A stretch of 64,000 nt of DNA from IMG/VR virus record IMGVR_UViG_3300031555_010338; one strand, given 5' to 3'. A model generated the notes under the pieces. The model ran no database searches and had not been told where the DNA came from. It saw only the letters and a list, made by a program, of their open reading frames with translations. The position numbers and the translations under genes were made by a program. Source of the stretch: a virus (lineage: Duplodnaviria; Caudoviricetes). Of the stretch, positions 1 through 64,000 are shown one piece after another; within the stretch, counting starts at the first letter, position 1; every line of letters starts with the position of its first letter.

Positions 1-318
1 CTCCCGCGTTCGGAGTGCATCCATCGCCATCTTGTAAGCTTTCTCAAATCGACTGCCTTCGCCATTCTCTTCAACCCACTTAATTGGCATCAGCGCTCCG
101 CAGAAAAGAAGGTGGGAAATCAGCTCTCGCTCGGCCTCTTCACTTGTCATACCGTCTACGGTGTACGGCTCAAGTCTCCTACCGCACTCTGGGCAGAACT
201 TGAACTGCTGCTCTTTGGGAAATCTGGTTGACCCGCCTGCCATTAGCATGTGTGCGCCATATTTGTCGATGTCGCATCGGATCGTCCCAAAGTCAAAATC
301 CTTACAGAATTTGCACAT
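1..318 (-). CDS. Hypothetical Cys-rich (CxxC...CPxCG) protein, runs off the window
   Basis: Not in the ORF track. ATG at 318 preceded by AAGGAGG; open to position 1 (MCKFCKDFDFGTIRC...FKFCPECGRRL...). Confidence 0.75.
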   Translation of the reverse strand, partial: MCKFCKDFDFGTIRCDIDKYGAHMLMAGGSTRFPKEQQFKFCPECGRRLEPYTVDGMTSEEAERELISHLLFCGALMPIKWVEENGEGSRFEKAYKMAMDALRTRE

Positions 319-360
319 TTCGGCCTCCTTGAATGTCATTTAGTTAATTCCTTAGTATCG

Positions 361-1569
361 TTAAAACGATACTTCATCAAGCCACTCGATCAGAAGCGTT
401 CTCATTCGCTGGCTTGGAATATAGATTTGAATTTCGTGGCCGTCTCTGATGGCCGAACGCCAAATCCACTGGATCATCTCACTCAGCGCATAGCGATCCT
501 CGTTTACCATACAGCCATGTTCCTCAAAGTACCGTTTCAAAAACGGATTGAAGAAGATATTGACGCAGTACGCCAGGTTCTTTCGGTCACGATATTCGTT
601 CGTGGCTCTGCAGCTACACGGAATGAAGCATCGGCTGTAATTCGGCGGGGCGATCTTGTCTTTCTGAGCCTTAAAAGAAGTCCACATACTATCTCCGCCC
701 TTACCACCACAATAATGCCGCAGAGCGTTATAGATGTTATTTCGCATTTTGCTTGCCATCTTTGGGTTGTTGAACTGCCGCTCAGACCAACTGGAAGACA
801 GCGCGAACTTCTCATCGCCAATACTATTCAGCTTCTTGTTGTCCAGAATGTGAACCCGATCCCGCAGGCCAGCAATTTTCGTAAACTGGTTGCGGGTTTC
901 AGAAAACACATACTGTCCGTCCGGTGTTACCTCAACGCCGATGTACTTGTAATCGAAGCCGTTAATGTCGAAGTAATACTTCTGGAGCTGCGCATCAAAG
1001 AGATATGTAAGGACGATCACTTCATCGAATGCCTGAAATACCTCAGGTGGAAACATCCAGAATAGGAATGTATCGTTATAGTAGAGAAGTGTGCCAGCCT
1101 TAGCTCGGAGCATCAGATCTTGGAAGGTGGTTCCTACATAGGAGTCGTTCAGCCAACGAACGCGGCACGTTTCCTTATCGACTTCGATATAGCCGCTGTT
1201 CATGAGATCCTGAACGTCTCCCTTAGAGATATTGATTTCCTTCACGATCTCGAATACCTCATCCATAACTAAGGTGTAGTGTCCTTCTCGGATCAACCGT
1301 ACCGTATCTTCATTATAGCTGGCGAAGAGAGCGTGGGTACTGGAGATATTGAACTTCTTATCCAGTAGGAAATGCAGATTGTACAGCTTGCTTCGTGGTT
1401 TGTCCTTAGGAGATTTGAACTCCTTGATTGGGCAGCTATCGATAATGCGATCACACTCATTGAGATATGGTGTAATGAAAATGAAGTTCCCATCTGAGGC
1501 ATTCATGTAGTTAATCGCAGCACTCGTCTTGCCAGCACCCATGATTGCATCGCAGATTTTGATATCCAT
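361..1569 (-). CDS. SF2/DEAD-like P-loop NTPase (helicase-like)
   Basis: Walker A DAIMGAGKTS, Walker B LVMDEV, C-terminal QWIWRSAIR motif; start moved to ATG 1569 behind a GGAGA RBS. Confidence 0.7.
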   Translation of the reverse strand: MDIKICDAIMGAGKTSAAINYMNASDGNFIFITPYLNECDRIIDSCPIKEFKSPKDKPRSKLYNLHFLLDKKFNISSTHALFASYNEDTVRLIREGHYTLVMDEVFEIVKEINISKGDVQDLMNSGYIEVDKETCRVRWLNDSYVGTTFQDLMLRAKAGTLLYYNDTFLFWMFPPEVFQAFDEVIVLTYLFDAQLQKYYFDINGFDYKYIGVEVTPDGQYVFSETRNQFTKIAGLRDRVHILDNKKLNSIGDEKFALSSSWSERQFNNPKMASKMRNNIYNALRHYCGGKGGDSMWTSFKAQKDKIAPPNYSRCFIPCSCRATNEYRDRKNLAYCVNIFFNPFLKRYFEEHGCMVNEDRYALSEMIQWIWRSAIRDGHEIQIYIPSQRMRTLLIEWLDEVSF

Positions 1570-1722
1570 ATTTGTCTCTCCTAAAAAAGTTCCTAATTTG
1601 GGTAGGCAAAACGCCTCCGACAAGGGGCAGAAAACACCGTTGAACAAAGGGTTTCGGAAAAGGCTTCCCTTTTAGATGGGTGGGGAAATAATGTATTTAA
1701 TTTCCCATTGTCTTATGGGAAA

Positions 1723-2511
1723 TTACCGCCCGTTTCCAGTTCCCATACAATCATGATTTCCAAAATCCTTGTCTGAAACAACATGAATACACATGTTATG
1801 GTACAAGGCTTTGTCTTCCTCATCGGTGATTCCCAAGTATCTGAGTGTCACTTCCGGAGAACTATGGCCGAAAGCTCTCTGTAGCATGGTGATGTCCATG
1901 TTTGCCTTATCGCTATTGTACTTGTACTGATGCCATCCCCATGTCTTGCGGCAGGTGTGGGTTCCAACATTCTGTTTTACTCCACAAGCCTTAGCCGCTT
2001 CTTTCAGAGCCTTACGAAAAGTCCCGACTTGAATAAAGTCACCTTCTCTGCTGGGGAACAGGTATCCATCACAATGTAAATAAGCCCCCTGCTCTGGAAA
2101 GCACCATTCCAGTACATCCTTACAAGCCTGGTTGAGAAAGACCGCACGATACTTGCCAGTCTTACTTTGCAGGATCTCAATGGCATCTGAGGTATCGTCA
2201 AGATCTTCGATCAACCTTACAGATCCATTGGGTGCAAACACTTGGTTCATCCTTAGCGAAAGGAGTTCGTTGGCTCTCAGGCCAACATTAACACCAAGGG
2301 TAAACGCTAAGACATACTTCTTGCCCTTATGCTCAAGCAGCCAGTTTGCCATAGCAATAATTTCATCATGCTTTTTCAAAGGATAAACTGTCTGGCGCTC
2401 ACCCTCTTTGTAGTTCTTGGGGCGGCTTTTCTGCTTAATGAGCTTTTCCAGATCAGGATGCAGCACCACTTGAGAAATTACAACTTCGGGAGTCTGTTCC
2501 ATTTCGTTCAC
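1723..2511 (-). CDS. Tyrosine recombinase/integrase (catalytic domain only)
   Basis: GLRANEL (R), KTGK (K), HTCRKT (HxxR), GHSS..TLRY (H, Y nucleophile). Confidence 0.92.
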   Translation of the reverse strand: MNEMEQTPEVVISQVVLHPDLEKLIKQKSRPKNYKEGERQTVYPLKKHDEIIAMANWLLEHKGKKYVLAFTLGVNVGLRANELLSLRMNQVFAPNGSVRLIEDLDDTSDAIEILQSKTGKYRAVFLNQACKDVLEWCFPEQGAYLHCDGYLFPSREGDFIQVGTFRKALKEAAKACGVKQNVGTHTCRKTWGWHQYKYNSDKANMDITMLQRAFGHSSPEVTLRYLGITDEEDKALYHNMCIHVVSDKDFGNHDCMGTGNGR

Positions 2512-2596
2512 CTCTCAAACTTGTTTAGCTAATTACTTTAGCTTTTGAATAAGCCGTTGATCTTCGGTGAAAATCGTTGGCTTCCTTACATGCTTT

Positions 2597-2625
2597 ATTA
2601 TAGCAGATTGCGGCACTAATGTCAA
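2597..2625 (-). promoter_or_regulatory. Sigma-A promoter for the leftward recombinase operon
   Basis: Perfect TTGACA-N17-TATAAT on the minus strand. Confidence 0.85.
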
Positions 2626-3040
2626 TAGAATTTGTGCGAAAAGTTATATAGTTAGTTCCTTACGGGGTGATGGTTTCGGGGAGATCCCGATGGTCAACGG
2701 TGATTTCTCTTCCAAAATACTAAAGCTAAACATATTTTGTAAGGTCATAAAAAATGAGAAGTCATCGTTGGTGAACGGTGGGTCGTCGAGGCGGTGTCTC
2801 GAAATATTTGAGGCGTGGAGAAGGGGGTACAAGGCGAACATTTTGTGAGCTGAAGGGGCGTGAAAATGTAAACTATCCCCCGTCTTGGAGCTGGCAAAAA
2901 TGCCCGTTATTCAAGGTAGTTCCGCATACTCCACAAAAGCGGAATTGATTCCAGGCATTTGGCGGGGCTTCTCTGCTGTCCAGCTTCTGCCGGTGCTATC
3001 TGCTGGCCTGGGCTGTAGCTTCGGGCAGGGCGGGGAAAAT

Positions 3041-3464
3041 GGCGGCTTTTTCTGTCTTTTTCCTGTCGCTCCCTCTCTTCTCTTCCCTCTCTTCTCTCTT
3101 GTCTCACATGCTCCAGCCGTGTCTCCCTGCTGTCTGTTTCCCTCTCTGCTATGGGCTACAGTGCCGCGCTTGCGGCTGTCTCTCCCTCTGCTGATCTGGG
3201 GCGGCTTCTCTCTGGCTCCTGCTGGCCGTGTCTCCAGTGCCGCGCCTCTGGCGCTGGCGCTCTTCCCTCTGTCCTTGCTTCTCTCCCTCTTCTCTCTGCT
3301 ACGGGTCGTCGCTGCGGGGCGCTGTCTGTCCTTGCCTTGCGTCCGGTGTCTGTCCTCCTGCTGGCCGTGGCCGTCTGTCCGTCTCTCTGGCCGTCATGAT
3401 CTCCACCGCCTGCGCCCTCTGTCCTCTGTCTATCTCTCCGGCTCTGGCGGCTGTCTGGCCGTCT
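3041..3464. other. Low-complexity, strongly A-depleted CT/GC-rich non-coding tract
   Basis: About 13 A in 424 nt on the + strand; many TGTC/CTCT units; lies between divergent transcription units. Confidence 0.8.
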
Positions 3465-3561
3465 ATCCAGGCCAATTCTGTATGGTCAAATTGCACAAAA
3501 ACCGCCTTGCGAATTTGGTTATAATTTAAGTGAGAAGCGAGAAAATTTTAGCGGTTTTATA

Positions 3562-3590
3562 TTGACAGCGGGAAAATAGTATGGTACAAT
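3562..3590 (+). promoter_or_regulatory. Sigma-A early promoter
   Basis: TTGACA-N17-TACAAT with extended -10 TG; operator-like GCGRGAAAAT repeats at 3536 and 3567. Confidence 0.8.
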
Positions 3591-3703
3591 AATACCAGAG
3601 TTAAGGAGATAGCAAAACAACCTTGACGAGATCGCCGCAGCCGTGAGGGTTGCGGATTGGAAGCCCTAAAGGAATTAGCTAAATAATCGGAGGTAATGAG
3701 AAA

Positions 3704-4048
3704 ATGAAGCTTGCAAACATGATTCCCCTGAATAGCAAAATTACCGTGTATGTCCCCGCTACGGTTGACATTAACAAGGAGATCGACAACGGCGCATATG
3801 TTGAGCGCGTGGCGCGTACCCTCTCCAATGCGTTCGGCGGCGCGACTGCTACCCAGGCCGCTGGCTATTGGGTTGCCGCTGATAACTCCCTTGTGGCTGA
3901 GCGTACAACAATGGTTTTCGCGTACTGCTCCACCGCTGACGCTGAAAAGTACATTGATGATATTGTCCGCATGTGCTACGAGCTGAAGCACGAGATGGGA
4001 CAAGAAGCAATCGCCCTTGAATATAACGGCGGTATGTACTTTATCTAA
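3704..4048 (+). CDS. Hypothetical protein (first early gene)
   Basis: GGAGG RBS; 114-aa ORF downstream of the sigma-A promoter. Confidence 0.85.
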   Translation: MKLANMIPLNSKITVYVPATVDINKEIDNGAYVERVARTLSNAFGGATATQAAGYWVAADNSLVAERTTMVFAYCSTADAEKYIDDIVRMCYELKHEMGQEAIALEYNGGMYFI

Positions 4049-4122
4049 GGACTTAACTAAACAAGCGGCAGCGGCGGCGACTTTGCCGCCCTGCCCATAC
4101 AAAAGAAAGCGAGGGCGCAAAC

Positions 4123-4410
4123 ATGAAAGCAACGCGGCAGCAGATAAAGAAAGCGAACGAGATCGCCGCACGGTTTAGCGGATGGCACGAGCCGCACGAG
4201 ATCGCGGCCATGTATGACGAATTGGAAAAGATCGGCGTTACTACCGGTGCAATTACTAACCGCCGCGACTTCCCAAATCTGGGATGCTGGCAAGGCTCTT
4301 GCGAATGGTACATAAACGGCGAAGAGGTCGAAAACAGCCGCTTTATTTATAGCGTGTACGAGGGGAACCCGAACATTACCCGCAACGATTACAACATTTA
4401 TTTTAGCTGA
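4123..4410 (+). CDS. Hypothetical protein
   Basis: GAGGG RBS; co-oriented 95-aa ORF. Confidence 0.8.
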   Translation: MKATRQQIKKANEIAARFSGWHEPHEIAAMYDELEKIGVTTGAITNRRDFPNLGCWQGSCEWYINGEEVENSRFIYSVYEGNPNITRNDYNIYFS

Positions 4411-4412
4411 AG

Positions 4413-4471
4413 CCCGCCTGATGATGGTTAGCCGGTCACTAACCGAAACGGCCACAAATGGCCGTCGCGGG
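4413..4471 (+). ncRNA. Hammerhead ribozyme (type I)
   Basis: Stem I CCCGC/GCGGG, CTGATGA core, one extra T, stem II GGTTAG/CTAACC, GAAA, stem III CGGCCA/TGGCCG, GTC cleavage triplet (cut after 4466). Confidence 0.88.
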
Positions 4472-4539
4472 AAACCGTAAAACAGAAGTATAAACGGCGC
4501 ACGGTGAAGCGCCTGGACAAATTGAAGGGAGTTTGAACA

Positions 4540-5322
4540 ATGAGCAAGTACAATCTGAAGGCCGTTATGGTCAAGGCGTGGGAGATTTACCACGCAGCCG
4601 ATGAGGGCGACGGCATCCGCCCTATCTTCTCCCTGTGCCTGTCTATGGCGTGGGCGCATGTGAAGAATCAGCCGGCCAACATCATCGAACAGTGGGCGAA
4701 CATGGGCGCAGATCAGCAGTATAACATGCTGAAGGCGAATGTGAAACGCGCCGCAAAGGACGAAATCCGGTACAGCGTCGAAGATCGTTACAACGAGTAT
4801 AACGAGTCTGTCGCCTGGGTTATCAATAGTCACGGCCTGGATGGTTTTGTCAATGATGCTTGGTTGAAGCTGGCCGAAATGCTGGATGCTGACTATCTGG
4901 AACAGCTCAACGAGCGCCGCGCCGCCTCTGGCAAGCTGAATATTTCCCTTGTGTCTCTGGTTTATCGTGCCTGCCTGTATTCCATCAATGCGGTTTATCG
5001 TGCTGAAGTGAAGCATGTCCGCGCCCGTGTCCATACCGTCATCGACAAGAACGGCGACGAGGTGGAGTATATCGACACTATGGCAACGAGCCGCAAGGAC
5101 AACACCGAAGCGGCGGCAATGGCTGAAGTTATGCTGGATGCGTTCATGAACAGCCGCGACGAGATCGACAGAATCATCATCGAGGGCAAGCGTGACGGAT
5201 ACACCAGCAAGGAGATCGCCGCGATGGTTGGTATCTCTGAGCCGGCAATCTGCAAGCGGCTGAAGAAGATCAAGGCCGCAGGCGTGGCCGCTGGACTGAC
5301 AAGCGCCGATGTTGCAGCGTAA
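4540..5322 (+). CDS. Phage-encoded sigma-70-family (ECF-like) factor
   Basis: Region-2-like segment (DGFVNDAWLKL...LVYRACLYSI) and C-terminal region-4 HTH (GYTSKEIAAMVGISEPAICKRLKKI). Confidence 0.7.
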   Translation: MSKYNLKAVMVKAWEIYHAADEGDGIRPIFSLCLSMAWAHVKNQPANIIEQWANMGADQQYNMLKANVKRAAKDEIRYSVEDRYNEYNESVAWVINSHGLDGFVNDAWLKLAEMLDADYLEQLNERRAASGKLNISLVSLVYRACLYSINAVYRAEVKHVRARVHTVIDKNGDEVEYIDTMATSRKDNTEAAAMAEVMLDAFMNSRDEIDRIIIEGKRDGYTSKEIAAMVGISEPAICKRLKKIKAAGVAAGLTSADVAA

Positions 5323-5442
5323 GGAATTAACCAAACAATGCGCCGCCCTGGTTCTGGATGGGCCGGGGCGGCTGAGAAAAAAAGACAAACAGCGGTTAAT
5401 TTCTGGTTGTCTGGATGATGGATTGATAAGGGAGGGTGAAAA

Positions 5443-5706
5443 ATGGAATGGCACGAGATCCCCGAAAAGCTGGAAGCTGGGCGCGTGGTATTCGTTACGG
5501 ATGGAACAGTAACGCGGCGAGTGCTGAAGGCTGAATGGCACGGGCTGGAACTCCAGCTCATGTTGGATAACGGAAAATCTCTCTGGCTATCCGCTGATGA
5601 GTTTGAGAACAGCGGAGATCAGAAGATCGGAATAATGGACAGCACGGACGGCCTTTATATTGCGCCGCTCTGGTGGATTAACTTGGGAGGTAAACAGAAT
5701 GAGTAA
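5443..5706 (+). CDS. Hypothetical protein
   Basis: GGGAGGG RBS; follows a phage promoter motif. Confidence 0.75.
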   Translation: MEWHEIPEKLEAGRVVFVTDGTVTRRVLKAEWHGLELQLMLDNGKSLWLSADEFENSGDQKIGIMDSTDGLYIAPLWWINLGGKQNE

Positions 5707-5896
5707 ACGGATGAGACGGCGCTTGATGCTCAAACAGAAATTGTATGGGCTGCTGATGCTGGCGCTGTGTGGCCTGGTGCTGTGGATGTGTTCCACTGGC
5801 ACGACTCCGGAAGATCAGGATGCAACGGCTGTGCTGCTGATTGCTCCGCTGGGCATTTGGATGATTTTTTCCAGGCATATTTTAATTTATGGTTAA
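5699..5896 (+). CDS. Small two-TM membrane protein
   Basis: GGAGG RBS, ATG 5699; two hydrophobic segments. Confidence 0.75.
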   Translation: MSKRMRRRLMLKQKLYGLLMLALCGLVLWMCSTGTTPEDQDATAVLLIAPLGIWMIFSRHILIYG

Positions 5897-5919
5897 ATTT
5901 TCCAATAGGAGGATAAACA

Positions 5920-6132
5920 ATGGAAAGACTTACTAAAATCGAGGTTCAATGGATTGTTGGCGAGCTGGAAAATCTGGCTGCTACATATCGAAATGCTGCG
6001 AAACAGTCAGCGGAAGTTGAAAGCTTTGAAAGAAGTCTATGTAATTTGAAGGCTGAACAGTATGACGCGCTGGCTAAAAAACTTTCTGCGTCTGTTCAGA
6101 ACGGGAACAAGCGCATAGCTATCGACTACTAA
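5920..6132 (+). CDS. Hypothetical protein
   Basis: AGGAGG RBS. Confidence 0.8.
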   Translation: MERLTKIEVQWIVGELENLAATYRNAAKQSAEVESFERSLCNLKAEQYDALAKKLSASVQNGNKRIAIDY

Positions 6133-6161
6133 CAGTGGATAAATAAGGGAGGAAAAATATC

Positions 6162-6572
6162 ATGGCAAGTTGTACCAAAGATCAGGTTATGAAGTGGAAC
6201 GAAAAGCTGCAGAACGGTTTCCGGTTTGATCTGCGTTGCTTCCTAATGCGGAACGACAAAACGGCGGTCAAGGTGCTGGATTTGTCGGATGGCCGTAAAC
6301 TCCAGGCAAAGCTGGAATACCGCGAAGAGCGCGAGAACTGGAAGACGATTGGACAGCAGCCGGTGCTTCACCTCTCCATCTGGGAAGTCTGCGAGAACAG
6401 CGACTTTATGAGATCGAGCGGTATGGGCGTGGATGTCCGGATGGGCGCGATGCAGAGCAAGAAGAATTACAATGTGCTGTGCAATCTGTCTGGAACCGTA
6501 ACGGATGAACAGATTCTGAACCTGGCGAACGAACACATGGGGCGGCTCAATAATCCTTTTATCCTGGGATAA
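6162..6572 (+). CDS. Hypothetical protein
   Basis: GGGAGG RBS; followed by a terminator. Confidence 0.85.
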   Translation: MASCTKDQVMKWNEKLQNGFRFDLRCFLMRNDKTAVKVLDLSDGRKLQAKLEYREERENWKTIGQQPVLHLSIWEVCENSDFMRSSGMGVDVRMGAMQSKKNYNVLCNLSGTVTDEQILNLANEHMGRLNNPFILG

Positions 6573-6581
6573 ACAGAACAG

Positions 6582-6614
6582 AACGGCGGGGCTTTTCTCC
6601 CCGCCGTTTTTTTT
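6582..6614 (+). terminator. Rho-independent terminator
   Basis: AACGGCGGGG/CCCCGCCGTT stem plus T-run. Confidence 0.85.
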
Positions 6615-6679
6615 GCTTCAGTGGTTAATTTCTGGTTGCCTGAACGATTAGATATAATAGGAAGACTGAATGGCGCTAC

Positions 6680-7054
6680 TCAGCTTATATGGTTGATGTA
6701 GTGAGTTTTGCAGTAATCGCTTTTGGCGTATCTGTATTTTGGAGCATAGCACTCAGGCTCAATACAAGTCAATTCGTCCTCATGTTTATCGCAATATTCA
6801 AACATCGTGTTAGCGTTGGATTGGCTATAACAGCCGTCTTCCGAGCATGTATGACGGATACAGTATCTGCTTCCGCTTGCTTTCGTTCCATTGCATGAAC
6901 CATATGTACATTCATTTTCGATATGCGTATATCGAATTGTATCGTCATCAGTTTTGAATACATAATTCAATGTGCCACGCAAACAGGCTGATAATCCAAT
7001 CAAAAAGAAAACGAGTACAATAGCGGATAGGATGATGTGATATTTATTTTTCAT
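6680..7054 (-). CDS. Membrane-anchored or exported Cys/His-repeat protein (moron-like)
   Basis: N-terminal hydrophobic helix, three C-x4-C...YC-x2-H repeats; own promoter; opposite strand and lower GC. Confidence 0.75.
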   Translation of the reverse strand: MKNKYHIILSAIVLVFFLIGLSACLRGTLNYVFKTDDDTIRYTHIENECTYGSCNGTKASGSRYCIRHTCSEDGCYSQSNANTMFEYCDKHEDELTCIEPECYAPKYRYAKSDYCKTHYINHIS

Positions 7055-7090
7055 CTTGCTGTAAACCTTTACAAGTAAATATTACCTCTT

Positions 7091-7119
7091 ATTATATAAG
7101 GCCGTAATTCTGCTGTCAA
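7091..7119 (-). promoter_or_regulatory. Sigma-A promoter for 6680..7054
   Basis: Perfect TTGACA-N17-TATAAT on the minus strand. Confidence 0.85.
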
Positions 7120-7209
7120 ACGGCAGTGGATTTTTTGTTTTCCGGTTAATTTTTGCTGTCCAGGATGATTAGTTATAATAGGAAATTCAATATACGGAGG
7201 TTTTTCAAA

Positions 7210-7428
7210 ATGGCTGAGACTGCAAATAAGCGTTATGCGGTTTGTATCACCGATGATGACGGTGGAACCGGCGAGGCGGTCTTCTGCGTGAAGAACAAAA
7301 CGGAAGCACGAGCCAGAGGTCGCCTGTATATCCGTCAGTGGCAGCTTCCTAACGGGAAGATCGAGTATATCCGCGAATTGGCGGACGGTGAAGAGCCTGT
7401 CAGATTTGGCAAGGCCGCTGGATATTAA
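7210..7428 (+). CDS. Hypothetical protein
   Basis: GGAGG RBS before ATG 7210. Confidence 0.8.
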   Translation: MAETANKRYAVCITDDDGGTGEAVFCVKNKTEARARGRLYIRQWQLPNGKIEYIRELADGEEPVRFGKAAGY

Positions 7429-7442
7429 GGAGGTAAATTATC

Positions 7443-7826
7443 ATGATGGAATATCATGTCAAGATGCGGTTAAACGCTGAGCAAGTCAAGGATGATACAT
7501 ACATCATCCACCTATCCAATGGCAAAACGGTTGAGATAGTGGAACAGCCGGAATATAACGGAACCGTTTGGAGTTGGAAGATCGACTCTCAGTATTTTGG
7601 CAATGATGCACATGCGCTGGATTATCTGAAGCGGTTGATTGCGGAAAAGCTGACCGGCGTTCGTGTAATCTATCACGAGAAGAAGAATGCCCCCAGCATT
7701 TGCGGCGAGGATGGACGGGGCTGCCGTCGGCCTGGTGAATGCAACAGCAATCTTTGCATGGGTTGTCCTATTGCGGATGCGTTCTTTGCTGAACGGGACG
7801 GCGTAAAGCTGGTGTATGCAATCTAA
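7443..7826 (+). CDS. Hypothetical protein with C-terminal Cys cluster
   Basis: AAGGAGG RBS; C..C..C..CxxC cluster. Confidence 0.8.
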   Translation: MMEYHVKMRLNAEQVKDDTYIIHLSNGKTVEIVEQPEYNGTVWSWKIDSQYFGNDAHALDYLKRLIAEKLTGVRVIYHEKKNAPSICGEDGRGCRRPGECNSNLCMGCPIADAFFAERDGVKLVYAI

Positions 7827-7835
7827 GATCGAGAG

Positions 7836-7866
7836 GCGGGGACAATTTCTGTCCCCGCTTTTTTTT
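7836..7866 (+). terminator. Rho-independent terminator
   Basis: GCGGGGACA/TGTCCCCGC stem plus T8. Confidence 0.85.
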
Positions 7867-7926
7867 GCTTTTCTGGTTAATTTTTCTTCCCTTCGATGAT
7901 TAGTTGTAATAGGAGGTGCAAAACAC

Positions 7927-8310
7927 ATGATTAAACTGGAAGTCAACAACGGTGGTCGTCTGGAAGTCAAGTATGACGAGAAGAGCGGATGGACAGTCGT
8001 TGAGAAATATGACGGCGCTGGCAAGTTGGAAGAGCGCTACGGCATCGAAGATCACGACTTTGTTTCTATGCTCAACTGGTACAGATACCAGAAAGAAAAC
8101 GGAAATGAGGCGCTGCTGTTCGACGGCGTTGGTATCGGTGAGGTGCAGTGCGTCCGTTCTTTCGATGAGGATGGCGAAGAGTATTTCAGCAAGAGATGCT
8201 ACTACACCATTATCAGCAAGGACAGTGTTGGATACCGTATCAAAAACAATTTCAACGGTGTCAGCATGATCTACACTGAGGACTTTGCAGACTATTTCAA
8301 GGAGGTTTGA
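7927..8310 (+). CDS. Hypothetical protein
   Basis: AGGAGG RBS after a phage promoter motif. Confidence 0.8.
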   Translation: MIKLEVNNGGRLEVKYDEKSGWTVVEKYDGAGKLEERYGIEDHDFVSMLNWYRYQKENGNEALLFDGVGIGEVQCVRSFDEDGEEYFSKRCYYTIISKDSVGYRIKNNFNGVSMIYTEDFADYFKEV

Positions 8311-8313
8311 CGG

Positions 8314-8514
8314 ATGAGCAAGCATGTATGCCCCAAGTGTGGTGGAAAGCAGTTTGAAACGACTGCACATGTTATGCAGTCATGGAAAGTGGATGAAAAT
8401 GGCGAGTTTATCGAGGTTCTGGATGACTGCCTGGAAACTACCCATGAGCCTGACGATGGCAACATCTGGACTTGCTTGAATTGCGGTGCTGAAGGCGTTG
8501 TTGTGGAGGATTGA
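8314..8514 (+). CDS. Small zinc-ribbon protein
   Basis: CPKC...CLNC; AAGGAGG RBS. Confidence 0.8.
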   Translation: MSKHVCPKCGGKQFETTAHVMQSWKVDENGEFIEVLDDCLETTHEPDDGNIWTCLNCGAEGVVVED

Positions 8515-8516
8515 CC

Positions 8517-9212
8517 ATGAATAAAGAGCATGTTTCTTTTCGTTGTCCGCACTGCGGAAAGCTGCTGATTGCTTCGGAGTTACTCGAATATGTCTATCAG
8601 TGCATGGAGTGCGATGAGGACTTTTACGCATTCGAGGCGGTCAAGATCGTATCTGTTTTCAGTGAGCCGACGCTGGAAGAACAGCGCAAGTATGATGATG
8701 ACGGCTTTTGTGTTGATCTGAGCCAGACGGTCAAGGTAAGTGTCTCCGATGAGTGGAATCGTCGCGGCTATTGTTATATGGCAAAGGCAGACGTTGAACG
8801 GCTTGGCCTGGACTATATCAAAGATCATGTTCGGCTGGAGTATTCCGCTGCGCTGGAAGAGTATTTTGTTCGGATGTCTCAGAACGACTGGTACAACGAT
8901 ACCCAGCGCAATCCTGAAAAGACTATCCCCGTTTCTTTTGTTGGCATTGAGAACGGAACAGGCCGACAGATTTACAAGGGCTTGGAGTCTGGCTGCTATT
9001 ATCTGCGCGAGGTTTCCAGCCGTGAGAAGTTTGCCAAGTGGCTGATCGGAGGAAAGCGCCGTTTGCCCGATGATGGCAATGAGCCGAGGGCAAATCTGGT
9101 TTTTCTGTGTGATGGACAAACAGAAAAGGTCACATATGATGACTGGAACGGCGTTTGTGCTTACAGCAACACCTTCAACGAGCATTTCAAGCCCAAAATG
9201 CAAGAGCGATGA
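8517..9212 (+). CDS. Hypothetical protein with N-terminal zinc ribbon
   Basis: CPHC...CMEC; GGAGG RBS. Confidence 0.8.
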   Translation: MNKEHVSFRCPHCGKLLIASELLEYVYQCMECDEDFYAFEAVKIVSVFSEPTLEEQRKYDDDGFCVDLSQTVKVSVSDEWNRRGYCYMAKADVERLGLDYIKDHVRLEYSAALEEYFVRMSQNDWYNDTQRNPEKTIPVSFVGIENGTGRQIYKGLESGCYYLREVSSREKFAKWLIGGKRRLPDDGNEPRANLVFLCDGQTEKVTYDDWNGVCAYSNTFNEHFKPKMQER

Positions 9213-9292
9213 AGTAATCTTGCATAATTATTCATAACTATTCGGTTAATTTTTGCCGACAAGCGTGATTAGTTGTAATAGGAGGTGAAAAA

Positions 9293-9760
9293 GTGGTCAG
9301 TTGGCAAAAGAAAGGTGTCAATGTGGATGTCCGTTACGCGGTTGAGTACATCGACAATCAAAAGGACTGGAACTATGTATGCAGCGGCTCAAACAAGAAT
9401 GGAGAGCCAGGAGATCGTTATAAGGTCAAGCATTTTTCCAATCTGGATGAAGCTATGACATCGTACTTGATCGGCTTTTTCTGCATGTGCAGCGAAGGTC
9501 AGACACACAACACGATTTATGATGTAAAGCTGTTTGAGCAGGTGCTTTTGGATGGTGAAGTCGTGCGAGAAAGCTGGATTGAACCGTCTTCCACAGTTTT
9601 GCATAGTTTGCACCAGACTTTTGGTGTGGAGCATACCAGCGAACTTTATAATCTGCGTCGGCAAAAGCAAAGCCAGATGGAAATGCTGGAAAAATACGAG
9701 GCGTTTATCAAGACGTATCACGCCGAGGAAAATTTCAAAAAGTTCGTCGATCAAGGTTAA
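9293..9760 (+). CDS. Hypothetical protein
   Basis: AGGAGG RBS, GTG start. Confidence 0.8.
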   Translation: MVSWQKKGVNVDVRYAVEYIDNQKDWNYVCSGSNKNGEPGDRYKVKHFSNLDEAMTSYLIGFFCMCSEGQTHNTIYDVKLFEQVLLDGEVVRESWIEPSSTVLHSLHQTFGVEHTSELYNLRRQKQSQMEMLEKYEAFIKTYHAEENFKKFVDQG

Positions 9761-9828
9761 TTTCTGCACCCGTACATGATTAGTAGTAATGGGTGGACAA
9801 CCCAACAAATATTAAGGAGGATTTTCAA

Positions 9829-10083
9829 ATGAGTAATCAGAAGCGTTCTAACCTGGGTAAGTATGAGCATCTGCGCGGCACTACCGTCAAGCGTGAGGTT
9901 GGCGCTGCCAATCCCAGCAAGGGCATCATCGGCAAGGGCGGCGGCAAAACCTGCAATGCTCCGATGGACTCCGACGCTGAATTCGAGAAGCGTCTGAAGC
10001 GCTATCAGCGTCAGCAGCAGGCCGCAGCCGCTAAGCACGAGGAAGCCAAGGCGGACGAGCCTGCCGAGGCCATTCCCGCATGA
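9829..10083 (+). CDS. Small basic hypothetical protein
   Basis: AAGGAGG RBS before ATG 9829. Confidence 0.75.
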   Translation: MSNQKRSNLGKYEHLRGTTVKREVGAANPSKGIIGKGGGKTCNAPMDSDAEFEKRLKRYQRQQQAAAAKHEEAKADEPAEAIPA

Positions 10084-10093
10084 GGTAATCGAT

Positions 10094-10396
10094 ATGATGT
10101 ATGAAGGCAAGCCTGTTTTTCAGCAGGGCGAGTTCGATACCAGTAAGGCGCAGATTGGTGACTATGTTTCCAAAGATATTGTGGATGACTTCATGGACTG
10201 TGTGCCGCCTGCCTGTTTGAGAAGCGACTGTTCCCAGATGGGTGAGCCTTATTCCATGAAGGAAGATCCCGATACCGGAAAATGGCGCAATACCTATCTC
10301 ACCTTTAAGCGTGTTGCTGCTGGCGTTTGGATGTACTGCGGCCACTGTTTCCGTGGTGAGAATGTGGAGCGCGGCAAAGAACCGGTATATGTATAA
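10094..10396 (+). CDS. Hypothetical protein
   Basis: GAGG RBS; 100 aa. Confidence 0.8.
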   Translation: MMYEGKPVFQQGEFDTSKAQIGDYVSKDIVDDFMDCVPPACLRSDCSQMGEPYSMKEDPDTGKWRNTYLTFKRVAAGVWMYCGHCFRGENVERGKEPVYV

Positions 10397-10549
10397 GGAG
10401 GTGCTGGAAATGAAGAAGTTCCGTTTCTGGTAATCCATAGCGGTTTTAGAGGGTATCCGCTCACCAAAAACCCTACCCCATAAAAATTACATATTTAGGT
10501 TAATTATTTCCGCTTCGGATGATTAGTTGTAATAGGAGGTGCGAAGCAC

Positions 10550-11005
10550 ATGAGTAAGATTTGTAAGACTTGCGGCAAGGCTATCGACGAGATCAAAGAG
10601 GTCGCTACTATTGTTAATGAAGGACTGGACTCCGAGTTTGCAATCTGCGAGGATTGTGCGCTCAACGACAACGACAAGTATCATATTTGCGATGCTTGCG
10701 GAAGTTGGTTTACCGGCGATGTTATCCATGACGAGGTGCTGAGTAAGCGCATCACCTTTACTCCCTGTCCATCCTGCGGCAAGGATATTGTGGATTGCAT
10801 GACCCGCGAGGAAATGCTGAGAGAGGCCGAGCCTTACCGCTTCGCCGTGATTGTCACATATACCAACGGCTACAATCGTGGGTACATGGTGGAAGCCGAT
10901 GACCGCGTAGAAGTGATGAAGAAACTTCTTGCTAATATCGACAATGTAGGTATTAGCAATATCGCAATTTCTGAAATCTTGGTGGAAGGAGATATTATCA
11001 GATGA
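10550..11005 (+). CDS. Cys-rich zinc-finger protein
   Basis: Four CxxC pairs; AGGAGG RBS. Confidence 0.8.
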   Translation: MSKICKTCGKAIDEIKEVATIVNEGLDSEFAICEDCALNDNDKYHICDACGSWFTGDVIHDEVLSKRITFTPCPSCGKDIVDCMTREEMLREAEPYRFAVIVTYTNGYNRGYMVEADDRVEVMKKLLANIDNVGISNIAISEILVEGDIIR

Positions 11006-11568
11006 TGTTGCTTTATAAAAAGGCTTTTGAAATTGCCGTTCGTTGTGGGAGGGAGTTGTCTGGTACGCCCGACCTAATTGGAGTGTATGATAGCGCTCAA
11101 AGAGATAATAGGGCGCTTCATACCTTCACTGATTTTTGCATTGAAAAAGCCAAACAGGAACTTGGCTGGTGCGATTTAAGTATTAGCGATAAAGAAAAGG
11201 CAAAGATTTTTGCCGTTGCCGCTCCGAAGATCATTGGCCTGCCTGAACGCGGAAGCCTGGAAACCAAACACAATGACGATGAAGATTTTATGGTCGTTTC
11301 TGTTTGGGAACTTGATGCTGCTCTGGAAGAGGCGTATCGCCTTGGACTTTCCAATAGTAAAAACACCGATATTCTGAAGTCTTCCATTGTCAAGGCATTG
11401 GATGCTTCTGGAAAACCGATGGAGTTTAACGAGATCGTGGAGGCGCTTGGTGCTAATGCTAACCGACTTACTCTGCATGAAGCGCTGGCCGTAATGGTTG
11501 CAAGAAAACGGCTCGTCTCTTATGTGGACGATGATGGCCGTGTTGTCTATGAGATCGCGGAGGTGTGA
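11002..11568 (+). CDS. Hypothetical protein with probable C-terminal winged helix
   Basis: ATGA overlap; C-terminal pattern IVKAL...MEFNEIVEAL...LHEALAVM. Confidence 0.7.
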   Translation: MMLLYKKAFEIAVRCGRELSGTPDLIGVYDSAQRDNRALHTFTDFCIEKAKQELGWCDLSISDKEKAKIFAVAAPKIIGLPERGSLETKHNDDEDFMVVSVWELDAALEEAYRLGLSNSKNTDILKSSIVKALDASGKPMEFNEIVEALGANANRLTLHEALAVMVARKRLVSYVDDDGRVVYEIAEV

Positions 11569-11569
11569 A

Positions 11570-11860
11570 ATGGGAAAAGAGTTTACCCTGCGCAACAAAA
11601 TCGCAGAGTCGAGATCGTGGCATTTGCAGCACTTTGGAGAACTGAATTGGCAGTGGACGGACGAGGGTTTGCCCAATGCGATTCTTGACTACCACTCCAG
11701 CAAAGGCTCTGTTCTTGACTTTACCGCCGACGATGAAGCGGTGTGTCTGGAAAATGGCTGGACGATGGAAGAAGTCATTGATCTTTGTGAGCGTGAGCCA
11801 GATACCGGCGTGACGATTGAAACATATCGTCAAGTTCAAGCAGAAAAACTTTTGAAATAG
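11570..11860 (+). CDS. Hypothetical protein
   Basis: GGAGG RBS before ATG 11570. Confidence 0.75.
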   Translation: MGKEFTLRNKIAESRSWHLQHFGELNWQWTDEGLPNAILDYHSSKGSVLDFTADDEAVCLENGWTMEEVIDLCEREPDTGVTIETYRQVQAEKLLK

Positions 11861-11943
11861 GTTAATTTCTGCCCTTCTCCGTTATTAGTTGTAATAGGAG
11901 ATCAAAAAAAACAAAACCAATTACTTTATGGGAGGATACAACA

Positions 11944-12870
11944 ATGGCAGCGAATGTTGAGACTATGTTTTATGTGCGCGAGGTTCCCTGGCACGGCCTG
12001 GGTACGATGGTGCAGGAAGCCCCTACCAGCGCGGATGCGTTGCGTCTGGCCGGTCTTGATTGGGAGGTCAGACAGAAGAATATCCAGGTGTGCGGCGGTG
12101 CTAAGATCGAGAATTTCAAAGCCAATGTCCGAAGCACTGATGGCAAGGTGCTGGGCGTGGTCAGTGACCGGTATCAGATCGTACAGAATGCGGATGCGTT
12201 CAGCTTCACCGATGAGTTGATCGGCGGCGATGTCCGCTACGAAACCGCAGGAAGTCTTCAGGAGGGCAAGAAGATTTGGCTGCTTGCCAAGATGCCTGCT
12301 CGTAAGATCGTTGGTGATGATGTGGAGCCTTACCTGTGCTTCTCCAATACTCACGACGGCAGCGGTTCTATCCGCGTTTGCATGACTCCCATCCGTGTTG
12401 TCTGCAATAACACCCTGAATATCGCTCTGAACACTGCTCAGCGTCAGTGGTCTACCAAGCATGTCGGCAACATCAACCAGAAGATGCAGGAGGCGCGTAT
12501 GTGTCTTGAACTGGCGGATGCCTACATGGGTGAGCTGGCTGAGTATGCGGACAAGCTGGCGAACAAGAAGATCACCGACGAACAGCTTGATAAGCTGCTG
12601 GATGAGATGTTCCCCGTAGATGAAGATGACTCTGATCGCAAGAAGAACAGCGTCCAGAAAGCTAAGGACGAGTTCATGGTGTGCTACCTGCGCCCTGACA
12701 TCGCCATGTTCATGAACACCGCCTGGGGCGTTGTGAACGCAATGAGCGATATGGTGTCCCATTCCACTCCCCGCCGCATGACTCAGAACTACCGCGAAAA
12801 CAACTGGGGTCGTATCATGGACGGTCACAAGATGCTTGATCGCGTTACTCAGTTGGTGGGGGTGCGCTGA
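11944..12870 (+). CDS. DUF932-family phage/plasmid protein
   Basis: PWHGLG, YQIVQN, ETAGSL, NTHDGS, TPIRVVCNNTL and TAWG motifs. Confidence 0.9.
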   Translation: MAANVETMFYVREVPWHGLGTMVQEAPTSADALRLAGLDWEVRQKNIQVCGGAKIENFKANVRSTDGKVLGVVSDRYQIVQNADAFSFTDELIGGDVRYETAGSLQEGKKIWLLAKMPARKIVGDDVEPYLCFSNTHDGSGSIRVCMTPIRVVCNNTLNIALNTAQRQWSTKHVGNINQKMQEARMCLELADAYMGELAEYADKLANKKITDEQLDKLLDEMFPVDEDDSDRKKNSVQKAKDEFMVCYLRPDIAMFMNTAWGVVNAMSDMVSHSTPRRMTQNYRENNWGRIMDGHKMLDRVTQLVGVR

Positions 12871-13145
12871 TGCACTCTGTCGAGAGCATGAACAAAACAT
12901 TCATGAAAAGAAGAAGGAGAACTCGTATGAAAACTTTCGCAACTATGGTCGGCTACATCTTCCTTGGCTTGCTGCTAATCGCCGCTGTCGGCTTCCTGAT
13001 GGCGCTTCTCATCTCTCTGGTGTGGAACACCGTTATGCCTCAGATCTTCAATCTGCCTGAGATCACATACTGGCAGGCGTATCTTCTCTACCTGCTCAGC
13101 TACCTTCTCTTCCATAACAATGTGTCTGTAAGTTCCAGCAAGTAA
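12870..13145 (+). CDS. Small membrane protein
   Basis: Hydrophobic helices; WN..MP.IF.LPEITYWQA pattern. Confidence 0.75.
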   Translation: MHSVESMNKTFMKRRRRTRMKTFATMVGYIFLGLLLIAAVGFLMALLISLVWNTVMPQIFNLPEITYWQAYLLYLLSYLLFHNNVSVSSSK

Positions 13146-13157
13146 ACAATCCGGACA

Positions 13158-13189
13158 AGCCGCCTGGGGAAACCTGGGCGGCTATTTTT
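13158..13189 (+). terminator. Rho-independent terminator
   Basis: AGCCGCC...GGCGGCT hairpin plus T-run. Confidence 0.7.
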
Positions 13190-13202
13190 ATGAGGTGACA
13201 AT

Positions 13203-13448
13203 ATGTATTTGACAAAAGAAACGCTGAACAGCATTGTTCAGAAGTACAACATTACCTTTCTCACCGAGGATGATGTCGTGAACGCATTCAATTTCGTTCA
13301 TGATGTGATGGTTGCAGAGGCTGATGCTATCAAGGCAAAGGAGCCGACTGCTACGGCCAGTATCTCCAGATTGGAGAGCGCTGCATACGAGGTTTTCAGT
13401 GTCGGCGGTGAGATCGAGAACGAAGAGTTCGACGAAGGGAGTAATTGA
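13203..13448 (+). CDS. Hypothetical protein
   Basis: GAGGTG RBS. Confidence 0.75.
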   Translation: MYLTKETLNSIVQKYNITFLTEDDVVNAFNFVHDVMVAEADAIKAKEPTATASISRLESAAYEVFSVGGEIENEEFDEGSN

Positions 13449-13449
13449 T

Positions 13450-13641
13450 ATGACAAAGGTTATCATTCGAGTTGAGGGCGGTCTTGTTCAGGCCGTTTAC
13501 TCCGATGGCGATGTCGATGTGGAGGTTGTTGATCTGGATGTCTCCGACTTCCCCGAAGATGGCGAACAGGAAGCCGCAGACAAGCGCAGAGAAGAGATGG
13601 AAGCTACCGTCTCGCAGCCTGGTTGGAAATGCGTCTGGTAA
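13450..13641 (+). CDS. Small acidic protein (VIIRVEGGLVQ family)
   Basis: GGGAG RBS before ATG 13450. Confidence 0.75.
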   Translation: MTKVIIRVEGGLVQAVYSDGDVDVEVVDLDVSDFPEDGEQEAADKRREEMEATVSQPGWKCVW

Positions 13642-13642
13642 G

Positions 13643-13691
13643 CCGCACTGATGAGTCGTAAACGACGAAACCGCCGAGAGGCGGTCTGCGG
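13643..13691 (+). ncRNA. Hammerhead ribozyme (type I, minimal)
   Basis: CCGCA-CTGATGA-GTCG(TAAA)CGAC-GAAA-CCGCC(GAGA)GGCGG-TC-TGCGG; canonical core; cut after 13686. Confidence 0.93.
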
Positions 13692-13756
13692 ATTTTTCTT
13701 TCCGCCTGGTTAAGATTTTCTATTCTACATGATTAGATATAATAGGAGGCGATAAT

Positions 13757-14197
13757 ATGTCATGTCCGAATTTCAAATCGATGCAAAACTTTTCTCTGTT
13801 CGTGAGAACGGATGACGAGCTTGATGAAGCTTATTTCATTGGTCGTGAGATCGAGTGTTCTCTGAAAGATATAAACGAAGGTCTGATGTTCCACAAGATT
13901 ATTGTGGATGGCGGTCATTATTACGGTCTTCAGTTCTTTGTGGAAGAGAACCACGATCCTAACGAGATGGATAATTACGACTGTCAATACTACTTTGACA
14001 TGTTCCGTAGCGTTGCCATTCGCCGCTACAACAGCGAGATCAATAAGATTAACCGTATGCTCCGCAGGATGGCAAAGGAATGGGGCTTTGAGGAAATCTA
14101 TTGCGCCGCCGTATTTGGTAATGGCGAGGCGGTGTATGCGCCGGTGCGGAATAACCCACGCGCACGGATTGCCCAGGCGGTTTGCCCTACCTACTAA
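13757..14197 (+). CDS. Hypothetical protein
   Basis: AGGAGG RBS after a phage promoter motif. Confidence 0.8.
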   Translation: MSCPNFKSMQNFSLFVRTDDELDEAYFIGREIECSLKDINEGLMFHKIIVDGGHYYGLQFFVEENHDPNEMDNYDCQYYFDMFRSVAIRRYNSEINKINRMLRRMAKEWGFEEIYCAAVFGNGEAVYAPVRNNPRARIAQAVCPTY

Positions 14198-14212
14198 GAA
14201 ATGGAGGCGACG

Positions 14213-14461
14213 ATGAAGCTTTATAAGATCATTGATTCTGTTATCCCCACAATGTTTAACAAGCCTTGCAAGATAGCTATCTTTACGGATGGCCGTCGCT
14301 GCAAGGTTTTTCAAAAAGACTTCGGGTTTTGGCAGCGGAACTACTGTCTTGAGGCGTATATTACTCCGCAAAGAATTGAACGGAAGATTTACGCGATTGA
14401 AGAAGAAGGAAAGATGCGTGAGGCGTTGCGTAAACGCCTCCGTGAGAACGGACTATTGTAA
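14213..14461 (+). CDS. Hypothetical protein
   Basis: GGAGG RBS before ATG 14213. Confidence 0.75.
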   Translation: MKLYKIIDSVIPTMFNKPCKIAIFTDGRRCKVFQKDFGFWQRNYCLEAYITPQRIERKIYAIEEEGKMREALRKRLRENGLL

Positions 14462-14494
14462 ATCAAAGATATAACTGATATAATTGGAGGCACT

Positions 14495-14974
14495 ATGAAC
14501 GATAACAAGGTGATTCGGATGAATTTTCAGAATAACGATATGGGCAATCGCATTGAAGCTGCCAAACAGCAGGCCGAAGCTGACTTCCAGGCAAAAGTGG
14601 AGCGCTCCCGCGAGTGTGATGTAGATGTCCGCGACTTCTTCACTCCGGACGAACTGGACAGAATTTTAGCGGACGATTACTTTAACGGCAAGATCGCTGA
14701 TCTGACCGTGATGCAGCGATATGAGAAGGTAAAGCAGGCGGCTTTGTGGATGGACGCACACTGCATGGAGGTTGCTTGTGTGGAGATCGAGCCTCTGTCC
14801 AGTTCCCGCCCGAATGCCGTCATCTCCATTGAAATTCGCCGGCTTGCTTCTCTCCGTGGAAAGGAACTGCGCGTGTTTACTGCGATGGGTGTGCTGTCTG
14901 ACAGCGTATTCCTGAGTGGCCTGAAAGACTCCACCATTCGCTTCACCTTTGGATTAGAAGGAGTGTGGCAGTAA
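14495..14974 (+). CDS. Hypothetical protein
   Basis: GGAGG RBS. Confidence 0.8.
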   Translation: MNDNKVIRMNFQNNDMGNRIEAAKQQAEADFQAKVERSRECDVDVRDFFTPDELDRILADDYFNGKIADLTVMQRYEKVKQAALWMDAHCMEVACVEIEPLSSSRPNAVISIEIRRLASLRGKELRVFTAMGVLSDSVFLSGLKDSTIRFTFGLEGVWQ

Positions 14975-15153
14975 TGTTTAATATGCAATTTTCTTCTGTC
15001 TCTGAACTGCGTAGGTGGCTGGAAAAGAAAAACTACGAGAGCGGAAGCGGCGAGGCATTCAGCGAATGGCTGACCGACTTCTTTGACAATGGTAATACCG
15101 TTTCGGTTGGCGACGAAGAGTACGACTTCTGGGCTTGCTGGGAACTGATCTAA
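14974..15153 (+). CDS. Hypothetical protein
   Basis: TAATG coupling; followed by a terminator. Confidence 0.7.
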   Translation: MFNMQFSSVSELRRWLEKKNYESGSGEAFSEWLTDFFDNGNTVSVGDEEYDFWACWELI

Positions 15154-15166
15154 CATATCGACAACG

Positions 15167-15198
15167 AAGACGCTGGATTTTTCCAGCGTCTTTTTTTT
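15167..15198 (+). terminator. Rho-independent terminator
   Basis: AAGACGCTGGA/TCCAGCGTCTT stem plus T-run. Confidence 0.85.
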
Positions 15199-15276
15199 GC
15201 AAAATCTTAGATGGTTGGTTAATTTTCGACGCTGACCGTTATTAAGTATAGTGAAAAGACTACTTGGAGGTGCAAC

Positions 15277-15984
15277 ATGAATATCACTCATGACAAATCT
15301 TATATCAGTGCTTCCTCTTTGGATTTCGTTCAGCGCGGATACGCCATTGAGGATTTGCATTCTCTACGTCTCAGATATGAGTACACTGAGGAAGAAAAGC
15401 AGGCTAACAAAGCCTTTGCCGACAGCCATACTCGTGAAGAGTGGAGCGCCCACTGCGATGACGCGGTACAAATCAGAAGTAACGCAATGCGCCCCGTTAT
15501 GGAGGCTCTTGCCAGAAAGTTTGTCTGCTATCAGTTCGAGCCTGACTGCGGCGTGGATTACGGAAGCGACAAATGGGATTTGTTTTTCTGGTGCAATGAC
15601 TTCTACCAGACCACCTGCGGCAAGTTCTCTGGTCGTGATTTCTCCTATTTCACGCTTACCTTTAATGACAGAATGACTGCGGATCAGCGGTTGGATGTCT
15701 GCAATCGCGTGTTGGCATTTCTGGTTGATCGATTTGAAGATCATACCCATCTGAACGTAGCTGTTCAGTACAAGGTTACGATGGATGACAAGAAGATCGC
15801 AGAAGATGCAAAGGCGGCTCTTCCCTCTCTGGTCGGTCAGAAATGCACCTACGGTCATATGGACGGTAAGATCGTCGAGACAGAGCGCGGCGTATTCTTT
15901 GTCAAGAAGTATGCCAGAAACAAAGGATACAAACTTTCGGACACCGATGTACTTCGGTTGAGCTGGAAGCTTGGTGTGGCCTGA
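15277..15984 (+). CDS. Hypothetical protein
   Basis: GGAGG RBS after a phage promoter motif. Confidence 0.85.
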   Translation: MNITHDKSYISASSLDFVQRGYAIEDLHSLRLRYEYTEEEKQANKAFADSHTREEWSAHCDDAVQIRSNAMRPVMEALARKFVCYQFEPDCGVDYGSDKWDLFFWCNDFYQTTCGKFSGRDFSYFTLTFNDRMTADQRLDVCNRVLAFLVDRFEDHTHLNVAVQYKVTMDDKKIAEDAKAALPSLVGQKCTYGHMDGKIVETERGVFFVKKYARNKGYKLSDTDVLRLSWKLGVA

Positions 15985-16002
15985 TGGAAAGGAGATAAAC
16001 GC

Positions 16003-16203
16003 ATGAAAAATCCGTATCGTATTCGACTGCGTAAGGATGGCCGATGGGAGATGTTTCGAGTGAAGTTTCCCGCTCTCCCCTATCCCCGCAGTGTTGGTAC
16101 TAAGGACCACGCATTCGACTATATGGCGGCGAAGCTCAATGTGACTCCAAAGGAGCTGCGGCAGGCCGCAAGGGATGGTACTCTTGAACCCATCGTAGCA
16201 TAG
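16003..16203 (+). CDS. Hypothetical protein
   Basis: AAGGAG RBS. Confidence 0.7.
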   Translation: MKNPYRIRLRKDGRWEMFRVKFPALPYPRSVGTKDHAFDYMAAKLNVTPKELRQAARDGTLEPIVA

Positions 16204-16217
16204 GTGGTGATTTGTTT

Positions 16218-16382
16218 ATGACCAAATACAGAATCGACATTTATGCGGGATGGAGTGTTTATGATGGTCTAATATCCCGTGAGTACAAGTCGTTCAAATG
16301 CGTGGATGACGCAAAAATTTATGCTTACAGTAAGATCGTTGGAACCAAAAATGGTTATTCGATTTTAGAAGTACATCGATAG
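16218..16382 (+). CDS. Hypothetical 54-aa protein
   Basis: Below the ORF-track cutoff; GGTGGTG RBS; MTKYRIDIYAGWSVYDGL... Confidence 0.55.
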   Translation: MTKYRIDIYAGWSVYDGLISREYKSFKCVDDAKIYAYSKIVGTKNGYSILEVHR

Positions 16383-16392
16383 GAGATTGCCT

Positions 16393-16545
16393 ATGACTTT
16401 ACTATTTTTCACCTTGCTCATGTGTAAGCTGATCTGGGATGGCGTGAAGACTTTCTATGCTCAGGCAGTTGTTGATACACATAATCCCTACCGCGAGTAT
16501 CGCAAAGCACTTGCGGAACAGAACAAAACGGAGGTACAAAAATGA
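16393..16545 (+). CDS. Hypothetical 50-aa protein with N-terminal hydrophobic helix
   Basis: AGGAG RBS; ATGA overlap with the next gene. Confidence 0.55.
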   Translation: MTLLFFTLLMCKLIWDGVKTFYAQAVVDTHNPYREYRKALAEQNKTEVQK

Positions 16546-17441
16546 GCCTTTTGGATAAATTCAACAGCGTGGAGATCACCGCTGACACCAGGATTTCCGA
16601 AGCTGACCGGAAGTTCTGTCAGACGCAGAAAGAGGCATACGATCATGCCCGTACCGCTCTGAAGTTTCTGGCCGAACACAGCCAGAAATATCTTGACGAA
16701 CAGACTGCCATTTTGGAGCGTTGCGAGAACGAGTCTTACGGCACTTACCTTGGAGATTTTAAGCCTTCCAAATACACCGAGGAACTGCGCGAGTCTCATG
16801 ACCGCTTCATCTCCAGAATTTTCTGGTACTTCCAGCATAAGTACAAAGTCACCATCGATTCTTCGGATGCGGATGATGTGTTGCTCCCCAAGAAGCCTGA
16901 AGGCGGATGGCGGTACAACGAAGAAGAGTGGAAAGCCTACAATAAAACGATGGCTGAACTGTCGTTGGACTATCAAGCCGTTCTGGATCAGATTTTCATT
17001 CAGCTTGGTGGCTTCTCCTTCCAGGATAAGGCCGTGCAAGAGCTGAAGCAAAAGGCTCATGATGCGGCGTGGAACAGCTATCGCGGCAATAAGACTTACG
17101 AGCAGAAAAAGGCAGTCATTTCCTTCACCGGATATGCCTGCAGCTTTGATAGCTGGCACGAAGAATATCACAAGGGCGAACACCAGATCAAGTTGTCGGA
17201 TAGCATGAAAAATGTCATTCGCGCTCTCGTCCATTTCGAGTATAACAGCACCGACCACACTCCTTACAGTCTCAGCGTTCTCCTTGGTTATGATTGGAAG
17301 ACATATGATACTGAGATGCCGGTTGGTTTGGAAAAGATCAAGAGCATCAAGTGCTTCAAGAATGGTCGTGTGGACATTCGCTTTACCAGCGAAGCTTTTG
17401 CCCGTCAGTTTGTGGAGGATTATTTGGGGACTGCCATATGA
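16542..17441 (+). CDS. Hypothetical protein (C-terminal IKCFKNGRVDIRF)
   Basis: GGAGG RBS; 299 aa; upstream of HNH and methylase-helicase genes. Confidence 0.8.
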   Translation: MSLLDKFNSVEITADTRISEADRKFCQTQKEAYDHARTALKFLAEHSQKYLDEQTAILERCENESYGTYLGDFKPSKYTEELRESHDRFISRIFWYFQHKYKVTIDSSDADDVLLPKKPEGGWRYNEEEWKAYNKTMAELSLDYQAVLDQIFIQLGGFSFQDKAVQELKQKAHDAAWNSYRGNKTYEQKKAVISFTGYACSFDSWHEEYHKGEHQIKLSDSMKNVIRALVHFEYNSTDHTPYSLSVLLGYDWKTYDTEMPVGLEKIKSIKCFKNGRVDIRFTSEAFARQFVEDYLGTAI

Positions 17442-18058
17442 AACAAATGATTATTGAAGACAAGGCGTATAGCCCAGAAGAAGTATTTTCTCTGATTGGC
17501 GAGGAATATCTACTGCGTAAAACAGACGCTTACAAACACACTTCTGATATGGTTGTGGATGGCTTTAATGTCCGTCCGGTGTCTCTGAGATATATGTTGT
17601 TTTATCAGAAGGGAACGACATGTGTTTGCTGTGGCAAAACCGGAACGCATTTCAAGCTTTGTGGAGATCCAGATACTAACCGTCGTCATTTCAATCTCTT
17701 TGCGGACGATGGTTCTTTGCTGACGAAAGATCACATTGTTCCCAAGAGCAAGGGCGGAAGAGATCATGTGGACAATATGCAAACCATGTGCGAAGCCTGT
17801 AATCACAAAAAGGGGAACTACCACGATACGATCAAGATTGATTATATCGTTGCGACCAGGGTGGATAGCGGAAAATCTACCTCTTTCCGAGACATTAACA
17901 AGGCCGCATTTCATATGGTTCAGAATTACTTGCATCCACCCAAGAAAGATTACAGCAATATCATTCAGTGTTCCATTAGTGCGGTATTGTCTATTCAGAA
18001 CGCACTTAATACCGGAGTTCCTTATTGTGGATATGTCTGGACTGTTGAGAGCAGATAG
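17438..18058 (+). CDS. HNH endonuclease
   Basis: CVCCG...TKDHIVPKSKGG...NMQTMCEACNHKKGN; ATGA overlap at 17438. Confidence 0.88.
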   Translation: MKQMIIEDKAYSPEEVFSLIGEEYLLRKTDAYKHTSDMVVDGFNVRPVSLRYMLFYQKGTTCVCCGKTGTHFKLCGDPDTNRRHFNLFADDGSLLTKDHIVPKSKGGRDHVDNMQTMCEACNHKKGNYHDTIKIDYIVATRVDSGKSTSFRDINKAAFHMVQNYLHPPKKDYSNIIQCSISAVLSIQNALNTGVPYCGYVWTVESR

Positions 18059-18125
18059 TAAACACCAAGAAGTTAGCTAAACAACTCGCATCGTGGGCGG
18101 TTGTGAATACAAACAGGAGGTAAAC

Positions 18126-21100
18126 ATGAAATACAAAAACATGCAGCAGGAAATCCCGCAGGAAAGTCGCCAGGGATTGAACGATAAGATTCTCTACCTG
18201 ATCGACAATGACTTGGCGGAATCCTCTGGTATCACCTGCGAAGATATTTACAACGCCTACACCGGCGATGGTGGATTGCACGGTCTGAAATACAGTGACT
18301 TTGACAACTACCATGAGTATTCCAGCGCAAAGAAAGAGTTGGAGAACGGACAGTTCTTCACCCCTCATGCGGTGTGTGAGTTCATCATGGACTGCTTGGC
18401 ACTGGATGATACGGACATCGTTGCCGATCTCACTTGCGGAATGGGTACATTCTTCAACTTTGCTCCGATGGAAAGCAATGTCTATGGGTGCGAACTGGAT
18501 GCCAAGGCTTACAAGGTTGCAAAGTATCTCTATCCGAAGGCAAATCTCACTTGCGGAGACATTCGTTCGTACAATCCTGGTATCAAGCTGGATTATGTGG
18601 TCGGCAATCCTCCCTTCAATCTGCGCTGGTGGGTGGATGGCGCACAGGTTCTGTCTCAGCTCTACTACTGCCAGAAGGCGGCAGAGCTTCTGAAGCCTAT
18701 GGGAATTATGGCTTTGGTTGTTCCTTCCTCTTTCCTTGCAGATGATTTTTCGGACGGTGGACTGATTAAGGAAATGGAGAAACACTTCAGCTTCCTTGGT
18801 CAATTCACTCTGGATGCAAACACCTTCTCTGGCCTGGGTGTCACCGGATACCAGACGAAGGTACAGTTCTGGCAGCGTAACAGCGATATGTCTGGTTGGA
18901 AGCCTCTTCCCTACACCACCTATGTACATGAGAATGTCGGGCTGAACGGAAGCGGCAAAGAGTATGTTCGCACTTTCTTTTTGAACGCGGCGCAGGAGCA
19001 ACTTCGGAAGAATAGATCTCACATCTTACTGGAACTCTCAAGAGATCGAGATTCGTCTGCCGACTTTACATACAAGGTGAAGAAATACCTGTATGATATC
19101 AAGTCTCATCCTCGTCTGAAAGAAAAGTATGTGAAATGCTGCGAATACATCAATCGCTACTACACACAGAAACAGCCCGAGGATATGTCCTACGAGGAAT
19201 GGTGTCGTGTCCGTATCACGGAAGCCAAGGTACTGGCGTATCTGCGAAACACGGTGCGCAAACAGCATCCCGTACAGTACAAGGACGAAATTCGGATGGT
19301 CAAGCGTGACTACTCCATTGGGTTTAAGGCTTATAGCCCGAAAATGGCACGGCAGATGACCGGCGCAATGAAAACCGATACTCCGATCTATCAGATCGTG
19401 TCGGATGAGCTGAATGCTTCTGAGTTTGGAAGCTACGCAAGAATGATTCGCCGTCGCCAGCGTGAATATCAGATCGAACAGCAGCAGTTCTCCGATATGG
19501 AACCGAATGCTGAGATCGCTACATGGCTGGATGAATTCATGCTCTACGACTCAGAAAACGAGGAAGAAATTCGTCTGAACGACTTGCAGAAACACGATAT
19601 TAACCTCGTATTGCAGAAGCGGTACACACTTCTTCAGTGGGAGCAAGGCAGTGGTAAAACGCTGGCTGGTATTGCTACAGGCTTGTATCGGATGGAACGG
19701 CAGGGTGCTTTTTGCACCTGGGTTCTCTCCCCCGCAATTTCTATCAAGAACAACTGGAACGATGTCCTTCCGAACTACGGACTTTCTTATGTCATGGTGG
19801 AAAAGCTGTCTGATCTGGAACGCATCCAGCGTGGAGATTTTATTCTCGTCACGATGAACAAGCTTTCCAAATATCGTAAGCAAATCAAGAACTGGATCAA
19901 GCAGCACGGTCAGAAGGTTGCGTTCTGCTTCGATGAAAGCGATGAGATTACCAATCCTTCCAGCATTCGAGCAAAGGCAACACTGGATGATTTCAGACGC
20001 TGTAAGTTTAAGCTTCTCATGACCGGAACCAGCACCAGAAACAATATCAGTGAGTTTGCCCCTCAGTTGGAGCTTGCATATAACAACTCTGCGAATATGA
20101 TTTCCTGGTGTAACACCATTTACCACTACGAACGGGCAAGTAAGAAGGATGGAAAGGAAGCAGAGCTTACTTGTACAAACAATCCGTATTATGGACAGCC
20201 TATCCCCGCATACAAGGCTGGATACTCCCTCTTTTCTGCAAGCCATCTGCCTGAGCGTATCACCGTGTTTGGTGTCGGTCAGAAAACGCAGGATATTTAC
20301 AATGCGGATGAGCTGAGCGATATCCTTGGTCGGTTTGTAATTACTCGTACTTTCGAGGAAATTTCTGGAAAAGACATCAAGCGCATCCATCAGGTTCCCG
20401 TTCGCTTTACGGAAGATGAACGCGCAGTGTATCAGAAAGCGATCAACGAGTTCCACGCTATGCGGAGTCATTACTTCGCTTCCACTGGAAACTCCCGCAA
20501 GGATTCTATGATGAAGCTTATCCAGCAGATTACCTTGCTTTTGCGGATCAGCGCTGCGCCGAATACTGTTGTTGAGTATTGCGGCGATACTCCGACAAAG
20601 ATCCGTACTGTCGTAGAAATGCTGCAGTCGATGGATAACAAGATCGTGGCAGTTGGTGTACGTCATAAGGTTGTTGTCAACGCATACGCCGAGGCTATTC
20701 GGAAAGCTATGCCTGATCGTCCGCTCTTCATTGTTACCGGCTCCACCACAACGCTGGCGAAGCGCCGCGCCCTTCGGAAAACCCTGCGTGAAAGCAAGAA
20801 CGGCATCTTGCTCTGTACTCAGCAGAGCTTGCCAAGTAGTGTGAACTTTGAGTTTGTGGATAATGTCATCATTCCGGAACTACACTACAACAATTCCAGA
20901 ATGAGCCAGTTCTACTTCCGCTTTATTCGCTATAACTCTGTCAATGTGAAGAATATCTACTTTGTCACCTACCTTGGAAGCATTGAATCTAATCAGATGC
21001 AGATGGTGTTGGCAAAAGAGAAGCTTAATCTTTTCATGCGCGGCCAAAATACCGATTTGGATGAAATCTACGAACGGTTTGGCGTTGATTACGATCTGCT

Positions 21101-21176
21101 GTCTATGTTGATGTCCCGCGAAGTGGATGAGAATGGCAAGTTCTACATTCGTTGGGGCGAACAAGAGATCGCATAA
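18126..21176 (+). CDS. N6-adenine methyltransferase fused to SNF2-like helicase (DarB-like)
   Basis: GQFFTP, DLTCGMG, GNPPF MTase motifs; EQGSGKT, FDESDE, TGT helicase motifs. Confidence 0.85.
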   Translation: MKYKNMQQEIPQESRQGLNDKILYLIDNDLAESSGITCEDIYNAYTGDGGLHGLKYSDFDNYHEYSSAKKELENGQFFTPHAVCEFIMDCLALDDTDIVADLTCGMGTFFNFAPMESNVYGCELDAKAYKVAKYLYPKANLTCGDIRSYNPGIKLDYVVGNPPFNLRWWVDGAQVLSQLYYCQKAAELLKPMGIMALVVPSSFLADDFSDGGLIKEMEKHFSFLGQFTLDANTFSGLGVTGYQTKVQFWQRNSDMSGWKPLPYTTYVHENVGLNGSGKEYVRTFFLNAAQEQLRKNRSHILLELSRDRDSSADFTYKVKKYLYDIKSHPRLKEKYVKCCEYINRYYTQKQPEDMSYEEWCRVRITEAKVLAYLRNTVRKQHPVQYKDEIRMVKRDYSIGFKAYSPKMARQMTGAMKTDTPIYQIVSDELNASEFGSYARMIRRRQREYQIEQQQFSDMEPNAEIATWLDEFMLYDSENEEEIRLNDLQKHDINLVLQKRYTLLQWEQGSGKTLAGIATGLYRMERQGAFCTWVLSPAISIKNNWNDVLPNYGLSYVMVEKLSDLERIQRGDFILVTMNKLSKYRKQIKNWIKQHGQKVAFCFDESDEITNPSSIRAKATLDDFRRCKFKLLMTGTSTRNNISEFAPQLELAYNNSANMISWCNTIYHYERASKKDGKEAELTCTNNPYYGQPIPAYKAGYSLFSASHLPERITVFGVGQKTQDIYNADELSDILGRFVITRTFEEISGKDIKRIHQVPVRFTEDERAVYQKAINEFHAMRSHYFASTGNSRKDSMMKLIQQITLLLRISAAPNTVVEYCGDTPTKIRTVVEMLQSMDNKIVAVGVRHKVVVNAYAEAIRKAMPDRPLFIVTGSTTTLAKRRALRKTLRESKNGILLCTQQSLPSSVNFEFVDNVIIPELHYNNSRMSQFYFRFIRYNSVNVKNIYFVTYLGSIESNQMQMVLAKEKLNLFMRGQNTDLDEIYERFGVDYDLLSMLMSREVDENGKFYIRWGEQEIA

Positions 21177-21195
21177 ATAGAAAGGGGTAAGATTT

Positions 21196-21522
21196 ATGAC
21201 CAGAAGAATTATTGCGCTGAAAGGGCGCGACGGATACTACATTTCCCAAGAGTTTAACGGAGATCGTGACGAGGCGATGCAGCTTCGTGGGTTTGCCGTA
21301 GTTCAGGCCAACTGGAGCGATATTGTTCCTTTGTTCAATGGTGTGTCTGGTCTTAGCATGTTTTCCAGTGCTGTAAAGAAGGCGGAAAATCTTTTCGGAT
21401 ACGAAAATCTTCCCTTGGAAGTCGTTAGTGAGCTTCCGTCCGAAGAAGAAATTTGGATCGTAGATAGAGAAGAACTTGTGCTTTTCTCCAAATACGGAGA
21501 GGTGGTCGATCAGAATGGATGA
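21196..21522 (+). CDS. Hypothetical protein
   Basis: AAAGGGG RBS. Confidence 0.75.
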   Translation: MTRRIIALKGRDGYYISQEFNGDRDEAMQLRGFAVVQANWSDIVPLFNGVSGLSMFSSAVKKAENLFGYENLPLEVVSELPSEEEIWIVDREELVLFSKYGEVVDQNG

Positions 21523-21940
21523 AGAGATCAGTTTGATTTATGAAGAGCTTTTTCTGAGCGGTTCTTGCGTGATCGGCAAACGTCGCAAGGATGGAAAGTG
21601 GGACGCAAAAACATATCGCATTCTGAATGGCCTGTGCGAGATTGCCAAGCGTTATGGACGAGTAGTGAAATTCAATAAAATCGATGGCTCTGTCGAACTG
21701 GATTACGAACTGTTCGAGGTCGATATCGACGGAAAGCATATTGTAGCTTACAAGGCAATCAACGGACGCGATTTGCTCCCTGGCGATTTGTATATCGCAA
21801 AGCGGAACACCGGATGGCATCTTGCAAAGTGTTTGTATGTTGACAAGAGCGGCGGCTGGGTAATGCCCGATCCTCCTGCATCGATTTACTCTTACGACTG
21901 TCATGAATGCTTCAAAGTAAAAGAGGTTACAAGCATATAG
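21515..21940 (+). CDS. Hypothetical protein
   Basis: GAGGTG RBS before ATG 21515. Confidence 0.7.
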   Translation: MDEEISLIYEELFLSGSCVIGKRRKDGKWDAKTYRILNGLCEIAKRYGRVVKFNKIDGSVELDYELFEVDIDGKHIVAYKAINGRDLLPGDLYIAKRNTGWHLAKCLYVDKSGGWVMPDPPASIYSYDCHECFKVKEVTSI

Positions 21941-21960
21941 TTAAACAACCGGAGGTGTGT

Positions 21961-22101
21961 ATGAACTATTCGTTTAACAATCGCGGCGGGCATATTGAAG
22001 TCCTCGATGATGCTGGACGATTCATGTTTTCTGCGGATACTGTTAGTGAAGCATACCGTGAGCTGGCAGACATGGATCGTGAAGAAAGCAAGAGAGAATA
22101 A
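21961..22101 (+). CDS. Small hypothetical protein
   Basis: GGAGG RBS; MNYSFNNRGGHIEVLDDAGRFMFSADT... Confidence 0.7.
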   Translation: MNYSFNNRGGHIEVLDDAGRFMFSADTVSEAYRELADMDREESKRE

Positions 22102-22137
22102 AAAAAAGCTCCCCATAAAGGGGAGCTAAGTTGAGAG

Positions 22138-22350
22138 GTGTTGTGGATGATTGAAAAGTTTGTGTCGTATAAGGAACGCAATGGAATTATTGAGCGAGAT
22201 CGGGATGTATGGACGGTCAAGATCGCCAATGGGAAATATTATATTTCGTGCAATGGAAATCCTATCTGCTATGGCACTGCTCAGCCTGGAATGACTTGCG
22301 AGCGCGTACTCCGCAACTGCTCTGGGAAACAGTTTATGAAAGTGAGTTGA
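22138..22350 (+). CDS. Hypothetical protein
   Basis: GAGGTG RBS; start 22138 or 22147. Confidence 0.6.
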   Translation: MLWMIEKFVSYKERNGIIERDRDVWTVKIANGKYYISCNGNPICYGTAQPGMTCERVLRNCSGKQFMKVS

Positions 22351-22972
22351 TCTGGCGGCTTTGCATCAAAACTCTTCGCATGTCATTTTCCCATGCAGTC
22401 TTTCTTCTGTACTTCTGCCACTTCAAATATTCATCCCATCGGTGGATGGAAGCTTCCGTAGAAAGGCCAAACACTTTCTTGATGTCGGACGGGGAGGCAA
22501 CTCCAAGCATTTGAAATAGCGGCATAGGGCATAACAGGGTAGCTGCAAACTGATCTGCTTCTGCCTCAAACTCTGGGGCGGTTAGATTGTTAAATCCATT
22601 TTCCGCAAGCATTGGTTCCGCCACAAGTGGAAGGTGTTTTAGGATGACATGTCCAAGCTCGTGTGCCTTAGTCCACCGTCGTCTACCCTCCACATTGTTT
22701 TCGGAGTGGTCGTCATTCCATAAGATCAGATACCGATCATTGGCAATGTCGTAGTGTGTGCAGCCAGACTTACTTTCGCAGAGCACAATCACATCTCGTA
22801 TTGTACATTGGTTAATTTCTGCGAACTTGTCATATGTCAAGATCCTGCAATTAGAAAGGCTTGAAATAATATCGCCTGGTTCAATAGGAAACGTGATGCT
22901 TCCCATCTGCCTATATAGCTGCAGAACTTGGTTGTAGATATACGGGTATCGAATCACGGAATACACCTCCAT
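22334..22972 (-). CDS. ImmA/IrrE-family metallopeptidase (anti-repressor)
   Basis: RRRWTKAHELGH (HExxH) and EAEADQFAATLLCP; adjacent to an XRE gene. Confidence 0.9.
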   Translation of the reverse strand: MEVYSVIRYPYIYNQVLQLYRQMGSITFPIEPGDIISSLSNCRILTYDKFAEINQCTIRDVIVLCESKSGCTHYDIANDRYLILWNDDHSENNVEGRRRWTKAHELGHVILKHLPLVAEPMLAENGFNNLTAPEFEAEADQFAATLLCPMPLFQMLGVASPSDIKKVFGLSTEASIHRWDEYLKWQKYRRKTAWENDMRRVLMQSRQINSLS

Positions 22973-23013
22973 TCTGCTGTATTATATCAAGTTTACTGTC
23001 CAATAAAAAGGAC

Positions 23014-23370
23014 TTATTCTCCGTTCCCCTCGTCACTGAATGCGTAGTCAAATCCCAGGCGGATCATCTTCATCATTTTCTCGCGGTCAGTCGGAGACAT
23101 TTTGTTTCTTGCTCTTTGCAGCGACACAAAATCATCGTCGCTCATAAGCTTTTCTGCCGGTTCTTCCACATTGGACAGGCCAATCAAATAATCGGTAGAA
23201 ACATCAAAATACTCAGCAATCAACTTGACCTTATCAATGGACGGGGAGGAAGTCTGCTTCCATTTACGGATCAAAGATGTGCCGATACCAAGATCGGTTG
23301 CCATCTTAGTAATTGTAATGCCTCTTGCTTTGCACAAGCCAGATATTCTCTCATATAAAATCGAGTCCAT
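23014..23370 (-). CDS. XRE-family HTH repressor (ImmR/CI-like)
   Basis: RISGLCKARGITITKMATDLGI...WK...PSIDKVKLIAEYFDVSTDYLIG. Confidence 0.92.
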   Translation of the reverse strand: MDSILYERISGLCKARGITITKMATDLGIGTSLIRKWKQTSSPSIDKVKLIAEYFDVSTDYLIGLSNVEEPAEKLMSDDDFVSLQRARNKMSPTDREKMMKMIRLGFDYAFSDEGNGE

Positions 23371-23412
23371 AATATATCCTCCAGAAAAGATAAAATTTTC
23401 TCGCTTTCCCTA

Positions 23413-23441
23413 TTGACACCGCCACTATTTTCCGCTATACT
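23413..23441 (+). promoter_or_regulatory. Rightward sigma-A promoter
   Basis: TTGACA-N17-TATACT. Confidence 0.8.
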
Positions 23442-23477
23442 TATACCCGTCGAGAAAATAGTAGCGCTTGCTACTTA

Positions 23478-23506
23478 ATTATAAGTCAAATTTTCGCACT
23501 TGTCAA
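23478..23506 (-). promoter_or_regulatory. Leftward sigma-A promoter for repressor/ImmA, face-to-face with 23413
   Basis: TTGACA-N17-TATAAT on the minus strand. Confidence 0.8.
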
Positions 23507-23532
23507 CACAATAATCCAACTGGAGGCGGAAC

Positions 23533-23988
23533 ATGATTTTCAAGAATGGTGTAACGAACGAGCCTGTACTGGCTGCTGACTTCGATATGGTCAGCACAGA
23601 TAATAAGCGTGTTGTTCTGAAGTACAACGGAAAGCTTTGGGATGATGTTCTGTTTGAGGCAATGCGTATGGCCTGTGAGGTCATCAACAATCCTGCTATT
23701 GATATGGATAGCTTTGAAAGTGTTGTTGCTGACATCTCCATGTGTGTTGGATTCAGTATTCAGTTGGCATCTATCCGTACTTACGCAGATCTATCCGTTA
23801 CAACTACATCCGGAAAAATTGCAAAGCGTCGGTTCCTTGTCTATGGAGAAACGGAAGAGGTTGTAAATATCCTCACACGTTTCTTTTCTGAGGGTTGCCA
23901 GGGTGTCTACCCTTCTTTTGCAGATCACTTTGCGGCGTTCTTTGCCGCATGGCGATCCTCAGAAAAAAATCAAAAATTATTTTGCTAA
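23533..23988 (+). CDS. Hypothetical protein
   Basis: GGAGG RBS. Confidence 0.75.
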   Translation: MIFKNGVTNEPVLAADFDMVSTDNKRVVLKYNGKLWDDVLFEAMRMACEVINNPAIDMDSFESVVADISMCVGFSIQLASIRTYADLSVTTTSGKIAKRRFLVYGETEEVVNILTRFFSEGCQGVYPSFADHFAAFFAAWRSSEKNQKLFC

Positions 23989-23994
23989 TTCCTA

Positions 23995-24023
23995 TTGACA
24001 AATGCCCAGCAATCGTGTATAGT
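23995..24023 (+). promoter_or_regulatory. Sigma-A promoter
   Basis: TTGACA-N17-TATAGT; a repeat-motif copy lies at 24035. Confidence 0.7.
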
Positions 24024-24075
24024 ATTGCTTGTAAGGAACGAACTAAACAATTCTCTTGAATATGGAGGGGTGTGC

Positions 24076-25023
24076 GTGGATAACAGTAGTTACCGTAACC
24101 TTTATATTGCAGAGCTAACGGAAAAGAGACAGCTTTCCGAGGCTTCCGTTCAGACAATCCAGAACTTCTGGAAGCGTGTGCAGCGCTTTGAGGAAGAGAA
24201 TGGAAATACTTTGGAGGACGGATACACGAAGGAAGAGTTTGTGAAACTCATTTCCAGCTTTAATATAAGCAATGTGTCTGGCTTCTTGGGTGATAAGAGT
24301 AGACTAAGGAAATACCTTGAGTGGCTTGTTGAGACGAAAGGTTTCGATCCGAACATTGTTTCTGTTCTTACTTCCGTAGGATATGACGATATTGATGCAA
24401 GTCGGTTGTTTGAGTTGAAGTTCTTCAAAGACTTTCAGGACTTGCAGGACACGATTGCGACTACCTTGGTAGTCGCAGACAAGGTTGACGAGCGCATCTT
24501 TGCAACTCAGATTACAGCCATTTATATGGCCTGGTGTGGATTGCAGATGGAGGAAGCCTTGCAGATCAGAAAAGCCGATGTCAAAGACGATCATATCTGT
24601 GTCGGAGATCGTGTGATTTATCCAAATGCGACAATTATGCAGTTCATCAAAGACTACCGTGATGCAACTGAGTATCAGTCTGCAGCAAGAGCAATCATCA
24701 CACTAAAATATACTCCGTCCGAGATGCTATTCCGCACTGCGAGATCCGGATATGTTGACTCCCCTAAGACTATGCGCATCTTCATCCGAAACTTCGGAAA
24801 GAGCGGCGGCGAGGACAGCAACATGTTCCATTACGACAAGGTTTATTGGTCTGGCGTGTATAACAGAGCATATCTTTATGAGTGTGCGAATGGCCTAATT
24901 CGTCAGGGCGATATGGAAACCATCAGCAAACTTTTTAACGAAAACTACACCTCTATTTCCGTAGCAAATAAGCGTCTCCAGGCATATCGGAAGTTCGTGC
25001 AGTATTTCTTCCCTTCCAAATGA
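24076..25023 (+). CDS. Catalytically degenerate tyrosine-recombinase-fold protein, MrpR-like repressor candidate
   Basis: SAM-like N-domain (KSRLRKYLEW); AWCGLQMEEALQIRKADV lacks the catalytic Arg; KVYWSG replaces HxxR; GTG 24076 with GGAGGGG RBS. Confidence 0.6.
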   Translation: MDNSSYRNLYIAELTEKRQLSEASVQTIQNFWKRVQRFEEENGNTLEDGYTKEEFVKLISSFNISNVSGFLGDKSRLRKYLEWLVETKGFDPNIVSVLTSVGYDDIDASRLFELKFFKDFQDLQDTIATTLVVADKVDERIFATQITAIYMAWCGLQMEEALQIRKADVKDDHICVGDRVIYPNATIMQFIKDYRDATEYQSAARAIITLKYTPSEMLFRTARSGYVDSPKTMRIFIRNFGKSGGEDSNMFHYDKVYWSGVYNRAYLYECANGLIRQGDMETISKLFNENYTSISVANKRLQAYRKFVQYFFPSK

Positions 25024-25083
25024 AAAGCTTAAAAAGGCGAAAGCCTTTTAAGCCTCAAAAGGAATTAGCTAAACAACACTATA

Positions 25084-25143
25084 TGTCCGAACAGTTACCG
25101 GTGGAACGCCATATGGAGAGCGGGTTCGACTCCCGAACGGATA
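25084..25143 (+). ncRNA. Truncated tRNA-like element (acceptor-like stem plus T-arm)
   Basis: TGTCCG/CGGATA ends; CGGG-TTCGACT-CCCG T-arm; no proper D or anticodon arm. Confidence 0.35.
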
Positions 25144-25178
25144 ACGATGCTAATTCAATAAGTTGGGAGGTGGTGCTA

Positions 25179-25475
25179 TTGAGTGGGTGTCATTACTGCC
25201 GCAGGCAGAGAACATTTTGGGCATCTGAGCCATCTGGAAAGCCAGATGCTTCGCAGGATCTTCAAAACGCGCATATTCTTGCCGGCACGAACATCTTTTC
25301 GGATACGGCTGGTCGTCAGATACGCTTCATGTATTGCCCCATGTGTGGTGAGCCGTTGCTGAAGCCACCCGACGATGGGGGGGGTAAAGTTGGTATTCTT
25401 GCCGCCCTATTTCCCCCGAAATTTTGCAATAGCATAACAAAATTACAAGGAGCGTGTAAATCATGGGCAAAGTGA
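25179..25475 (+). CDS. Cys-containing hypothetical protein
   Basis: GGGAGG RBS, TTG start; CHYC...YCPMCG; contains a G8 tract. Confidence 0.6.
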   Translation: MSGCHYCRRQRTFWASEPSGKPDASQDLQNAHILAGTNIFSDTAGRQIRFMYCPMCGEPLLKPPDDGGGKVGILAALFPPKFCNSITKLQGACKSWAK

Positions 25476-25699
25476 AAAATGACAGCGGTTACTATTGGGT
25501 TGACAAGGCGATTACCTGTAACGGCTGCAAGTTTCTAAACTTCTACAAGTGCGGTTGCCGCAGAAACCAGCCGCCTGGAACCGTTCGTCCCCTGTCGTCC
25601 TATATCAACGGCGACAATTATGTGGCAGTTCTCAAGCCTACCGACTGTGATTATCAGAAGGAGCAGAAAGAAGCTGTCTCCAGCACCAAGGTATCATGA
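25463..25699 (+). CDS. Cys-containing hypothetical protein
   Basis: AAGGAG RBS; CNGCKF. Confidence 0.7.
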   Translation: MGKVKNDSGYYWVDKAITCNGCKFLNFYKCGCRRNQPPGTVRPLSSYINGDNYVAVLKPTDCDYQKEQKEAVSSTKVS

Positions 25700-26439
25700 A
25701 GAAGATAGCTGGTGTTTTAGCCTTACTCCTAATTTGGCAAGTAGGATCGACGATGACAACCCCATTGTTCGTTCCCTCTCCAATGTCAGTGCTTGAAGCA
25801 CTTGTAGGACTGGTTGAAACAGGACAGTTGCTTCCAGGGTTGGCTTACTCTTTCTCCAGAATCACTATCGCAGCACTACTTTCCATGTCCGTAGCCGTTC
25901 CTCTGGCTTTGTTGGTATGTGCATTCAAGCCAATCAAGGACATGGTTCACCCTGTCGTATCTGCTATGCGATACATTCCAGTTACCGCATTTTCTCCACT
26001 GCTTATTTTGTGGTTTGGAATCGATGAGACAATGAAGATCTCCTTCCTTTTTCTGGCGACCTTTGTTTATCTGCTTCCATCAACAATTATGTGTCTGGAA
26101 GATGTGCCGCAAGACCTAATTGATACCGGCAAGTCCATCGGAATGCGTTCTCACGAAATCATTTCGGAAATCCTACTTCCCGCAGCTCTACCGTCAATTA
26201 TGAACTCATTTCTCATGATGTATGGTATTGGCTGGACGTATGTAGCAGTGATTGAAGCTGTTAATGCTAAGTTTGGCCTGGGCTTCATTATCAATGTGGG
26301 AGCTGCGAGAGGGAAAACGGCTATCGTATTCGCCTCAATTCTGGTGATCGTCATTTTCAGCTATCTATTCGATTGCGTTGGAAAGAAACTGATCCGTCGA
26401 GCGTTTAGATGGAGGTATTTGAATGATAACCTTGAATGA
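25696..26439 (+). CDS. ABC transporter permease (NitT/TauT/SsuC-type)
   Basis: Multiple TMs; RYIPVTAFSPLLILWFG; EAA-like loop; ILLPAALP. Confidence 0.9.
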   Translation: MKKIAGVLALLLIWQVGSTMTTPLFVPSPMSVLEALVGLVETGQLLPGLAYSFSRITIAALLSMSVAVPLALLVCAFKPIKDMVHPVVSAMRYIPVTAFSPLLILWFGIDETMKISFLFLATFVYLLPSTIMCLEDVPQDLIDTGKSIGMRSHEIISEILLPAALPSIMNSFLMMYGIGWTYVAVIEAVNAKFGLGFIINVGAARGKTAIVFASILVIVIFSYLFDCVGKKLIRRAFRWRYLNDNLE

Positions 26440-27007
26440 TCTTGTGGTTGGGTACGATAAGCCACTTATGAAACCCATCAACTTCACATTTGAAGACGGC
26501 AAGATATACGGAATTTTGGGCAAGTCTGGTTGTGGCAAAAGCACACTGCTGAAAACAATCGCAAAGCTGCATAAGCCGATTTCCGGTAGTGTTAAGCGCG
26601 ATGGTAGTAAGCAAATCTACATGATGCACCAGCGATACACCAATTTTAATTGGCTGAATTGCTTGGATAATGTGCTGATTGCAGAACGCAACCGCCGTAA
26701 GCGCAAAGAGCTTATTCCAGTAGCAAAGACCATTTTGGAACAAGTTGGTCTTGGAGAATATCTTGACCGTTATCCCACCGAGCTTTCCGGTGGAATGCAG
26801 CAGAGATTGGCGTTAGCGCGTGTGTTATTCGTCAAGCCCTCTTGTCTGCTAATGGATGAACCATTATCAGCTCTGGATGATACGACAAGATCAAAAATGC
26901 AGAAGCTGATTATGGATATACACAAAGAAACCAACAGCACCATAATCATGGTCACACATAGCGAAGAAGAAGCAAAGAAAATGTGCGACCACATCTTGAA
27001 ACTTTAA
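26423..27007 (+). CDS. ABC transporter ATP-binding protein
   Basis: GKSGCGKS, LSGGMQQR, LLMDEP, VTH. Confidence 0.95.
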   Translation: MITLNDLVVGYDKPLMKPINFTFEDGKIYGILGKSGCGKSTLLKTIAKLHKPISGSVKRDGSKQIYMMHQRYTNFNWLNCLDNVLIAERNRRKRKELIPVAKTILEQVGLGEYLDRYPTELSGGMQQRLALARVLFVKPSCLLMDEPLSALDDTTRSKMQKLIMDIHKETNSTIIMVTHSEEEAKKMCDHILKL

Positions 27008-27023
27008 GGGAGGTTTTTACATT

Positions 27024-27557
27024 ATGAGTTGGTTGGAAAAGATTGGCCTCGTCGAGCGTGATGCGGCTGAAACCCCGCTGGCAGTTGAAGAGCTGCCTAC
27101 AGAATCCGAGATTCTGGTTGATGCGGAAATTGCGTCCACGGATAACATCGTGGATGAGATTTACGGTCAGAACGAGCTTTCTGACAAAAGCAATTCTATC
27201 TACACTGTCCAGGCATTGATTGCCACTCTCCCCGCCGAGATGACCACTGCTAAGAAGCAGGCCACCGTTGCCGGTATTCTCGCTGTGTCTGGCAAGACCA
27301 TCTCCGCACTGCTGGAAGATGCAGAAAAGCGTCTGGAAGTTCTGAGTGCAGCGCAAAACAAGATCGTTGCTGAGCGCACTGCCGAGATCGAGACTGCGAA
27401 TGCTGATATCGAAACGCTGAAAGGCGCTATTGAGGCTGCGAATATCAAGATTAAAGAGGGCGAGGATATTATCGCAGCAACAAAAAAGTCCGTAGAGGAC
27501 GAGGCAACCGTAATTTCTGATCTGGTTGAGTTCTGTAACGGAATGGAGGGCAAGTAA
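27024..27557 (+). CDS. Coiled-coil hypothetical protein
   Basis: GGGAGG RBS; heptad-rich C-terminal half. Confidence 0.8.
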   Translation: MSWLEKIGLVERDAAETPLAVEELPTESEILVDAEIASTDNIVDEIYGQNELSDKSNSIYTVQALIATLPAEMTTAKKQATVAGILAVSGKTISALLEDAEKRLEVLSAAQNKIVAERTAEIETANADIETLKGAIEAANIKIKEGEDIIAATKKSVEDEATVISDLVEFCNGMEGK

Positions 27558-28300
27558 TGAAGTTCGTTGTAGGTGCAATTATCGTAGTTGTTCTTCTGGC
27601 GCTCATCATTTTCCCCGAATTTCGTAAGAAGCTGAAAGTCCTGGTCGGCGGTTTTCTGAATGTCTTTGTCGAGGATGCTGCCAAGACTCCTGAGGGTGCA
27701 AACGCCGTTTTCAATCAGGCTATCGAAGAAATGCAGGACAAATACAACCGTGCCGCAAATACTCTGAATAAGCTGTCTGGTGAGCTGAAACATGCCGAAG
27801 CAGCGGTTGACAGCATTACCAAGGAGATCAAAGAGGTGGAGGCAACCTGCGAACGACTGGTAAAGGCTGGTCAGTTGAACGATGCCGAGGTTTATGCTTC
27901 CCGCCGTGCCGAGCTTATTACCGAGCTTGAGCAGAAGAAAGAGTGTATTGTTCGCCTGAAGCCTATGGTTGCGGATGCGACCCAGATCTATGACACTCTT
28001 GGCAAGAAGCTCCGTGAGCTGAAGCGCAACAAGAAGGAAACCGTTGAGAAGCTGAAGATGAACGGTCAGTTGAAGGATCTGCTGGGTGATCTGGATGAGC
28101 TGAAAAAGGATACCGCAACGGCCAAGATGCTGGATGCTGTCATGGATGGCTCTAAGGATCTCCAGAAAGAGGTCGATGGCGCTCGTGTTGTTCACGAGAA
28201 CCGCGCATCTACCAAGATTGCTCGTGCGGAGCAAAAGGCCGCTCAGTTGAAGAGCGACGAATACCTTGAATCTCTCAAGAAGAAGTACGGAGGAAAGTAA
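27557..28300 (+). CDS. PspA/IM30-like coiled-coil protein with N-terminal TM
   Basis: TM helix, TPEGANAVFNQAIEEM, long coiled coil, ends YLESLKKKY. Confidence 0.65.
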   Translation: MKFVVGAIIVVVLLALIIFPEFRKKLKVLVGGFLNVFVEDAAKTPEGANAVFNQAIEEMQDKYNRAANTLNKLSGELKHAEAAVDSITKEIKEVEATCERLVKAGQLNDAEVYASRRAELITELEQKKECIVRLKPMVADATQIYDTLGKKLRELKRNKKETVEKLKMNGQLKDLLGDLDELKKDTATAKMLDAVMDGSKDLQKEVDGARVVHENRASTKIARAEQKAAQLKSDEYLESLKKKYGGK

Positions 28301-28302
28301 AG

Positions 28303-29889
28303 ATGAAACTGAGACTTACTAAGGCCGGTCGTGCCGTCCTGTTCATTGCCATTATCGTTGTGTTGGGTGTGGGTGGCTTCTTTGGCTATCAGCATTTCGC
28401 CGGTGACGGCGCAAGCCTGATCGACCAGTTCCAGAGCGATAAGCTTCCCAGCAACGATACAAATGCTGGTGTTACCGACACCGCAAAGCCCAATAATAAC
28501 ACCGCTCAGAATATCGACACCAATGACACCACCATCAATCTGTCTCTGGACGAGTGGATTGGTTGGAAGCCCATTATTGATGCCAATCAGGGCTTGACTA
28601 CCCAGCCTGGTTCTATCTTTGATAAGCTTGGTCTGAAGGTCAATATCAATATTATCAACGATGCAGATGCTTCCAGCAATGCTCTGATTAAGGGTGATCT
28701 GAATGCAGCCGGCTATACGCTTAACCGTACCGCATTCCTTTCTGGTAAGTTCAGTGATGCCGGCCTGGATGTTGTGATGCCCGTGTTCACCAATTACTCT
28801 GATGGCGGCGATGGCATTATCGCTCTGAGCAAGTACAACACCATTGAGAGCCTTGTTGATGCCAAGATCGGTGTACCCAAGTTCAGTGAGGCACAGTCCC
28901 TTGTTATCTGGTTTGTGAATAAGTCCGATCTGCCCGATGCAGATAAGCAGAAGATTATCGACAATCTGATCCTGCTGGACGATGCTGAGCAGACCGGCCA
29001 GGCATTCTTCGCAGGCAGTCTGGACGTTGCTGCAACTTGGCAGCCCTACTTGTCCAACGCAGAGAATAGCACCAATTCCCACATTCTGTTCGATACCACT
29101 TCCTCTAACAAGCTGATTATGGACGGCATTTTGTTCCGCTCCGATTTTGCACAGGCACATCCCGACATGATTTCCGCCTTTATCGATGGCATTTTCCAGG
29201 CCGAGGATATGTACGAAACCGAGTTTAAGTATATCCGTAAGGTAATGCCTATGTTCGCTGACTCTTCTGATGAAGACATTCTGAGCATGTGCGGTGACGC
29301 TGGCCTGATGGGTTATACCGAGAATGTAAACGCTCTGGAAAACGACTGCCCCACCGTGTATGCAGACATGTGTGCAATCTGGGAGAGCATTGGCGAGACT
29401 GTTGACAGAACTCTTGGTGCAACTCTGTTTGACACCAGCTATGTAAAGACCCTTTCCAATAACTATTCTTCTCTGCCCCAGCAGTCTACCTTTGAGATTA
29501 CCGAAGAGCAGAAGGAAAGTATCAAGGATGTTGCTGCTCTTCTGACCAAGAGCGCCACCATCAACTTTATCCCCGATACTGCGAAGTTCCTGGATAATGC
29601 AGAGGCTGATGCTGTTCTGAGCGAGTTCGTTGAGATGGCTAAGACTCTGGATGGTACTATCATCCAGATCGAGGGCAATATCAACTCCAACAGCAACACC
29701 GAGGGCGGTATGAAGCTGTCCGAGGAACGCGCAAAGACCGTTAAGAACTACTTTGTGGCAAACGGCATTGATCCCAACCGCATTATCGTAGTCGGTAACG
29801 GCAATACAAAGATGGTCGCTGATCCCAATGGCCCCAATGCGGAGCAGAACCGAAGAACCGATATCTTCTTCAAGACGATTGAAAACTAA
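28303..29889 (+). CDS. NMT1/THI5-like substrate-binding protein fused to C-terminal OmpA-like peptidoglycan-binding domain
   Basis: N-terminal TM; WIGW, SDGGDGI, DVAATWQPY; C-terminal IEGN...LSEERAKTVKNY...NRRTDI. Confidence 0.85.
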   Translation: MKLRLTKAGRAVLFIAIIVVLGVGGFFGYQHFAGDGASLIDQFQSDKLPSNDTNAGVTDTAKPNNNTAQNIDTNDTTINLSLDEWIGWKPIIDANQGLTTQPGSIFDKLGLKVNINIINDADASSNALIKGDLNAAGYTLNRTAFLSGKFSDAGLDVVMPVFTNYSDGGDGIIALSKYNTIESLVDAKIGVPKFSEAQSLVIWFVNKSDLPDADKQKIIDNLILLDDAEQTGQAFFAGSLDVAATWQPYLSNAENSTNSHILFDTTSSNKLIMDGILFRSDFAQAHPDMISAFIDGIFQAEDMYETEFKYIRKVMPMFADSSDEDILSMCGDAGLMGYTENVNALENDCPTVYADMCAIWESIGETVDRTLGATLFDTSYVKTLSNNYSSLPQQSTFEITEEQKESIKDVAALLTKSATINFIPDTAKFLDNAEADAVLSEFVEMAKTLDGTIIQIEGNINSNSNTEGGMKLSEERAKTVKNYFVANGIDPNRIIVVGNGNTKMVADPNGPNAEQNRRTDIFFKTIEN

Positions 29890-29914
29890 CATAGCCTAAA
29901 CAGGCATGGAAGTA

Positions 29915-29975
29915 ACGGCACTTACAGCAACTTTACTACACATAATTTGGGTTTATGATCGTGAAAATGTGCCGT
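29915..29975 (+). ncRNA. ACAGCAA-tagged RNA 1 carrying a Pro(TGG)-like anticodon stem-loop
   Basis: ACGGCAC/GTGCCGT closing stem, TTACAGCAA, inner CATAA-TTTGGGT-TTATG. Confidence 0.65.
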
Positions 29976-29996
29976 GTTGGAATACGAAATATAATA

Positions 29997-30053
29997 AAGG
30001 CGCTAACAGCAATGTTACAAAACATGGACTTGAAATCTATTCAAATGCGCCTT
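29997..30053 (+). ncRNA. ACAGCAA-tagged RNA 2 carrying a Ser(TGA)-like anticodon stem-loop
   Basis: AAGGCGC/GCGCCTT closing stem, TAACAGCAA, inner ATGGA-CTTGAAA-TCTAT. Confidence 0.65.
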
Positions 30054-30064
30054 GCAAAGAAAAT

Positions 30065-30157
30065 GGAGCAGTAAGCCTAACTGGTAAGATAGTCGCCTGC
30101 TAAGCGACGAGTAGCCGCGTAAGCGGTGTGCAGGTTCGAGTCCTGTCTGCTCCGCCA
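30065..30157 (+). tRNA. tRNA-Ser(GCT)
   Basis: GGAGCAG/CTGCTCC acceptor, GTCGC-CTGCTAA-GCGAC, long variable arm, GGTTCGAGTCC, encoded CCA. Confidence 0.9.
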
Positions 30158-30161
30158 TCAA

Positions 30162-30327
30162 GAGCAAGTAGGCAAAGAGAAAGCCTATTCATATCGACGA
30201 GCAATAACTGTAACACCTCCCTTTACTCACCATACATCCCCCTCCCTATCTCCTTTGTTCCCTGCTTCGTCGCATGAATACAAAATAGATTCGTCTATTG
30301 CATAGGAGCGTTGCCTATGCCTTGCTC
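30162..30327 (+). ncRNA. Structured ncRNA candidate with large C/U-rich loop
   Basis: Nested helices GAGCAAG/CTTGCTC, TAGGCAA/TTGCCTA, TATTCAT/ATGAATA, CGACGAGCA/TGCTTCGTCG enclosing an anti-SD-rich loop. Confidence 0.6.
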
Positions 30328-30340
30328 GATAAAAAAATCT

Positions 30341-30427
30341 GCTGGTGTGGTGGAATTGGCAGACACATCGGACTTAAGTTCCGATGCTCGTAAGGGCGTG
30401 TGGGTTCAAGTCCCACCGCCAGCACCA
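30341..30427 (+). tRNA. tRNA-Leu(TAA)
   Basis: GCTGGTG acceptor, TGGAATTGGCAGAC D-arm, TCGGA-CTTAAGT-TCCGA, variable arm, T-arm, CCA. Confidence 0.95.
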
Positions 30428-30432
30428 AACAC

Positions 30433-30546
30433 GGGAGCGTCTGGGCGGCAGCTTTTTACAGTGTATAGGACGGCGGACACTTACAGCAACTTTACAAAAA
30501 GAGTTATGGAAAAACTTAGCTTGCGGTTCGATTCCGCAGCTCCCCA
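30433..30546 (+). ncRNA. ACAGCAA-tagged RNA 3: degenerate tRNA-like with Ser(GGA)-like loop
   Basis: GGGAGC/GCTCCC acceptor, GACAC-TTACAGCAA tag, GAGTT-ATGGAAA-AACTT, T-arm TGCGG-TTCGATT-CCGCA. Confidence 0.6.
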
Positions 30547-30613
30547 AAGCCGTTAATTTTCTTCAAAGTCCGGTTAATTTTATTGGCAGTCGATGATAAG
30601 ACATAATAGACAT

Positions 30614-30729
30614 GCGGAAGTAGCTCAGTCGGTAGAGCAACAGTAAAAAAAATGTGTCGTGTATATGACGCACACAGCAATTTCAAATATGGGAACTGCG
30701 TGTCGGAGGTTCGAGTCCTCCCTTCCGCG
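30614..30729 (+). ncRNA. ACAGCAA-tagged RNA 4: tRNA with insertion in the anticodon loop (Pro-like TGG/GGG)
   Basis: GCGGAAG/CTTCCGC acceptor, canonical D- and T-arms, insert AATGTGTC..GACGCAC-ACAGCAA. Confidence 0.7.
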
Positions 30730-30736
30730 CGAATAT

Positions 30737-30853
30737 GCCAGGGTAGCTCAGTTGGATAGAGCGCGTAAATAACGCGACTTGTACAAGACGCTAACAGCAA
30801 TTTCTTTTGGTCTGTTAAACCCGTGGTCGTGGGTTCGAGTCCCACCCCTGGCG
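30737..30853 (+). ncRNA. ACAGCAA-tagged RNA 5: tRNA-Asn(GTT) with 43-nt insertion in the anticodon stem
   Basis: GCCAGGG/CCCTGGC acceptor, G73, GGT-CTGTTAA-ACC; insert 30766-30808 contains GACGC-TAACAGCAA. Confidence 0.75.
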
Positions 30854-30860
30854 CATTTAT

Positions 30861-30977
30861 ACGGTGGTCGTCAAGTGGTAAGACAGCGGCCATATAAAAT
30901 GTGACCGTAAGGCTCACTAACAGCAAAGTTATGAAGCCAAGCCGCCACCGCAGGTTCGATTCCTGCCCACCGTTCCA
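30861..30977 (+). ncRNA. ACAGCAA-tagged RNA 6: tRNA-Gly(GCC)-like with insertion in the anticodon loop
   Basis: ACGGTGG/CCACCGT acceptor, T73, CCA; GCGGC/GCCGC stem; insert AATGTGA..TCAC-TAACAGCAA before GCCAA. Confidence 0.75.
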
Positions 30978-31202
30978 CGGGGATAAGCTGACTTCGCCAT
31001 TCAAACAGCCCCTTATTAAACTGGTAGAAATGGCCTCTGGTACAGCAGAAGTAAAGAGGTATAGCCGGCGATGAGTCGTAGTAACCGGCGAGGTTAAGAG
31101 CTGACGCATGGGAACTGTAACTCCCTGGGCATCGTGAAAAGTCATCCACGGCCACACGGATGGTACGATGTACCGCTCCTGCATAGGTGCGCATATGCAA
31201 AT

Positions 31203-31287
31203 CGAGACACTTACAGCAACATTAAAGGTTAAAGTAGTTGGTAGCATTGCCGATGCGAGAAGGTTCAAGTCCTTCACTCGTGTCTCG
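31203..31287 (+). ncRNA. ACAGCAA-tagged RNA 7: terminal tag stem enclosing a D-loop/T-arm module
   Basis: CGAGACAC/GTGTCTCG, TTACAGCAA, AGTTGGTAG, GAAGG-TTCAAGT-CCTTC. Confidence 0.65.
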
Positions 31288-31299
31288 TAAACCTCCTTT

Positions 31300-31405
31300 A
31301 AGACACCTGCAGCAAATAACAATGGGAGTCGTTTTAATTGGTAAAGACGGCTGGATACCAGTCATGCGGGTTCGAGTCCCGTCTTCTATTAAAATGGCGT
31401 GTCTT
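31300..31405 (+). ncRNA. Tagged RNA 8: terminal tag stem enclosing a cloverleaf with minimised anticodon loop
   Basis: AAGACAC/GTGTCTT, variant tag CTGCAGCAA; AATGGGAG/CTTCTATT, D-loop TAATTGGTA, GGCTGG-ATA-CCAGTC, GCGGG-TTCGAGT-CCCGT. Confidence 0.65.
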
Positions 31406-31462
31406 GGGGAATCGCGTTTCTTTTATTGGAATTAGCAAAACAATTTAAGGAGGAACTAAGAA

Positions 31463-32980
31463 ATGAGCAATTTTATGTCTGCGGTCAAGAACACTCTGAA
31501 CAATGAGTGTAACTACTCCATGACGGAGAATGGTGCGCTGGGCTATCGCACCACCGGCAAGGAGCTGTTGGATCTCAACTTTGCGGTTGCTTCTCTGCGC
31601 CGCGCAACTCCCAGCGAAATCGCAAACCGATTTACAAAGGCTTTCTTTGAGGACAAGATCGTTGCGATGAAGTGGCTGTTCTTCGCCCGTGATGTTCGTG
31701 GTGGCCTGGGTGAGCGCCGCCTGTTCAGAACCATCCTGTCTAATATGGCTCACACAAACCCCGAATACATCGTACCTCTGCTGGAACTCGTTCCTGAGTA
31801 TGGCCGCTACGATGATCTGTGGTGTCTGCTCGATACCGAGCTGCAGAAGGATGTTCTGGATGTGATTTCCAAGCAGCTTACCGAAGACATCCAGAACTTG
31901 AAGGAAGGCAAGGGTATTTCCCTGCTGGCAAAATGGCTTCCTTCTCCCAATGCTTCTTCTAAGACTACCAAGCGGTATGCCAAGAAGATTTACAAGCACA
32001 TGGGCGTTTCTGAGCGAGACTACCGCAAGGCAATCTCTCGTCTGCGTACCAAGCTGGATGTCGTCGAGAAGAAGATGTCCGCTAAGCATTGGGGTGATAT
32101 CGCATATGAGGCTGTCCCCTCTCGTGCCAACCTGATCTACAACTCCGCTTTCCTTCGTAACGACGAAGAGCGCCGCCGTAACTTCCTCTCCAAGCTGGAA
32201 AAGGGCGAAGCAAAGATCAACGCATCCACCCTGTTCCCTCACGACATTGTACATCAGTATGGCCGAAAGAGTAGTGCTGATGCTACTTTGGAAGCTCTGT
32301 GGAAGGCTCTGCCTGACACCGTTCAGGGCTGCGGCAACACTATTGTTGTGGCAGACGGTAGTGGTAGCATGAGCGTCCGCGTTGGTGGAACTGATGTTTC
32401 TGCTCTGGAAGTTGCTAATGCACTGGCAATTTACTTTGCCGAGCGTTCTTCCGGTCAGTTCAAGGATAACTACATTACCTTCTCTGAGCGTCCTAAGCTC
32501 GTCAATCTGAGCAATGGAAAGAACCTGCGTGAGAAGATCCAGATCGCTCGTCGCCATAGCGAGGTAGCAAACACCAATATCGAAGCTGTCTTCGATCTGA
32601 TTTTGACTACCGCAAAGCGCGAGAATATGGCGCAGGAGGATATTCCTCAGAACATCCTTATCATCTCTGACATGGAGTTTGATGGCTGCGCGGTTTGCAC
32701 TACGAACCGTCGTCCTGATGCCCGTCTGTTCCAGGTGATTGCCAAGCGTTACGAAGACGCTGGCTATAAGCTGCCCCGCCTGGTGTTCTGGAATGTGAAT
32801 AGCAGAAGTGCTACCATTCCCGTTATCGAAAACGACATGGGTGTTGCGCTGGTAAGCGGCTTCAGCACCAATATCGTCAAGATGGTCATGAGCGGCAAGA
32901 CCGATCCCTATGAGTGCTTGCTGGAAACTCTGAACACCGAGCGTTATGCACCGATTGGTGAGGCTCTGAAGAGTCTGTAA
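31463..32980 (+). CDS. DUF2828-family protein (helical repeats plus C-terminal vWA; putatively TROVE/Ro60-like)
   Basis: TENGA, ARDVRGGLGER, YGRYDDL, AKWLPS, VPSRA, LFPHDIV; MIDAS DGSGSM, ISDMEFD, FWNV, VSGFS. Confidence 0.88.
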   Translation: MSNFMSAVKNTLNNECNYSMTENGALGYRTTGKELLDLNFAVASLRRATPSEIANRFTKAFFEDKIVAMKWLFFARDVRGGLGERRLFRTILSNMAHTNPEYIVPLLELVPEYGRYDDLWCLLDTELQKDVLDVISKQLTEDIQNLKEGKGISLLAKWLPSPNASSKTTKRYAKKIYKHMGVSERDYRKAISRLRTKLDVVEKKMSAKHWGDIAYEAVPSRANLIYNSAFLRNDEERRRNFLSKLEKGEAKINASTLFPHDIVHQYGRKSSADATLEALWKALPDTVQGCGNTIVVADGSGSMSVRVGGTDVSALEVANALAIYFAERSSGQFKDNYITFSERPKLVNLSNGKNLREKIQIARRHSEVANTNIEAVFDLILTTAKRENMAQEDIPQNILIISDMEFDGCAVCTTNRRPDARLFQVIAKRYEDAGYKLPRLVFWNVNSRSATIPVIENDMGVALVSGFSTNIVKMVMSGKTDPYECLLETLNTERYAPIGEALKSL

Positions 32981-32987
32981 TCGCAAT

Positions 32988-33018
32988 GGGGCGGCGGATA
33001 GTTACCGCCGCCTCTTTT
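32988..33018 (+). terminator. Rho-independent terminator
   Basis: GGGGCGGCGG/CCGCCGCCTC stem plus TTTT. Confidence 0.75.
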
Positions 33019-33039
33019 CACATATTAGGAGGAAACCAC

Positions 33040-33321
33040 ATGGATCTCGTAACGAAGTACATCATGACTCATTCCACCGGAAGCAAACGTCCGATTAGCG
33101 GAGCAGAAATTGCAAGAGCGTTTTGTATATCTGGCGTTGCAGTAAGGCGGCTTATCAATGCTGCCAGAACCAATGGCGATCCTATTTGCTCAAATGGCAA
33201 GGGTTATTATATTGCCAAGGACAAAGAAGAACTTCGCCGTACCATTGAATCCATGCAAGGCAGAATTAACATGATGAGTGATGCTGTCGCTGGTATGGAA
33301 AAGTGTCTGCGAGGTGCGTAA
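33040..33321 (+). CDS. Winged-helix HTH protein
   Basis: AGGAGG RBS; PISGAEIA...VRRLINAAR..GDPICS..KGYY. Confidence 0.75.
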   Translation: MDLVTKYIMTHSTGSKRPISGAEIARAFCISGVAVRRLINAARTNGDPICSNGKGYYIAKDKEELRRTIESMQGRINMMSDAVAGMEKCLRGA

Positions 33322-33644
33322 TGAGCAATGTGGTAATGACAAACCATAGTATCCAGCGCACAAAAGAGCGTGTTGGTTTGAGTAAGAAAATCGCAGACAA
33401 GAACGCTCAAAAGGCTTTGGAGTGCGGAATTACACATTCCGAGTGCAAGGCTGGCCTGCGCCGATACCTTGATAAACTGTACCTCTCGAATGGCAATGCG
33501 AACAATGTGCGGATATATCACCGCTTTGTATATATGTTCCGAGATAACAAATTGCTTACGATCCTCCCGCTACCTCGTAAGTTTTATGACTTGGCTGATA
33601 AACTTCAGCAACAAAAGGCTGGTGAAAAACGTGAAGACGGCTGA
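33321..33644 (+). CDS. Small basic protein, possible BECR/RelE-like RNase fold
   Basis: TNHSIQRTKER N-terminal motif and terminal YMFRDNKLLTIL strand; TAATG coupling. Confidence 0.5.
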   Translation: MSNVVMTNHSIQRTKERVGLSKKIADKNAQKALECGITHSECKAGLRRYLDKLYLSNGNANNVRIYHRFVYMFRDNKLLTILPLPRKFYDLADKLQQQKAGEKREDG

Positions 33645-34629
33645 TGAAATCTTAAATGCAAATAAATGTGGAGACATATTTAGCTGCGCTGATAAAAAGA
33701 CCGTGATATCCGAGTATCGGCAACTGGCAAAGATTTTTCATCCCGATCATTGCTTTCTGCCAAACGCCAATGCAATCACTTCAAGACTGAATGATTTGTA
33801 CGAAAAGGCGTTAGAGCTGATTGAGCGTGGAGAGTGGGAGATTAGCAATGTAATTGAACTGCGTGACATGACTGGCAAAAAGTATATCGGGCGATATTTG
33901 AAAGCTTATCATTTTGAGCTTGGCATGTTGTATGTGTCGGATTCTTCTATTACATACGTTTTTGAAAAGCAGCATGAAAAATTCTTTGAAAATGCGCTTT
34001 CACAAATCAAGTCTTTGCGGTATGCAAGCCCAGAGATGGAAAAAGAGATCTCAAGGTATATGCCGACCATTCGTTACAGCTTTAAGATGCCTGACGGTAG
34101 ATGCTGTTTGATTATTTCAAAGACACCGGATGTATATTTGCTGGCAGATGTCCTCGAATTTTACGGTGGGACAATACCAGATCGGCATGTTGCCTGGATC
34201 ATGAGTAGGTTGTGCAACCTGTGTTGCTATTTTGAATATCTGGGCATTGCCCATAATGGCCTAACATTGCAGACCTGCTTTATCTCTCCGCAGTATCACA
34301 CAATTCTTCCGCTTGGCGGATGGTGGTATGCACGGAACATAGGAGATCCCTTAATCGGCGTATCTCGTTCCGTTTATGATGTCATGTCTGTAAAGGCGAA
34401 GAGCGATAAAGTATCCTCTATTCGGACGGACTTAGAAGCAGCAAAGCTTATTGGCCGTCAGACAATCGATCAGAAATGTGCGCCGCAGCCGATTTTGGAC
34501 TTCTTGAATGCAGGCTCTTCTTCTAAGGCAACAGAAGAGTTTGGTAAGTGGAGCAAAACACTTGATGCGGCTTATGGTAAGCGACAGTTTGTTGAAATGA
34601 AAGTCAGCAAATTGGACATATACAAATAA
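33631..34629 (+). CDS. J-domain (HPD) fused to degenerate protein-kinase-like domain
   Basis: YRQLAKIFHPD; HVAWIMSRL, IAHNGL, LGGWWY; GTG start 33631. Confidence 0.75.
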   Translation: MKTADEILNANKCGDIFSCADKKTVISEYRQLAKIFHPDHCFLPNANAITSRLNDLYEKALELIERGEWEISNVIELRDMTGKKYIGRYLKAYHFELGMLYVSDSSITYVFEKQHEKFFENALSQIKSLRYASPEMEKEISRYMPTIRYSFKMPDGRCCLIISKTPDVYLLADVLEFYGGTIPDRHVAWIMSRLCNLCCYFEYLGIAHNGLTLQTCFISPQYHTILPLGGWWYARNIGDPLIGVSRSVYDVMSVKAKSDKVSSIRTDLEAAKLIGRQTIDQKCAPQPILDFLNAGSSSKATEEFGKWSKTLDAAYGKRQFVEMKVSKLDIYK

Positions 34630-34647
34630 TTTTAGGAGGTTTTATTT

Positions 34648-35544
34648 ATGGGCGGCGGAAGTTGGACTTCTCGTGATTGGGATAGCTATTCCAAAAGTAC
34701 GATCAGTGGCAAGACGGCATCTGGTATTTACACCAGTCGTTCCACAAAAGCTGAATTTGATCCGAAGAATGTAACGGTGCGTGAGAGCAGAGATGGCGTA
34801 GACCATCCAGAAAGCAATGCAATTATCGTTGGCTTGGATGTCACCGGCTCCATGAACGACATTCTGGAAGGCGTTGCAAAGAAGCTGAATGTCTTGGTCA
34901 GCGAAATTCTGGATCGTAAACCCGTTACTGATCCTCAGATCATGTTCAATGCGATTGGAGATGCGATGTGCGACAGCTCTCCCTTCCAGGTAACGCAGTT
35001 TGAGTCCGATATTAGAATTGCAGAGCAGCTCACTCAGCTCTATTTTGAGCGAGGCGGCGGCGGAAACAGCTTTGAGAGCTATCCCCTCGCATGGTATTTT
35101 GCTGCACGGCATACCGATATCGACTGTTTCAACAAGCGTGGCAAGAAGGGCTTCTTGTTCACTATGGGAGATGACTGTTTCCCGAAGAAACTGACTAAAC
35201 GAGAGATCAATGACATTTTTGGCGACACTGTTGAGGCAGATATCCCCGTTGAAAATATTTTGACGGAGGTAAATCGCAAGTACGAAGTGTTCCATCTGGT
35301 TCTGGATCGCTATGGTGACAGCAGCCGCATTGGTGAGTGGCGAAACCTAATTGGCGAACGTGCCATCAAAGTAAGCGACTATACCAAAATCCCCGAAATC
35401 ATTGTTTCTATTCTGGAGACTATGGGCGGCAAGGATGTTGACACTGTTGCCGCAAGCTGGGATGGCTCCACTTCTTTGGTGGTCAAAGATGCTCTGAGCG
35501 GCCTCCAGAGTGTGACTGCAAAAAGCGATCTTGTAGAGTTTTAA
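34648..35544 (+). CDS. vWA-domain protein
   Basis: MGGGSW N-terminus, MIDAS DVTGSM, QFESD, GGGGN..ESY, FTMGD. Confidence 0.85.
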
Positions 35545-35564
35545 TATGAAAGGAATGTAGCGAC

Positions 35565-36761
35565 ATGGTAAAGCAGATCAAAGTTGTTATCGGAGCCAAT
35601 TTTGGCGATGAGGGCAAAGGTCTTATGACCGATTATTTCTGCCACGAGCTTTCACAAACTGGTAGCGTTCTGAACATTCGTCATAACGGCGGCGCACAAG
35701 CTGGTCATACCGTGGTATTACCAGACGGCAAGCGTCATGTGTTCAGTCACTTTGGGTCTGGGAGCTTCGTACCCCATGTCGCTACTTATCTTTCTCAGGA
35801 TTTTATTCTCAACCCTATGCTCTTCTGTCGTGAACTGGAGCGTCTGAAAAACAAGTTCGGCCTAATGCCAAGAGTATTCATCAACCCATATTGTAGGCTT
35901 ACAACCCCATACGACATGCTTATCAACCAGATCGCAGAGCGTAGTCGTGGTGATGCACGGCACGGTAGCTGCGGTTTAGGTATCAATGAAACTGTCGTTC
36001 GCAATGAGCGCATTCGGACGGATATCGGTCTGTTTGCATCTAAACCAGCATTGATGAATCATCTGGTAGCAACGCTGGTTTATCTGCGTAAGGAATATGT
36101 TCCAAGCCGTTTGAAGCAGCTTGGCGTAGATAACATTTCTATCGAGGACATGAAGCTAATTGAAAGCGATATCGTCCTTGAAAACTGGATGATGCAACTG
36201 ACAGAAATGCTCAACTATTGCACCATTGCCGGCGATGAAATCCTTGATAATTACGACGGACTTGTGTTCGAGGGAGCGCAGGGGCTTCTTCTGGACAACG
36301 ACTGTAAAGCGTTTGCTCCGCACCTTACCACATCTAAGACGGGATCTTTTAACCCTAAAAATATTCTTGCTCGTATGTCCATGCAGGATCGGGATATTGA
36401 GTTCTGCTATGTGACCCGCTCCTACTTCACACGGCATGGAGCTGGCAAGTTCCCTTCTGAGTGTGAGAAAAGCATTATTCTTCCTGAGGATGTTGTTGAT
36501 AAGACCAATCATTTCAACGAGTTTCAGAGAGAATTCCGCTATGGATACTTTGATGAGTATTTGTTCGAGAATGCCACTGAGAAAGATCTTCTGTATCGGC
36601 ACTGCGATTTCTCAAAGGCCAAATATACCAGAGCAGTTACCCATTTGGACGAAACGGATGGTAAGCTGATCGGCCACGATGGAAAGGAACTCTCCTTCCC
36701 GTCTGGCACACGATACCGCAGCTACGGAGAGACACGAAACGATGTCCATTGTCTGCGCTAA
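35565..36761 (+). CDS. Adenylosuccinate synthetase-like (PurA family) protein
   Basis: GANFGDEGKG, GGAQAGHTV, HGSCGLGI, FEGAQGLLLD, TRHGAG. Confidence 0.88.
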   Translation: MVKQIKVVIGANFGDEGKGLMTDYFCHELSQTGSVLNIRHNGGAQAGHTVVLPDGKRHVFSHFGSGSFVPHVATYLSQDFILNPMLFCRELERLKNKFGLMPRVFINPYCRLTTPYDMLINQIAERSRGDARHGSCGLGINETVVRNERIRTDIGLFASKPALMNHLVATLVYLRKEYVPSRLKQLGVDNISIEDMKLIESDIVLENWMMQLTEMLNYCTIAGDEILDNYDGLVFEGAQGLLLDNDCKAFAPHLTTSKTGSFNPKNILARMSMQDRDIEFCYVTRSYFTRHGAGKFPSECEKSIILPEDVVDKTNHFNEFQREFRYGYFDEYLFENATEKDLLYRHCDFSKAKYTRAVTHLDETDGKLIGHDGKELSFPSGTRYRSYGETRNDVHCLR

Positions 36762-36839
36762 TCTCTCAAAAACATACAGTAAATCTCAATAAAAAATGGC
36801 TGAAAACAGCCACAAACAAGAAAGGGAGTATAACTTGTC

Positions 36840-37916
36840 ATGATTAAGAAAGTTGACCGCAAAAACCGTTTTGTGTCCATGTTTGACCCCAAGACTGGTT
36901 TCTATGCCAGAAGCGGAGTAATCGATGAAAACGGCAATGATACCGGCGTAGATCCTTTTATGACCGCTTATCCTGAGCTGATCGATGTCGGCGTTATGGG
37001 ACATTGCGTACACGGCAGCAGTGGTCTTTGCATTAAGTCTGGTGTCCAGTGCTATCAGAACGGCCTTAAAACAAAGCATCCCAACATGACGCTTGAAAAC
37101 TTCAAACGTATTGTAGATGAGTGCAAGGGAAAAACCTTCCAGCTTGCGCTTGGTGGTCGTGGCGATGTGGATCAGCATGAAAATTTTGCTGAGATCCTTC
37201 AGTATTGTCGTGAGAACGATATCGTCCCCAACTTCACCAGCTCTGGCCTTGGTTTCACTGACGAAATCGTACAGCTTTGTAAGCAGTATTGTGGTGCGGT
37301 TGCGATTTCCTGGTATCGTCAGTCTCATACGATCCGTGCGATTCAGATGCTTCTTGATGCTGGTGTAAAGACCAACATTCACTATGTTCTTGGAAACAAT
37401 TCCATCGACGAGGCAATCGAGCGTTTGAAGAACAATGATTTCCCAGCCGGTGTTAATGCAGTAATCTTTCTGCTTCATAAGCCCGTTGGTCTTGGTAGTG
37501 AAGAGAATGTGCTACAGAGCGACGATCCCCGTGTTGCGGAGTTTTTCAAGGTAGTGGATGCGCAGAAGTTCAATTTCAAGATTGGTTTTGACTCCTGTTC
37601 TATTCCCGCCGTACTTAACCTTACAAGTAATATCGATCATGACAGTATCGATACCTGCGAGGGTGGCCGTTGGAGCATGTATATTACCAGCGACATGAAG
37701 GCTTTGCCCTGCTATTTCGATAATCAGGAGCTTCGCTGGGCATACGACATCAGCAACGACAGCATTCAGAACGCCTGGAACAGTCCTCAGTTTGAAGACT
37801 TCCGCAATCATTTCCGCACGGCCTGTCCTGGATGTAGCCAGCGGTGTGCTTGCATGGGCGGCTGTCCTATTCGTCCGCAGATCGTTATTTGTAATAGGAA
37901 GGAGAAAACGGTGTAA
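36840..37916 (+). CDS. Radical SAM/SPASM-domain protein with atypical CX7CX6C motif
   Basis: CVHGSSGLCIKSGVQCYQ; ALGGRGD; SPASM CEGG..PC..CPGC..CMGGCP. Confidence 0.85.
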   Translation: MIKKVDRKNRFVSMFDPKTGFYARSGVIDENGNDTGVDPFMTAYPELIDVGVMGHCVHGSSGLCIKSGVQCYQNGLKTKHPNMTLENFKRIVDECKGKTFQLALGGRGDVDQHENFAEILQYCRENDIVPNFTSSGLGFTDEIVQLCKQYCGAVAISWYRQSHTIRAIQMLLDAGVKTNIHYVLGNNSIDEAIERLKNNDFPAGVNAVIFLLHKPVGLGSEENVLQSDDPRVAEFFKVVDAQKFNFKIGFDSCSIPAVLNLTSNIDHDSIDTCEGGRWSMYITSDMKALPCYFDNQELRWAYDISNDSIQNAWNSPQFEDFRNHFRTACPGCSQRCACMGGCPIRPQIVICNRKEKTV

Positions 37917-38185
37917 TGCCTAAATATCCAAAGGGTTATAAAGACGTTGAATTTTTCGCTCACAATGTTAAGCCTGGTAAAAAGCGCAGACGCTTGGCTG
38001 GATCGACAAAAGCAACAAACGACTTCCTTGTGATTATCCATGAGCAATATCCAGATAAAACAATTTCACAGTTACGGGATCTTCTTCTGGATAAAACACA
38101 GTTCATTTATCACCCTGAGGCAGTTGCCGTTCTTGATGCTTACATAAAGGCCGGCGAAGCAGACATTATTCCGTATTGGAAATAA
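37916..38185 (+). CDS. Hypothetical protein
   Basis: TAATG coupling; AAGGAG RBS. Confidence 0.7.
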   Translation: MPKYPKGYKDVEFFAHNVKPGKKRRRLAGSTKATNDFLVIIHEQYPDKTISQLRDLLLDKTQFIYHPEAVAVLDAYIKAGEADIIPYWK

Positions 38186-38394
38186 TGCGAGATATCAAGC
38201 GTATTAGAAAGTTTTGCAATCAGCTTGCAGACTTATGGGAAACACATTGCCCAGATATGAGGTTTGGGCAGTTGGTTCATAATGTAGTCAATAGTGGCGA
38301 GTTGGCAAAAACCGACCCGTTTTATATTGAAGACGAAGAAATGCTTCAGCATTTCAAAAACTACTTTTCAAAACAAATGGAGGTACAGTCATGA
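38185..38394 (+). CDS. Hypothetical phage protein (MRD..RI...W...PDMRFGQL)
   Basis: TAATG coupling; recognisable small phage-protein pattern. Confidence 0.7.
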   Translation: MRDIKRIRKFCNQLADLWETHCPDMRFGQLVHNVVNSGELAKTDPFYIEDEEMLQHFKNYFSKQMEVQS

Positions 38395-38582
38395 AAAAGA
38401 TCATTTCCGTAGACACCACATACACATTCGACACAGCAATCATCTCTTTGCCCGATGGCACTGTTGTCAAGGGCGAAGTTGACTCGTGGACAGACTACGA
38501 AGACGGCGATCAGATTCAAGTCGTTATTGACGGCGTTACATATCTGGTTCACTCTACCAACATTGTTCTGGTTCAGGACTGA
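38391..38582 (+). CDS. Hypothetical protein
   Basis: GGAGG RBS; ATGA overlap. Confidence 0.75.
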   Translation: MKKIISVDTTYTFDTAIISLPDGTVVKGEVDSWTDYEDGDQIQVVIDGVTYLVHSTNIVLVQD

Positions 38583-38591
38583 GGTGGCAGC

Positions 38592-38942
38592 ATGAAGCTG
38601 AGAAATGGATTTGTGACGAATAGCTCTTCCAGTAGCTATCTGTGTGTTGCGAAAATCGATTTTACCGATGAACTTCGCGCATACATGAAGGAAGAGTTTG
38701 GTAAGTATGGCGAACGTCTGTTGAAGGAACATCTGCAAACTGGCGCAAAGATCAAAGAAGACTGCGACGAGATTTGGGACTATTTCGATGATCGTGGCTG
38801 CTTGGATGATCTGGAAGATGATGCTTACTATCTTGGCGCACGGTTTATCGAGTGGACGAACGATGGAGATACAGAGGGCGACGACGCTTTCCTCTATAAC
38901 AATATCCCCGATAAATTCAAGCTGGCAACTTATGGTGAGTAA
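38592..38942 (+). CDS. FVTNSSSSS-motif protein 1
   Basis: MKLRNGFVTNSSSSSYL. Confidence 0.9.
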   Translation: MKLRNGFVTNSSSSSYLCVAKIDFTDELRAYMKEEFGKYGERLLKEHLQTGAKIKEDCDEIWDYFDDRGCLDDLEDDAYYLGARFIEWTNDGDTEGDDAFLYNNIPDKFKLATYGE

Positions 38943-39446
38943 ATGAAAGTCCGAAGCGATTTTGTCACCAATAGTTCATCGAGCAGTTTTGTTCTCGCTT
39001 TCAATAGTAAGGATGATTTCGACGAGTTCAATTTTCGATGTGAGGATTTAGGATATAAGGCGTTTTTCAGACTTATTAAGCGGATGATGAAGCGTAGTGA
39101 ATCCGTAGACAAGAACGCCGCACTTAAAATGCTCCGTAGCTTCTATCGTTTCGAGAAAATCAATGAGAATGAAATGATGGACGCATATGCAAAGGATCGT
39201 GGAAAGCGATATTGGTATGAAGTATCTGACGAGGCAAATAACGATCCTGATTACCAAGCAGAAATCGAGCGCCGTTTAGCAGCTACCGACTATACCGAAC
39301 AGAAACAGCGCATTGAAAATGCAGAAATTGTCGTTAGCGGTACAATCTGGGATAGCGACGGTGGCTTGCTTGAATGGGCAATTCGGAATGGATTCATCAA
39401 AGATGAGTTCTGGAGGTATTGCATTTTATCGTGGAATGTAGGGTGA
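38943..39446 (+). CDS. FVTNSSSSS-motif protein 2
   Basis: MKVRSDFVTNSSSSSFV. Confidence 0.9.
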   Translation: MKVRSDFVTNSSSSSFVLAFNSKDDFDEFNFRCEDLGYKAFFRLIKRMMKRSESVDKNAALKMLRSFYRFEKINENEMMDAYAKDRGKRYWYEVSDEANNDPDYQAEIERRLAATDYTEQKQRIENAEIVVSGTIWDSDGGLLEWAIRNGFIKDEFWRYCILSWNVG

Positions 39447-39450
39447 GACA

Positions 39451-39870
39451 ATGAAGAAACGAACAGATTTTGTAACTAACAGCTCGTCAAGTAGCTTTAT
39501 CTGTTGCTTTGCTCGAATTGCAGATCAGCAGAAAGCGCAGGCCACGCTTGACAAGCATGAAAAGAAGATCGAGGTTTATACCGCAGAGGAAGTGCTTGAA
39601 GAACTGAAGCGAAACTCTTCCTGGTCTAAGTGGCTTGAATACGATTGGACTGGTATCGATGTTACTCCAAGCAAGGAGTATATCGAGCAGCACATGGATG
39701 ATCGGTTTATCGTTATCACTGACAGCGAAGATCTTTACGAGGATGAGGACGGAGATATCGACTACGATGTTGACTACTCCGATTTTGACACCGATGCGAT
39801 TGACGATATCACCGAAGAGAATGGCTTTGCTGATATCGATTGTCAGTACGGAGCCGGTAGAAATGGTTGA
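39451..39870 (+). CDS. FVTNSSSSS-motif protein 3
   Basis: MKKRTDFVTNSSSSSFI. Confidence 0.9.
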   Translation: MKKRTDFVTNSSSSSFICCFARIADQQKAQATLDKHEKKIEVYTAEEVLEELKRNSSWSKWLEYDWTGIDVTPSKEYIEQHMDDRFIVITDSEDLYEDEDGDIDYDVDYSDFDTDAIDDITEENGFADIDCQYGAGRNG

Positions 39871-39882
39871 TAGGAGATTCGC

Positions 39883-40182
39883 ATGAAGATTAGAAAAGAC
39901 TTCGTAACCAACAGCTCTTCTTCAAGCTTTCTGATTACCAACAAATCCGATAAGGAAATGGATGCAAGAGATGTCATACTTTCGCTTCTTGCCAGAATTT
40001 TGGAGGATGCCGAAGGAAGATTTACCTTGGAGCCTGGTCAGTCCATTCATTATGAATGCGGAGACGGAGATGACGATGGTGCTTTTGAGAACTTCATCCA
40101 TAGCGGATTTAGCGGGTGGGGTATCACTGAAAGATACGGCAATGGTGATGCGGAAGTGACATTTTTGGAAAGTCATCATTAA
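39883..40182 (+). CDS. FVTNSSSSS-motif protein 4
   Basis: MKIRKDFVTNSSSSSFL; ends ESHH. Confidence 0.9.
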   Translation: MKIRKDFVTNSSSSSFLITNKSDKEMDARDVILSLLARILEDAEGRFTLEPGQSIHYECGDGDDDGAFENFIHSGFSGWGITERYGNGDAEVTFLESHH

Positions 40183-40193
40183 GGAGGATGCCA

Positions 40194-40709
40194 ATGAAAA
40201 TCAGACATGATTTTGTGACGAACAGTAGTTCAAGCAGTTTTATTCTGGCCTTCGAGAGCAAAGAAGACGGGTATTCTAAGATCGCAGCCATGACAAAAGA
40301 ATATGGTAGCAATTATGTGTGCCAGCTTTTGAAGGATTTCGAGGAAGAGCAGCCTATCCCTCGTGAAGAACTCTATGAGCGTGTGAAGAACGATCTCGAA
40401 TCGCTTGCTTATTACAAGCTTTGTTATGGCGATGGTGGATGGTGGAGTTCCGAAAAGGATACATTTAGGAGCCGTTGGGAGAAGGCGCATCCTGGCGCTG
40501 GTTATTCTGACTTCTATCGTTCAGAAGAGTTTATCACAGAAAAGGAGCGCCTGGTAAAGCAGTATTTTGATGAGTTGCTTGCCAAGATTGGTGATCGCAG
40601 CCATATCGTAGAGATTGAATATGAAGACCACTCCACTGTAGGTAGTGAGCTTGAACACAATATTCTTCCCGACTGCGATTTCACTATTCAGCGGTTTAGC
40701 CACCATTAA
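40194..40709 (+). CDS. FVTNSSSSS-motif protein 5
   Basis: MKIRHDFVTNSSSSSFI; ends FSHH. Confidence 0.9.
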   Translation: MKIRHDFVTNSSSSSFILAFESKEDGYSKIAAMTKEYGSNYVCQLLKDFEEEQPIPREELYERVKNDLESLAYYKLCYGDGGWWSSEKDTFRSRWEKAHPGAGYSDFYRSEEFITEKERLVKQYFDELLAKIGDRSHIVEIEYEDHSTVGSELEHNILPDCDFTIQRFSHH

Positions 40710-40721
40710 AGGAGGTAGCCA

Positions 40722-41276
40722 ATGAAGTTCAGAAAAGATTTTGTGACCAATTCCAGTAGCTCAAGCTATGTTTGTGAGATCTGCGGAGAAACAGCAAGCG
40801 GCTGGGATATCAGTCTTAGTGAAGCAGAGATGGTCGAGTGTGAAAACGGCCATGTGATCTGCGAAAGTGAAATGCTTCCGATTTCAAGAGAAGATCTGAT
40901 TGCGATGATGGTAAAGGATTTTGACCATATCGCAGAAGAGTTTGATGACAAGTCAGATGACGAAATTCTTAGTAGTTATCTGAGCGAAGATGATGTGCGG
41001 TATGGCGTTCCCGAATGCTTCTGCCCTATTTGCCAGTTTATCGAATATTCTCAGGGCGACCTTGCCAAGTATCTGGAAAAGAAATATAAAGTAAGCCGTG
41101 CTGAGGTGTTTGAGAAGGTCAAGCAGCTCAACAAGCGTCGCAAGAAGCTGTATGACAGCGAGTATGTGACCGAAGTATGCAGCCGCTTCAATCTGAACCC
41201 CACTGAGATTGTTGCCGGTCTGAAAGCAGAGTTTGGCAGTTATCGAAGATTCAAAAACTACATTATGATGCGGTGA
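40722..41276 (+). CDS. FVTNSSSSS-motif protein 6 (Cys-rich)
   Basis: MKFRKDFVTNSSSSSYVCEIC...CENGH.IC...CPIC. Confidence 0.9.
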   Translation: MKFRKDFVTNSSSSSYVCEICGETASGWDISLSEAEMVECENGHVICESEMLPISREDLIAMMVKDFDHIAEEFDDKSDDEILSSYLSEDDVRYGVPECFCPICQFIEYSQGDLAKYLEKKYKVSRAEVFEKVKQLNKRRKKLYDSEYVTEVCSRFNLNPTEIVAGLKAEFGSYRRFKNYIMMR

Positions 41277-41281
41277 TCTGA

Positions 41282-41638
41282 ATGAAAGTAAGAAGTGATT
41301 TTGTAACGAATTCAAGCAGTAGCGCCTTTATCTGTCTGCGTATTGGCCGTGACTTGGAAGAAGTATTCTTTCTTGCAAATGACATGACCAGTGAGCAGAT
41401 TCTTGATAAGGCATATGACGAGGGCTTGGATGAAGTAGAGCTGAAGGGCAAGAATATGGTTGCTGCCGTTGGCGAGTGTAGCGTTGAGTATGTCGGATGG
41501 ACACTTGATGAAAGCGATCTTACCGAAAAGAATCTGGTTCAGCTCAAAGAGGAAATGGCAAAGACCATTAGAGAAACCTACGGTATTCAGCTCGAAGATA
41601 AGGATATCCAGTTTGACTATGGAGAGATTTCACGATGA
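41282..41638 (+). CDS. FVTNSSSS-motif protein 7
   Basis: MKVRSDFVTNSSSSAFI. Confidence 0.9.
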   Translation: MKVRSDFVTNSSSSAFICLRIGRDLEEVFFLANDMTSEQILDKAYDEGLDEVELKGKNMVAAVGECSVEYVGWTLDESDLTEKNLVQLKEEMAKTIRETYGIQLEDKDIQFDYGEISR

Positions 41639-42069
41639 AGATCAGACAGGACTTTGTAACGAATAGTAGTAGTTCCAGCTATATTATTGCGTATCAGCAG
41701 ATTCCCGAAATCGACGATGATACACTGGCAAAGTATCCGATGCTTACTTGTTTTAACAAGCTTGTGGAGACTGTAATGTTTGCTAAGAGCGACTATAACG
41801 ATACTACTGCTGGCAAAAAGATTGCAACCAAAGAAGAGCTTGACGCTCATTTCAAAGATTACTACGGCTGGCGCAAAGAACAGACCTTGGAGGAAATTTT
41901 TGAAGATGAAGAGTACGCCAAGGATCAGTACGATAGGTGTGCTACGGCTCTTGACCGTGGTTGCAACATCTTGATTAAGCATGTTGACTACAGCGATGAC
42001 ACAATCGCTAATATGCTTAAAATGCTTGGGCAGGGCGACACTGGAATCGAAATTATTGACAGCGATTAA
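41635..42069 (+). CDS. FVTNSSSSS-motif protein 8
   Basis: MKIRQDFVTNSSSSSYI. Confidence 0.9.
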   Translation: MKIRQDFVTNSSSSSYIIAYQQIPEIDDDTLAKYPMLTCFNKLVETVMFAKSDYNDTTAGKKIATKEELDAHFKDYYGWRKEQTLEEIFEDEEYAKDQYDRCATALDRGCNILIKHVDYSDDTIANMLKMLGQGDTGIEIIDSD

Positions 42070-42123
42070 GAAATTAGCTAAACAAGGTTAATTTTTGCTG
42101 TTGGACATCATTAAGTATAAGAG

Positions 42124-43530
42124 GTGAAGACATTGTATTCTGCATTTGTTACCAGAATTAAAAACCTGAGAAAACATACGAATGCAGATCGTCTGATGTG
42201 TGGCGAGTGTTTTGGCAATACGGTTATCGTTGGCCTGGACACTCAGCCAGACGAGCTTGGTGTTTACTTCCCCGTAGACGGCAAGCTTGGTTTGGAGTTT
42301 GCGCAGAAGAATGATCTGCTCCGCCGCAAGGATGAAAATGGCAAACCTGCTGGCGGTTATCTCGATCCTGAGAAGAGAAACATTAAGGCTCTGAAGCTCC
42401 GTGGAGAAAAGAGCGACGGCCTGTTTATGCCTCTTGTTTGTCTGGCAGATTACACCGATATTGCCAGTTTGAAAGAGGGTGACACCATTACAGTGTTGAA
42501 TGGTGTAACGATTTGTGAGAAATATATCCCCCGCGCAAGTAGTAGGGGGGGGTGTCATTTTGATGGTAATCGCACTCGCAAGCGCAAAGATCCTGTGTCT
42601 CCCCTGTTCATGGAACATGCAGACACGGAACAGCTTGCCTACAATCTTACATCCTTCCGTGCTGGCGACCAAATCGAGGTCACTTTGAAGATGCACGGCA
42701 CTTCTCAGAGAACCGGCTATCTTCCCGTTCTGAGTGGATATAAGCGCACCATTATGGATAAGCTGCGCAAGCGTTCTGGCACACCGATTTATGATTGGGG
42801 CTATGTCTCCGGTACTCGTCGTGTAGTTCTGGACGATTATGAAGGCGGCTACTATGGGAGCAACGCCTTCCGTGAGCAGCACAGCAAGATCTTTGAAGGC
42901 AAACTTCATAAGGGCGAGACGGTATATTATGAGGTTGTTGGTTTTACTCAGGACGGTACGCCTATCATGGCTTCTTGTGATAACAAGAAAGTAGGCGATA
43001 AGGAATTTACTAAACAATACGGAGATGTTACGACATTCTCTTATGGCTGCAAGCCTGGACATTTGGGCGGACTTATCAAAGATAAGGAAATTGTGGATAA
43101 CGAAGCTGTTGTGTATCCGCAGTCTGACATCTATGTGTACCGTATGACCATGACCAATGAGGACGGCGATGTAGTTGAGTACACGCCCGATTTTATGCGT
43201 TACCGTTGTGAGCAGATGGGCGTTAAGTGTGTTCCCGTATTTTACAAGGGCTACATTCCCGAATACTTCATCCTGCCCGATGATGTTGGAAGTCCCGCCG
43301 CAATCGATGCTGGTGCATATGTAAAGAAGCTGGCTGAGGATTTCTACGACGGCGCTGATCCTGTTGGTAAATCCCATATCCGTGAGGGTGTTGTAGTTCG
43401 GATCATCAACCGTCCTAAGTTCACCGCTTACAAGCATAAGAACTTTGCGTTTAAGGTGCTGGAGGGCATTATCAAGGATGTTGCTACCGCACCTGACATG
43501 GAAGAGGCTCAGGAACAGGAGGCTGCATAA
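42124..43530 (+). CDS. ATP-dependent RNA ligase (Rnl2/DRB0094-like) with N-terminal OB-like domain
   Basis: H.NADRL and KLRGEKSDG N-domain; motif I KMHGTS, III YYEVVG, IV EGVVV, V YKHKN. True start may be TTG 42133. Confidence 0.85.
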   Translation: MKTLYSAFVTRIKNLRKHTNADRLMCGECFGNTVIVGLDTQPDELGVYFPVDGKLGLEFAQKNDLLRRKDENGKPAGGYLDPEKRNIKALKLRGEKSDGLFMPLVCLADYTDIASLKEGDTITVLNGVTICEKYIPRASSRGGCHFDGNRTRKRKDPVSPLFMEHADTEQLAYNLTSFRAGDQIEVTLKMHGTSQRTGYLPVLSGYKRTIMDKLRKRSGTPIYDWGYVSGTRRVVLDDYEGGYYGSNAFREQHSKIFEGKLHKGETVYYEVVGFTQDGTPIMASCDNKKVGDKEFTKQYGDVTTFSYGCKPGHLGGLIKDKEIVDNEAVVYPQSDIYVYRMTMTNEDGDVVEYTPDFMRYRCEQMGVKCVPVFYKGYIPEYFILPDDVGSPAAIDAGAYVKKLAEDFYDGADPVGKSHIREGVVVRIINRPKFTAYKHKNFAFKVLEGIIKDVATAPDMEEAQEQEAA

Positions 43531-43694
43531 TGGGACTTCCGCAAATCATTTTTGTTGGGCTTTATGCTCTGTCGCTTGGTTGCATTCTGGCTAAGCACGG
43601 CGAAGCAAGAACGGGGAAGTATAATTTCTTCACTTCTCTGTTTACTGTCTCCTTAGAGATGATGCTGCTTTGGTGGGGCGGCTTCTTTGGATAA
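43530..43694 (+). CDS. Small membrane protein (54 aa)
   Basis: Below the ORF-track cutoff; AGGAGG RBS, TAATG coupling; ends LLWWGGFFG. Confidence 0.65.
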   Translation: MGLPQIIFVGLYALSLGCILAKHGEARTGKYNFFTSLFTVSLEMMLLWWGGFFG

Positions 43695-44001
43695 ACAAAC
43701 CATCATCGACTTCATCCGCCACTTCAAAGATGCGCAAAAGACATTTCTTGACGGGTGCTGCTACTGGTTCTGCTATATTTTGAGCGCCAGATTTGGAGGC
43801 TCAACATTTTATGAGCCAGTTGAAGGACACTTTGTACAAAAAATTGGCGATTCGTTCTTTGATGTGCGCGGTGATGTCACTGAACTGTATAAGGACTGTC
43901 GGTATATGGTGTGTTGGGATACATACAAGCTTGTAGACCCAACACATTACCGGCATGTTGTAAGAGACTGTGTATTGAAAGAGAGGTATGAAGATGATTG
44001 A
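43687..44001 (+). CDS. Hypothetical protein (GCCYWF...GHF...FDVRG)
   Basis: Cys-His-Asp pattern reminiscent of a papain-like triad. Confidence 0.65.
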   Translation: MDKQTIIDFIRHFKDAQKTFLDGCCYWFCYILSARFGGSTFYEPVEGHFVQKIGDSFFDVRGDVTELYKDCRYMVCWDTYKLVDPTHYRHVVRDCVLKERYEDD

Positions 44002-44806
44002 TGCACTTGAGCGTGACCAGAAAATCATGCGTCGGCTTGCTGAACATCTTGATTCGGTGAAGGATAAACATCCAGAATGGGTCGGTATCTTTCTCCAAGG
44101 CTCTCAGAATTACAACCTGGACTATGAGGGGAGCGACATTGATTCAAAGCTGATTGTCCTCCCCTCTTTCGAGGATTTTGTACTTAACAGAAAGCCTTAT
44201 AGCTACACGCACATCATGGAAAACGATGAGCATGTGGATGTAAAGGATATTCGCTTGATGTTTGAGTGCTTCCGTAAGCAAAATATCAACTTTGTTGAGA
44301 TCCTTTTTACAAAGTATCGCATTATGAACCCTAAATACGAGGTGTTGTTCAAGCCCGTTTTGGATGCTCGTGAACTCGTTGGACGATACAACAACTATGC
44401 CGCTATGAACTGTATGGTTGGTGCGGCGATGGAGAAGCGCAAGGCTTTGTGCCATCCTTATCCCGCCACTATGGAGAAGATCGAAAAGTTTGGCTACGAT
44501 CCGAAGCAACTTCATCATATCCTGCGCTTTGATGAATTTAATGAGCGTTGGCTTGCCGGTGTTCTGTATGAACACTGCTTGATTTCTGAGCAGCGTGACT
44601 ATTTTCGATCTGTAAAGTTTGGTTGTCACACTTTAGAAGAAGCAATCGAAATTGCAGACGAAACGATTGAGCGTATGAAACGACGTAAAGACGAGTACAT
44701 GGCTGCTACCCCCCCCATTATCAATCGTGATGTGGAGCAAATCTTGAACTCAGCTCTTATCGAGCTGTTCAAATACAATTTTCAGTGTGAGATTGGAGGT
44801 GTGTAA
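43988..44806 (+). CDS. DNA polymerase beta-superfamily nucleotidyltransferase
   Basis: QGSQNY.LD..GSDID signature; YDPKQLHHILR. Confidence 0.8.
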   Translation: MKMIDALERDQKIMRRLAEHLDSVKDKHPEWVGIFLQGSQNYNLDYEGSDIDSKLIVLPSFEDFVLNRKPYSYTHIMENDEHVDVKDIRLMFECFRKQNINFVEILFTKYRIMNPKYEVLFKPVLDARELVGRYNNYAAMNCMVGAAMEKRKALCHPYPATMEKIEKFGYDPKQLHHILRFDEFNERWLAGVLYEHCLISEQRDYFRSVKFGCHTLEEAIEIADETIERMKRRKDEYMAATPPIINRDVEQILNSALIELFKYNFQCEIGGV

Positions 44807-44807
44807 C

Positions 44808-45737
44808 ATGGAAAATAAGCAACCTATCTTTTTCATGCTTGTTGGTCTTCCGTACAGTGGAAAATCTGTCCAGGCCGAAAAGCTGAAAGAACAGTATGGA
44901 GCTGTTATCCATTCCAGTGATGCCATCAGAGCGGAAGTCCTTGGCGATGTTCAGGATCAGAATAATAATGGAAAAGTGTTTGAAGTTCTTCACCGCCGCG
45001 TCTTTGATGATCTGTCTGCCGGCAAGAATGTCGTGTACGATGCTACCAACATCAGTTATAAGCGCCGCATGGATGCTTTGCAGCGTATCAACAAAATCGA
45101 TTGTCAGAAGGTCTGCCTTTTCATGGCAACTCCCTTTGATGTCTGTATTGAGCGCAGCAAGAACCGTGAGCGCGTTGTTCCTTATGAGGTTGTCGAGCGC
45201 ATGTATAAAACGATCTGGATTCCCAATGTGTATGAGGGTTGGGATCATGTTGAGTTGATTTATCCCGAAGGTTTTAAGCCTTACAATCTTCGTGACCTGT
45301 TCAACGGAGAGAATGGTTTGAACTACATCAATCAGGACAATCCTCATCACGCTCTGACTGTCGGACATCATTGCATTACTGCATATGGCCTTGTCCACAA
45401 CGAGTCTCCTGAATTGCAGGAAGCAGCTCTTCTGCATGATATCGGTAAGCCTTTTACGAAGTCTTTCGTAAATAGCAAGGGTGAAACTACTGAGGTTGCC
45501 CATTATTACGACCATCATCATGTTTCCGCATATGACAGTTTGTTTTATGGTGATTTCAGTCTGGATCGTCTTTACATCGCCGCTATCATCCAGTGGCATA
45601 TGAGGCCGTTTGAACTTGAGCGTCTTGGTGACTCCAGACGTGCAAAAGAAAAGTTCAGAGATCTTGTTGGATATAAGCTGTACCGCGACATTGAGCGTCT
45701 GCATGTGGCAGATATCGAAGCGAAAGGCTTGAAGTAA
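44808..45737 (+). CDS. Polynucleotide kinase (P-loop) fused to HD phosphohydrolase (RNA end-healing)
   Basis: GLPYSGKS, SSDAIR, DATN; NPHH...LLHDIGK, HM, AD. Confidence 0.85.
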   Translation: MENKQPIFFMLVGLPYSGKSVQAEKLKEQYGAVIHSSDAIRAEVLGDVQDQNNNGKVFEVLHRRVFDDLSAGKNVVYDATNISYKRRMDALQRINKIDCQKVCLFMATPFDVCIERSKNRERVVPYEVVERMYKTIWIPNVYEGWDHVELIYPEGFKPYNLRDLFNGENGLNYINQDNPHHALTVGHHCITAYGLVHNESPELQEAALLHDIGKPFTKSFVNSKGETTEVAHYYDHHHVSAYDSLFYGDFSLDRLYIAAIIQWHMRPFELERLGDSRRAKEKFRDLVGYKLYRDIERLHVADIEAKGLK

Positions 45738-45787
45738 GACATAATCATTAGCGCAAAGTAGGTGTTTCTATATATAGCAAAGAAGAT

Positions 45788-46704
45788 TTGGAGGTAATGC
45801 AGTCTTGGGATTTGCAGCGCAAGATCCAAGTTACCACGACACGCATTATCGAATGGTATGAGCATTACAACGGCAATGTCTATGTAGCGTTCTCTGGTGG
45901 CAAAGATTCTACTGTTTTGCTGGATATTGTACGGCGTATTTATCCCGATGTGCCGGCTGTTTTCTGCGATACTGGTTTGGAGTTTCCCGAAATCAGAGAG
46001 TTTGTTAAAAAGCAAGCTAATGTTGTCATTCTTCGGCCTGAGATGAATTTCCGAAAGGTCATTGAGGTGTATGGCTACCCCGTCGTTTCCAAGCGCGTCG
46101 CTGACACGGTAGAGTACGGCCATAAGCCTGGTTCTTTCCGTTGGAAGGAGCTGCACGGAGAAATCATGCGTAGCAATGGCACTCCTTCTGAGTTCAACTG
46201 CGAGAAGTGGTGCTATCTGCTGGATGCGCCTTTCAAGGTATCTTCCCGTTGCTGCAACATCATGAAGAAGCGGCCAATGAAAAAGTATGCTAAGCAGACT
46301 GGCCGAGTTCCCATTATTGCTACTATGACAGACGAAAGCCGTTCCCGCCGATCCGTATGGATGAAGCAGGGTTGTAATGCCTTTAATAAGAAAGATCCAT
46401 CTTCTCAGCCTATGTCTTTCTGGACTGAAAACGATGTCCTTGAATATCTCTACACCTACAATATCCCCTATGCACCGGTTTATGGTGAAATCATGCGTTG
46501 CGGGGGGGGTGGACGACGACAGGTGAAAAGCGCACCGGATGCGTATTTTGTGCATTTGGCGCTCATCTGGAGAAGTCCCCTAACCGCTTCCAGCGTCTGA
46601 AGGTTTCTCATCCTAAGCTGTGGGATTATTGTATGAGATCGTGGGATGAACATGGCTTAGGCATGAGAGAAGTTTTGGAGTACATCGGTATCCAATGTGA
46701 ATAG
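45788..46704 (+). pseudogene. PAPS-reductase-family protein frameshifted at G8 (46502-46509)
   Basis: SGGKDS, DTGLEFP, PMSFWT in one frame; conserved RTGCVFCAFG C-terminus in another; G9 restores a single ORF. Confidence 0.8.
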
Positions 46705-46707
46705 GAG

Positions 46708-47322
46708 TTGAAGAAAATAGAAGACCGTAAGTATCTGAGCGGTACGAGTCTGGCTGGCAAGTCTCCTACGAGATCTCGTGCTGAGAACGATTTCTACGCA
46801 ACTCCGTTTGAAACGACTGCAGCAATTCTTGATCGTGTCCCGCTCGTTGGATCTATCTTGGAACCAGCAGCAGGCCAAGGTCATATCAGCAAGCTTCTGA
46901 TGGAGCGTTATCCTAATAGCGAGATTGTTTCTACGGATTTAGTAGAGCGTGAAGATAAGTTCGCCTGCGGTGTCCAGGGAGGGGTAGATTTCCTTACCTA
47001 TGACTTCGGGCGGAAGTTTGACAATGTGATTACTAACCCGCCGTTCTCTCTGGCAAAAGAGTTTATCGAAAAAGCTCTTGAAGTATCAAATGATAAGGTA
47101 ATCATGTTTGCAAAAATTCAGCTTCTCGAAGGTGAGAAGCGTCGTCCTCTGTTTGACACACATCCGCCAAAGTATGTGTATGTGTTTACCAAGCGCCAAA
47201 GCCCTTTGAACAATGGCAGTGCTGTTGATGAAAATGGAAAGCCTTGGGCAACTACAATGTGTTTTGCTTGGTTTGTGTGGGAACATGGTTTTGTCGGTGA
47301 GCCGACAATTCGTTGGATTTAA
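46708..47322 (+). CDS. Amino-methyltransferase-like DNA methylase
   Basis: DFYATP, LEPAAGQG, ITNPPF, FAWFVW. Confidence 0.85.
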   Translation: MKKIEDRKYLSGTSLAGKSPTRSRAENDFYATPFETTAAILDRVPLVGSILEPAAGQGHISKLLMERYPNSEIVSTDLVEREDKFACGVQGGVDFLTYDFGRKFDNVITNPPFSLAKEFIEKALEVSNDKVIMFAKIQLLEGEKRRPLFDTHPPKYVYVFTKRQSPLNNGSAVDENGKPWATTMCFAWFVWEHGFVGEPTIRWI

Positions 47323-47352
47323 GAAATTAGCTAAACAACACAAGGAGAGTAA

Positions 47353-48041
47353 TATGTTTGAGGTAAACAAGATTTTTGTAGGGGATTGTATTTCAGGTAT
47401 GCAATCGTGGGGGGGGGCAAGCCGACCTTGTGCTTACAGACCCTCCTTATAACATCAGCGTTGATAACAATTTCCATACGATGCGTGGTCGCCACGGAAT
47501 TGATTTTGGAGATTGGGATAAAGGGTTCGACTTGACGGGTTGGATACCAGAGGCGGTATCCAGGCTTAAACCAGGCGGAAATATTATCATTTTTAATGCT
47601 TGGCGAAATATGGGTGAAATTGCTACTGCTCTGGAAGGGTGTGGATGCCTTGTAAAAGAGATGATCCAGTGGCAAAAGACCAATCCAATGCCAAGAAACA
47701 GAGATCGCCTATATGTAACTGCTTGTGAATTTGCAATTTGGGCGACTAAAGGCAAAGGATGGACGTTCAACCGACAAAGAGAAACCTACGAAAACACAAT
47801 TTTCAAATATCCAATCGTGTCTGCAAAACGGCGCATTCATACGACGCAAAAACCGATTGAACTTATTCGTGATTTAATTCTCATCCATAGTAACCCGAAC
47901 GATATAGTTCTCGATCCGTTTATGGGCAGTGGTACAACTGCTATTGCCGCCATTGAAACGGGACGAAAGTTTGTTGGGTTCGAGATTGACGAAAATTATT
48001 ACTCTGCTGCGTGTCAGCGAATTACAGAAAGAATTGCTTAA
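47353..48041 (+). pseudogene. Beta-class N4/N6 DNA methyltransferase frameshifted at G9 (47409-47417)
   Basis: MFEVNKIFVGDC in one frame; DLVLTDPPY...HTTQKP...DPFMGSGTT in another; G10 or G7 restores it. Confidence 0.8.
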
Positions 48042-48058
48042 CGGCGAGTGTGATTTAC

Positions 48059-48799
48059 ATGAAGCATATTGCAAGTGTCAGCTTTGGCAAGGATAGCCTT
48101 GCTATGCTGTTATGTCTTATCGAAAAGAAATACCCGCTCGATATTGTCCTCTTCTATAACACTGGTATGGAGTTTGAGGCAATTTACCGAATCCGAGACA
48201 AGATTGTTCCTGTGCTTGAAGAACTTGGAATCGATTATGTTGAGCTTCATCCATCAGAACCCTTTCTATACACGATGCTTGAGCGTCCTGTTAATAGCAT
48301 GAGGGGGGGGCAGAAGTACGGATACGGCTGGTGCGGTGGTCTTTGCCGTTGGGGAACGTCAGAAAAACTCAGAGCAATAAAGAAGTTTAAGCGCTCACTG
48401 AATGATGTGGTCATTGATTATGTCGGCATCGCTTCTGACGAACAATCCCGTTTTGAAAAGGCAAAAAGCGACGGCAAAAGATTACCACTGGTTGAGTGGG
48501 ATATGACAGAAAAGGATTGTTTGGAGTATTGCCATGCAAAAGGTTGGTATTGGTACGAAACAACAGAATCCGGAACTGTTGAACTGTATTCAATTTTAGA
48601 TCGTGTTTCTTGTTGGTGTTGTTGTAACAAGAACCTAAAAGAACTGAAAAACATCTATCTACATCTCCCAGAATATTGGGAGAAGTTAAAAGCGCTTCAA
48701 TCTCAAATGAGTAGGCCAATCAAAGGTTTTTACAAAAATCATCCAAAGGGAATTTTTGAGCTTGAAGATAGATTTTCTAAGGAGATAAACAAATCATGA
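48059..48799 (+). CDS. PAPS-reductase-family protein
   Basis: SFGKDS, NTGMEF, RVSCWCC; in-frame G8 at 48303. Confidence 0.85.
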   Translation: MKHIASVSFGKDSLAMLLCLIEKKYPLDIVLFYNTGMEFEAIYRIRDKIVPVLEELGIDYVELHPSEPFLYTMLERPVNSMRGGQKYGYGWCGGLCRWGTSEKLRAIKKFKRSLNDVVIDYVGIASDEQSRFEKAKSDGKRLPLVEWDMTEKDCLEYCHAKGWYWYETTESGTVELYSILDRVSCWCCCNKNLKELKNIYLHLPEYWEKLKALQSQMSRPIKGFYKNHPKGIFELEDRFSKEINKS

Positions 48800-49683
48800 A
48801 ATACAATACTGCCCTTTTCTGCGAGTTCGACAAGTACGCCGCAGAAAGCTATTGCGCAGTTCATGGTGTGGATCATTCTCTGAACATTGGCGATATCACC
48901 CAGGCCGACGAAAAAGCTGTGCCTGACTTCAATGTAATGTTCGGGGGTAGTCCGTGCCAGGACTTCTCAATCGCCGGCAAACAGGGGGGGGTAGCGTGGA
49001 AATGTAAATCCTGCGACCATACATATAACCCTCTGGAAGCCCACTATACCGTTCGCTACCAGTGTCCGAAGTGCGGATCAACCGACATTGATAAGACCCG
49101 CTCTTCCCTTCTTGTAGAGTGGCTGCGCTTTCTCCGTGAGAAGAAGCCTCGCTTTGCAATCTATGAAAATGTCAAAAACATTGTCGGTACTCGTTTCAAA
49201 GAAACCTTTGATTTGTTTGTAAAGGAACTTGAAGAGTACGGCTACAATGTGTACTGGCAGGTTTTGAATGCAAAGAATTATGGCATTCCTCAGAACAGAG
49301 AGCGTGTCTACTGCGTTATCATTCGTAAAGATTTGGATAACGGTCAATTCAAATTCCCAGAACCAATTCCTCTGAAATCATCTTTGAGTGATCTGCTGGA
49401 GGACGAAGTAGATGAGCATTACTATCTCAGCGACGAGAAAGTAGCTCAGATGATCGCCCCCCCCCACTCCGTAATATCAGCAACACCGTCCGATCAAGCG
49501 GACGCGGATCAACTGACAGACACACATGGGACTTGCTGCCATGCGAAGAGAGGCGCAAAGCTGAGTAACAAAGGGAGCCATTTTGATGGCTACAGCGATG
49601 TCGCCTTAACCTTATTGGCACGAGACTATAAAGGTTTTGGAAATCAGCAAATGACAGGAGTTATTGAGTCGAATGAACGATAA
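48796..49683 (+). CDS. C5-cytosine methyltransferase, subunit with motifs II-VIII
   Basis: CEFD, GGSPCQDFS, YENV, PQNRERV; lacks motif I; Zn-ribbon insertion; G8 and C9 tracts. Confidence 0.85.
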   Translation: MKYNTALFCEFDKYAAESYCAVHGVDHSLNIGDITQADEKAVPDFNVMFGGSPCQDFSIAGKQGGVAWKCKSCDHTYNPLEAHYTVRYQCPKCGSTDIDKTRSSLLVEWLRFLREKKPRFAIYENVKNIVGTRFKETFDLFVKELEEYGYNVYWQVLNAKNYGIPQNRERVYCVIIRKDLDNGQFKFPEPIPLKSSLSDLLEDEVDEHYYLSDEKVAQMIAPPHSVISATPSDQADADQLTDTHGTCCHAKRGAKLSNKGSHFDGYSDVALTLLARDYKGFGNQQMTGVIESNER

Positions 49684-50551
49684 ATTAAACCCTGACAGTC
49701 TGTTTACCCCCCCCGTATCATATTGCATAGACGCAAATTACTATAAGGGGACAACAATAGAACAGTACGTCAAAAAGAAGCGGAGGCAACTTGTAGTGGA
49801 TACTTTTGATAAACATAAAACAAAGAACGATATTACGATGCTTGGCGGGTTGCAAGCTCATCAACATCCGTGCAGTGATGGGATTTGCCCCTGTGTGAAT
49901 AGTGCGGCTGGAATGGGTGGTGGACAAACACCTATTGCAATTCGACCTGGATTTCGTGTGAGAAAACTTACACCAAAAGAGTGTTGGAGACTTATGGGAT
50001 TTGAAGACCAAGATTTTGAGAATGCCAAGAACGGCATGAATCAGAATATCTACAATGGAAATGATCGTTCCAGCTCTCAGCTCTATAAGCAGGCTGGCAA
50101 CAGTATTGTTGTCGATGTGCTGCTTCACATCATGGAAAACCTGTACGAAGCTATGCCGTATTTGTTTGAAGACATCCAAATCGGCTCTTTCTTCAGCGGT
50201 ATTGGCGCATTTGAAAAGGCTCTTGATCGACTTGAGCCTAACAATACTCACTCAGCCGAATTAGCGACGGACAACCCTGAGTTGCATCAACTTGGTTATA
50301 TCAACGGAAATAATGGTGTAGCCAATCGCGTATATGATAACAACCTGGCTCGTACCTTAGCTGCCGAGGCGGGGGGGGGCGGAGCTAAGACCGGCTGGTA
50401 TCGAATTACCCCCCCCCGCAATCCAGTGATTCTGGATGTAAAGCAGCAACATCGGGAGGGGAAGCCGAGAATGTACCAGACAGGTATTGTCCCGACCCTT
50501 GCAGCACGGGATTACAAAGACCCGTTGCGAGTTGTTGTGAAGAAAGGGTAA
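49673..50551 (+). CDS. C5-cytosine methyltransferase, subunit with motifs IX-X-I
   Basis: RKLTPKECWRLMGF, YKQAGNSIVV, then SFFSGIGAFE; C8, G9 and C9 tracts. Confidence 0.85.
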   Translation: MNDKLNPDSLFTPPVSYCIDANYYKGTTIEQYVKKKRRQLVVDTFDKHKTKNDITMLGGLQAHQHPCSDGICPCVNSAAGMGGGQTPIAIRPGFRVRKLTPKECWRLMGFEDQDFENAKNGMNQNIYNGNDRSSSQLYKQAGNSIVVDVLLHIMENLYEAMPYLFEDIQIGSFFSGIGAFEKALDRLEPNNTHSAELATDNPELHQLGYINGNNGVANRVYDNNLARTLAAEAGGGGAKTGWYRITPPRNPVILDVKQQHREGKPRMYQTGIVPTLAARDYKDPLRVVVKKG

Positions 50552-50565
50552 TTTTAGATGATACT

Positions 50566-50787
50566 ATGGGCTTTGAACAAACGCCTCGCATTTACAAAGA
50601 GTTTTGTCCAAGTTTGAGAGCGAGTAGAAATGGTTTGAAAACTGTTACTGCTTCCAATCTTGGGATTATTGATCCGCAAGGCCGCACAAAGAAAAAGCTC
50701 TATATCAAAAAGATCTGTCCAACGCTCCGCGCACAAATCCACGGAAATCCGCCATGTGCGGTGTATGAGGTAAAACAAAATGAGTGA
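50566..50787 (+). CDS. Methyltransferase variable-region (TRD-like) modules
   Basis: CPSLRA and CPTLRA repeats resembling phage C5-MTase variable-region modules. Confidence 0.6.
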   Translation: MGFEQTPRIYKEFCPSLRASRNGLKTVTASNLGIIDPQGRTKKKLYIKKICPTLRAQIHGNPPCAVYEVKQNE

Positions 50788-51014
50788 GACGATCAGAATC
50801 AAACAGGCCACAAAGCAAGGCTTCATTGAGTGTGTCGTGGGGGGGGGCTGTCGATCTCTCCTACCCAAACTCTAAAACCCGTCGTGGCCGTGTGCAAGAA
50901 GGCGGAATGATTTGCCCGACGATTACAGCCCAGACAACGGGAATTTGTATCGTAGAAAAAGCAAGGAATTCCACCAAACCTATTGACAAATCCGAAAAAC
51001 CTGATATACTATAA
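50780..51014 (+). pseudogene. Methyltransferase-associated module frameshifted at G9 (50839-50847)
   Basis: MSETIRIKQATKQGFIEC then AVDLSYPNSKTRRGRVQ in another frame; G8 restores it. Confidence 0.7.
50983..51010 (+). promoter_or_regulatory. Sigma-A promoter for the replication operon
   Basis: TTGACA-N16-TATACT with extended -10 TG; followed by two repeat-motif copies. Confidence 0.7.
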
Positions 51015-51115
51015 AAGGAGTTAGTTAAACAATTTCGCAGAGCAGCATGTAGCCGCCGCGAATGTTTCAATATCCAAGGAATTAACAAAACAATCTTATC
51101 AAAAGGAGAATCGTT

Positions 51116-51679
51116 ATGAACCCTCATGATGCAAAAGCACTGAATGATCTGCTCCCCGTTTTTCTTCCTTCTGTTGCTGAGCTTACCAAGTATGTTCCTA
51201 AGGAAGACAGTTCCTGCGCTTGTGCGAGTGCGGCATCTGCGGCTGCAGTCCCCGCAACTCGTCCTATTGCTCCCAAGGCAATCTCTCTGGTTCCTCAGCA
51301 GGTGATTTTCAATCCTCCCGCTACCATTGTGTACTGGAAGGACGGCGACAAGACCGTTGTTCGCTGTGACAACGATGAGTTCTCTGAGGAATTTGGCTTT
51401 GCTATGGCCTGCATGAGAAAGATCTACGGCACTCGTGCCAATTTCAAGGCTCAGTTCAAGGATGCCTATCGTCCTCAGGCAAAGAAGGCGACTGCCAAGC
51501 TGAAGGAAGCTAACGTAGAAGTTGGCGCTCCCGCTCCCAATGCCGCAAAGATGAACAATCCTATTCGGATCATCAAGAAGAGCGGCAACGGTGTTCCTTC
51601 TCTGGATCAGTTGCTCAAGGAGCTGGCCGGCGACGACAGCATCGGCGTTGAGATCGAGTTCCGCGTAAAGAATGCCTGA
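51116..51679 (+). CDS. Phage hypothetical protein
   Basis: VIFNPPATIVYWKDGDKTVVRC motif; AAGGAG RBS. Confidence 0.8.
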   Translation: MNPHDAKALNDLLPVFLPSVAELTKYVPKEDSSCACASAASAAAVPATRPIAPKAISLVPQQVIFNPPATIVYWKDGDKTVVRCDNDEFSEEFGFAMACMRKIYGTRANFKAQFKDAYRPQAKKATAKLKEANVEVGAPAPNAAKMNNPIRIIKKSGNGVPSLDQLLKELAGDDSIGVEIEFRVKNA

Positions 51680-51929
51680 TAAGTTTGTATGTGTTGAGTG
51701 TGGCTGTGTCTTTCATGATCCAAAGCGATATACGGAAAGACATGGCCTTGACACTCCCCCATACGAGCATTTTACTGGTTGTCCGAAATGCGGTGGCGCT
51801 TATGTAGATGCAAGAGCTTGTGAATACTGCGGTGAAGATATCACTGGTGAATATGTATTAACCGCAGACGGGAAGAGCTATTGCGAAGAGTGCTATACCC
51901 GTAGGGATATTTCAGATGACCTTAGTTAA
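51672..51929 (+). CDS. Zinc-finger protein
   Basis: Four CxxC pairs. Confidence 0.75.
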   Translation: MPDKFVCVECGCVFHDPKRYTERHGLDTPPYEHFTGCPKCGGAYVDARACEYCGEDITGEYVLTADGKSYCEECYTRRDISDDLS

Positions 51930-51944
51930 TGGAGGCTATGTCGT

Positions 51945-52535
51945 TTGCAAAACATCGATTTGAAAGCAAAGTTTCTCACAATCTGTCGTGAGAAAATCAA
52001 TCGTGATGGCCTGGACTCTCTGCTTGACTGGCTGGAGAACGAGAGTGATTTCTTTGTCGCTCCCGCCAGCACAAGATTTCATGGCAACCACAAGTATGGC
52101 CTGTTAGAGCATTCTCTGAATGTCTATAATGCTCTCAACGAATTAGTTAAACAATTTCCGCATTTGAATATTTCCGAAGAAACCATTGCAATCGCAGCTC
52201 TTTTCCATGATTTGTGCAAGGCTAACTACTATGTTGTCAGCACAAAGAATGTGAAGGACGAAACGACTGGTGTATGGCGTAAGGAACCGTTCTATAAGGC
52301 AGATGACCAGTACCCCGTAGGCCACGGAGAAAAGTCTGTCATTATCCTAATGAAGCACATGCAGCTTACCGACGATGAGATCTACGCAATTCGTTGGCAT
52401 ATGTCTGGCTATGATTCCGCTGTCAAGGGTGGAGATTACGGTTGTGGGAAAGCATATGAGATTTGCCCATTTGCCGTGTTGCTCCACTTAGCAGATATGA
52501 CAGCAAGTTATTTGATGGAGGAACACAGTGTCTGA
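51945..52535 (+). CDS. HD-domain hydrolase
   Basis: APASTRFH, LLEHSLNV, LFHDLCK, GHGEKS, IRWHM, LHLAD. Confidence 0.9.
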   Translation: MQNIDLKAKFLTICREKINRDGLDSLLDWLENESDFFVAPASTRFHGNHKYGLLEHSLNVYNALNELVKQFPHLNISEETIAIAALFHDLCKANYYVVSTKNVKDETTGVWRKEPFYKADDQYPVGHGEKSVIILMKHMQLTDDEIYAIRWHMSGYDSAVKGGDYGCGKAYEICPFAVLLHLADMTASYLMEEHSV

Positions 52536-53256
52536 AGAGAAAGCTTTGAACTTAGTACAGAAGCTTGCCAAGATCCGTGAAATGGTCGAGGTTCTTCGCA
52601 AGAATAAGTCTGGCTTTAACTATAAGTATGTCACTGAGGATGAAATCTTGGCTCGTGTTGCCGCCGGCATGAAGAAGTACGGCGTGTCTCTCAAGCCAAG
52701 CGTTGTCCCTGGCACACTGGTTACAAGCCCTATTCACTATCAGAAAACAAAGAAATCCAAGTCCGGAGATCCTATTATTGAGGACATTTACGAGACTTTG
52801 GTGCAGGCCGATCTCGTTTTTACATGGATCGACTGCGACAATCAGGATGACAAGATGGAAGTCACATGGGCTTTGATCGGTCAGCAGGGAGACGCAGCCC
52901 AGGCATTTGGCAGCGCTCTTACATATGCGAACCGTTACTTTATGCTGAAGTTCTTCCAGATTGCAACTCCCGACGACGATCCTGACAACTGGCGTAGCAA
53001 GAAGGAAGAGGCCGAGGCAGAAGCCGAGCTTGCTGTTACTCGTCAGCTTATCGCCAAGATCGACGCTCATGTGCATACCTATCTGGATGCAAACAACAAC
53101 AGCGACGAGGCTCGTAAGAAGCTGACCGAGGTTGTTAAGAAGTATGTCCGCAATGGCAATAAGCCTTCCGCAGACTACATGAATTATCTGACTGACCCCT
53201 CTGTGGCCGCTAAGCTGCTGGAAGAGCTTGGTCGTCAGTTCTCAATTACAGAATAA
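52528..53256 (+). CDS. ERF-family ssDNA annealing recombinase
   Basis: GFNYKY, GSALTYANRYF, DDDPD. Confidence 0.88.
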   Translation: MSEEKALNLVQKLAKIREMVEVLRKNKSGFNYKYVTEDEILARVAAGMKKYGVSLKPSVVPGTLVTSPIHYQKTKKSKSGDPIIEDIYETLVQADLVFTWIDCDNQDDKMEVTWALIGQQGDAAQAFGSALTYANRYFMLKFFQIATPDDDPDNWRSKKEEAEAEAELAVTRQLIAKIDAHVHTYLDANNNSDEARKKLTEVVKKYVRNGNKPSADYMNYLTDPSVAAKLLEELGRQFSITE

Positions 53257-53270
53257 GGAGGAAGTAAGAT

Positions 53271-53717
53271 ATGGGTTTTCGTGAAGGCGCATTCGCTACT
53301 GTTTGGGAAATTACCAACCAGGGCGATAGTTTTGCAAAAATCAGAATGTCCACCAGCCGCAAGGACAAGAAGACAGACGAGTATGTGACTGACTTCAGCG
53401 GCTTCGTCAGCCTGATCGGTGAGGCTAATAAGAAGATTGGCCTGATTGAAAAGGGTCTGGAAAACGGTGATCGTTACCGTATCAAGATGGGTGCTTGCGA
53501 TGTATCCAATCGCTACGACAAGGAAGCAGGCCGTGAGTTCACCAATTTCACGCTGTTCGATTTTGAGCCGGCAGATGGCGCTTCTACTGACAGCGACAGT
53601 GGTAGCTCTAAGACTTCCAGCAAGAAGGCAAGCGGCGGAGCAAAGAAGCAAAAGGCAGCTCCTTCCCCTCTGGCAGATGACGGGGACGACGGAGAAGACG
53701 GCGATCTGCCCTTCTAA
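53271..53717 (+). CDS. ssb: Single-stranded DNA-binding protein
   Basis: OB-like N-terminal half, acidic tail ending DLPF; next to ERF. Confidence 0.75.
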   Translation: MGFREGAFATVWEITNQGDSFAKIRMSTSRKDKKTDEYVTDFSGFVSLIGEANKKIGLIEKGLENGDRYRIKMGACDVSNRYDKEAGREFTNFTLFDFEPADGASTDSDSGSSKTSSKKASGGAKKQKAAPSPLADDGDDGEDGDLPF

Positions 53718-53769
53718 GCAGTTTTAACGGCGGTGATACTCTATTCGTTATGATTTAGTCATCGGTGAC

Positions 53770-54525
53770 ATGACTTGGAGCTATTCACGCTTAACTTCTT
53801 TTTCGGATTGTCCATACAAGTGGTTTCTGACCTATCTGTATCGTGACGAATATGGAAAGCCGTTAAAAAAGCAAAGTGGATTTTTTGCGGAGTTTGGTAG
53901 CTACATACACCTGATAATGCAGATGTATCTTTCGGGTGAGTTGGCAAGAAAAGACCTTTCTACTTACTATGTAGCCCACTTCGCAGAAAATGTCCGTGCC
54001 AAAGCTCCAAATCGAAAAATTCACCACAATTATTTCGAGCAGGGTTTTTATTATCTGGACAATATCAGTTTTCCAAAACGCAAAATCATCAGTGTAGAAG
54101 AAAAAATGGAATTTATCTTCGCTGATCGACCTTGGACTGGATTTATTGATGTGGTTAGCGATGACGGCCAGCTTATCATCACTGACCACAAATCCAGAAC
54201 CTTAAAGCCACGCTCTAAGAGATCCAAACCAACAAAGTCAGACGCGGAATTGGATGACTACCTACGGCAGCTCTATGTATATTCCGCAGCAGTAAAAGAC
54301 AAGTATGGTCGCTTTCCTGACATATTGGAATTCAACTGTTTCCGCTCACAAATCATGATCCAAGAGCCGTTTCAAATCAAGCGGTTCCACGAAGTTGAAA
54401 AGTGGGCAGGAAGTGAAATCGATTCAATCACACGCAACGACAGTTGGCAACCACAACCGGAATACTGGCGGTGCAACTATCTATGCGATGTGTGTAAGGA
54501 GTGCGAGTTTAGCAAAATGTTCTGA
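53770..54525 (+). CDS. PD-(D/E)XK Cas4/RecB-like exonuclease
   Basis: SYSRL...CP, GFIDV...ITDHKS, QLYVY, terminal C-x3-C..C; start may be ATT 53743. Confidence 0.85.
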   Translation: MTWSYSRLTSFSDCPYKWFLTYLYRDEYGKPLKKQSGFFAEFGSYIHLIMQMYLSGELARKDLSTYYVAHFAENVRAKAPNRKIHHNYFEQGFYYLDNISFPKRKIISVEEKMEFIFADRPWTGFIDVVSDDGQLIITDHKSRTLKPRSKRSKPTKSDAELDDYLRQLYVYSAAVKDKYGRFPDILEFNCFRSQIMIQEPFQIKRFHEVEKWAGSEIDSITRNDSWQPQPEYWRCNYLCDVCKECEFSKMF

Positions 54526-54530
54526 AAGGG

Positions 54531-56507
54531 GTGACTTTACTGCAAATTGATCGTGACGTTATTCTTGAGGCGAAAGAAAAGCTTGGCGACGAAAACGCGC
54601 TTATCATTGCCCAGGAATTAGATATCCATGACTTTGACGAACAGAACCTTCGATGTTGTTGCCCCTTCCACCAAGAAGATCACGCATCATTCATCTACAA
54701 CAAAAAGACGTTCTCCTTCCATTGCTTTGGAGCGTGTGCAAGGAACTACGATATTTTGGATGTGTTCATTTACAAAGGCATGACTTATCTTCAGGCTTGC
54801 CAAAAGCTATTTGAATTAGCTGGTATCAAATATAGCTTCGGTGAGCTTGGAGTAAAAACCAAGCATCAGTATAAATACCCCAAGGAAGTACCATTAGGCG
54901 ATAAATCGAAAGTCTACTCCTACTTCAAGAAGCGCTGCATCAGCGAAAAGACGCTGGACTATGCAGATGTACGGCAGGATGAAGAAGGAAATATCGTCTG
55001 GAACTATTACGACACCAACGATGTGCTGACAATGGTAAAGTACAGACCTTCGCGCAAGGTTCGCAAGGGCGAAAATAAATGTTGGTGTCAGAAAAATGCA
55101 GATACAAGCAATTTGCTGTTCAATATGAACCGCATCAATGTAAACTCTCCTCTGTTGATCTGCGAGGGCGAACCCGATTGTCTGTCTGCTATTGAGGCTG
55201 GCTACACAAACACCGTCTCTGTACCTCTTGGAAGTAGCAACTTCCATTGGATCGAAGAGAATTGGGATTGGCTGGAGCAGTTCGATTCCATCATCATCTG
55301 CTCCGACAACGATGAGGCCGGTATTAAGATGCAGAAAGAAGTTGTTTATCGCCTTGGCAGTTGGAGAACAAAGGTCGTTGAAATCCCATCTATTGTGGAA
55401 ATGCCAGACGGCAAGAAGCTTCCCGTCAACGACTTAAACGAAGCTCTTTACTATTTTGGTAAGGAGAAAGTGCTTGAATTCATCCTTAACGCAAAGGATA
55501 GCCCCGTACCAGGCGTTGTGGATTTTTCAGATATCCAAGATGTTGACTTAGACCAGATCGACGGTGTAACCACGGGTATTAAACCTCTGGACAGATACCT
55601 CATGAAGCTGTTTCAGGGTACGCTCAACATCATCACTGGTATTAACGGCGCAGGTAAAAGCTCTTTCATTAACCAGCTCATTTGCCAGTCTCTTGAGCAA
55701 GACAAGAATGTTTTTCTGTTTTCCGGTGAGCTGCCGAACTTCCAGACAAAGAACTGGTTGAATTCGGTACTTGCAGGCCAGCGCCATATTGAAGAGCGAC
55801 ATTTTGAAGATTCCGTATATTACAAGGTTCGTCCTGATGCAAAGCGAGAAATCGAAGAGCATTATCGCGGCAGACTGTACATCTACGAAGACGGAAGATC
55901 CAACCGTATGACAGATCTGCTGAAAACGATGGAAGACTCTGTTCGCAAGTACGGAACGAAACTGCTCATTCTGGATAACCTGACCGCAATCAATCTGGAA
56001 TGCAGCGACGACAATAAGTACAACAAGCAGAGTGAGCTTATCATGCAGCTTATCTCTTTTGCGGTCAAATTCAATGTCATTGTTATTTTGGTAGTTCATC
56101 CCCACAAGATCGACACAATGCGCCGTCTGAACAAGATGGATGTGCAGGGTATCTCCGCAATCATTGACCTTGCACACCGTATCATCAGTCTCTACCGCGT
56201 ATCTGAAAAGGATAAGCAAGGTGAACCGAAGCTTAATGGCAACGGATGGAGAGTAAAACCGATTAAGGACGATGTTCTGATCGATATCCTCAAAGACCGT
56301 ATGCTTGGCTTTGAAGGTAGAAGTGTTGGCGTGTTTTACGATCAGCCGTCTCGCCGTTTCTTCACAAACGAAGTAGATCTTGATCGTCGTTACTCTTGGG
56401 ATAAGCACAAGCACACTGGCGGACTACCATTCCCTCCGGAACAACTCAATGACGAAGAGGATGAGGTATTTGGCTCTATCCAGGATGGAGGTGGTTACGG
56501 TGGATGA
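54531..56507 (+). CDS. Primase-helicase (CHC2 Zn finger, TOPRIM, SF4 helicase)
   Basis: CPFH..HCFGAC, ICEGEPD, SDNDEAG, GINGAGKS, ILDNL, VVHPHK. Confidence 0.92.
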   Translation: MTLLQIDRDVILEAKEKLGDENALIIAQELDIHDFDEQNLRCCCPFHQEDHASFIYNKKTFSFHCFGACARNYDILDVFIYKGMTYLQACQKLFELAGIKYSFGELGVKTKHQYKYPKEVPLGDKSKVYSYFKKRCISEKTLDYADVRQDEEGNIVWNYYDTNDVLTMVKYRPSRKVRKGENKCWCQKNADTSNLLFNMNRINVNSPLLICEGEPDCLSAIEAGYTNTVSVPLGSSNFHWIEENWDWLEQFDSIIICSDNDEAGIKMQKEVVYRLGSWRTKVVEIPSIVEMPDGKKLPVNDLNEALYYFGKEKVLEFILNAKDSPVPGVVDFSDIQDVDLDQIDGVTTGIKPLDRYLMKLFQGTLNIITGINGAGKSSFINQLICQSLEQDKNVFLFSGELPNFQTKNWLNSVLAGQRHIEERHFEDSVYYKVRPDAKREIEEHYRGRLYIYEDGRSNRMTDLLKTMEDSVRKYGTKLLILDNLTAINLECSDDNKYNKQSELIMQLISFAVKFNVIVILVVHPHKIDTMRRLNKMDVQGISAIIDLAHRIISLYRVSEKDKQGEPKLNGNGWRVKPIKDDVLIDILKDRMLGFEGRSVGVFYDQPSRRFFTNEVDLDRRYSWDKHKHTGGLPFPPEQLNDEEDEVFGSIQDGGGYGG

Positions 56508-59500
56508 AAACTATGTTGTATATCATCTCCACTCTGATTTGTCCTTGCTGGACAGCGCAACAAAGTTTGAAGACTATGTAAATCGTGCTGTTGAGCTTGG
56601 GCAGAAAGCCATTGCATTTACCGAGCATGGCAACATTTATCAGTGGGTGGCTAAAAAGATGTGCTGCGACAAAGCAGGCATCAAGTATTTGCACGGTGTC
56701 GAGTGTTATCTGACAGAGAAATTCATCTGGACAGATCCTCGCACCGGCGAAGAAAGCAGACTGAGAGACAATTATCATACGATCTTGATTGCAAAAAACC
56801 AGGCTGGTTTGCAAGAGCTGAATGATTTGGTCAGCGCCTCAACACGAGACGACCATTTCTATTATAAGCCTCGCATCTCGTTCAATGAGTTCTTGGGTAT
56901 CTCCAAGAATGTAATCAAGATTAGCGCTTGTCTTGCCTCCCCTCTAAACAAAATGAAGGTAAACCATCCGTTGTACGAGCGCTTGTTAAAGCACTACGAC
57001 TACTTAGAAATTCAACCGCACAATCACCCAGAGCAGATTTCTTATAACTGTCATCTGGCAGAAATGTCTAAGAAGTACGGTATTCCTTTGATTGCCGGCA
57101 CTGATACGCATAGCTTGAACAGTTATAAGGCAGAGTGCAGAAGTGTAATGCAGCTTGCAAAGCACATCGAGTTTGCAGACGAGGATAGTTTCGACCTTAG
57201 CTACAAGTCCTATGAAGAACTGGTCGAAATGTTCAGACTGCAAAATGCGCTTCCAGAAAGCATCTTTCTTGATGCTATCGAAAACACAAATCGTATGGCC
57301 GATTCCGTAGAGGCGTTTGAGCTGGATGTCAGCTTTAAGTACCCGAAGCTTTACGGAGCGAGAGATAAGGAAGTTTTTGAACAGACGATCAAAGATAACC
57401 TTCTTGCAAAAATCAAAGAAGGAGCTATCACCCAAGACCAGATCAGCAATTTTGCCTCTGCAATCCAAGAAGAGTGCCGCGTATTCGACAAAATCGAGAT
57501 GTCTGGTTTTATGCTTTTCATGTCAGAGCTGGTAACTTGGTGCAAGTCCAACGGCATTCCTATTGGTTTCAACCGTGGTTCTTGTGGTGGTTCCCGTGTG
57601 GCCTACGTCACTAACACAACAGACCTTAATCCTGAGACTTGGCATACCGTGTTTAGCCGTTTCTGTAACGAAGACCGTAAAGAGATTGGCGATATTGATA
57701 TCGATGTGTCGCCGTCTGATCGAGATAAGGTTTACGAATATATCATTAACCGCTTTGGTCAGGAAAACACTGCTTTTATCCTTGCCATTGGCACAATCAA
57801 ATCCAAAGGCTGCATTGATGAGATATGCCGTGCGCTTGGCGTTCGCTGGAACAAAGAGCATCAACACGATCTGGGAGACTTGAAGAGCCTTCTGAAAGCT
57901 CTGAAAGATATGGATGTTGAGGTAACATTTGGTGATTCACGAGATGGATTCGGCACTTACTATTGGGACAGAAAAACAAATAAGCTTATCTTCCCAGAGA
58001 AAATGGGCGGTACTCCACGAGCAGAGCTTATCAAGGCGTATTCGAGAGAGTATGAGCGGCTGAAGGCTGAAAACGAAAAGATCTTTGAGAAAAACCCTTG
58101 GGTTGGCAAGATCAACAACACGATCAAGCAGGACTTTGAAGCAAATCCTGAGGAAGCCCGTAAGAAATACCCAGATGTGTTTTATTACTATGACGGGCTG
58201 CTTGATGTGGCGATCTCTCAGTCTATGCACCCAGCAGGTATCGTCGCAAGTCCGCTCACTCTCCGCGATAACTACGGAACCTTTATGTCGGAAGGCAAGG
58301 AGATTTTGCAGATCGACATGGAGTGCGTACATGAAGCTGGATTGGTTAAGTATGACATTCTTGGCCTGAAAAACATCGAAATCATCAAGGATACATACGC
58401 GCTGATCGGAAAGCCATATCCTAAGTCTCATGAAATCGACTGGAACGACGACGCGGTATGGAAAGACATGCTCCGTTCACCTATCGGAATTTTCCAGTTT
58501 GAATCTGCTTTCGCGTTCGACAGTCTGAAGAAGTTCAAAACACATAGCATTTACGATATGTCTCTGGTTACTGCGTGTATCCGTCCTTCCGGTGCTTCTT
58601 ACCGAGATGAGTTGCTGCAGAGAAAACCACACAAGAACCCTTCGCCAATCATCGACGAGCTTTTGAAAGACAACCTTGGCTATCTGATTTATCAGGAGGA
58701 TACGATCAAGTTTCTGCAAGAAATTTGCGGCCTAAGCGGAAGCGAAGCTGATAATGTCCGCCGAGCAATCGGACGAAAGCAGAAAGATCGCCTGGATAAA
58801 GCTCTTCCATCCATTCTGGAAGGATATTGTTCCAAGTCTTCTCAACCAAGAGATGTTGCAGAGCAGGAAGCAAAAGAGTTCATCCAGATCATTGAAGACA
58901 GTGCGAGTTATCAGTTTGGCTATAACCATTCCATTGGTTACTGCATGATTGGTTATCTCTGTGCTTATCTTCGCTACTATCACCCATACGAGTTCATCAC
59001 GGCGTATCTGAACAACGCAAATAACGAAGAAGATATTAAGAACGGCAGCGCTCTTGCTGAGTTGTATGGTATCCAAATCGTGCCGCCACGCTACGGACTT
59101 TCTAAGGACAAATATATATTTGATGCCGAAAAGGGCGTTATCGCTAAGGGTATCGAGTCTATTAAGTACATGAATAGTGCCGTTGCAAATGAACTGTATG
59201 AAATCTCAAAGAAACATCAACCGCAAACATTTATGGAGCTTCTAAAGCTCATGACGGAAGAAAGCTCTCTTGATACCAGACAACGTGAAATTCTGATTAA
59301 GATTGACTTCTTCCAGGACTTCGGCAATATACCGGAGCTTACACGAATCGTTACCTTTTACTCGTTCTTCAAAAATGGCACTGCAAAGAAAATCCCAAAA
59401 GCAAAATTGGAAGGCCAGATTTATGATTTGGTCGCGCAGTACGCCACCGATAGGAACAAAGACGGCTCAGAGGCAAAGTCTTTTAGCATTACGGATATGG

Positions 59501-59868
59501 ACGGCCTGCTTGCTGCTTGCGAAGGAGCGATCAAATCCCTTAATCTGCCCGATATCGATCTGAAGTGCAAAATCCAATCTCAGCTTGAACTCATGGGCTA
59601 TATCGACCTTACCACAAAGCGTCCTGAGGACAGAAGAAAGCTTCTCGTCAGCGATGTTTATCCAATGGTTAGTCGTGAAAAGGGAACTGTTTGGGGCTAT
59701 GCCCTACAAACCAGATCAATCGGTAGCGGTAAAACTGCTCGTCTTACCGTCCGTGCTTATACATTCACCAAAAATCCAATCAAGCGATTCGATATCATAC
59801 AGGCAAAAGAGTTAGAGAAAAACAAGAGTGGATATTGGTATTTGCTCGATTACGAACTAATTGCCTAA
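56500..59868 (+). CDS. dnaE: DNA polymerase III alpha subunit (family C)
   Basis: PHP HLHSDLSLLD, TEHG; RGSCGGS, DIDID, HPAG, KYDILGL, FQFES, YQE; GTG 56500. Confidence 0.95.
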   Translation: MDENYVVYHLHSDLSLLDSATKFEDYVNRAVELGQKAIAFTEHGNIYQWVAKKMCCDKAGIKYLHGVECYLTEKFIWTDPRTGEESRLRDNYHTILIAKNQAGLQELNDLVSASTRDDHFYYKPRISFNEFLGISKNVIKISACLASPLNKMKVNHPLYERLLKHYDYLEIQPHNHPEQISYNCHLAEMSKKYGIPLIAGTDTHSLNSYKAECRSVMQLAKHIEFADEDSFDLSYKSYEELVEMFRLQNALPESIFLDAIENTNRMADSVEAFELDVSFKYPKLYGARDKEVFEQTIKDNLLAKIKEGAITQDQISNFASAIQEECRVFDKIEMSGFMLFMSELVTWCKSNGIPIGFNRGSCGGSRVAYVTNTTDLNPETWHTVFSRFCNEDRKEIGDIDIDVSPSDRDKVYEYIINRFGQENTAFILAIGTIKSKGCIDEICRALGVRWNKEHQHDLGDLKSLLKALKDMDVEVTFGDSRDGFGTYYWDRKTNKLIFPEKMGGTPRAELIKAYSREYERLKAENEKIFEKNPWVGKINNTIKQDFEANPEEARKKYPDVFYYYDGLLDVAISQSMHPAGIVASPLTLRDNYGTFMSEGKEILQIDMECVHEAGLVKYDILGLKNIEIIKDTYALIGKPYPKSHEIDWNDDAVWKDMLRSPIGIFQFESAFAFDSLKKFKTHSIYDMSLVTACIRPSGASYRDELLQRKPHKNPSPIIDELLKDNLGYLIYQEDTIKFLQEICGLSGSEADNVRRAIGRKQKDRLDKALPSILEGYCSKSSQPRDVAEQEAKEFIQIIEDSASYQFGYNHSIGYCMIGYLCAYLRYYHPYEFITAYLNNANNEEDIKNGSALAELYGIQIVPPRYGLSKDKYIFDAEKGVIAKGIESIKYMNSAVANELYEISKKHQPQTFMELLKLMTEESSLDTRQREILIKIDFFQDFGNIPELTRIVTFYSFFKNGTAKKIPKAKLEGQIYDLVAQYATDRNKDGSEAKSFSITDMDGLLAACEGAIKSLNLPDIDLKCKIQSQLELMGYIDLTTKRPEDRRKLLVSDVYPMVSREKGTVWGYALQTRSIGSGKTARLTVRAYTFTKNPIKRFDIIQAKELEKNKSGYWYLLDYELIA

Positions 59869-59890
59869 AACAAGAAAGGACGTAACGAAC

Positions 59891-60523
59891 ATGAGTCGTA
59901 AACGCAATTCTGCCGGCAAGATTGTCACTGTCATATGTGGCGCATGTCTGGCAACACTTCTGATGGGTTCCATGTGCTACCCCGCCGCGAGATCGTGTGA
60001 TATGGACACCCCCCCCGAAAATACAGCTACTACTTCTTATTTGGTACATACTTCTGAGCCGGTCATGTTGGTACTGCCAGAGGTTGTGGAACCAATCGAA
60101 ACAACTAAGGTTGAACCAGTTGTTCCAGAGGAAGATCCTCCCGCAATTCCCTATACAGAAGAAGACCTTGATTTGTTTGCAAGACTTCTTACCGCTGAGA
60201 TGGGTGGCTCTTGGATTCCCGATGAGATTCAGCTTTATGTTGGTAGTGTTGTCATTAACCGTATGGGACATGAACTGTATCCCGATACGCTGTACGATGT
60301 TATTTATCAACCTGGTCAGTATTCTCCTACTTGGAGCGGCGCAATCAACAACACGCCAGATGAACGTACCATTGAAAATGCACGGCAGCTTCTTGAGGAA
60401 GGGAGTATCCTCCCCGCAAATGTGGTATTCCAGGCTAACTTTAAGCAGGGCGACGGCGTTTACTATGAATACTACGACGAAATTCTTGGAACAACAACTT
60501 ATTTTTGCTATCTATCGAATTAA
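59891..60523 (+). CDS. SleB/CwlJ-like cell-wall hydrolase (Hydrolase_2)
   Basis: Signal/TM; LFARLLTAEMG, VGSVVINR, YPDTLYDVIYQPGQYS. Confidence 0.85.
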   Translation: MSRKRNSAGKIVTVICGACLATLLMGSMCYPAARSCDMDTPPENTATTSYLVHTSEPVMLVLPEVVEPIETTKVEPVVPEEDPPAIPYTEEDLDLFARLLTAEMGGSWIPDEIQLYVGSVVINRMGHELYPDTLYDVIYQPGQYSPTWSGAINNTPDERTIENARQLLEEGSILPANVVFQANFKQGDGVYYEYYDEILGTTTYFCYLSN

Positions 60524-60547
60524 CTAAACAATTTCGGAGGTTATGCA

Positions 60548-61207
60548 ATGAGAATTATCAAACCGAGTTTTGAAATTATCACACCTATCGATCCTGAGCA
60601 GATTCTGAAAACAGTGGAGGCAGTTGGCCGCACCTGTTACAAGAGCGAGGACAAGATCACTGATGAGTCTTGTCGCACCTTTGTTGCTGGCCTTATCAAG
60701 CGTGGTCACGAGGCAGTGATTGAACATTACAACATCACCGTCCGACTCACTGTTGATCGCGGTGTTACTCATGAGGTGGTTCGTCACCGTATCGCAAGCT
60801 ACGCTCAGGAAAGCACTCGTTACTGCAACTATTCTCAGGATAAGTTTGGTAACGAAGTAACCTATATCGATCTGAAGGGTGGCATGGAGCTTGATCCTAA
60901 GGTTTCTAAGCTGGACGCTGAAACCGCCGCAGCTATTTACGCAGAGTGGATTGCGGCCTGTGAAGATGCTGAGCGCCACTATAACAGAATGATTGAGTTG
61001 GGCGCTTCTCCCCAAATTGCCCGTTCTGTTTTGAACAACTCTACCAAGACCGAGATCTGCATCACCATGAATATGCGTGAGTGGAGACATTTCTTCAAGC
61101 TGCGTACTCCCATTGCGGCTCATCCCCAGATGCGTGAAGGCGCAACGCCCCTGCTGATGGAGTTCAAAGAGAAGATTCCCGTTTTCTTTGATGATATCGA
61201 GTGCTAA
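60548..61207 (+). CDS. thyX: FAD-dependent thymidylate synthase
   Basis: GHEAVIEH, RHRIASYAQESTRY, ARSVL, NMREWRHF, AHPQMR. Confidence 0.95.
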   Translation: MRIIKPSFEIITPIDPEQILKTVEAVGRTCYKSEDKITDESCRTFVAGLIKRGHEAVIEHYNITVRLTVDRGVTHEVVRHRIASYAQESTRYCNYSQDKFGNEVTYIDLKGGMELDPKVSKLDAETAAAIYAEWIAACEDAERHYNRMIELGASPQIARSVLNNSTKTEICITMNMREWRHFFKLRTPIAAHPQMREGATPLLMEFKEKIPVFFDDIEC

Positions 61208-61220
61208 ACGGAGGCGGAAT

Positions 61221-61766
61221 ATGAAGGTAATTTGTATTTCCGGTAAGGCTCAGCATGGTAAGGATACTACTGCTGGCATTTTGAAAGAGGTGCTTGAGTC
61301 CGATGGCAACTCTGTACTGGTCGCCCACTATGGAGATTTGGTTAAGTATGTCTGTCGTACATTCTTTGCTTGGAATGGCGAAAAGGACGAATATGGCAGA
61401 AGCCTCTTGCAGCGCGTCGGTACTGACATTGTAAGAAACCAGCGCCCAGATTATTGGGTCAACTTTATTACTGATATGTTGGAGTTGTTCCCCGATGAAT
61501 GGGACTACGTTCTCATTCCAGATAGTCGCTTTCCCAACGAAATTGACCATCTGAAGAATGCCGGCTTTGATGTCGTTCATGTCAGAGTTCGCAGAGATAA
61601 TTTCATCAGTCCTCTTACACCAGAACAGCAGCAGCATCCGTCTGAGACTGCGCTGGATATGGTTGAGCCAGACAACTTCATTCTGAACGACGGTACTTTG
61701 AAGGATTTGAAAAAGGAAATCGAAGGAATGATCGATGGCTGGAGAAACGCGGGGATGGTCGCATGA
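61221..61766 (+). CDS. Deoxynucleoside monophosphate kinase
   Basis: ISGKAQHGKDT, RSLLQRVGTD, DSRFPNE, HPSE. Confidence 0.85.
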   Translation: MKVICISGKAQHGKDTTAGILKEVLESDGNSVLVAHYGDLVKYVCRTFFAWNGEKDEYGRSLLQRVGTDIVRNQRPDYWVNFITDMLELFPDEWDYVLIPDSRFPNEIDHLKNAGFDVVHVRVRRDNFISPLTPEQQQHPSETALDMVEPDNFILNDGTLKDLKKEIEGMIDGWRNAGMVA

Positions 61767-62323
61767 AAAAATTGACCATTCTCATTGACATGGATGATGT
61801 GTTGGAGGAACTGACAGCAGCGTGGGTTGCCGAGCTTAACCGTGTATATGGCACTTCTGTTCGTCCAGAAGATATTGTCTCATGGGAAATCGCAGACTTC
61901 TTTCCCACTCTGACTACGGAGCAGGTTTTCAGCCCATTACACTGTCCTGAGTTTTGGTCAACACTCGTTCCAACACAAGACGCACCAGACATTGTAAAGC
62001 GGCTGTTAGATGACGGACACACTATCCGAATTGTAACCGCTTCACATTACAACACCGTAGCCCCAAAAATCGCTTGGTTGCTTAATGCGTATCCATATTT
62101 GAAATGGGAAGATGTTATTATTGCCAGCGACAAGTCTGTTGTTCACGGAGATGTGATGATTGATGACGGCGTACACAATTTGGAAACCACCTCCTGTATC
62201 AAGCTGCTGTTTGATCGTTACCACAACCGCGCATACAACGCAGAAGCTAACGACATGATCCGCGTAAAAGCATGGAACGAGATTTATCGTATCATTTTCA
62301 ATTTGGCAGGAGGAACCGAATGA
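61763..62323 (+). CDS. 5'(3')-deoxyribonucleotidase (HAD, NT5C-like)
   Basis: IDMDDVL, IVTA, K..WL, DVMIDD, YHN. Confidence 0.85.
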   Translation: MKKLTILIDMDDVLEELTAAWVAELNRVYGTSVRPEDIVSWEIADFFPTLTTEQVFSPLHCPEFWSTLVPTQDAPDIVKRLLDDGHTIRIVTASHYNTVAPKIAWLLNAYPYLKWEDVIIASDKSVVHGDVMIDDGVHNLETTSCIKLLFDRYHNRAYNAEANDMIRVKAWNEIYRIIFNLAGGTE

Positions 62324-64000
62324 TTACAGAAATCAGAAAACGAGACGGCAGAGTTGAGCCGTTTGATGCTGGCAAGATCGTTAGTGCCATTACAAAAGCA
62401 ATGGTACAGGCCGGCGAGGTTGATGAGGATGTCGCTCTTCGCATTGCAAGCAAGATCGCAAACTCCAACCAGCTCTCCGGTACAGTAGATGTAGAGCAGA
62501 TTCAAGATATGGTTGAAGACGGTCTGATGGGTAGCCGCTGTAAGAAGACAGCAAAGGCTTATATCAAATACCGTGAGAGCCGAAACCAGGAGCGTCAGAA
62601 AAACAACGATCTCAACAAGCAGATCGAGGACATTCTGCTCTGCAACAATGTCCAGAATCAGAATGCCAATGTTGATGAGCATTCTTTTGGCGGAAGAAAG
62701 TTTGAAAGTGCGAATGTGCTGCATAAAAACATCGCTTTGAATGTATTCATTCGCCCTGAGGTAGCACAGGCACACAGAGAGTCCCGCATCTATCTGCATG
62801 ACCTTTCCGAATATGATATCGGATCTCACAACTGTCTTTTTGCAGACCTTCAGCGTCTGCTTAACAATGGTTTTGCTACCAGAAACGGCGATGTCCGCCC
62901 AGCTAACAGCTTCTCTACTGCATGTCAGTTGATTGCTGTTATCTTCCAGATTCAGAGTCAGGTTCAGTATGGTGGCGTTGCTTCTTGTCATCTGGACTAT
63001 GACCTCGCATCCTTTGTCACAAAGACCTTCTTCAAGAAGTATGTTATGGCATTGGTGAAGTCCAGCCAGGATTTCGCGGACACCGATTTCTCCGCTATGA
63101 CAGATGAAGAGATCGACGCATTTATTGATAAGGTTAAGCCAGATGTTCTGGCTAAGGCCGGTTTAACCGAAAAGGACATTCATCTTGACAACAAGAGCAG
63201 CCTTGATAGTGTCATGTACAATCAAGCATACTTTGACATGATGTGTGAGGGTAAGCAGGCCGCACAAAGCCTTTACCACAATCTGAATACTCTGGAGAGT
63301 CGTGCCGGTTCTCAGATTCCATTTACATCCATCAATTTCGGTACGGATACTTCTACCAGTGGTCGCTTGGTGTCTCGCTGGCTCATGTCCGCAAGTCTTG
63401 ATGGCATCGGCCAGTATCATTTGACTCCCATCTTCCCCATCAGTATTTTCAAGTATAAGAAGGGTGTTAATGCTCGTCCTGGCGATCCGAACTACGACAT
63501 CAAGAAGTTGGCGATCAAGTCTCTGTGTAAGCGCATTTATCCCAATATTGTAAATTGCGACTTCTCTCAGAACATCGAAGATCCCAATAATCCCGATACC
63601 GAGATGGCGACAATGGGTTGTCGTACCATGATGGGATACGACAGAAATGGCCTTGGCTATTCCAAGCTTGGCCGTGGTAACGTCTGCCCTACTACTATCA
63701 ACCTGCCGAAGATCGGTATCAAACACGGTATTTGTTTGGGTGAGCGCAGCAAGCCCGATCTGGATGGTTTCTGGAAAGAGCTTGATGAAGTTCTGTACCT
63801 TACAGAAATGTCCTTGGTTGATCGCTTCTACCATGTATGCAAGCAGTCTGTTGCCTCTGCAAAGTTTATGTATGGCAACGGAACTATCGCTGACTTCGAT
63901 CAGGCTTCTTTCAAGGGTATCTATGAGGCTATGAAGCACGGAACCCTGGCTGTTGGCTATATTGGCATTGCGGAAATGTGTCAGGCACTCTTTGGCAAAG
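62320..64000 (+). CDS. nrdD: Anaerobic ribonucleoside-triphosphate reductase (class III), partial
   Basis: Not in the ORF track (no stop in window). ATP-cone IRKRDGRVEPFD; IYLHDL, HNC, SRAGSQIPFTSINFG, PIFPI, MGCRT, GRGN, INLP. Confidence 0.93.
   Translation, partial: MITEIRKRDGRVEPFDAGKIVSAITKAMVQAGEVDEDVALRIASKIANSNQLSGTVDVEQIQDMVEDGLMGSRCKKTAKAYIKYRESRNQERQKNNDLNKQIEDILLCNNVQNQNANVDEHSFGGRKFESANVLHKNIALNVFIRPEVAQAHRESRIYLHDLSEYDIGSHNCLFADLQRLLNNGFATRNGDVRPANSFSTACQLIAVIFQIQSQVQYGGVASCHLDYDLASFVTKTFFKKYVMALVKSSQDFADTDFSAMTDEEIDAFIDKVKPDVLAKAGLTEKDIHLDNKSSLDSVMYNQAYFDMMCEGKQAAQSLYHNLNTLESRAGSQIPFTSINFGTDTSTSGRLVSRWLMSASLDGIGQYHLTPIFPISIFKYKKGVNARPGDPNYDIKKLAIKSLCKRIYPNIVNCDFSQNIEDPNNPDTEMATMGCRTMMGYDRNGLGYSKLGRGNVCPTTINLPKIGIKHGICLGERSKPDLDGFWKELDEVLYLTEMSLVDRFYHVCKQSVASAKFMYGNGTIADFDQASFKGIYEAMKHGTLAVGYIGIAEMCQALFGK

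Follow-up and report, generated by a model that had tools for sequence, protein, structure and literature searches.

A short N-terminal tag shared by unrelated phage proteins and its association with a radical-SAM-like/SPASM enzyme

Eight otherwise unrelated proteins encoded back to back in a prophage open with the same short tag, and this tag is found together with a radical-SAM-like/SPASM enzyme across phages, conjugative elements and bacteria, the tag variant and the enzyme type changing in step. It is probable, in our view, that the two form a protein-modification cassette in which one enzyme serves many clients, the acidic clients being conflict proteins that need the mark. A broader reading, offered here only tentatively, is that of a general and portable system for radical tagging that belongs to mobile elements and bacterial immune operons, in which a so far undescribed mark on the N-terminal Ser/Thr run of any protein with the tag would activate a rapidly diversifying conflict arsenal.

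The tagged array and its enzyme

The window, i.e., the whole stretch of 64,000 nucleotides that was analysed, originates from a 144-kb gut-bacterial prophage (virus record 143.8 kb). The genes considered here are the following:

36840..37916, + strand: radical-SAM-like/SPASM enzyme, 358 aa, CX7CX6C cluster motif and full SPASM Cys set
37916..38185, + strand: small ORF s1, 89 aa, only in 5 closely related loci, no family match, outside the core system
38176..38394, + strand: small ORF s2, 72 aa, clade-specific companion
38391..38582, + strand: small ORF s3, 63 aa, in 4 close loci only, outside the core system
38592..38942, + strand: tagged client p1, 116 aa, beginning MKLRNGFVTNSSSSSY..., pI 4.4, closest type a ~124-aa single-copy bacterial protein
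38943..39446, + strand: tagged client p2, 167 aa, pI 5.1, close orthologues P0002-P0004
39451..39870, + strand: tagged client p3, 139 aa, pI 4.1, C-terminal half very acidic
39883..40182, + strand: tagged client p4, 99 aa, C-terminal ESHH
40194..40709, + strand: tagged client p5, 171 aa, phrog_7397, conserved EYxDH, LEH and C-terminal SHH
40722..41276, + strand: tagged client p6, 184 aa, 8 Cys, zinc-ribbon-like hairpins and a helical domain, conserved NKRRKKLY
41282..41638, + strand: tagged client p7, 118 aa, tag ending in SSSSA
41635..42069, + strand: tagged client p8, 144 aa, orthologues adjoining the enzyme in L001-L004

The eight co-oriented tagged ORFs span positions 38592-42069 with gaps of -4 to 12 nt and open with MKxRxDFVTNSSSS[S/A][F/Y], in which M1, K2, R4, F7, V8, T9, N10 and S11-S14 are invariant. 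The original prediction had described eight consecutive, tightly packed ORFs of 99-184 aa downstream of a co-oriented SPASM enzyme gene, with three small ORFs in between, and this arrangement is confirmed; the start given for the array, 36840, is that of the enzyme gene, the array itself beginning at 38592. A degenerate DNA pattern for FVTNSSSS has eight matches in the window, every one at the start of an array ORF (0.00 expected, 100 shuffles), and the entire virus record holds exactly these eight copies of the tag. The Ser codons vary from copy to copy, AGC/AGT being mixed with TCT/TCC/TCA/TCG, and the tag is therefore conserved at the protein level and not as a DNA repeat, as had been proposed.

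Beyond the tag the mean column identity among the eight proteins is low, and all of them are acidic (pI 4.1-5.1). The earlier description of the bodies as acidic and divergent, two ending in SHH (p4 and p5) and one being Cys-rich (p6), agrees with this. That they share "almost nothing" is correct as to their being unrelated overall and slightly overstated, because p4 and p5 have the C-terminal SHH in common and p5 has His, Asp and Glu residues that are conserved throughout its family. The body of p2 is a singleton among 202 compared tagged proteins, and p6 is the most widely conserved client (>100 orthologues, 41-82% identity). For p5 an alternative start at 40188 would give 173 aa; the Met at 40194 (MKIRHDF...) is most likely the start, because the tag then has the offset seen in the other clients. 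This protein matches phrog_7397, a phage family of unknown function, over its full length (E 1.4e-6, profile positions 1-167 of 170), and the matches of p1, p7 and p8 to the same family are confined to its first ~35 positions, which are the tag.

The cluster motif of the enzyme, C56-X7-C64-X6-C71-Y72, is non-canonical and conserved across the clade, and the SPASM set of seven Cys and one upstream Cys (C253, C273, C291, C329-X2-C332-X5-C338-X3-C342, C351) is invariant in 52 sequences. The enzyme belongs to Pfam SPASM PF13186 (32.5 bits, cutoff 21.5), the one SPASM model that it passes, as TIGR04085 gives 21.4 bits (cutoff 27). With the NCBIfam rSAM maturase models there are only local matches, over residues 64-158 (E 5e-8 to 6e-6, far under their cutoffs). 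Among PADLOC-DB defence profiles there was a marginal match to pVip for the enzyme (E 0.008) and nothing meaningful for the clients. A sister enzyme from the Agrobacterium plasmid pAt, which is 35% identical over 350 columns (E 3e-75) and has its own tagged neighbour, passes both Pfam SPASM and PF04055 Radical_SAM (52.4 bits, cutoff 29.5) and carries the canonical motif as CDKGCVFCY. When the two enzymes are aligned, C64 and C71 correspond to the first and third canonical Cys, G68 takes the place of the middle one, and C56 sits in an 8-residue insertion; three Cys are available in the window enzyme as putative cluster ligands. By sequence the window enzyme is a homologue of bona fide radical SAM superfamily members, and its presumed activity rests on homology to the canonical sister, because it does not reach the curated PF04055 threshold, Pfam reporting SPASM only, and lacks the canonical CX3CX2C, the motif that ligates the SAM-binding [4Fe-4S] cluster and precedes an aromatic residue.

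Co-occurrence and co-variation of tag and enzyme

Genomic co-occurrence, proposed earlier as a check on a link between motif and enzyme, was found from both sides. Starting from the enzyme, 46 IMG/VR loci were selected (52-87% enzyme identity), and each of the 43 with enough downstream DNA contains one to seven same-strand tagged ORFs downstream; the tag is always at an ORF start and nowhere else within ~20 kb. Starting from the tag in bacterial genomes, an adjacent enzyme on the same strand was present at 35 of 39 loci. Three of the tag-selected loci have full flanks and no enzyme nearby (L054, L057 and L079). The exceptions include one locus cut by a contig end and one from a MAG that has enzyme and tag on a second contig. 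In addition, an unbiased sample was taken of one bacterial family, 301 whole genomes in all. Eight of these encode the enzyme, one of them as a fragment, and all seven intact enzymes adjoin a tagged ORF. The tag was detected in six genomes at E<=1e-6 and in a seventh at 3.5e-6, where it immediately follows its enzyme. No tag in the sample is more than ~2 kb from the enzyme, and none was found in the enzyme-less genomes.

Nothing but the enzyme and the tagged protein is conserved across the 39 bacterial loci, a conserved protease or transporter being absent, and in bacteria the pair is most often a two-gene module. The small ORF s2, absent from such minimal modules, is present in 29 loci with an enzyme at least ~75% identical. 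One copy (L068) has a conjugative-element-like context. The original prediction spoke of a phage modification system; the pair is not phage-specific.

The tagged bodies form at least 29 groups unrelated by BLAST and the tag is near-invariant, occupying residues 1-16 in all cases. Its profile matches 21,870 representative clusters, mostly viral, and no description of it was found in Pfam, NCBIfam, PADLOC or the literature. Tag and enzyme vary together: DFVTN tags pair with CX7CX6C enzymes, and GFVSN/DFVSN tags pair with enzymes that are ~30-35% identical and have mostly the canonical CX3CX2C-Y. Each locus has one tag variant or nearly so, some arrays mixing conservative changes of the GFISN/GYVSN type. 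In the GFVSN clade, 29 of the 74 loci are without an enzyme within 8 kb.

Predicted structures and the possible roles of the tag

The AF2 models of p6 (pLDDT 91) and p5 (pLDDT 90) are confident except for the tag, where residues 1-3 and 7-11 of p6 and residues 1-10 of p5 are below 50, and the first strand in the client models starts at S13. As modelled, the tag is an unpacked, free N-terminal tail of ~10 residues in two unrelated bodies. A fold search with p5 gave no match, and the structural neighbours of p6 are confined to its own viral family. Prediction of the enzyme-tag complex, likewise suggested at the outset, scored 0.84 against 0.02 for the best of three controls, custom alignments and riding ligands placing this run outside the calibration of the mark, which 58 of 80 solved complexes attain, as do 2 of 110 mismatched pairs. 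At least 78% of contacts agree between runs, with a partner pLDDT of at least 65. Likeness to solved structures may contribute to the score, because SPASM-enzyme peptide complexes have been solved. In the predicted complex the tag threads into the enzyme barrel, and conservation within the enzyme family is highest in the segments that contact it (19-26, 101-105, 129-133, 152-155 and 177-181). The prediction supports binding of the tag by the enzyme.

The two-way co-occurrence, the co-variation, the free-tail models and the complex prediction all speak for the earlier proposal, in which the enzyme has the motif as its recognition or substrate element on a diversified set of proteins. We infer that the 358-aa enzyme acts catalytically on the tag. 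It would recognise the 16-residue MKxRxDFVTNSSSSS[F/Y] where this protrudes, unpacked, from folded clients that are otherwise unrelated, tag residues 2-7 being predicted to add a beta-strand to the N-terminal KTGFYARSG segment of the enzyme. F7-T9 and the Ser run would then sit within the barrel, flanked by the SAM-binding strands and the region of the SPASM auxiliary clusters, where a 5'-deoxyadenosyl radical could abstract hydrogen from a residue in T9-S15. Candidate outcomes are formylglycine-type oxidation of Ser/Thr, a C-O or C-C cross-link, epimerisation or backbone cleavage; under the broader tagging reading the mark might be a warhead of the reactive aldehyde or dehydro type, or else a staple within the molecule, formed by an ether or C-C bond.

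A tag held in the barrel could equally serve as a plug or regulator. Co-occurrence and the complex prediction also suit stable docking, in which the tag would be a handle and the clients interchangeable adaptor or regulatory subunits, F-box-like, steering radical chemistry towards a host protein, a nucleic acid or a small molecule. The lack of conserved cleavage or export machinery in the 39 bacterial loci agrees with this, and the diverse bodies, which include an 859-aa LRR protein and a 789-aa protein that also carry the tag, resemble target-recognition modules. Docking is nevertheless unlikely, as the predicted position against the SAM-binding strands is the place of a substrate and would block other substrates, and an invariant run of five small Ser is more typical of a reaction site. 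Even less probable is an autonomous tag, self-processing (pyruvoyl/Ntn-type), forming an assembly strand or targeting the protein, e.g., for capsid packaging, with the radical SAM enzyme linked only through a shared pathway. Its exposure at a fixed distance from Met1 and the minority of tagged ORFs with no enzyme nearby fit such a role, and the T4 internal proteins are a precedent: a short conserved N-terminal peptide targets these hypervariable, tandem-encoded small injected proteins, some of them anti-restriction factors, to the capsid. The T4 proteins have no enzyme partner, and the tag is also carried in capsid-less contexts, namely the conjugative-element-like L068 and the plasmid pAt. 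Judged from the genomic distribution, self-processing or a shared assembly strand, both named in the original prediction, do not explain the strict enzyme adjacency in the whole-genome sample; the co-variation and the passing of the controls by the complex prediction are further points against autonomy.

Several precursors with a conserved N-terminus and a variable remainder beside an rSAM/SPASM maturase are the pattern of a classical RiPP cluster, in which the tag would be a leader and bioactive peptides would be excised from the variable parts and exported. The weak HMM matches of the enzyme to RiPP maturases point the same way, and with the rSAM/SPASM or twitch maturases SuiB/StrB, CteB, AlbA, MftC, PqqE and TqqB the system shares one maturase for several co-encoded substrates with a common recognition sequence, and a peptide expected to bind by beta-strand addition and to thread the barrel. 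The bodies, however, are proteins of 80-170 residues, with a maximum of ~790, of which the two modelled fold at pLDDT ~90, and the protease and exporter are absent from the conserved genes of the 39 loci. Profile searches detected no RiPP recognition element (RRE) in the enzyme, its short N-terminal hairpin appearing to replace it in the predicted complex, and it is the invariant part that enters the active site in the model. The conserved segment looks like a reaction site, not a leader. With clients of 99-184 aa that fold confidently, and with enzyme and tagged protein as the sole conserved components, the locus does not qualify as a RiPP biosynthetic cluster, and we consider this the most improbable of the readings.

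Known SPASM systems and the conflict context

Radical SAM/SPASM enzymes are known to mature RiPP peptides and one protein family, the sulfatases. The anSME/AtsB enzymes oxidise Ser or Cys of whole sulfatases to formylglycine, and like the system proposed here they combine an rSAM core with a SPASM domain whose two auxiliary clusters are fully ligated by Cys, and act on full-length proteins, not exported peptides, at a Ser in a short linear motif near the N-terminus. In contrast to them, the tag lacks the C/S-x-P/A-x-R motif, the window enzyme has CX7CX6C instead of CX3CX2C, and the clients are many unrelated mobile-element proteins, not one enzyme family. With 12.2 bits against the TIGR03942 cutoff of 349, the window enzyme is not an anaerobic sulfatase maturase.

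In the system described here a single enzyme appears to serve many proteins that are unrelated and fully folded, by way of a short N-terminal tag that is portable. Should the modification be confirmed, it would explain a large block of phage "hypothetical proteins", expose a regulated arsenal in phage-host conflict and provide a new radical protein modification with a minimal recognition tag, possibly a handle for protein engineering. If the radical-tagging reading is true, phages and their hosts would have in common a new class of whole-protein post-translational modification. The CX7CX6C cluster motif is itself of interest for radical SAM enzymology.

The FxSxx-COOH/FxsB systems of bacterial conflict operons (Haft and Basu, 2011, as outlined in Kaur et al., 2020, PMC7159879) are likewise bioinformatically defined pairs, in conflict neighbourhoods, of an rSAM-SPASM enzyme and a protein with a short conserved Ser-containing terminal motif. 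According to the outline in the latter, their motif stands at the C-terminus, after a variable precursor that a peptidase processes. By that definition the present system falls outside the group, its tag being strictly N-terminal (residues 1-16) and containing a Ser run.

The eight acidic clients are probably diversified effectors of phage-host conflict that would need the mark for activity, a role suggested by the gene neighbourhood only. An RNA ligase is encoded downstream, the L004 neighbourhood contains NAMPT/PRPP-synthetase-like genes, and that of L068 holds a restriction-modification (RM) system together with T4SS coupling-protein genes.

The enzyme and the tagged array

The window comes from a 143,788-bp IMG/VR provirus record rated complete by CheckV. 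The cassette in it consists of one enzyme gene and eight client genes (p1-p8 in array order), which share an N-terminal tag and differ in the rest of the protein, here called the body:

36840-37916, + strand, SPASM-domain protein of 358 aa (Pfam SPASM, 32.5 bits), the enzyme
38592-42069, + strand, eight tightly packed ORFs of 99-184 aa with intergenic gaps of -4 to 12 nt, the clients

All eight client ORFs start with MKxRxDFVTNSSSS[S/A][F/Y], in which M1, K2, R4, F7, V8, T9, N10 and S11-S14 are invariant, and the remainder aligns poorly. The start of p5 is most likely at 40194, where the tag has the same offset as in the other seven. A degenerate DNA pattern for FVTNSSSS has eight matches in the window, exactly at the eight ORF starts, and none in 100 shuffles, and a tag profile run against the whole virus record finds these eight and no others. 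The Ser run is encoded by a mixture of AGY and TCN codons that is different in each copy, which argues that the tag is kept by selection at the protein level rather than by a recent duplication or conversion of the DNA. The proteins are acidic throughout the array (pI 4.1-5.1); SHH is the C-terminus of both p4 and p5, and p6 contains eight cysteines. In all these points the original prediction stands: it had described eight tandem, divergent acidic proteins with a common start conserved as protein and not as a DNA repeat, two SHH ends and one Cys-rich body, downstream of a SPASM gene and three small spacer ORFs. Among the spacer ORFs conservation was seen only for 38176-38394, and there among close relatives alone. 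A promoter and terminator scan of the cassette gave fewer promoter-like sites than the shuffle mean. C-terminal His or Tyr is found in 63% of tagged proteins vs. 27% of control ORFs, an enrichment driven by few families and therefore not claimed as a universal feature. The window also encodes tRNA-Ser(GCT) and tRNA-Leu(TAA) at 30065-30427; in the eight tags approximately one Ser codon in two is AGY, the class read by tRNA-Ser(GCT).

In the enzyme, the Pfam scan detected SPASM only, and radical SAM (rSAM) maturase models match residues 64-158 weakly. The eight SPASM cysteines, CX2CX5CX3C among them, do not vary across 52 homologues. The clade lacks CX3CX2C and has CxHGxxGLCxxxG[IV][EQ]C-Y instead, that is, CX7CX6C. 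A homologue on plasmid pAt of Agrobacterium tumefaciens, strain Ach5 being one carrier (35% identity, E 3e-75), passes both Pfam Radical_SAM and SPASM and has the canonical cluster motif, CDKGCVFCY; directly before it lies the gene of a 131-aa protein whose first residues are MKLKMDFVSNSSSTSF. When the two enzymes are aligned pairwise, C64 and C71-Y72 of the window enzyme fall on the first and third canonical Cys positions, the middle one is replaced by G68, and C56 lies within an eight-residue insertion. This alignment suggests that the window enzyme is a radical SAM enzyme that has diverged and whose cluster loop has been remodelled. An enzyme HMM run against PDB sequences gave only spurious pentatricopeptide-repeat (PPR) matches. 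A third variant of the cluster motif, CVCAHKCKVDCY, which is not CX7CX6C, occurs on a Gastranaerophilales MAG contig (L052:4143-10450), where one enzyme is followed by ten tagged ORFs. The N-terminus of the window enzyme (residues 1-26, 36840-36920) reads MIKKVDRKNRFVSMF... and resembles the tag start MKIRxDFVTN, as does that of the bacterial homologues, MKIRKEKNFISL...; this segment may act as a pseudo-substrate or recognition hairpin built into the enzyme.

Linkage of enzyme and tag, and diversity of the clients

As the original prediction implied, enzyme and tag go together, whichever of the two is used to pick the loci. Selection by enzyme gave 46 IMG/VR loci (52-87% enzyme identity), and in all 43 of those with enough downstream sequence one to seven same-strand tagged ORFs follow the enzyme. 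The tag is always at an ORF start and nowhere else within approximately 20 kb; several loci show an overlap between the 3' end of the enzyme gene and the first tagged ORF. Selection by tag gave 39 loci from bacterial genome assemblies (Lachnospiraceae, Selenomonadaceae, Gastranaerophilales, Synergistaceae, Desulfovibrionaceae, Desulfobacterales and a Kaiserbacteria MAG), and the enzyme adjoins the tag on the same strand in 35. The exceptions include one locus at a contig edge and one MAG with an enzyme-tag pair on another contig. The commonest bacterial arrangement is a two-gene module, in which a tagged protein of approximately 124 aa lies directly upstream of the enzyme. Dorea sp. 5-2, Butyrivibrio sp. 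XPD2006 and Lachnospiraceae NK4A144 are cultured carriers of this module, and a prophage of Clostridiales bacterium CCNA10 has an 86%-identical enzyme and five tagged ORFs. ORF clustering over the 39 loci found the enzyme and the tagged protein as the only conserved genes, with no protease or transporter as a further partner; an XRE-type HTH regulator is present in eight. The family of Dorea sp. 5-2, with 301 whole genomes, served as an unbiased sample. Eight of them have the enzyme, once as a fragment with a stop, and six have the tag at E<=1e-6; a seventh match (E 3.5e-6) is the start of a 789-aa ORF directly downstream of the enzyme. Each tag match is at most approximately 2 kb from an enzyme gene, and none of the 301 genomes has the tag without the enzyme.

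By BLAST, the bodies of 202 distinct tagged proteins separate into at least 29 groups that show no similarity to one another, and p6 has over a hundred orthologues. A 36-column tag profile matched 21,870 representative clusters among 1.84 billion representatives at E<=0.001; among the matches listed, almost all are small proteins that begin with the tag. GFVSNSSSSSF is a second, common variant of the tag. In 74 viral loci picked by GFVSN the arrays reach 13 copies, and 45 of the loci have an enzyme homologue within 8 kb. These homologues share no more than 26-34% identity with the window or Agrobacterium enzymes and have canonical CX3CX2C-Y wherever the aligned segment includes the motif. Since the tags within one locus are of a single variant or nearly so, while the enzyme clades differ between variants, tag and enzyme appear to change together at the clade level.

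A search for fusions among longer proteins returned one chimeric rSAM-p6 fusion and two LRR proteins. The large tagged proteins are a BspA-type LRR protein of 859 aa and a 789-aa protein (L178:847-3216, minus strand); Pfam detected LRR_5 only, and no domain in the latter. In the fusion, a 378-aa protein, a fragment of a different, canonical rSAM is joined to a p6-type body; this chimera may have arisen in assembly or by recombination.

With the enzyme as protein query, a 26%-identical rSAM/SPASM gene was also retrieved from 167 cultured T4-like phages of Klebsiella, Enterobacter, Cronobacter, Citrobacter and Escherichia. These genes were rejected as part of the system because in Klebsiella phage KP15 (NC_014036.1, 90116-91318) no tagged ORF lies within 6 kb; they may form an uncharacterised family of their own among phage rSAM proteins. 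With the region and with p5 as queries, the INPHARED phage set gave no match at nucleotide or protein level. The tag is absent from Pfam, NCBIfam and PADLOC, and full-text literature searches with the motif string and for phage rSAM/SPASM systems returned no relevant description. The nearest described concept is FxSxx-COOH/FxsB, in which the motif is C-terminal; the present system differs from it in motif position, motif and partners.

Predicted docking, client folds and possible chemistry

The complex was predicted from an enzyme alignment and an alignment of tag residues 1-36, with SAM and three 4Fe-4S clusters. Its score is 0.84 and that of the best of three controls 0.02; in calibration the mark was reached by 58/80 solved complexes and 2/110 mismatched pairs, counts that apply here only roughly, given the use of custom alignments and of riding ligands. 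The score may also owe something to likeness with solved peptide complexes of SPASM enzymes. Contact agreement between runs was at least 78% and partner pLDDT at least 65. The model is support for, not proof of, binding of the tag by the enzyme, in line with the original prediction. The best run pairs tag residues 2-7 with enzyme residues 19-26 (KTGFYARSG), and the tag joins a sheet formed by the enzyme N-terminus (residues 1-26). F7, V8 and T9 contact barrel strands 101-105 (QLALGG, the region of the SAM-binding glycine motif), 129-133, 152-155 and 177-181, and later tag residues contact 247-253, 264-281 and 291-293 in the SPASM region. The contacting segments are the most conserved in the enzyme family, and the Agrobacterium sister keeps at least KTGF[YF]AR and QxALGG.

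AlphaFold2 models of p6 and p5 (pLDDT 91 and 90) are confident from approximately residue 12 on; pLDDT is under 50 for residues 1-10/11, and S13 opens the first beta-strand. In these models the tag is thus an exposed N-terminal tail in two unrelated folds, with its end merging into strand 1. In p5 the last strand probably adjoins the one following the tag. For the p6 and p5 bodies Foldseek against PDB gave nothing above background, nor did a BFVD search with p5; a wide VIA-align search with p5 reached Z 5.5 at best, with helical hairpins only, and an Atlas search with p6 returned its own family alone. The p5 family (phrog_7397; 40194-40709) has conserved EYxDH, LEH and C-terminal SHH, residues whose pattern in the family alignment may indicate a metal site.

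The simplest account of the cassette is a maturase with many protein clients. The tag would dock by strand addition to the short N-terminal hairpin of the enzyme, so that hydrogen could be abstracted from T9-S15, lying between SAM and the auxiliary clusters. Since the tag has no Cys, it is itself unlikely to undergo thioether (sactionine-type) chemistry; candidate reactions are Ser/Thr oxidation, an ether or C-C cross-link, epimerisation or cleavage. Were the tagged proteins adaptors, with a tag that only docks to the enzyme, the co-occurrence would be equally expected, and this reading fits in part; the position of the tag in the active site of the predicted complex is at odds with it. An autonomous role of the tag, in targeting or self-processing, does not explain the linkage, as it accounts neither for the strict adjacency to the enzyme nor for the occurrence of the tag on plasmids and conjugative elements. 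The folded bodies and the absence of protease and exporter genes contradict a classical RiPP cluster. The clients themselves fit conflict proteins in their neighbourhoods, the fast diversification of their bodies and their copy number of 1-13, a putative biological role that we infer from genomic context only.

Genomic neighbourhoods

In the window the cassette is flanked by a PurA/PurZ-like gene and a putative RNA-ligase gene. The former, directly upstream of the enzyme (35565-36761), matches phrog_1211 (E 4e-60), a family whose annotation is PurZ-type adenylosuccinate synthetase, an enzyme of 2-aminoadenine (Z-base) phages. The latter, the next ORF downstream of the array (42124-43530), gives weak matches to RNA ligase and OB fold (PHA02142), as would fit an RNA-repair module beside the cassette. 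The nearby ORF 34648-35544 has no Pfam match at E<=0.001. In a related prophage (L004:10616-13445) isochorismatase, PRPP-synthetase-like and NAMPT genes come after the array, a set that resembles phage NAD+ reconstitution pathways. The neighbours of a Butyrivibrio cassette are restriction-modification, helicase and T4SS coupling-protein genes, and the pAt cassette follows a SMEK-domain protein and faces a weak nSTAND-NTPase match. At another locus (L002:6816-7472) a vWA-like protein with a DRSGSM motif at its start is encoded near the cassette.
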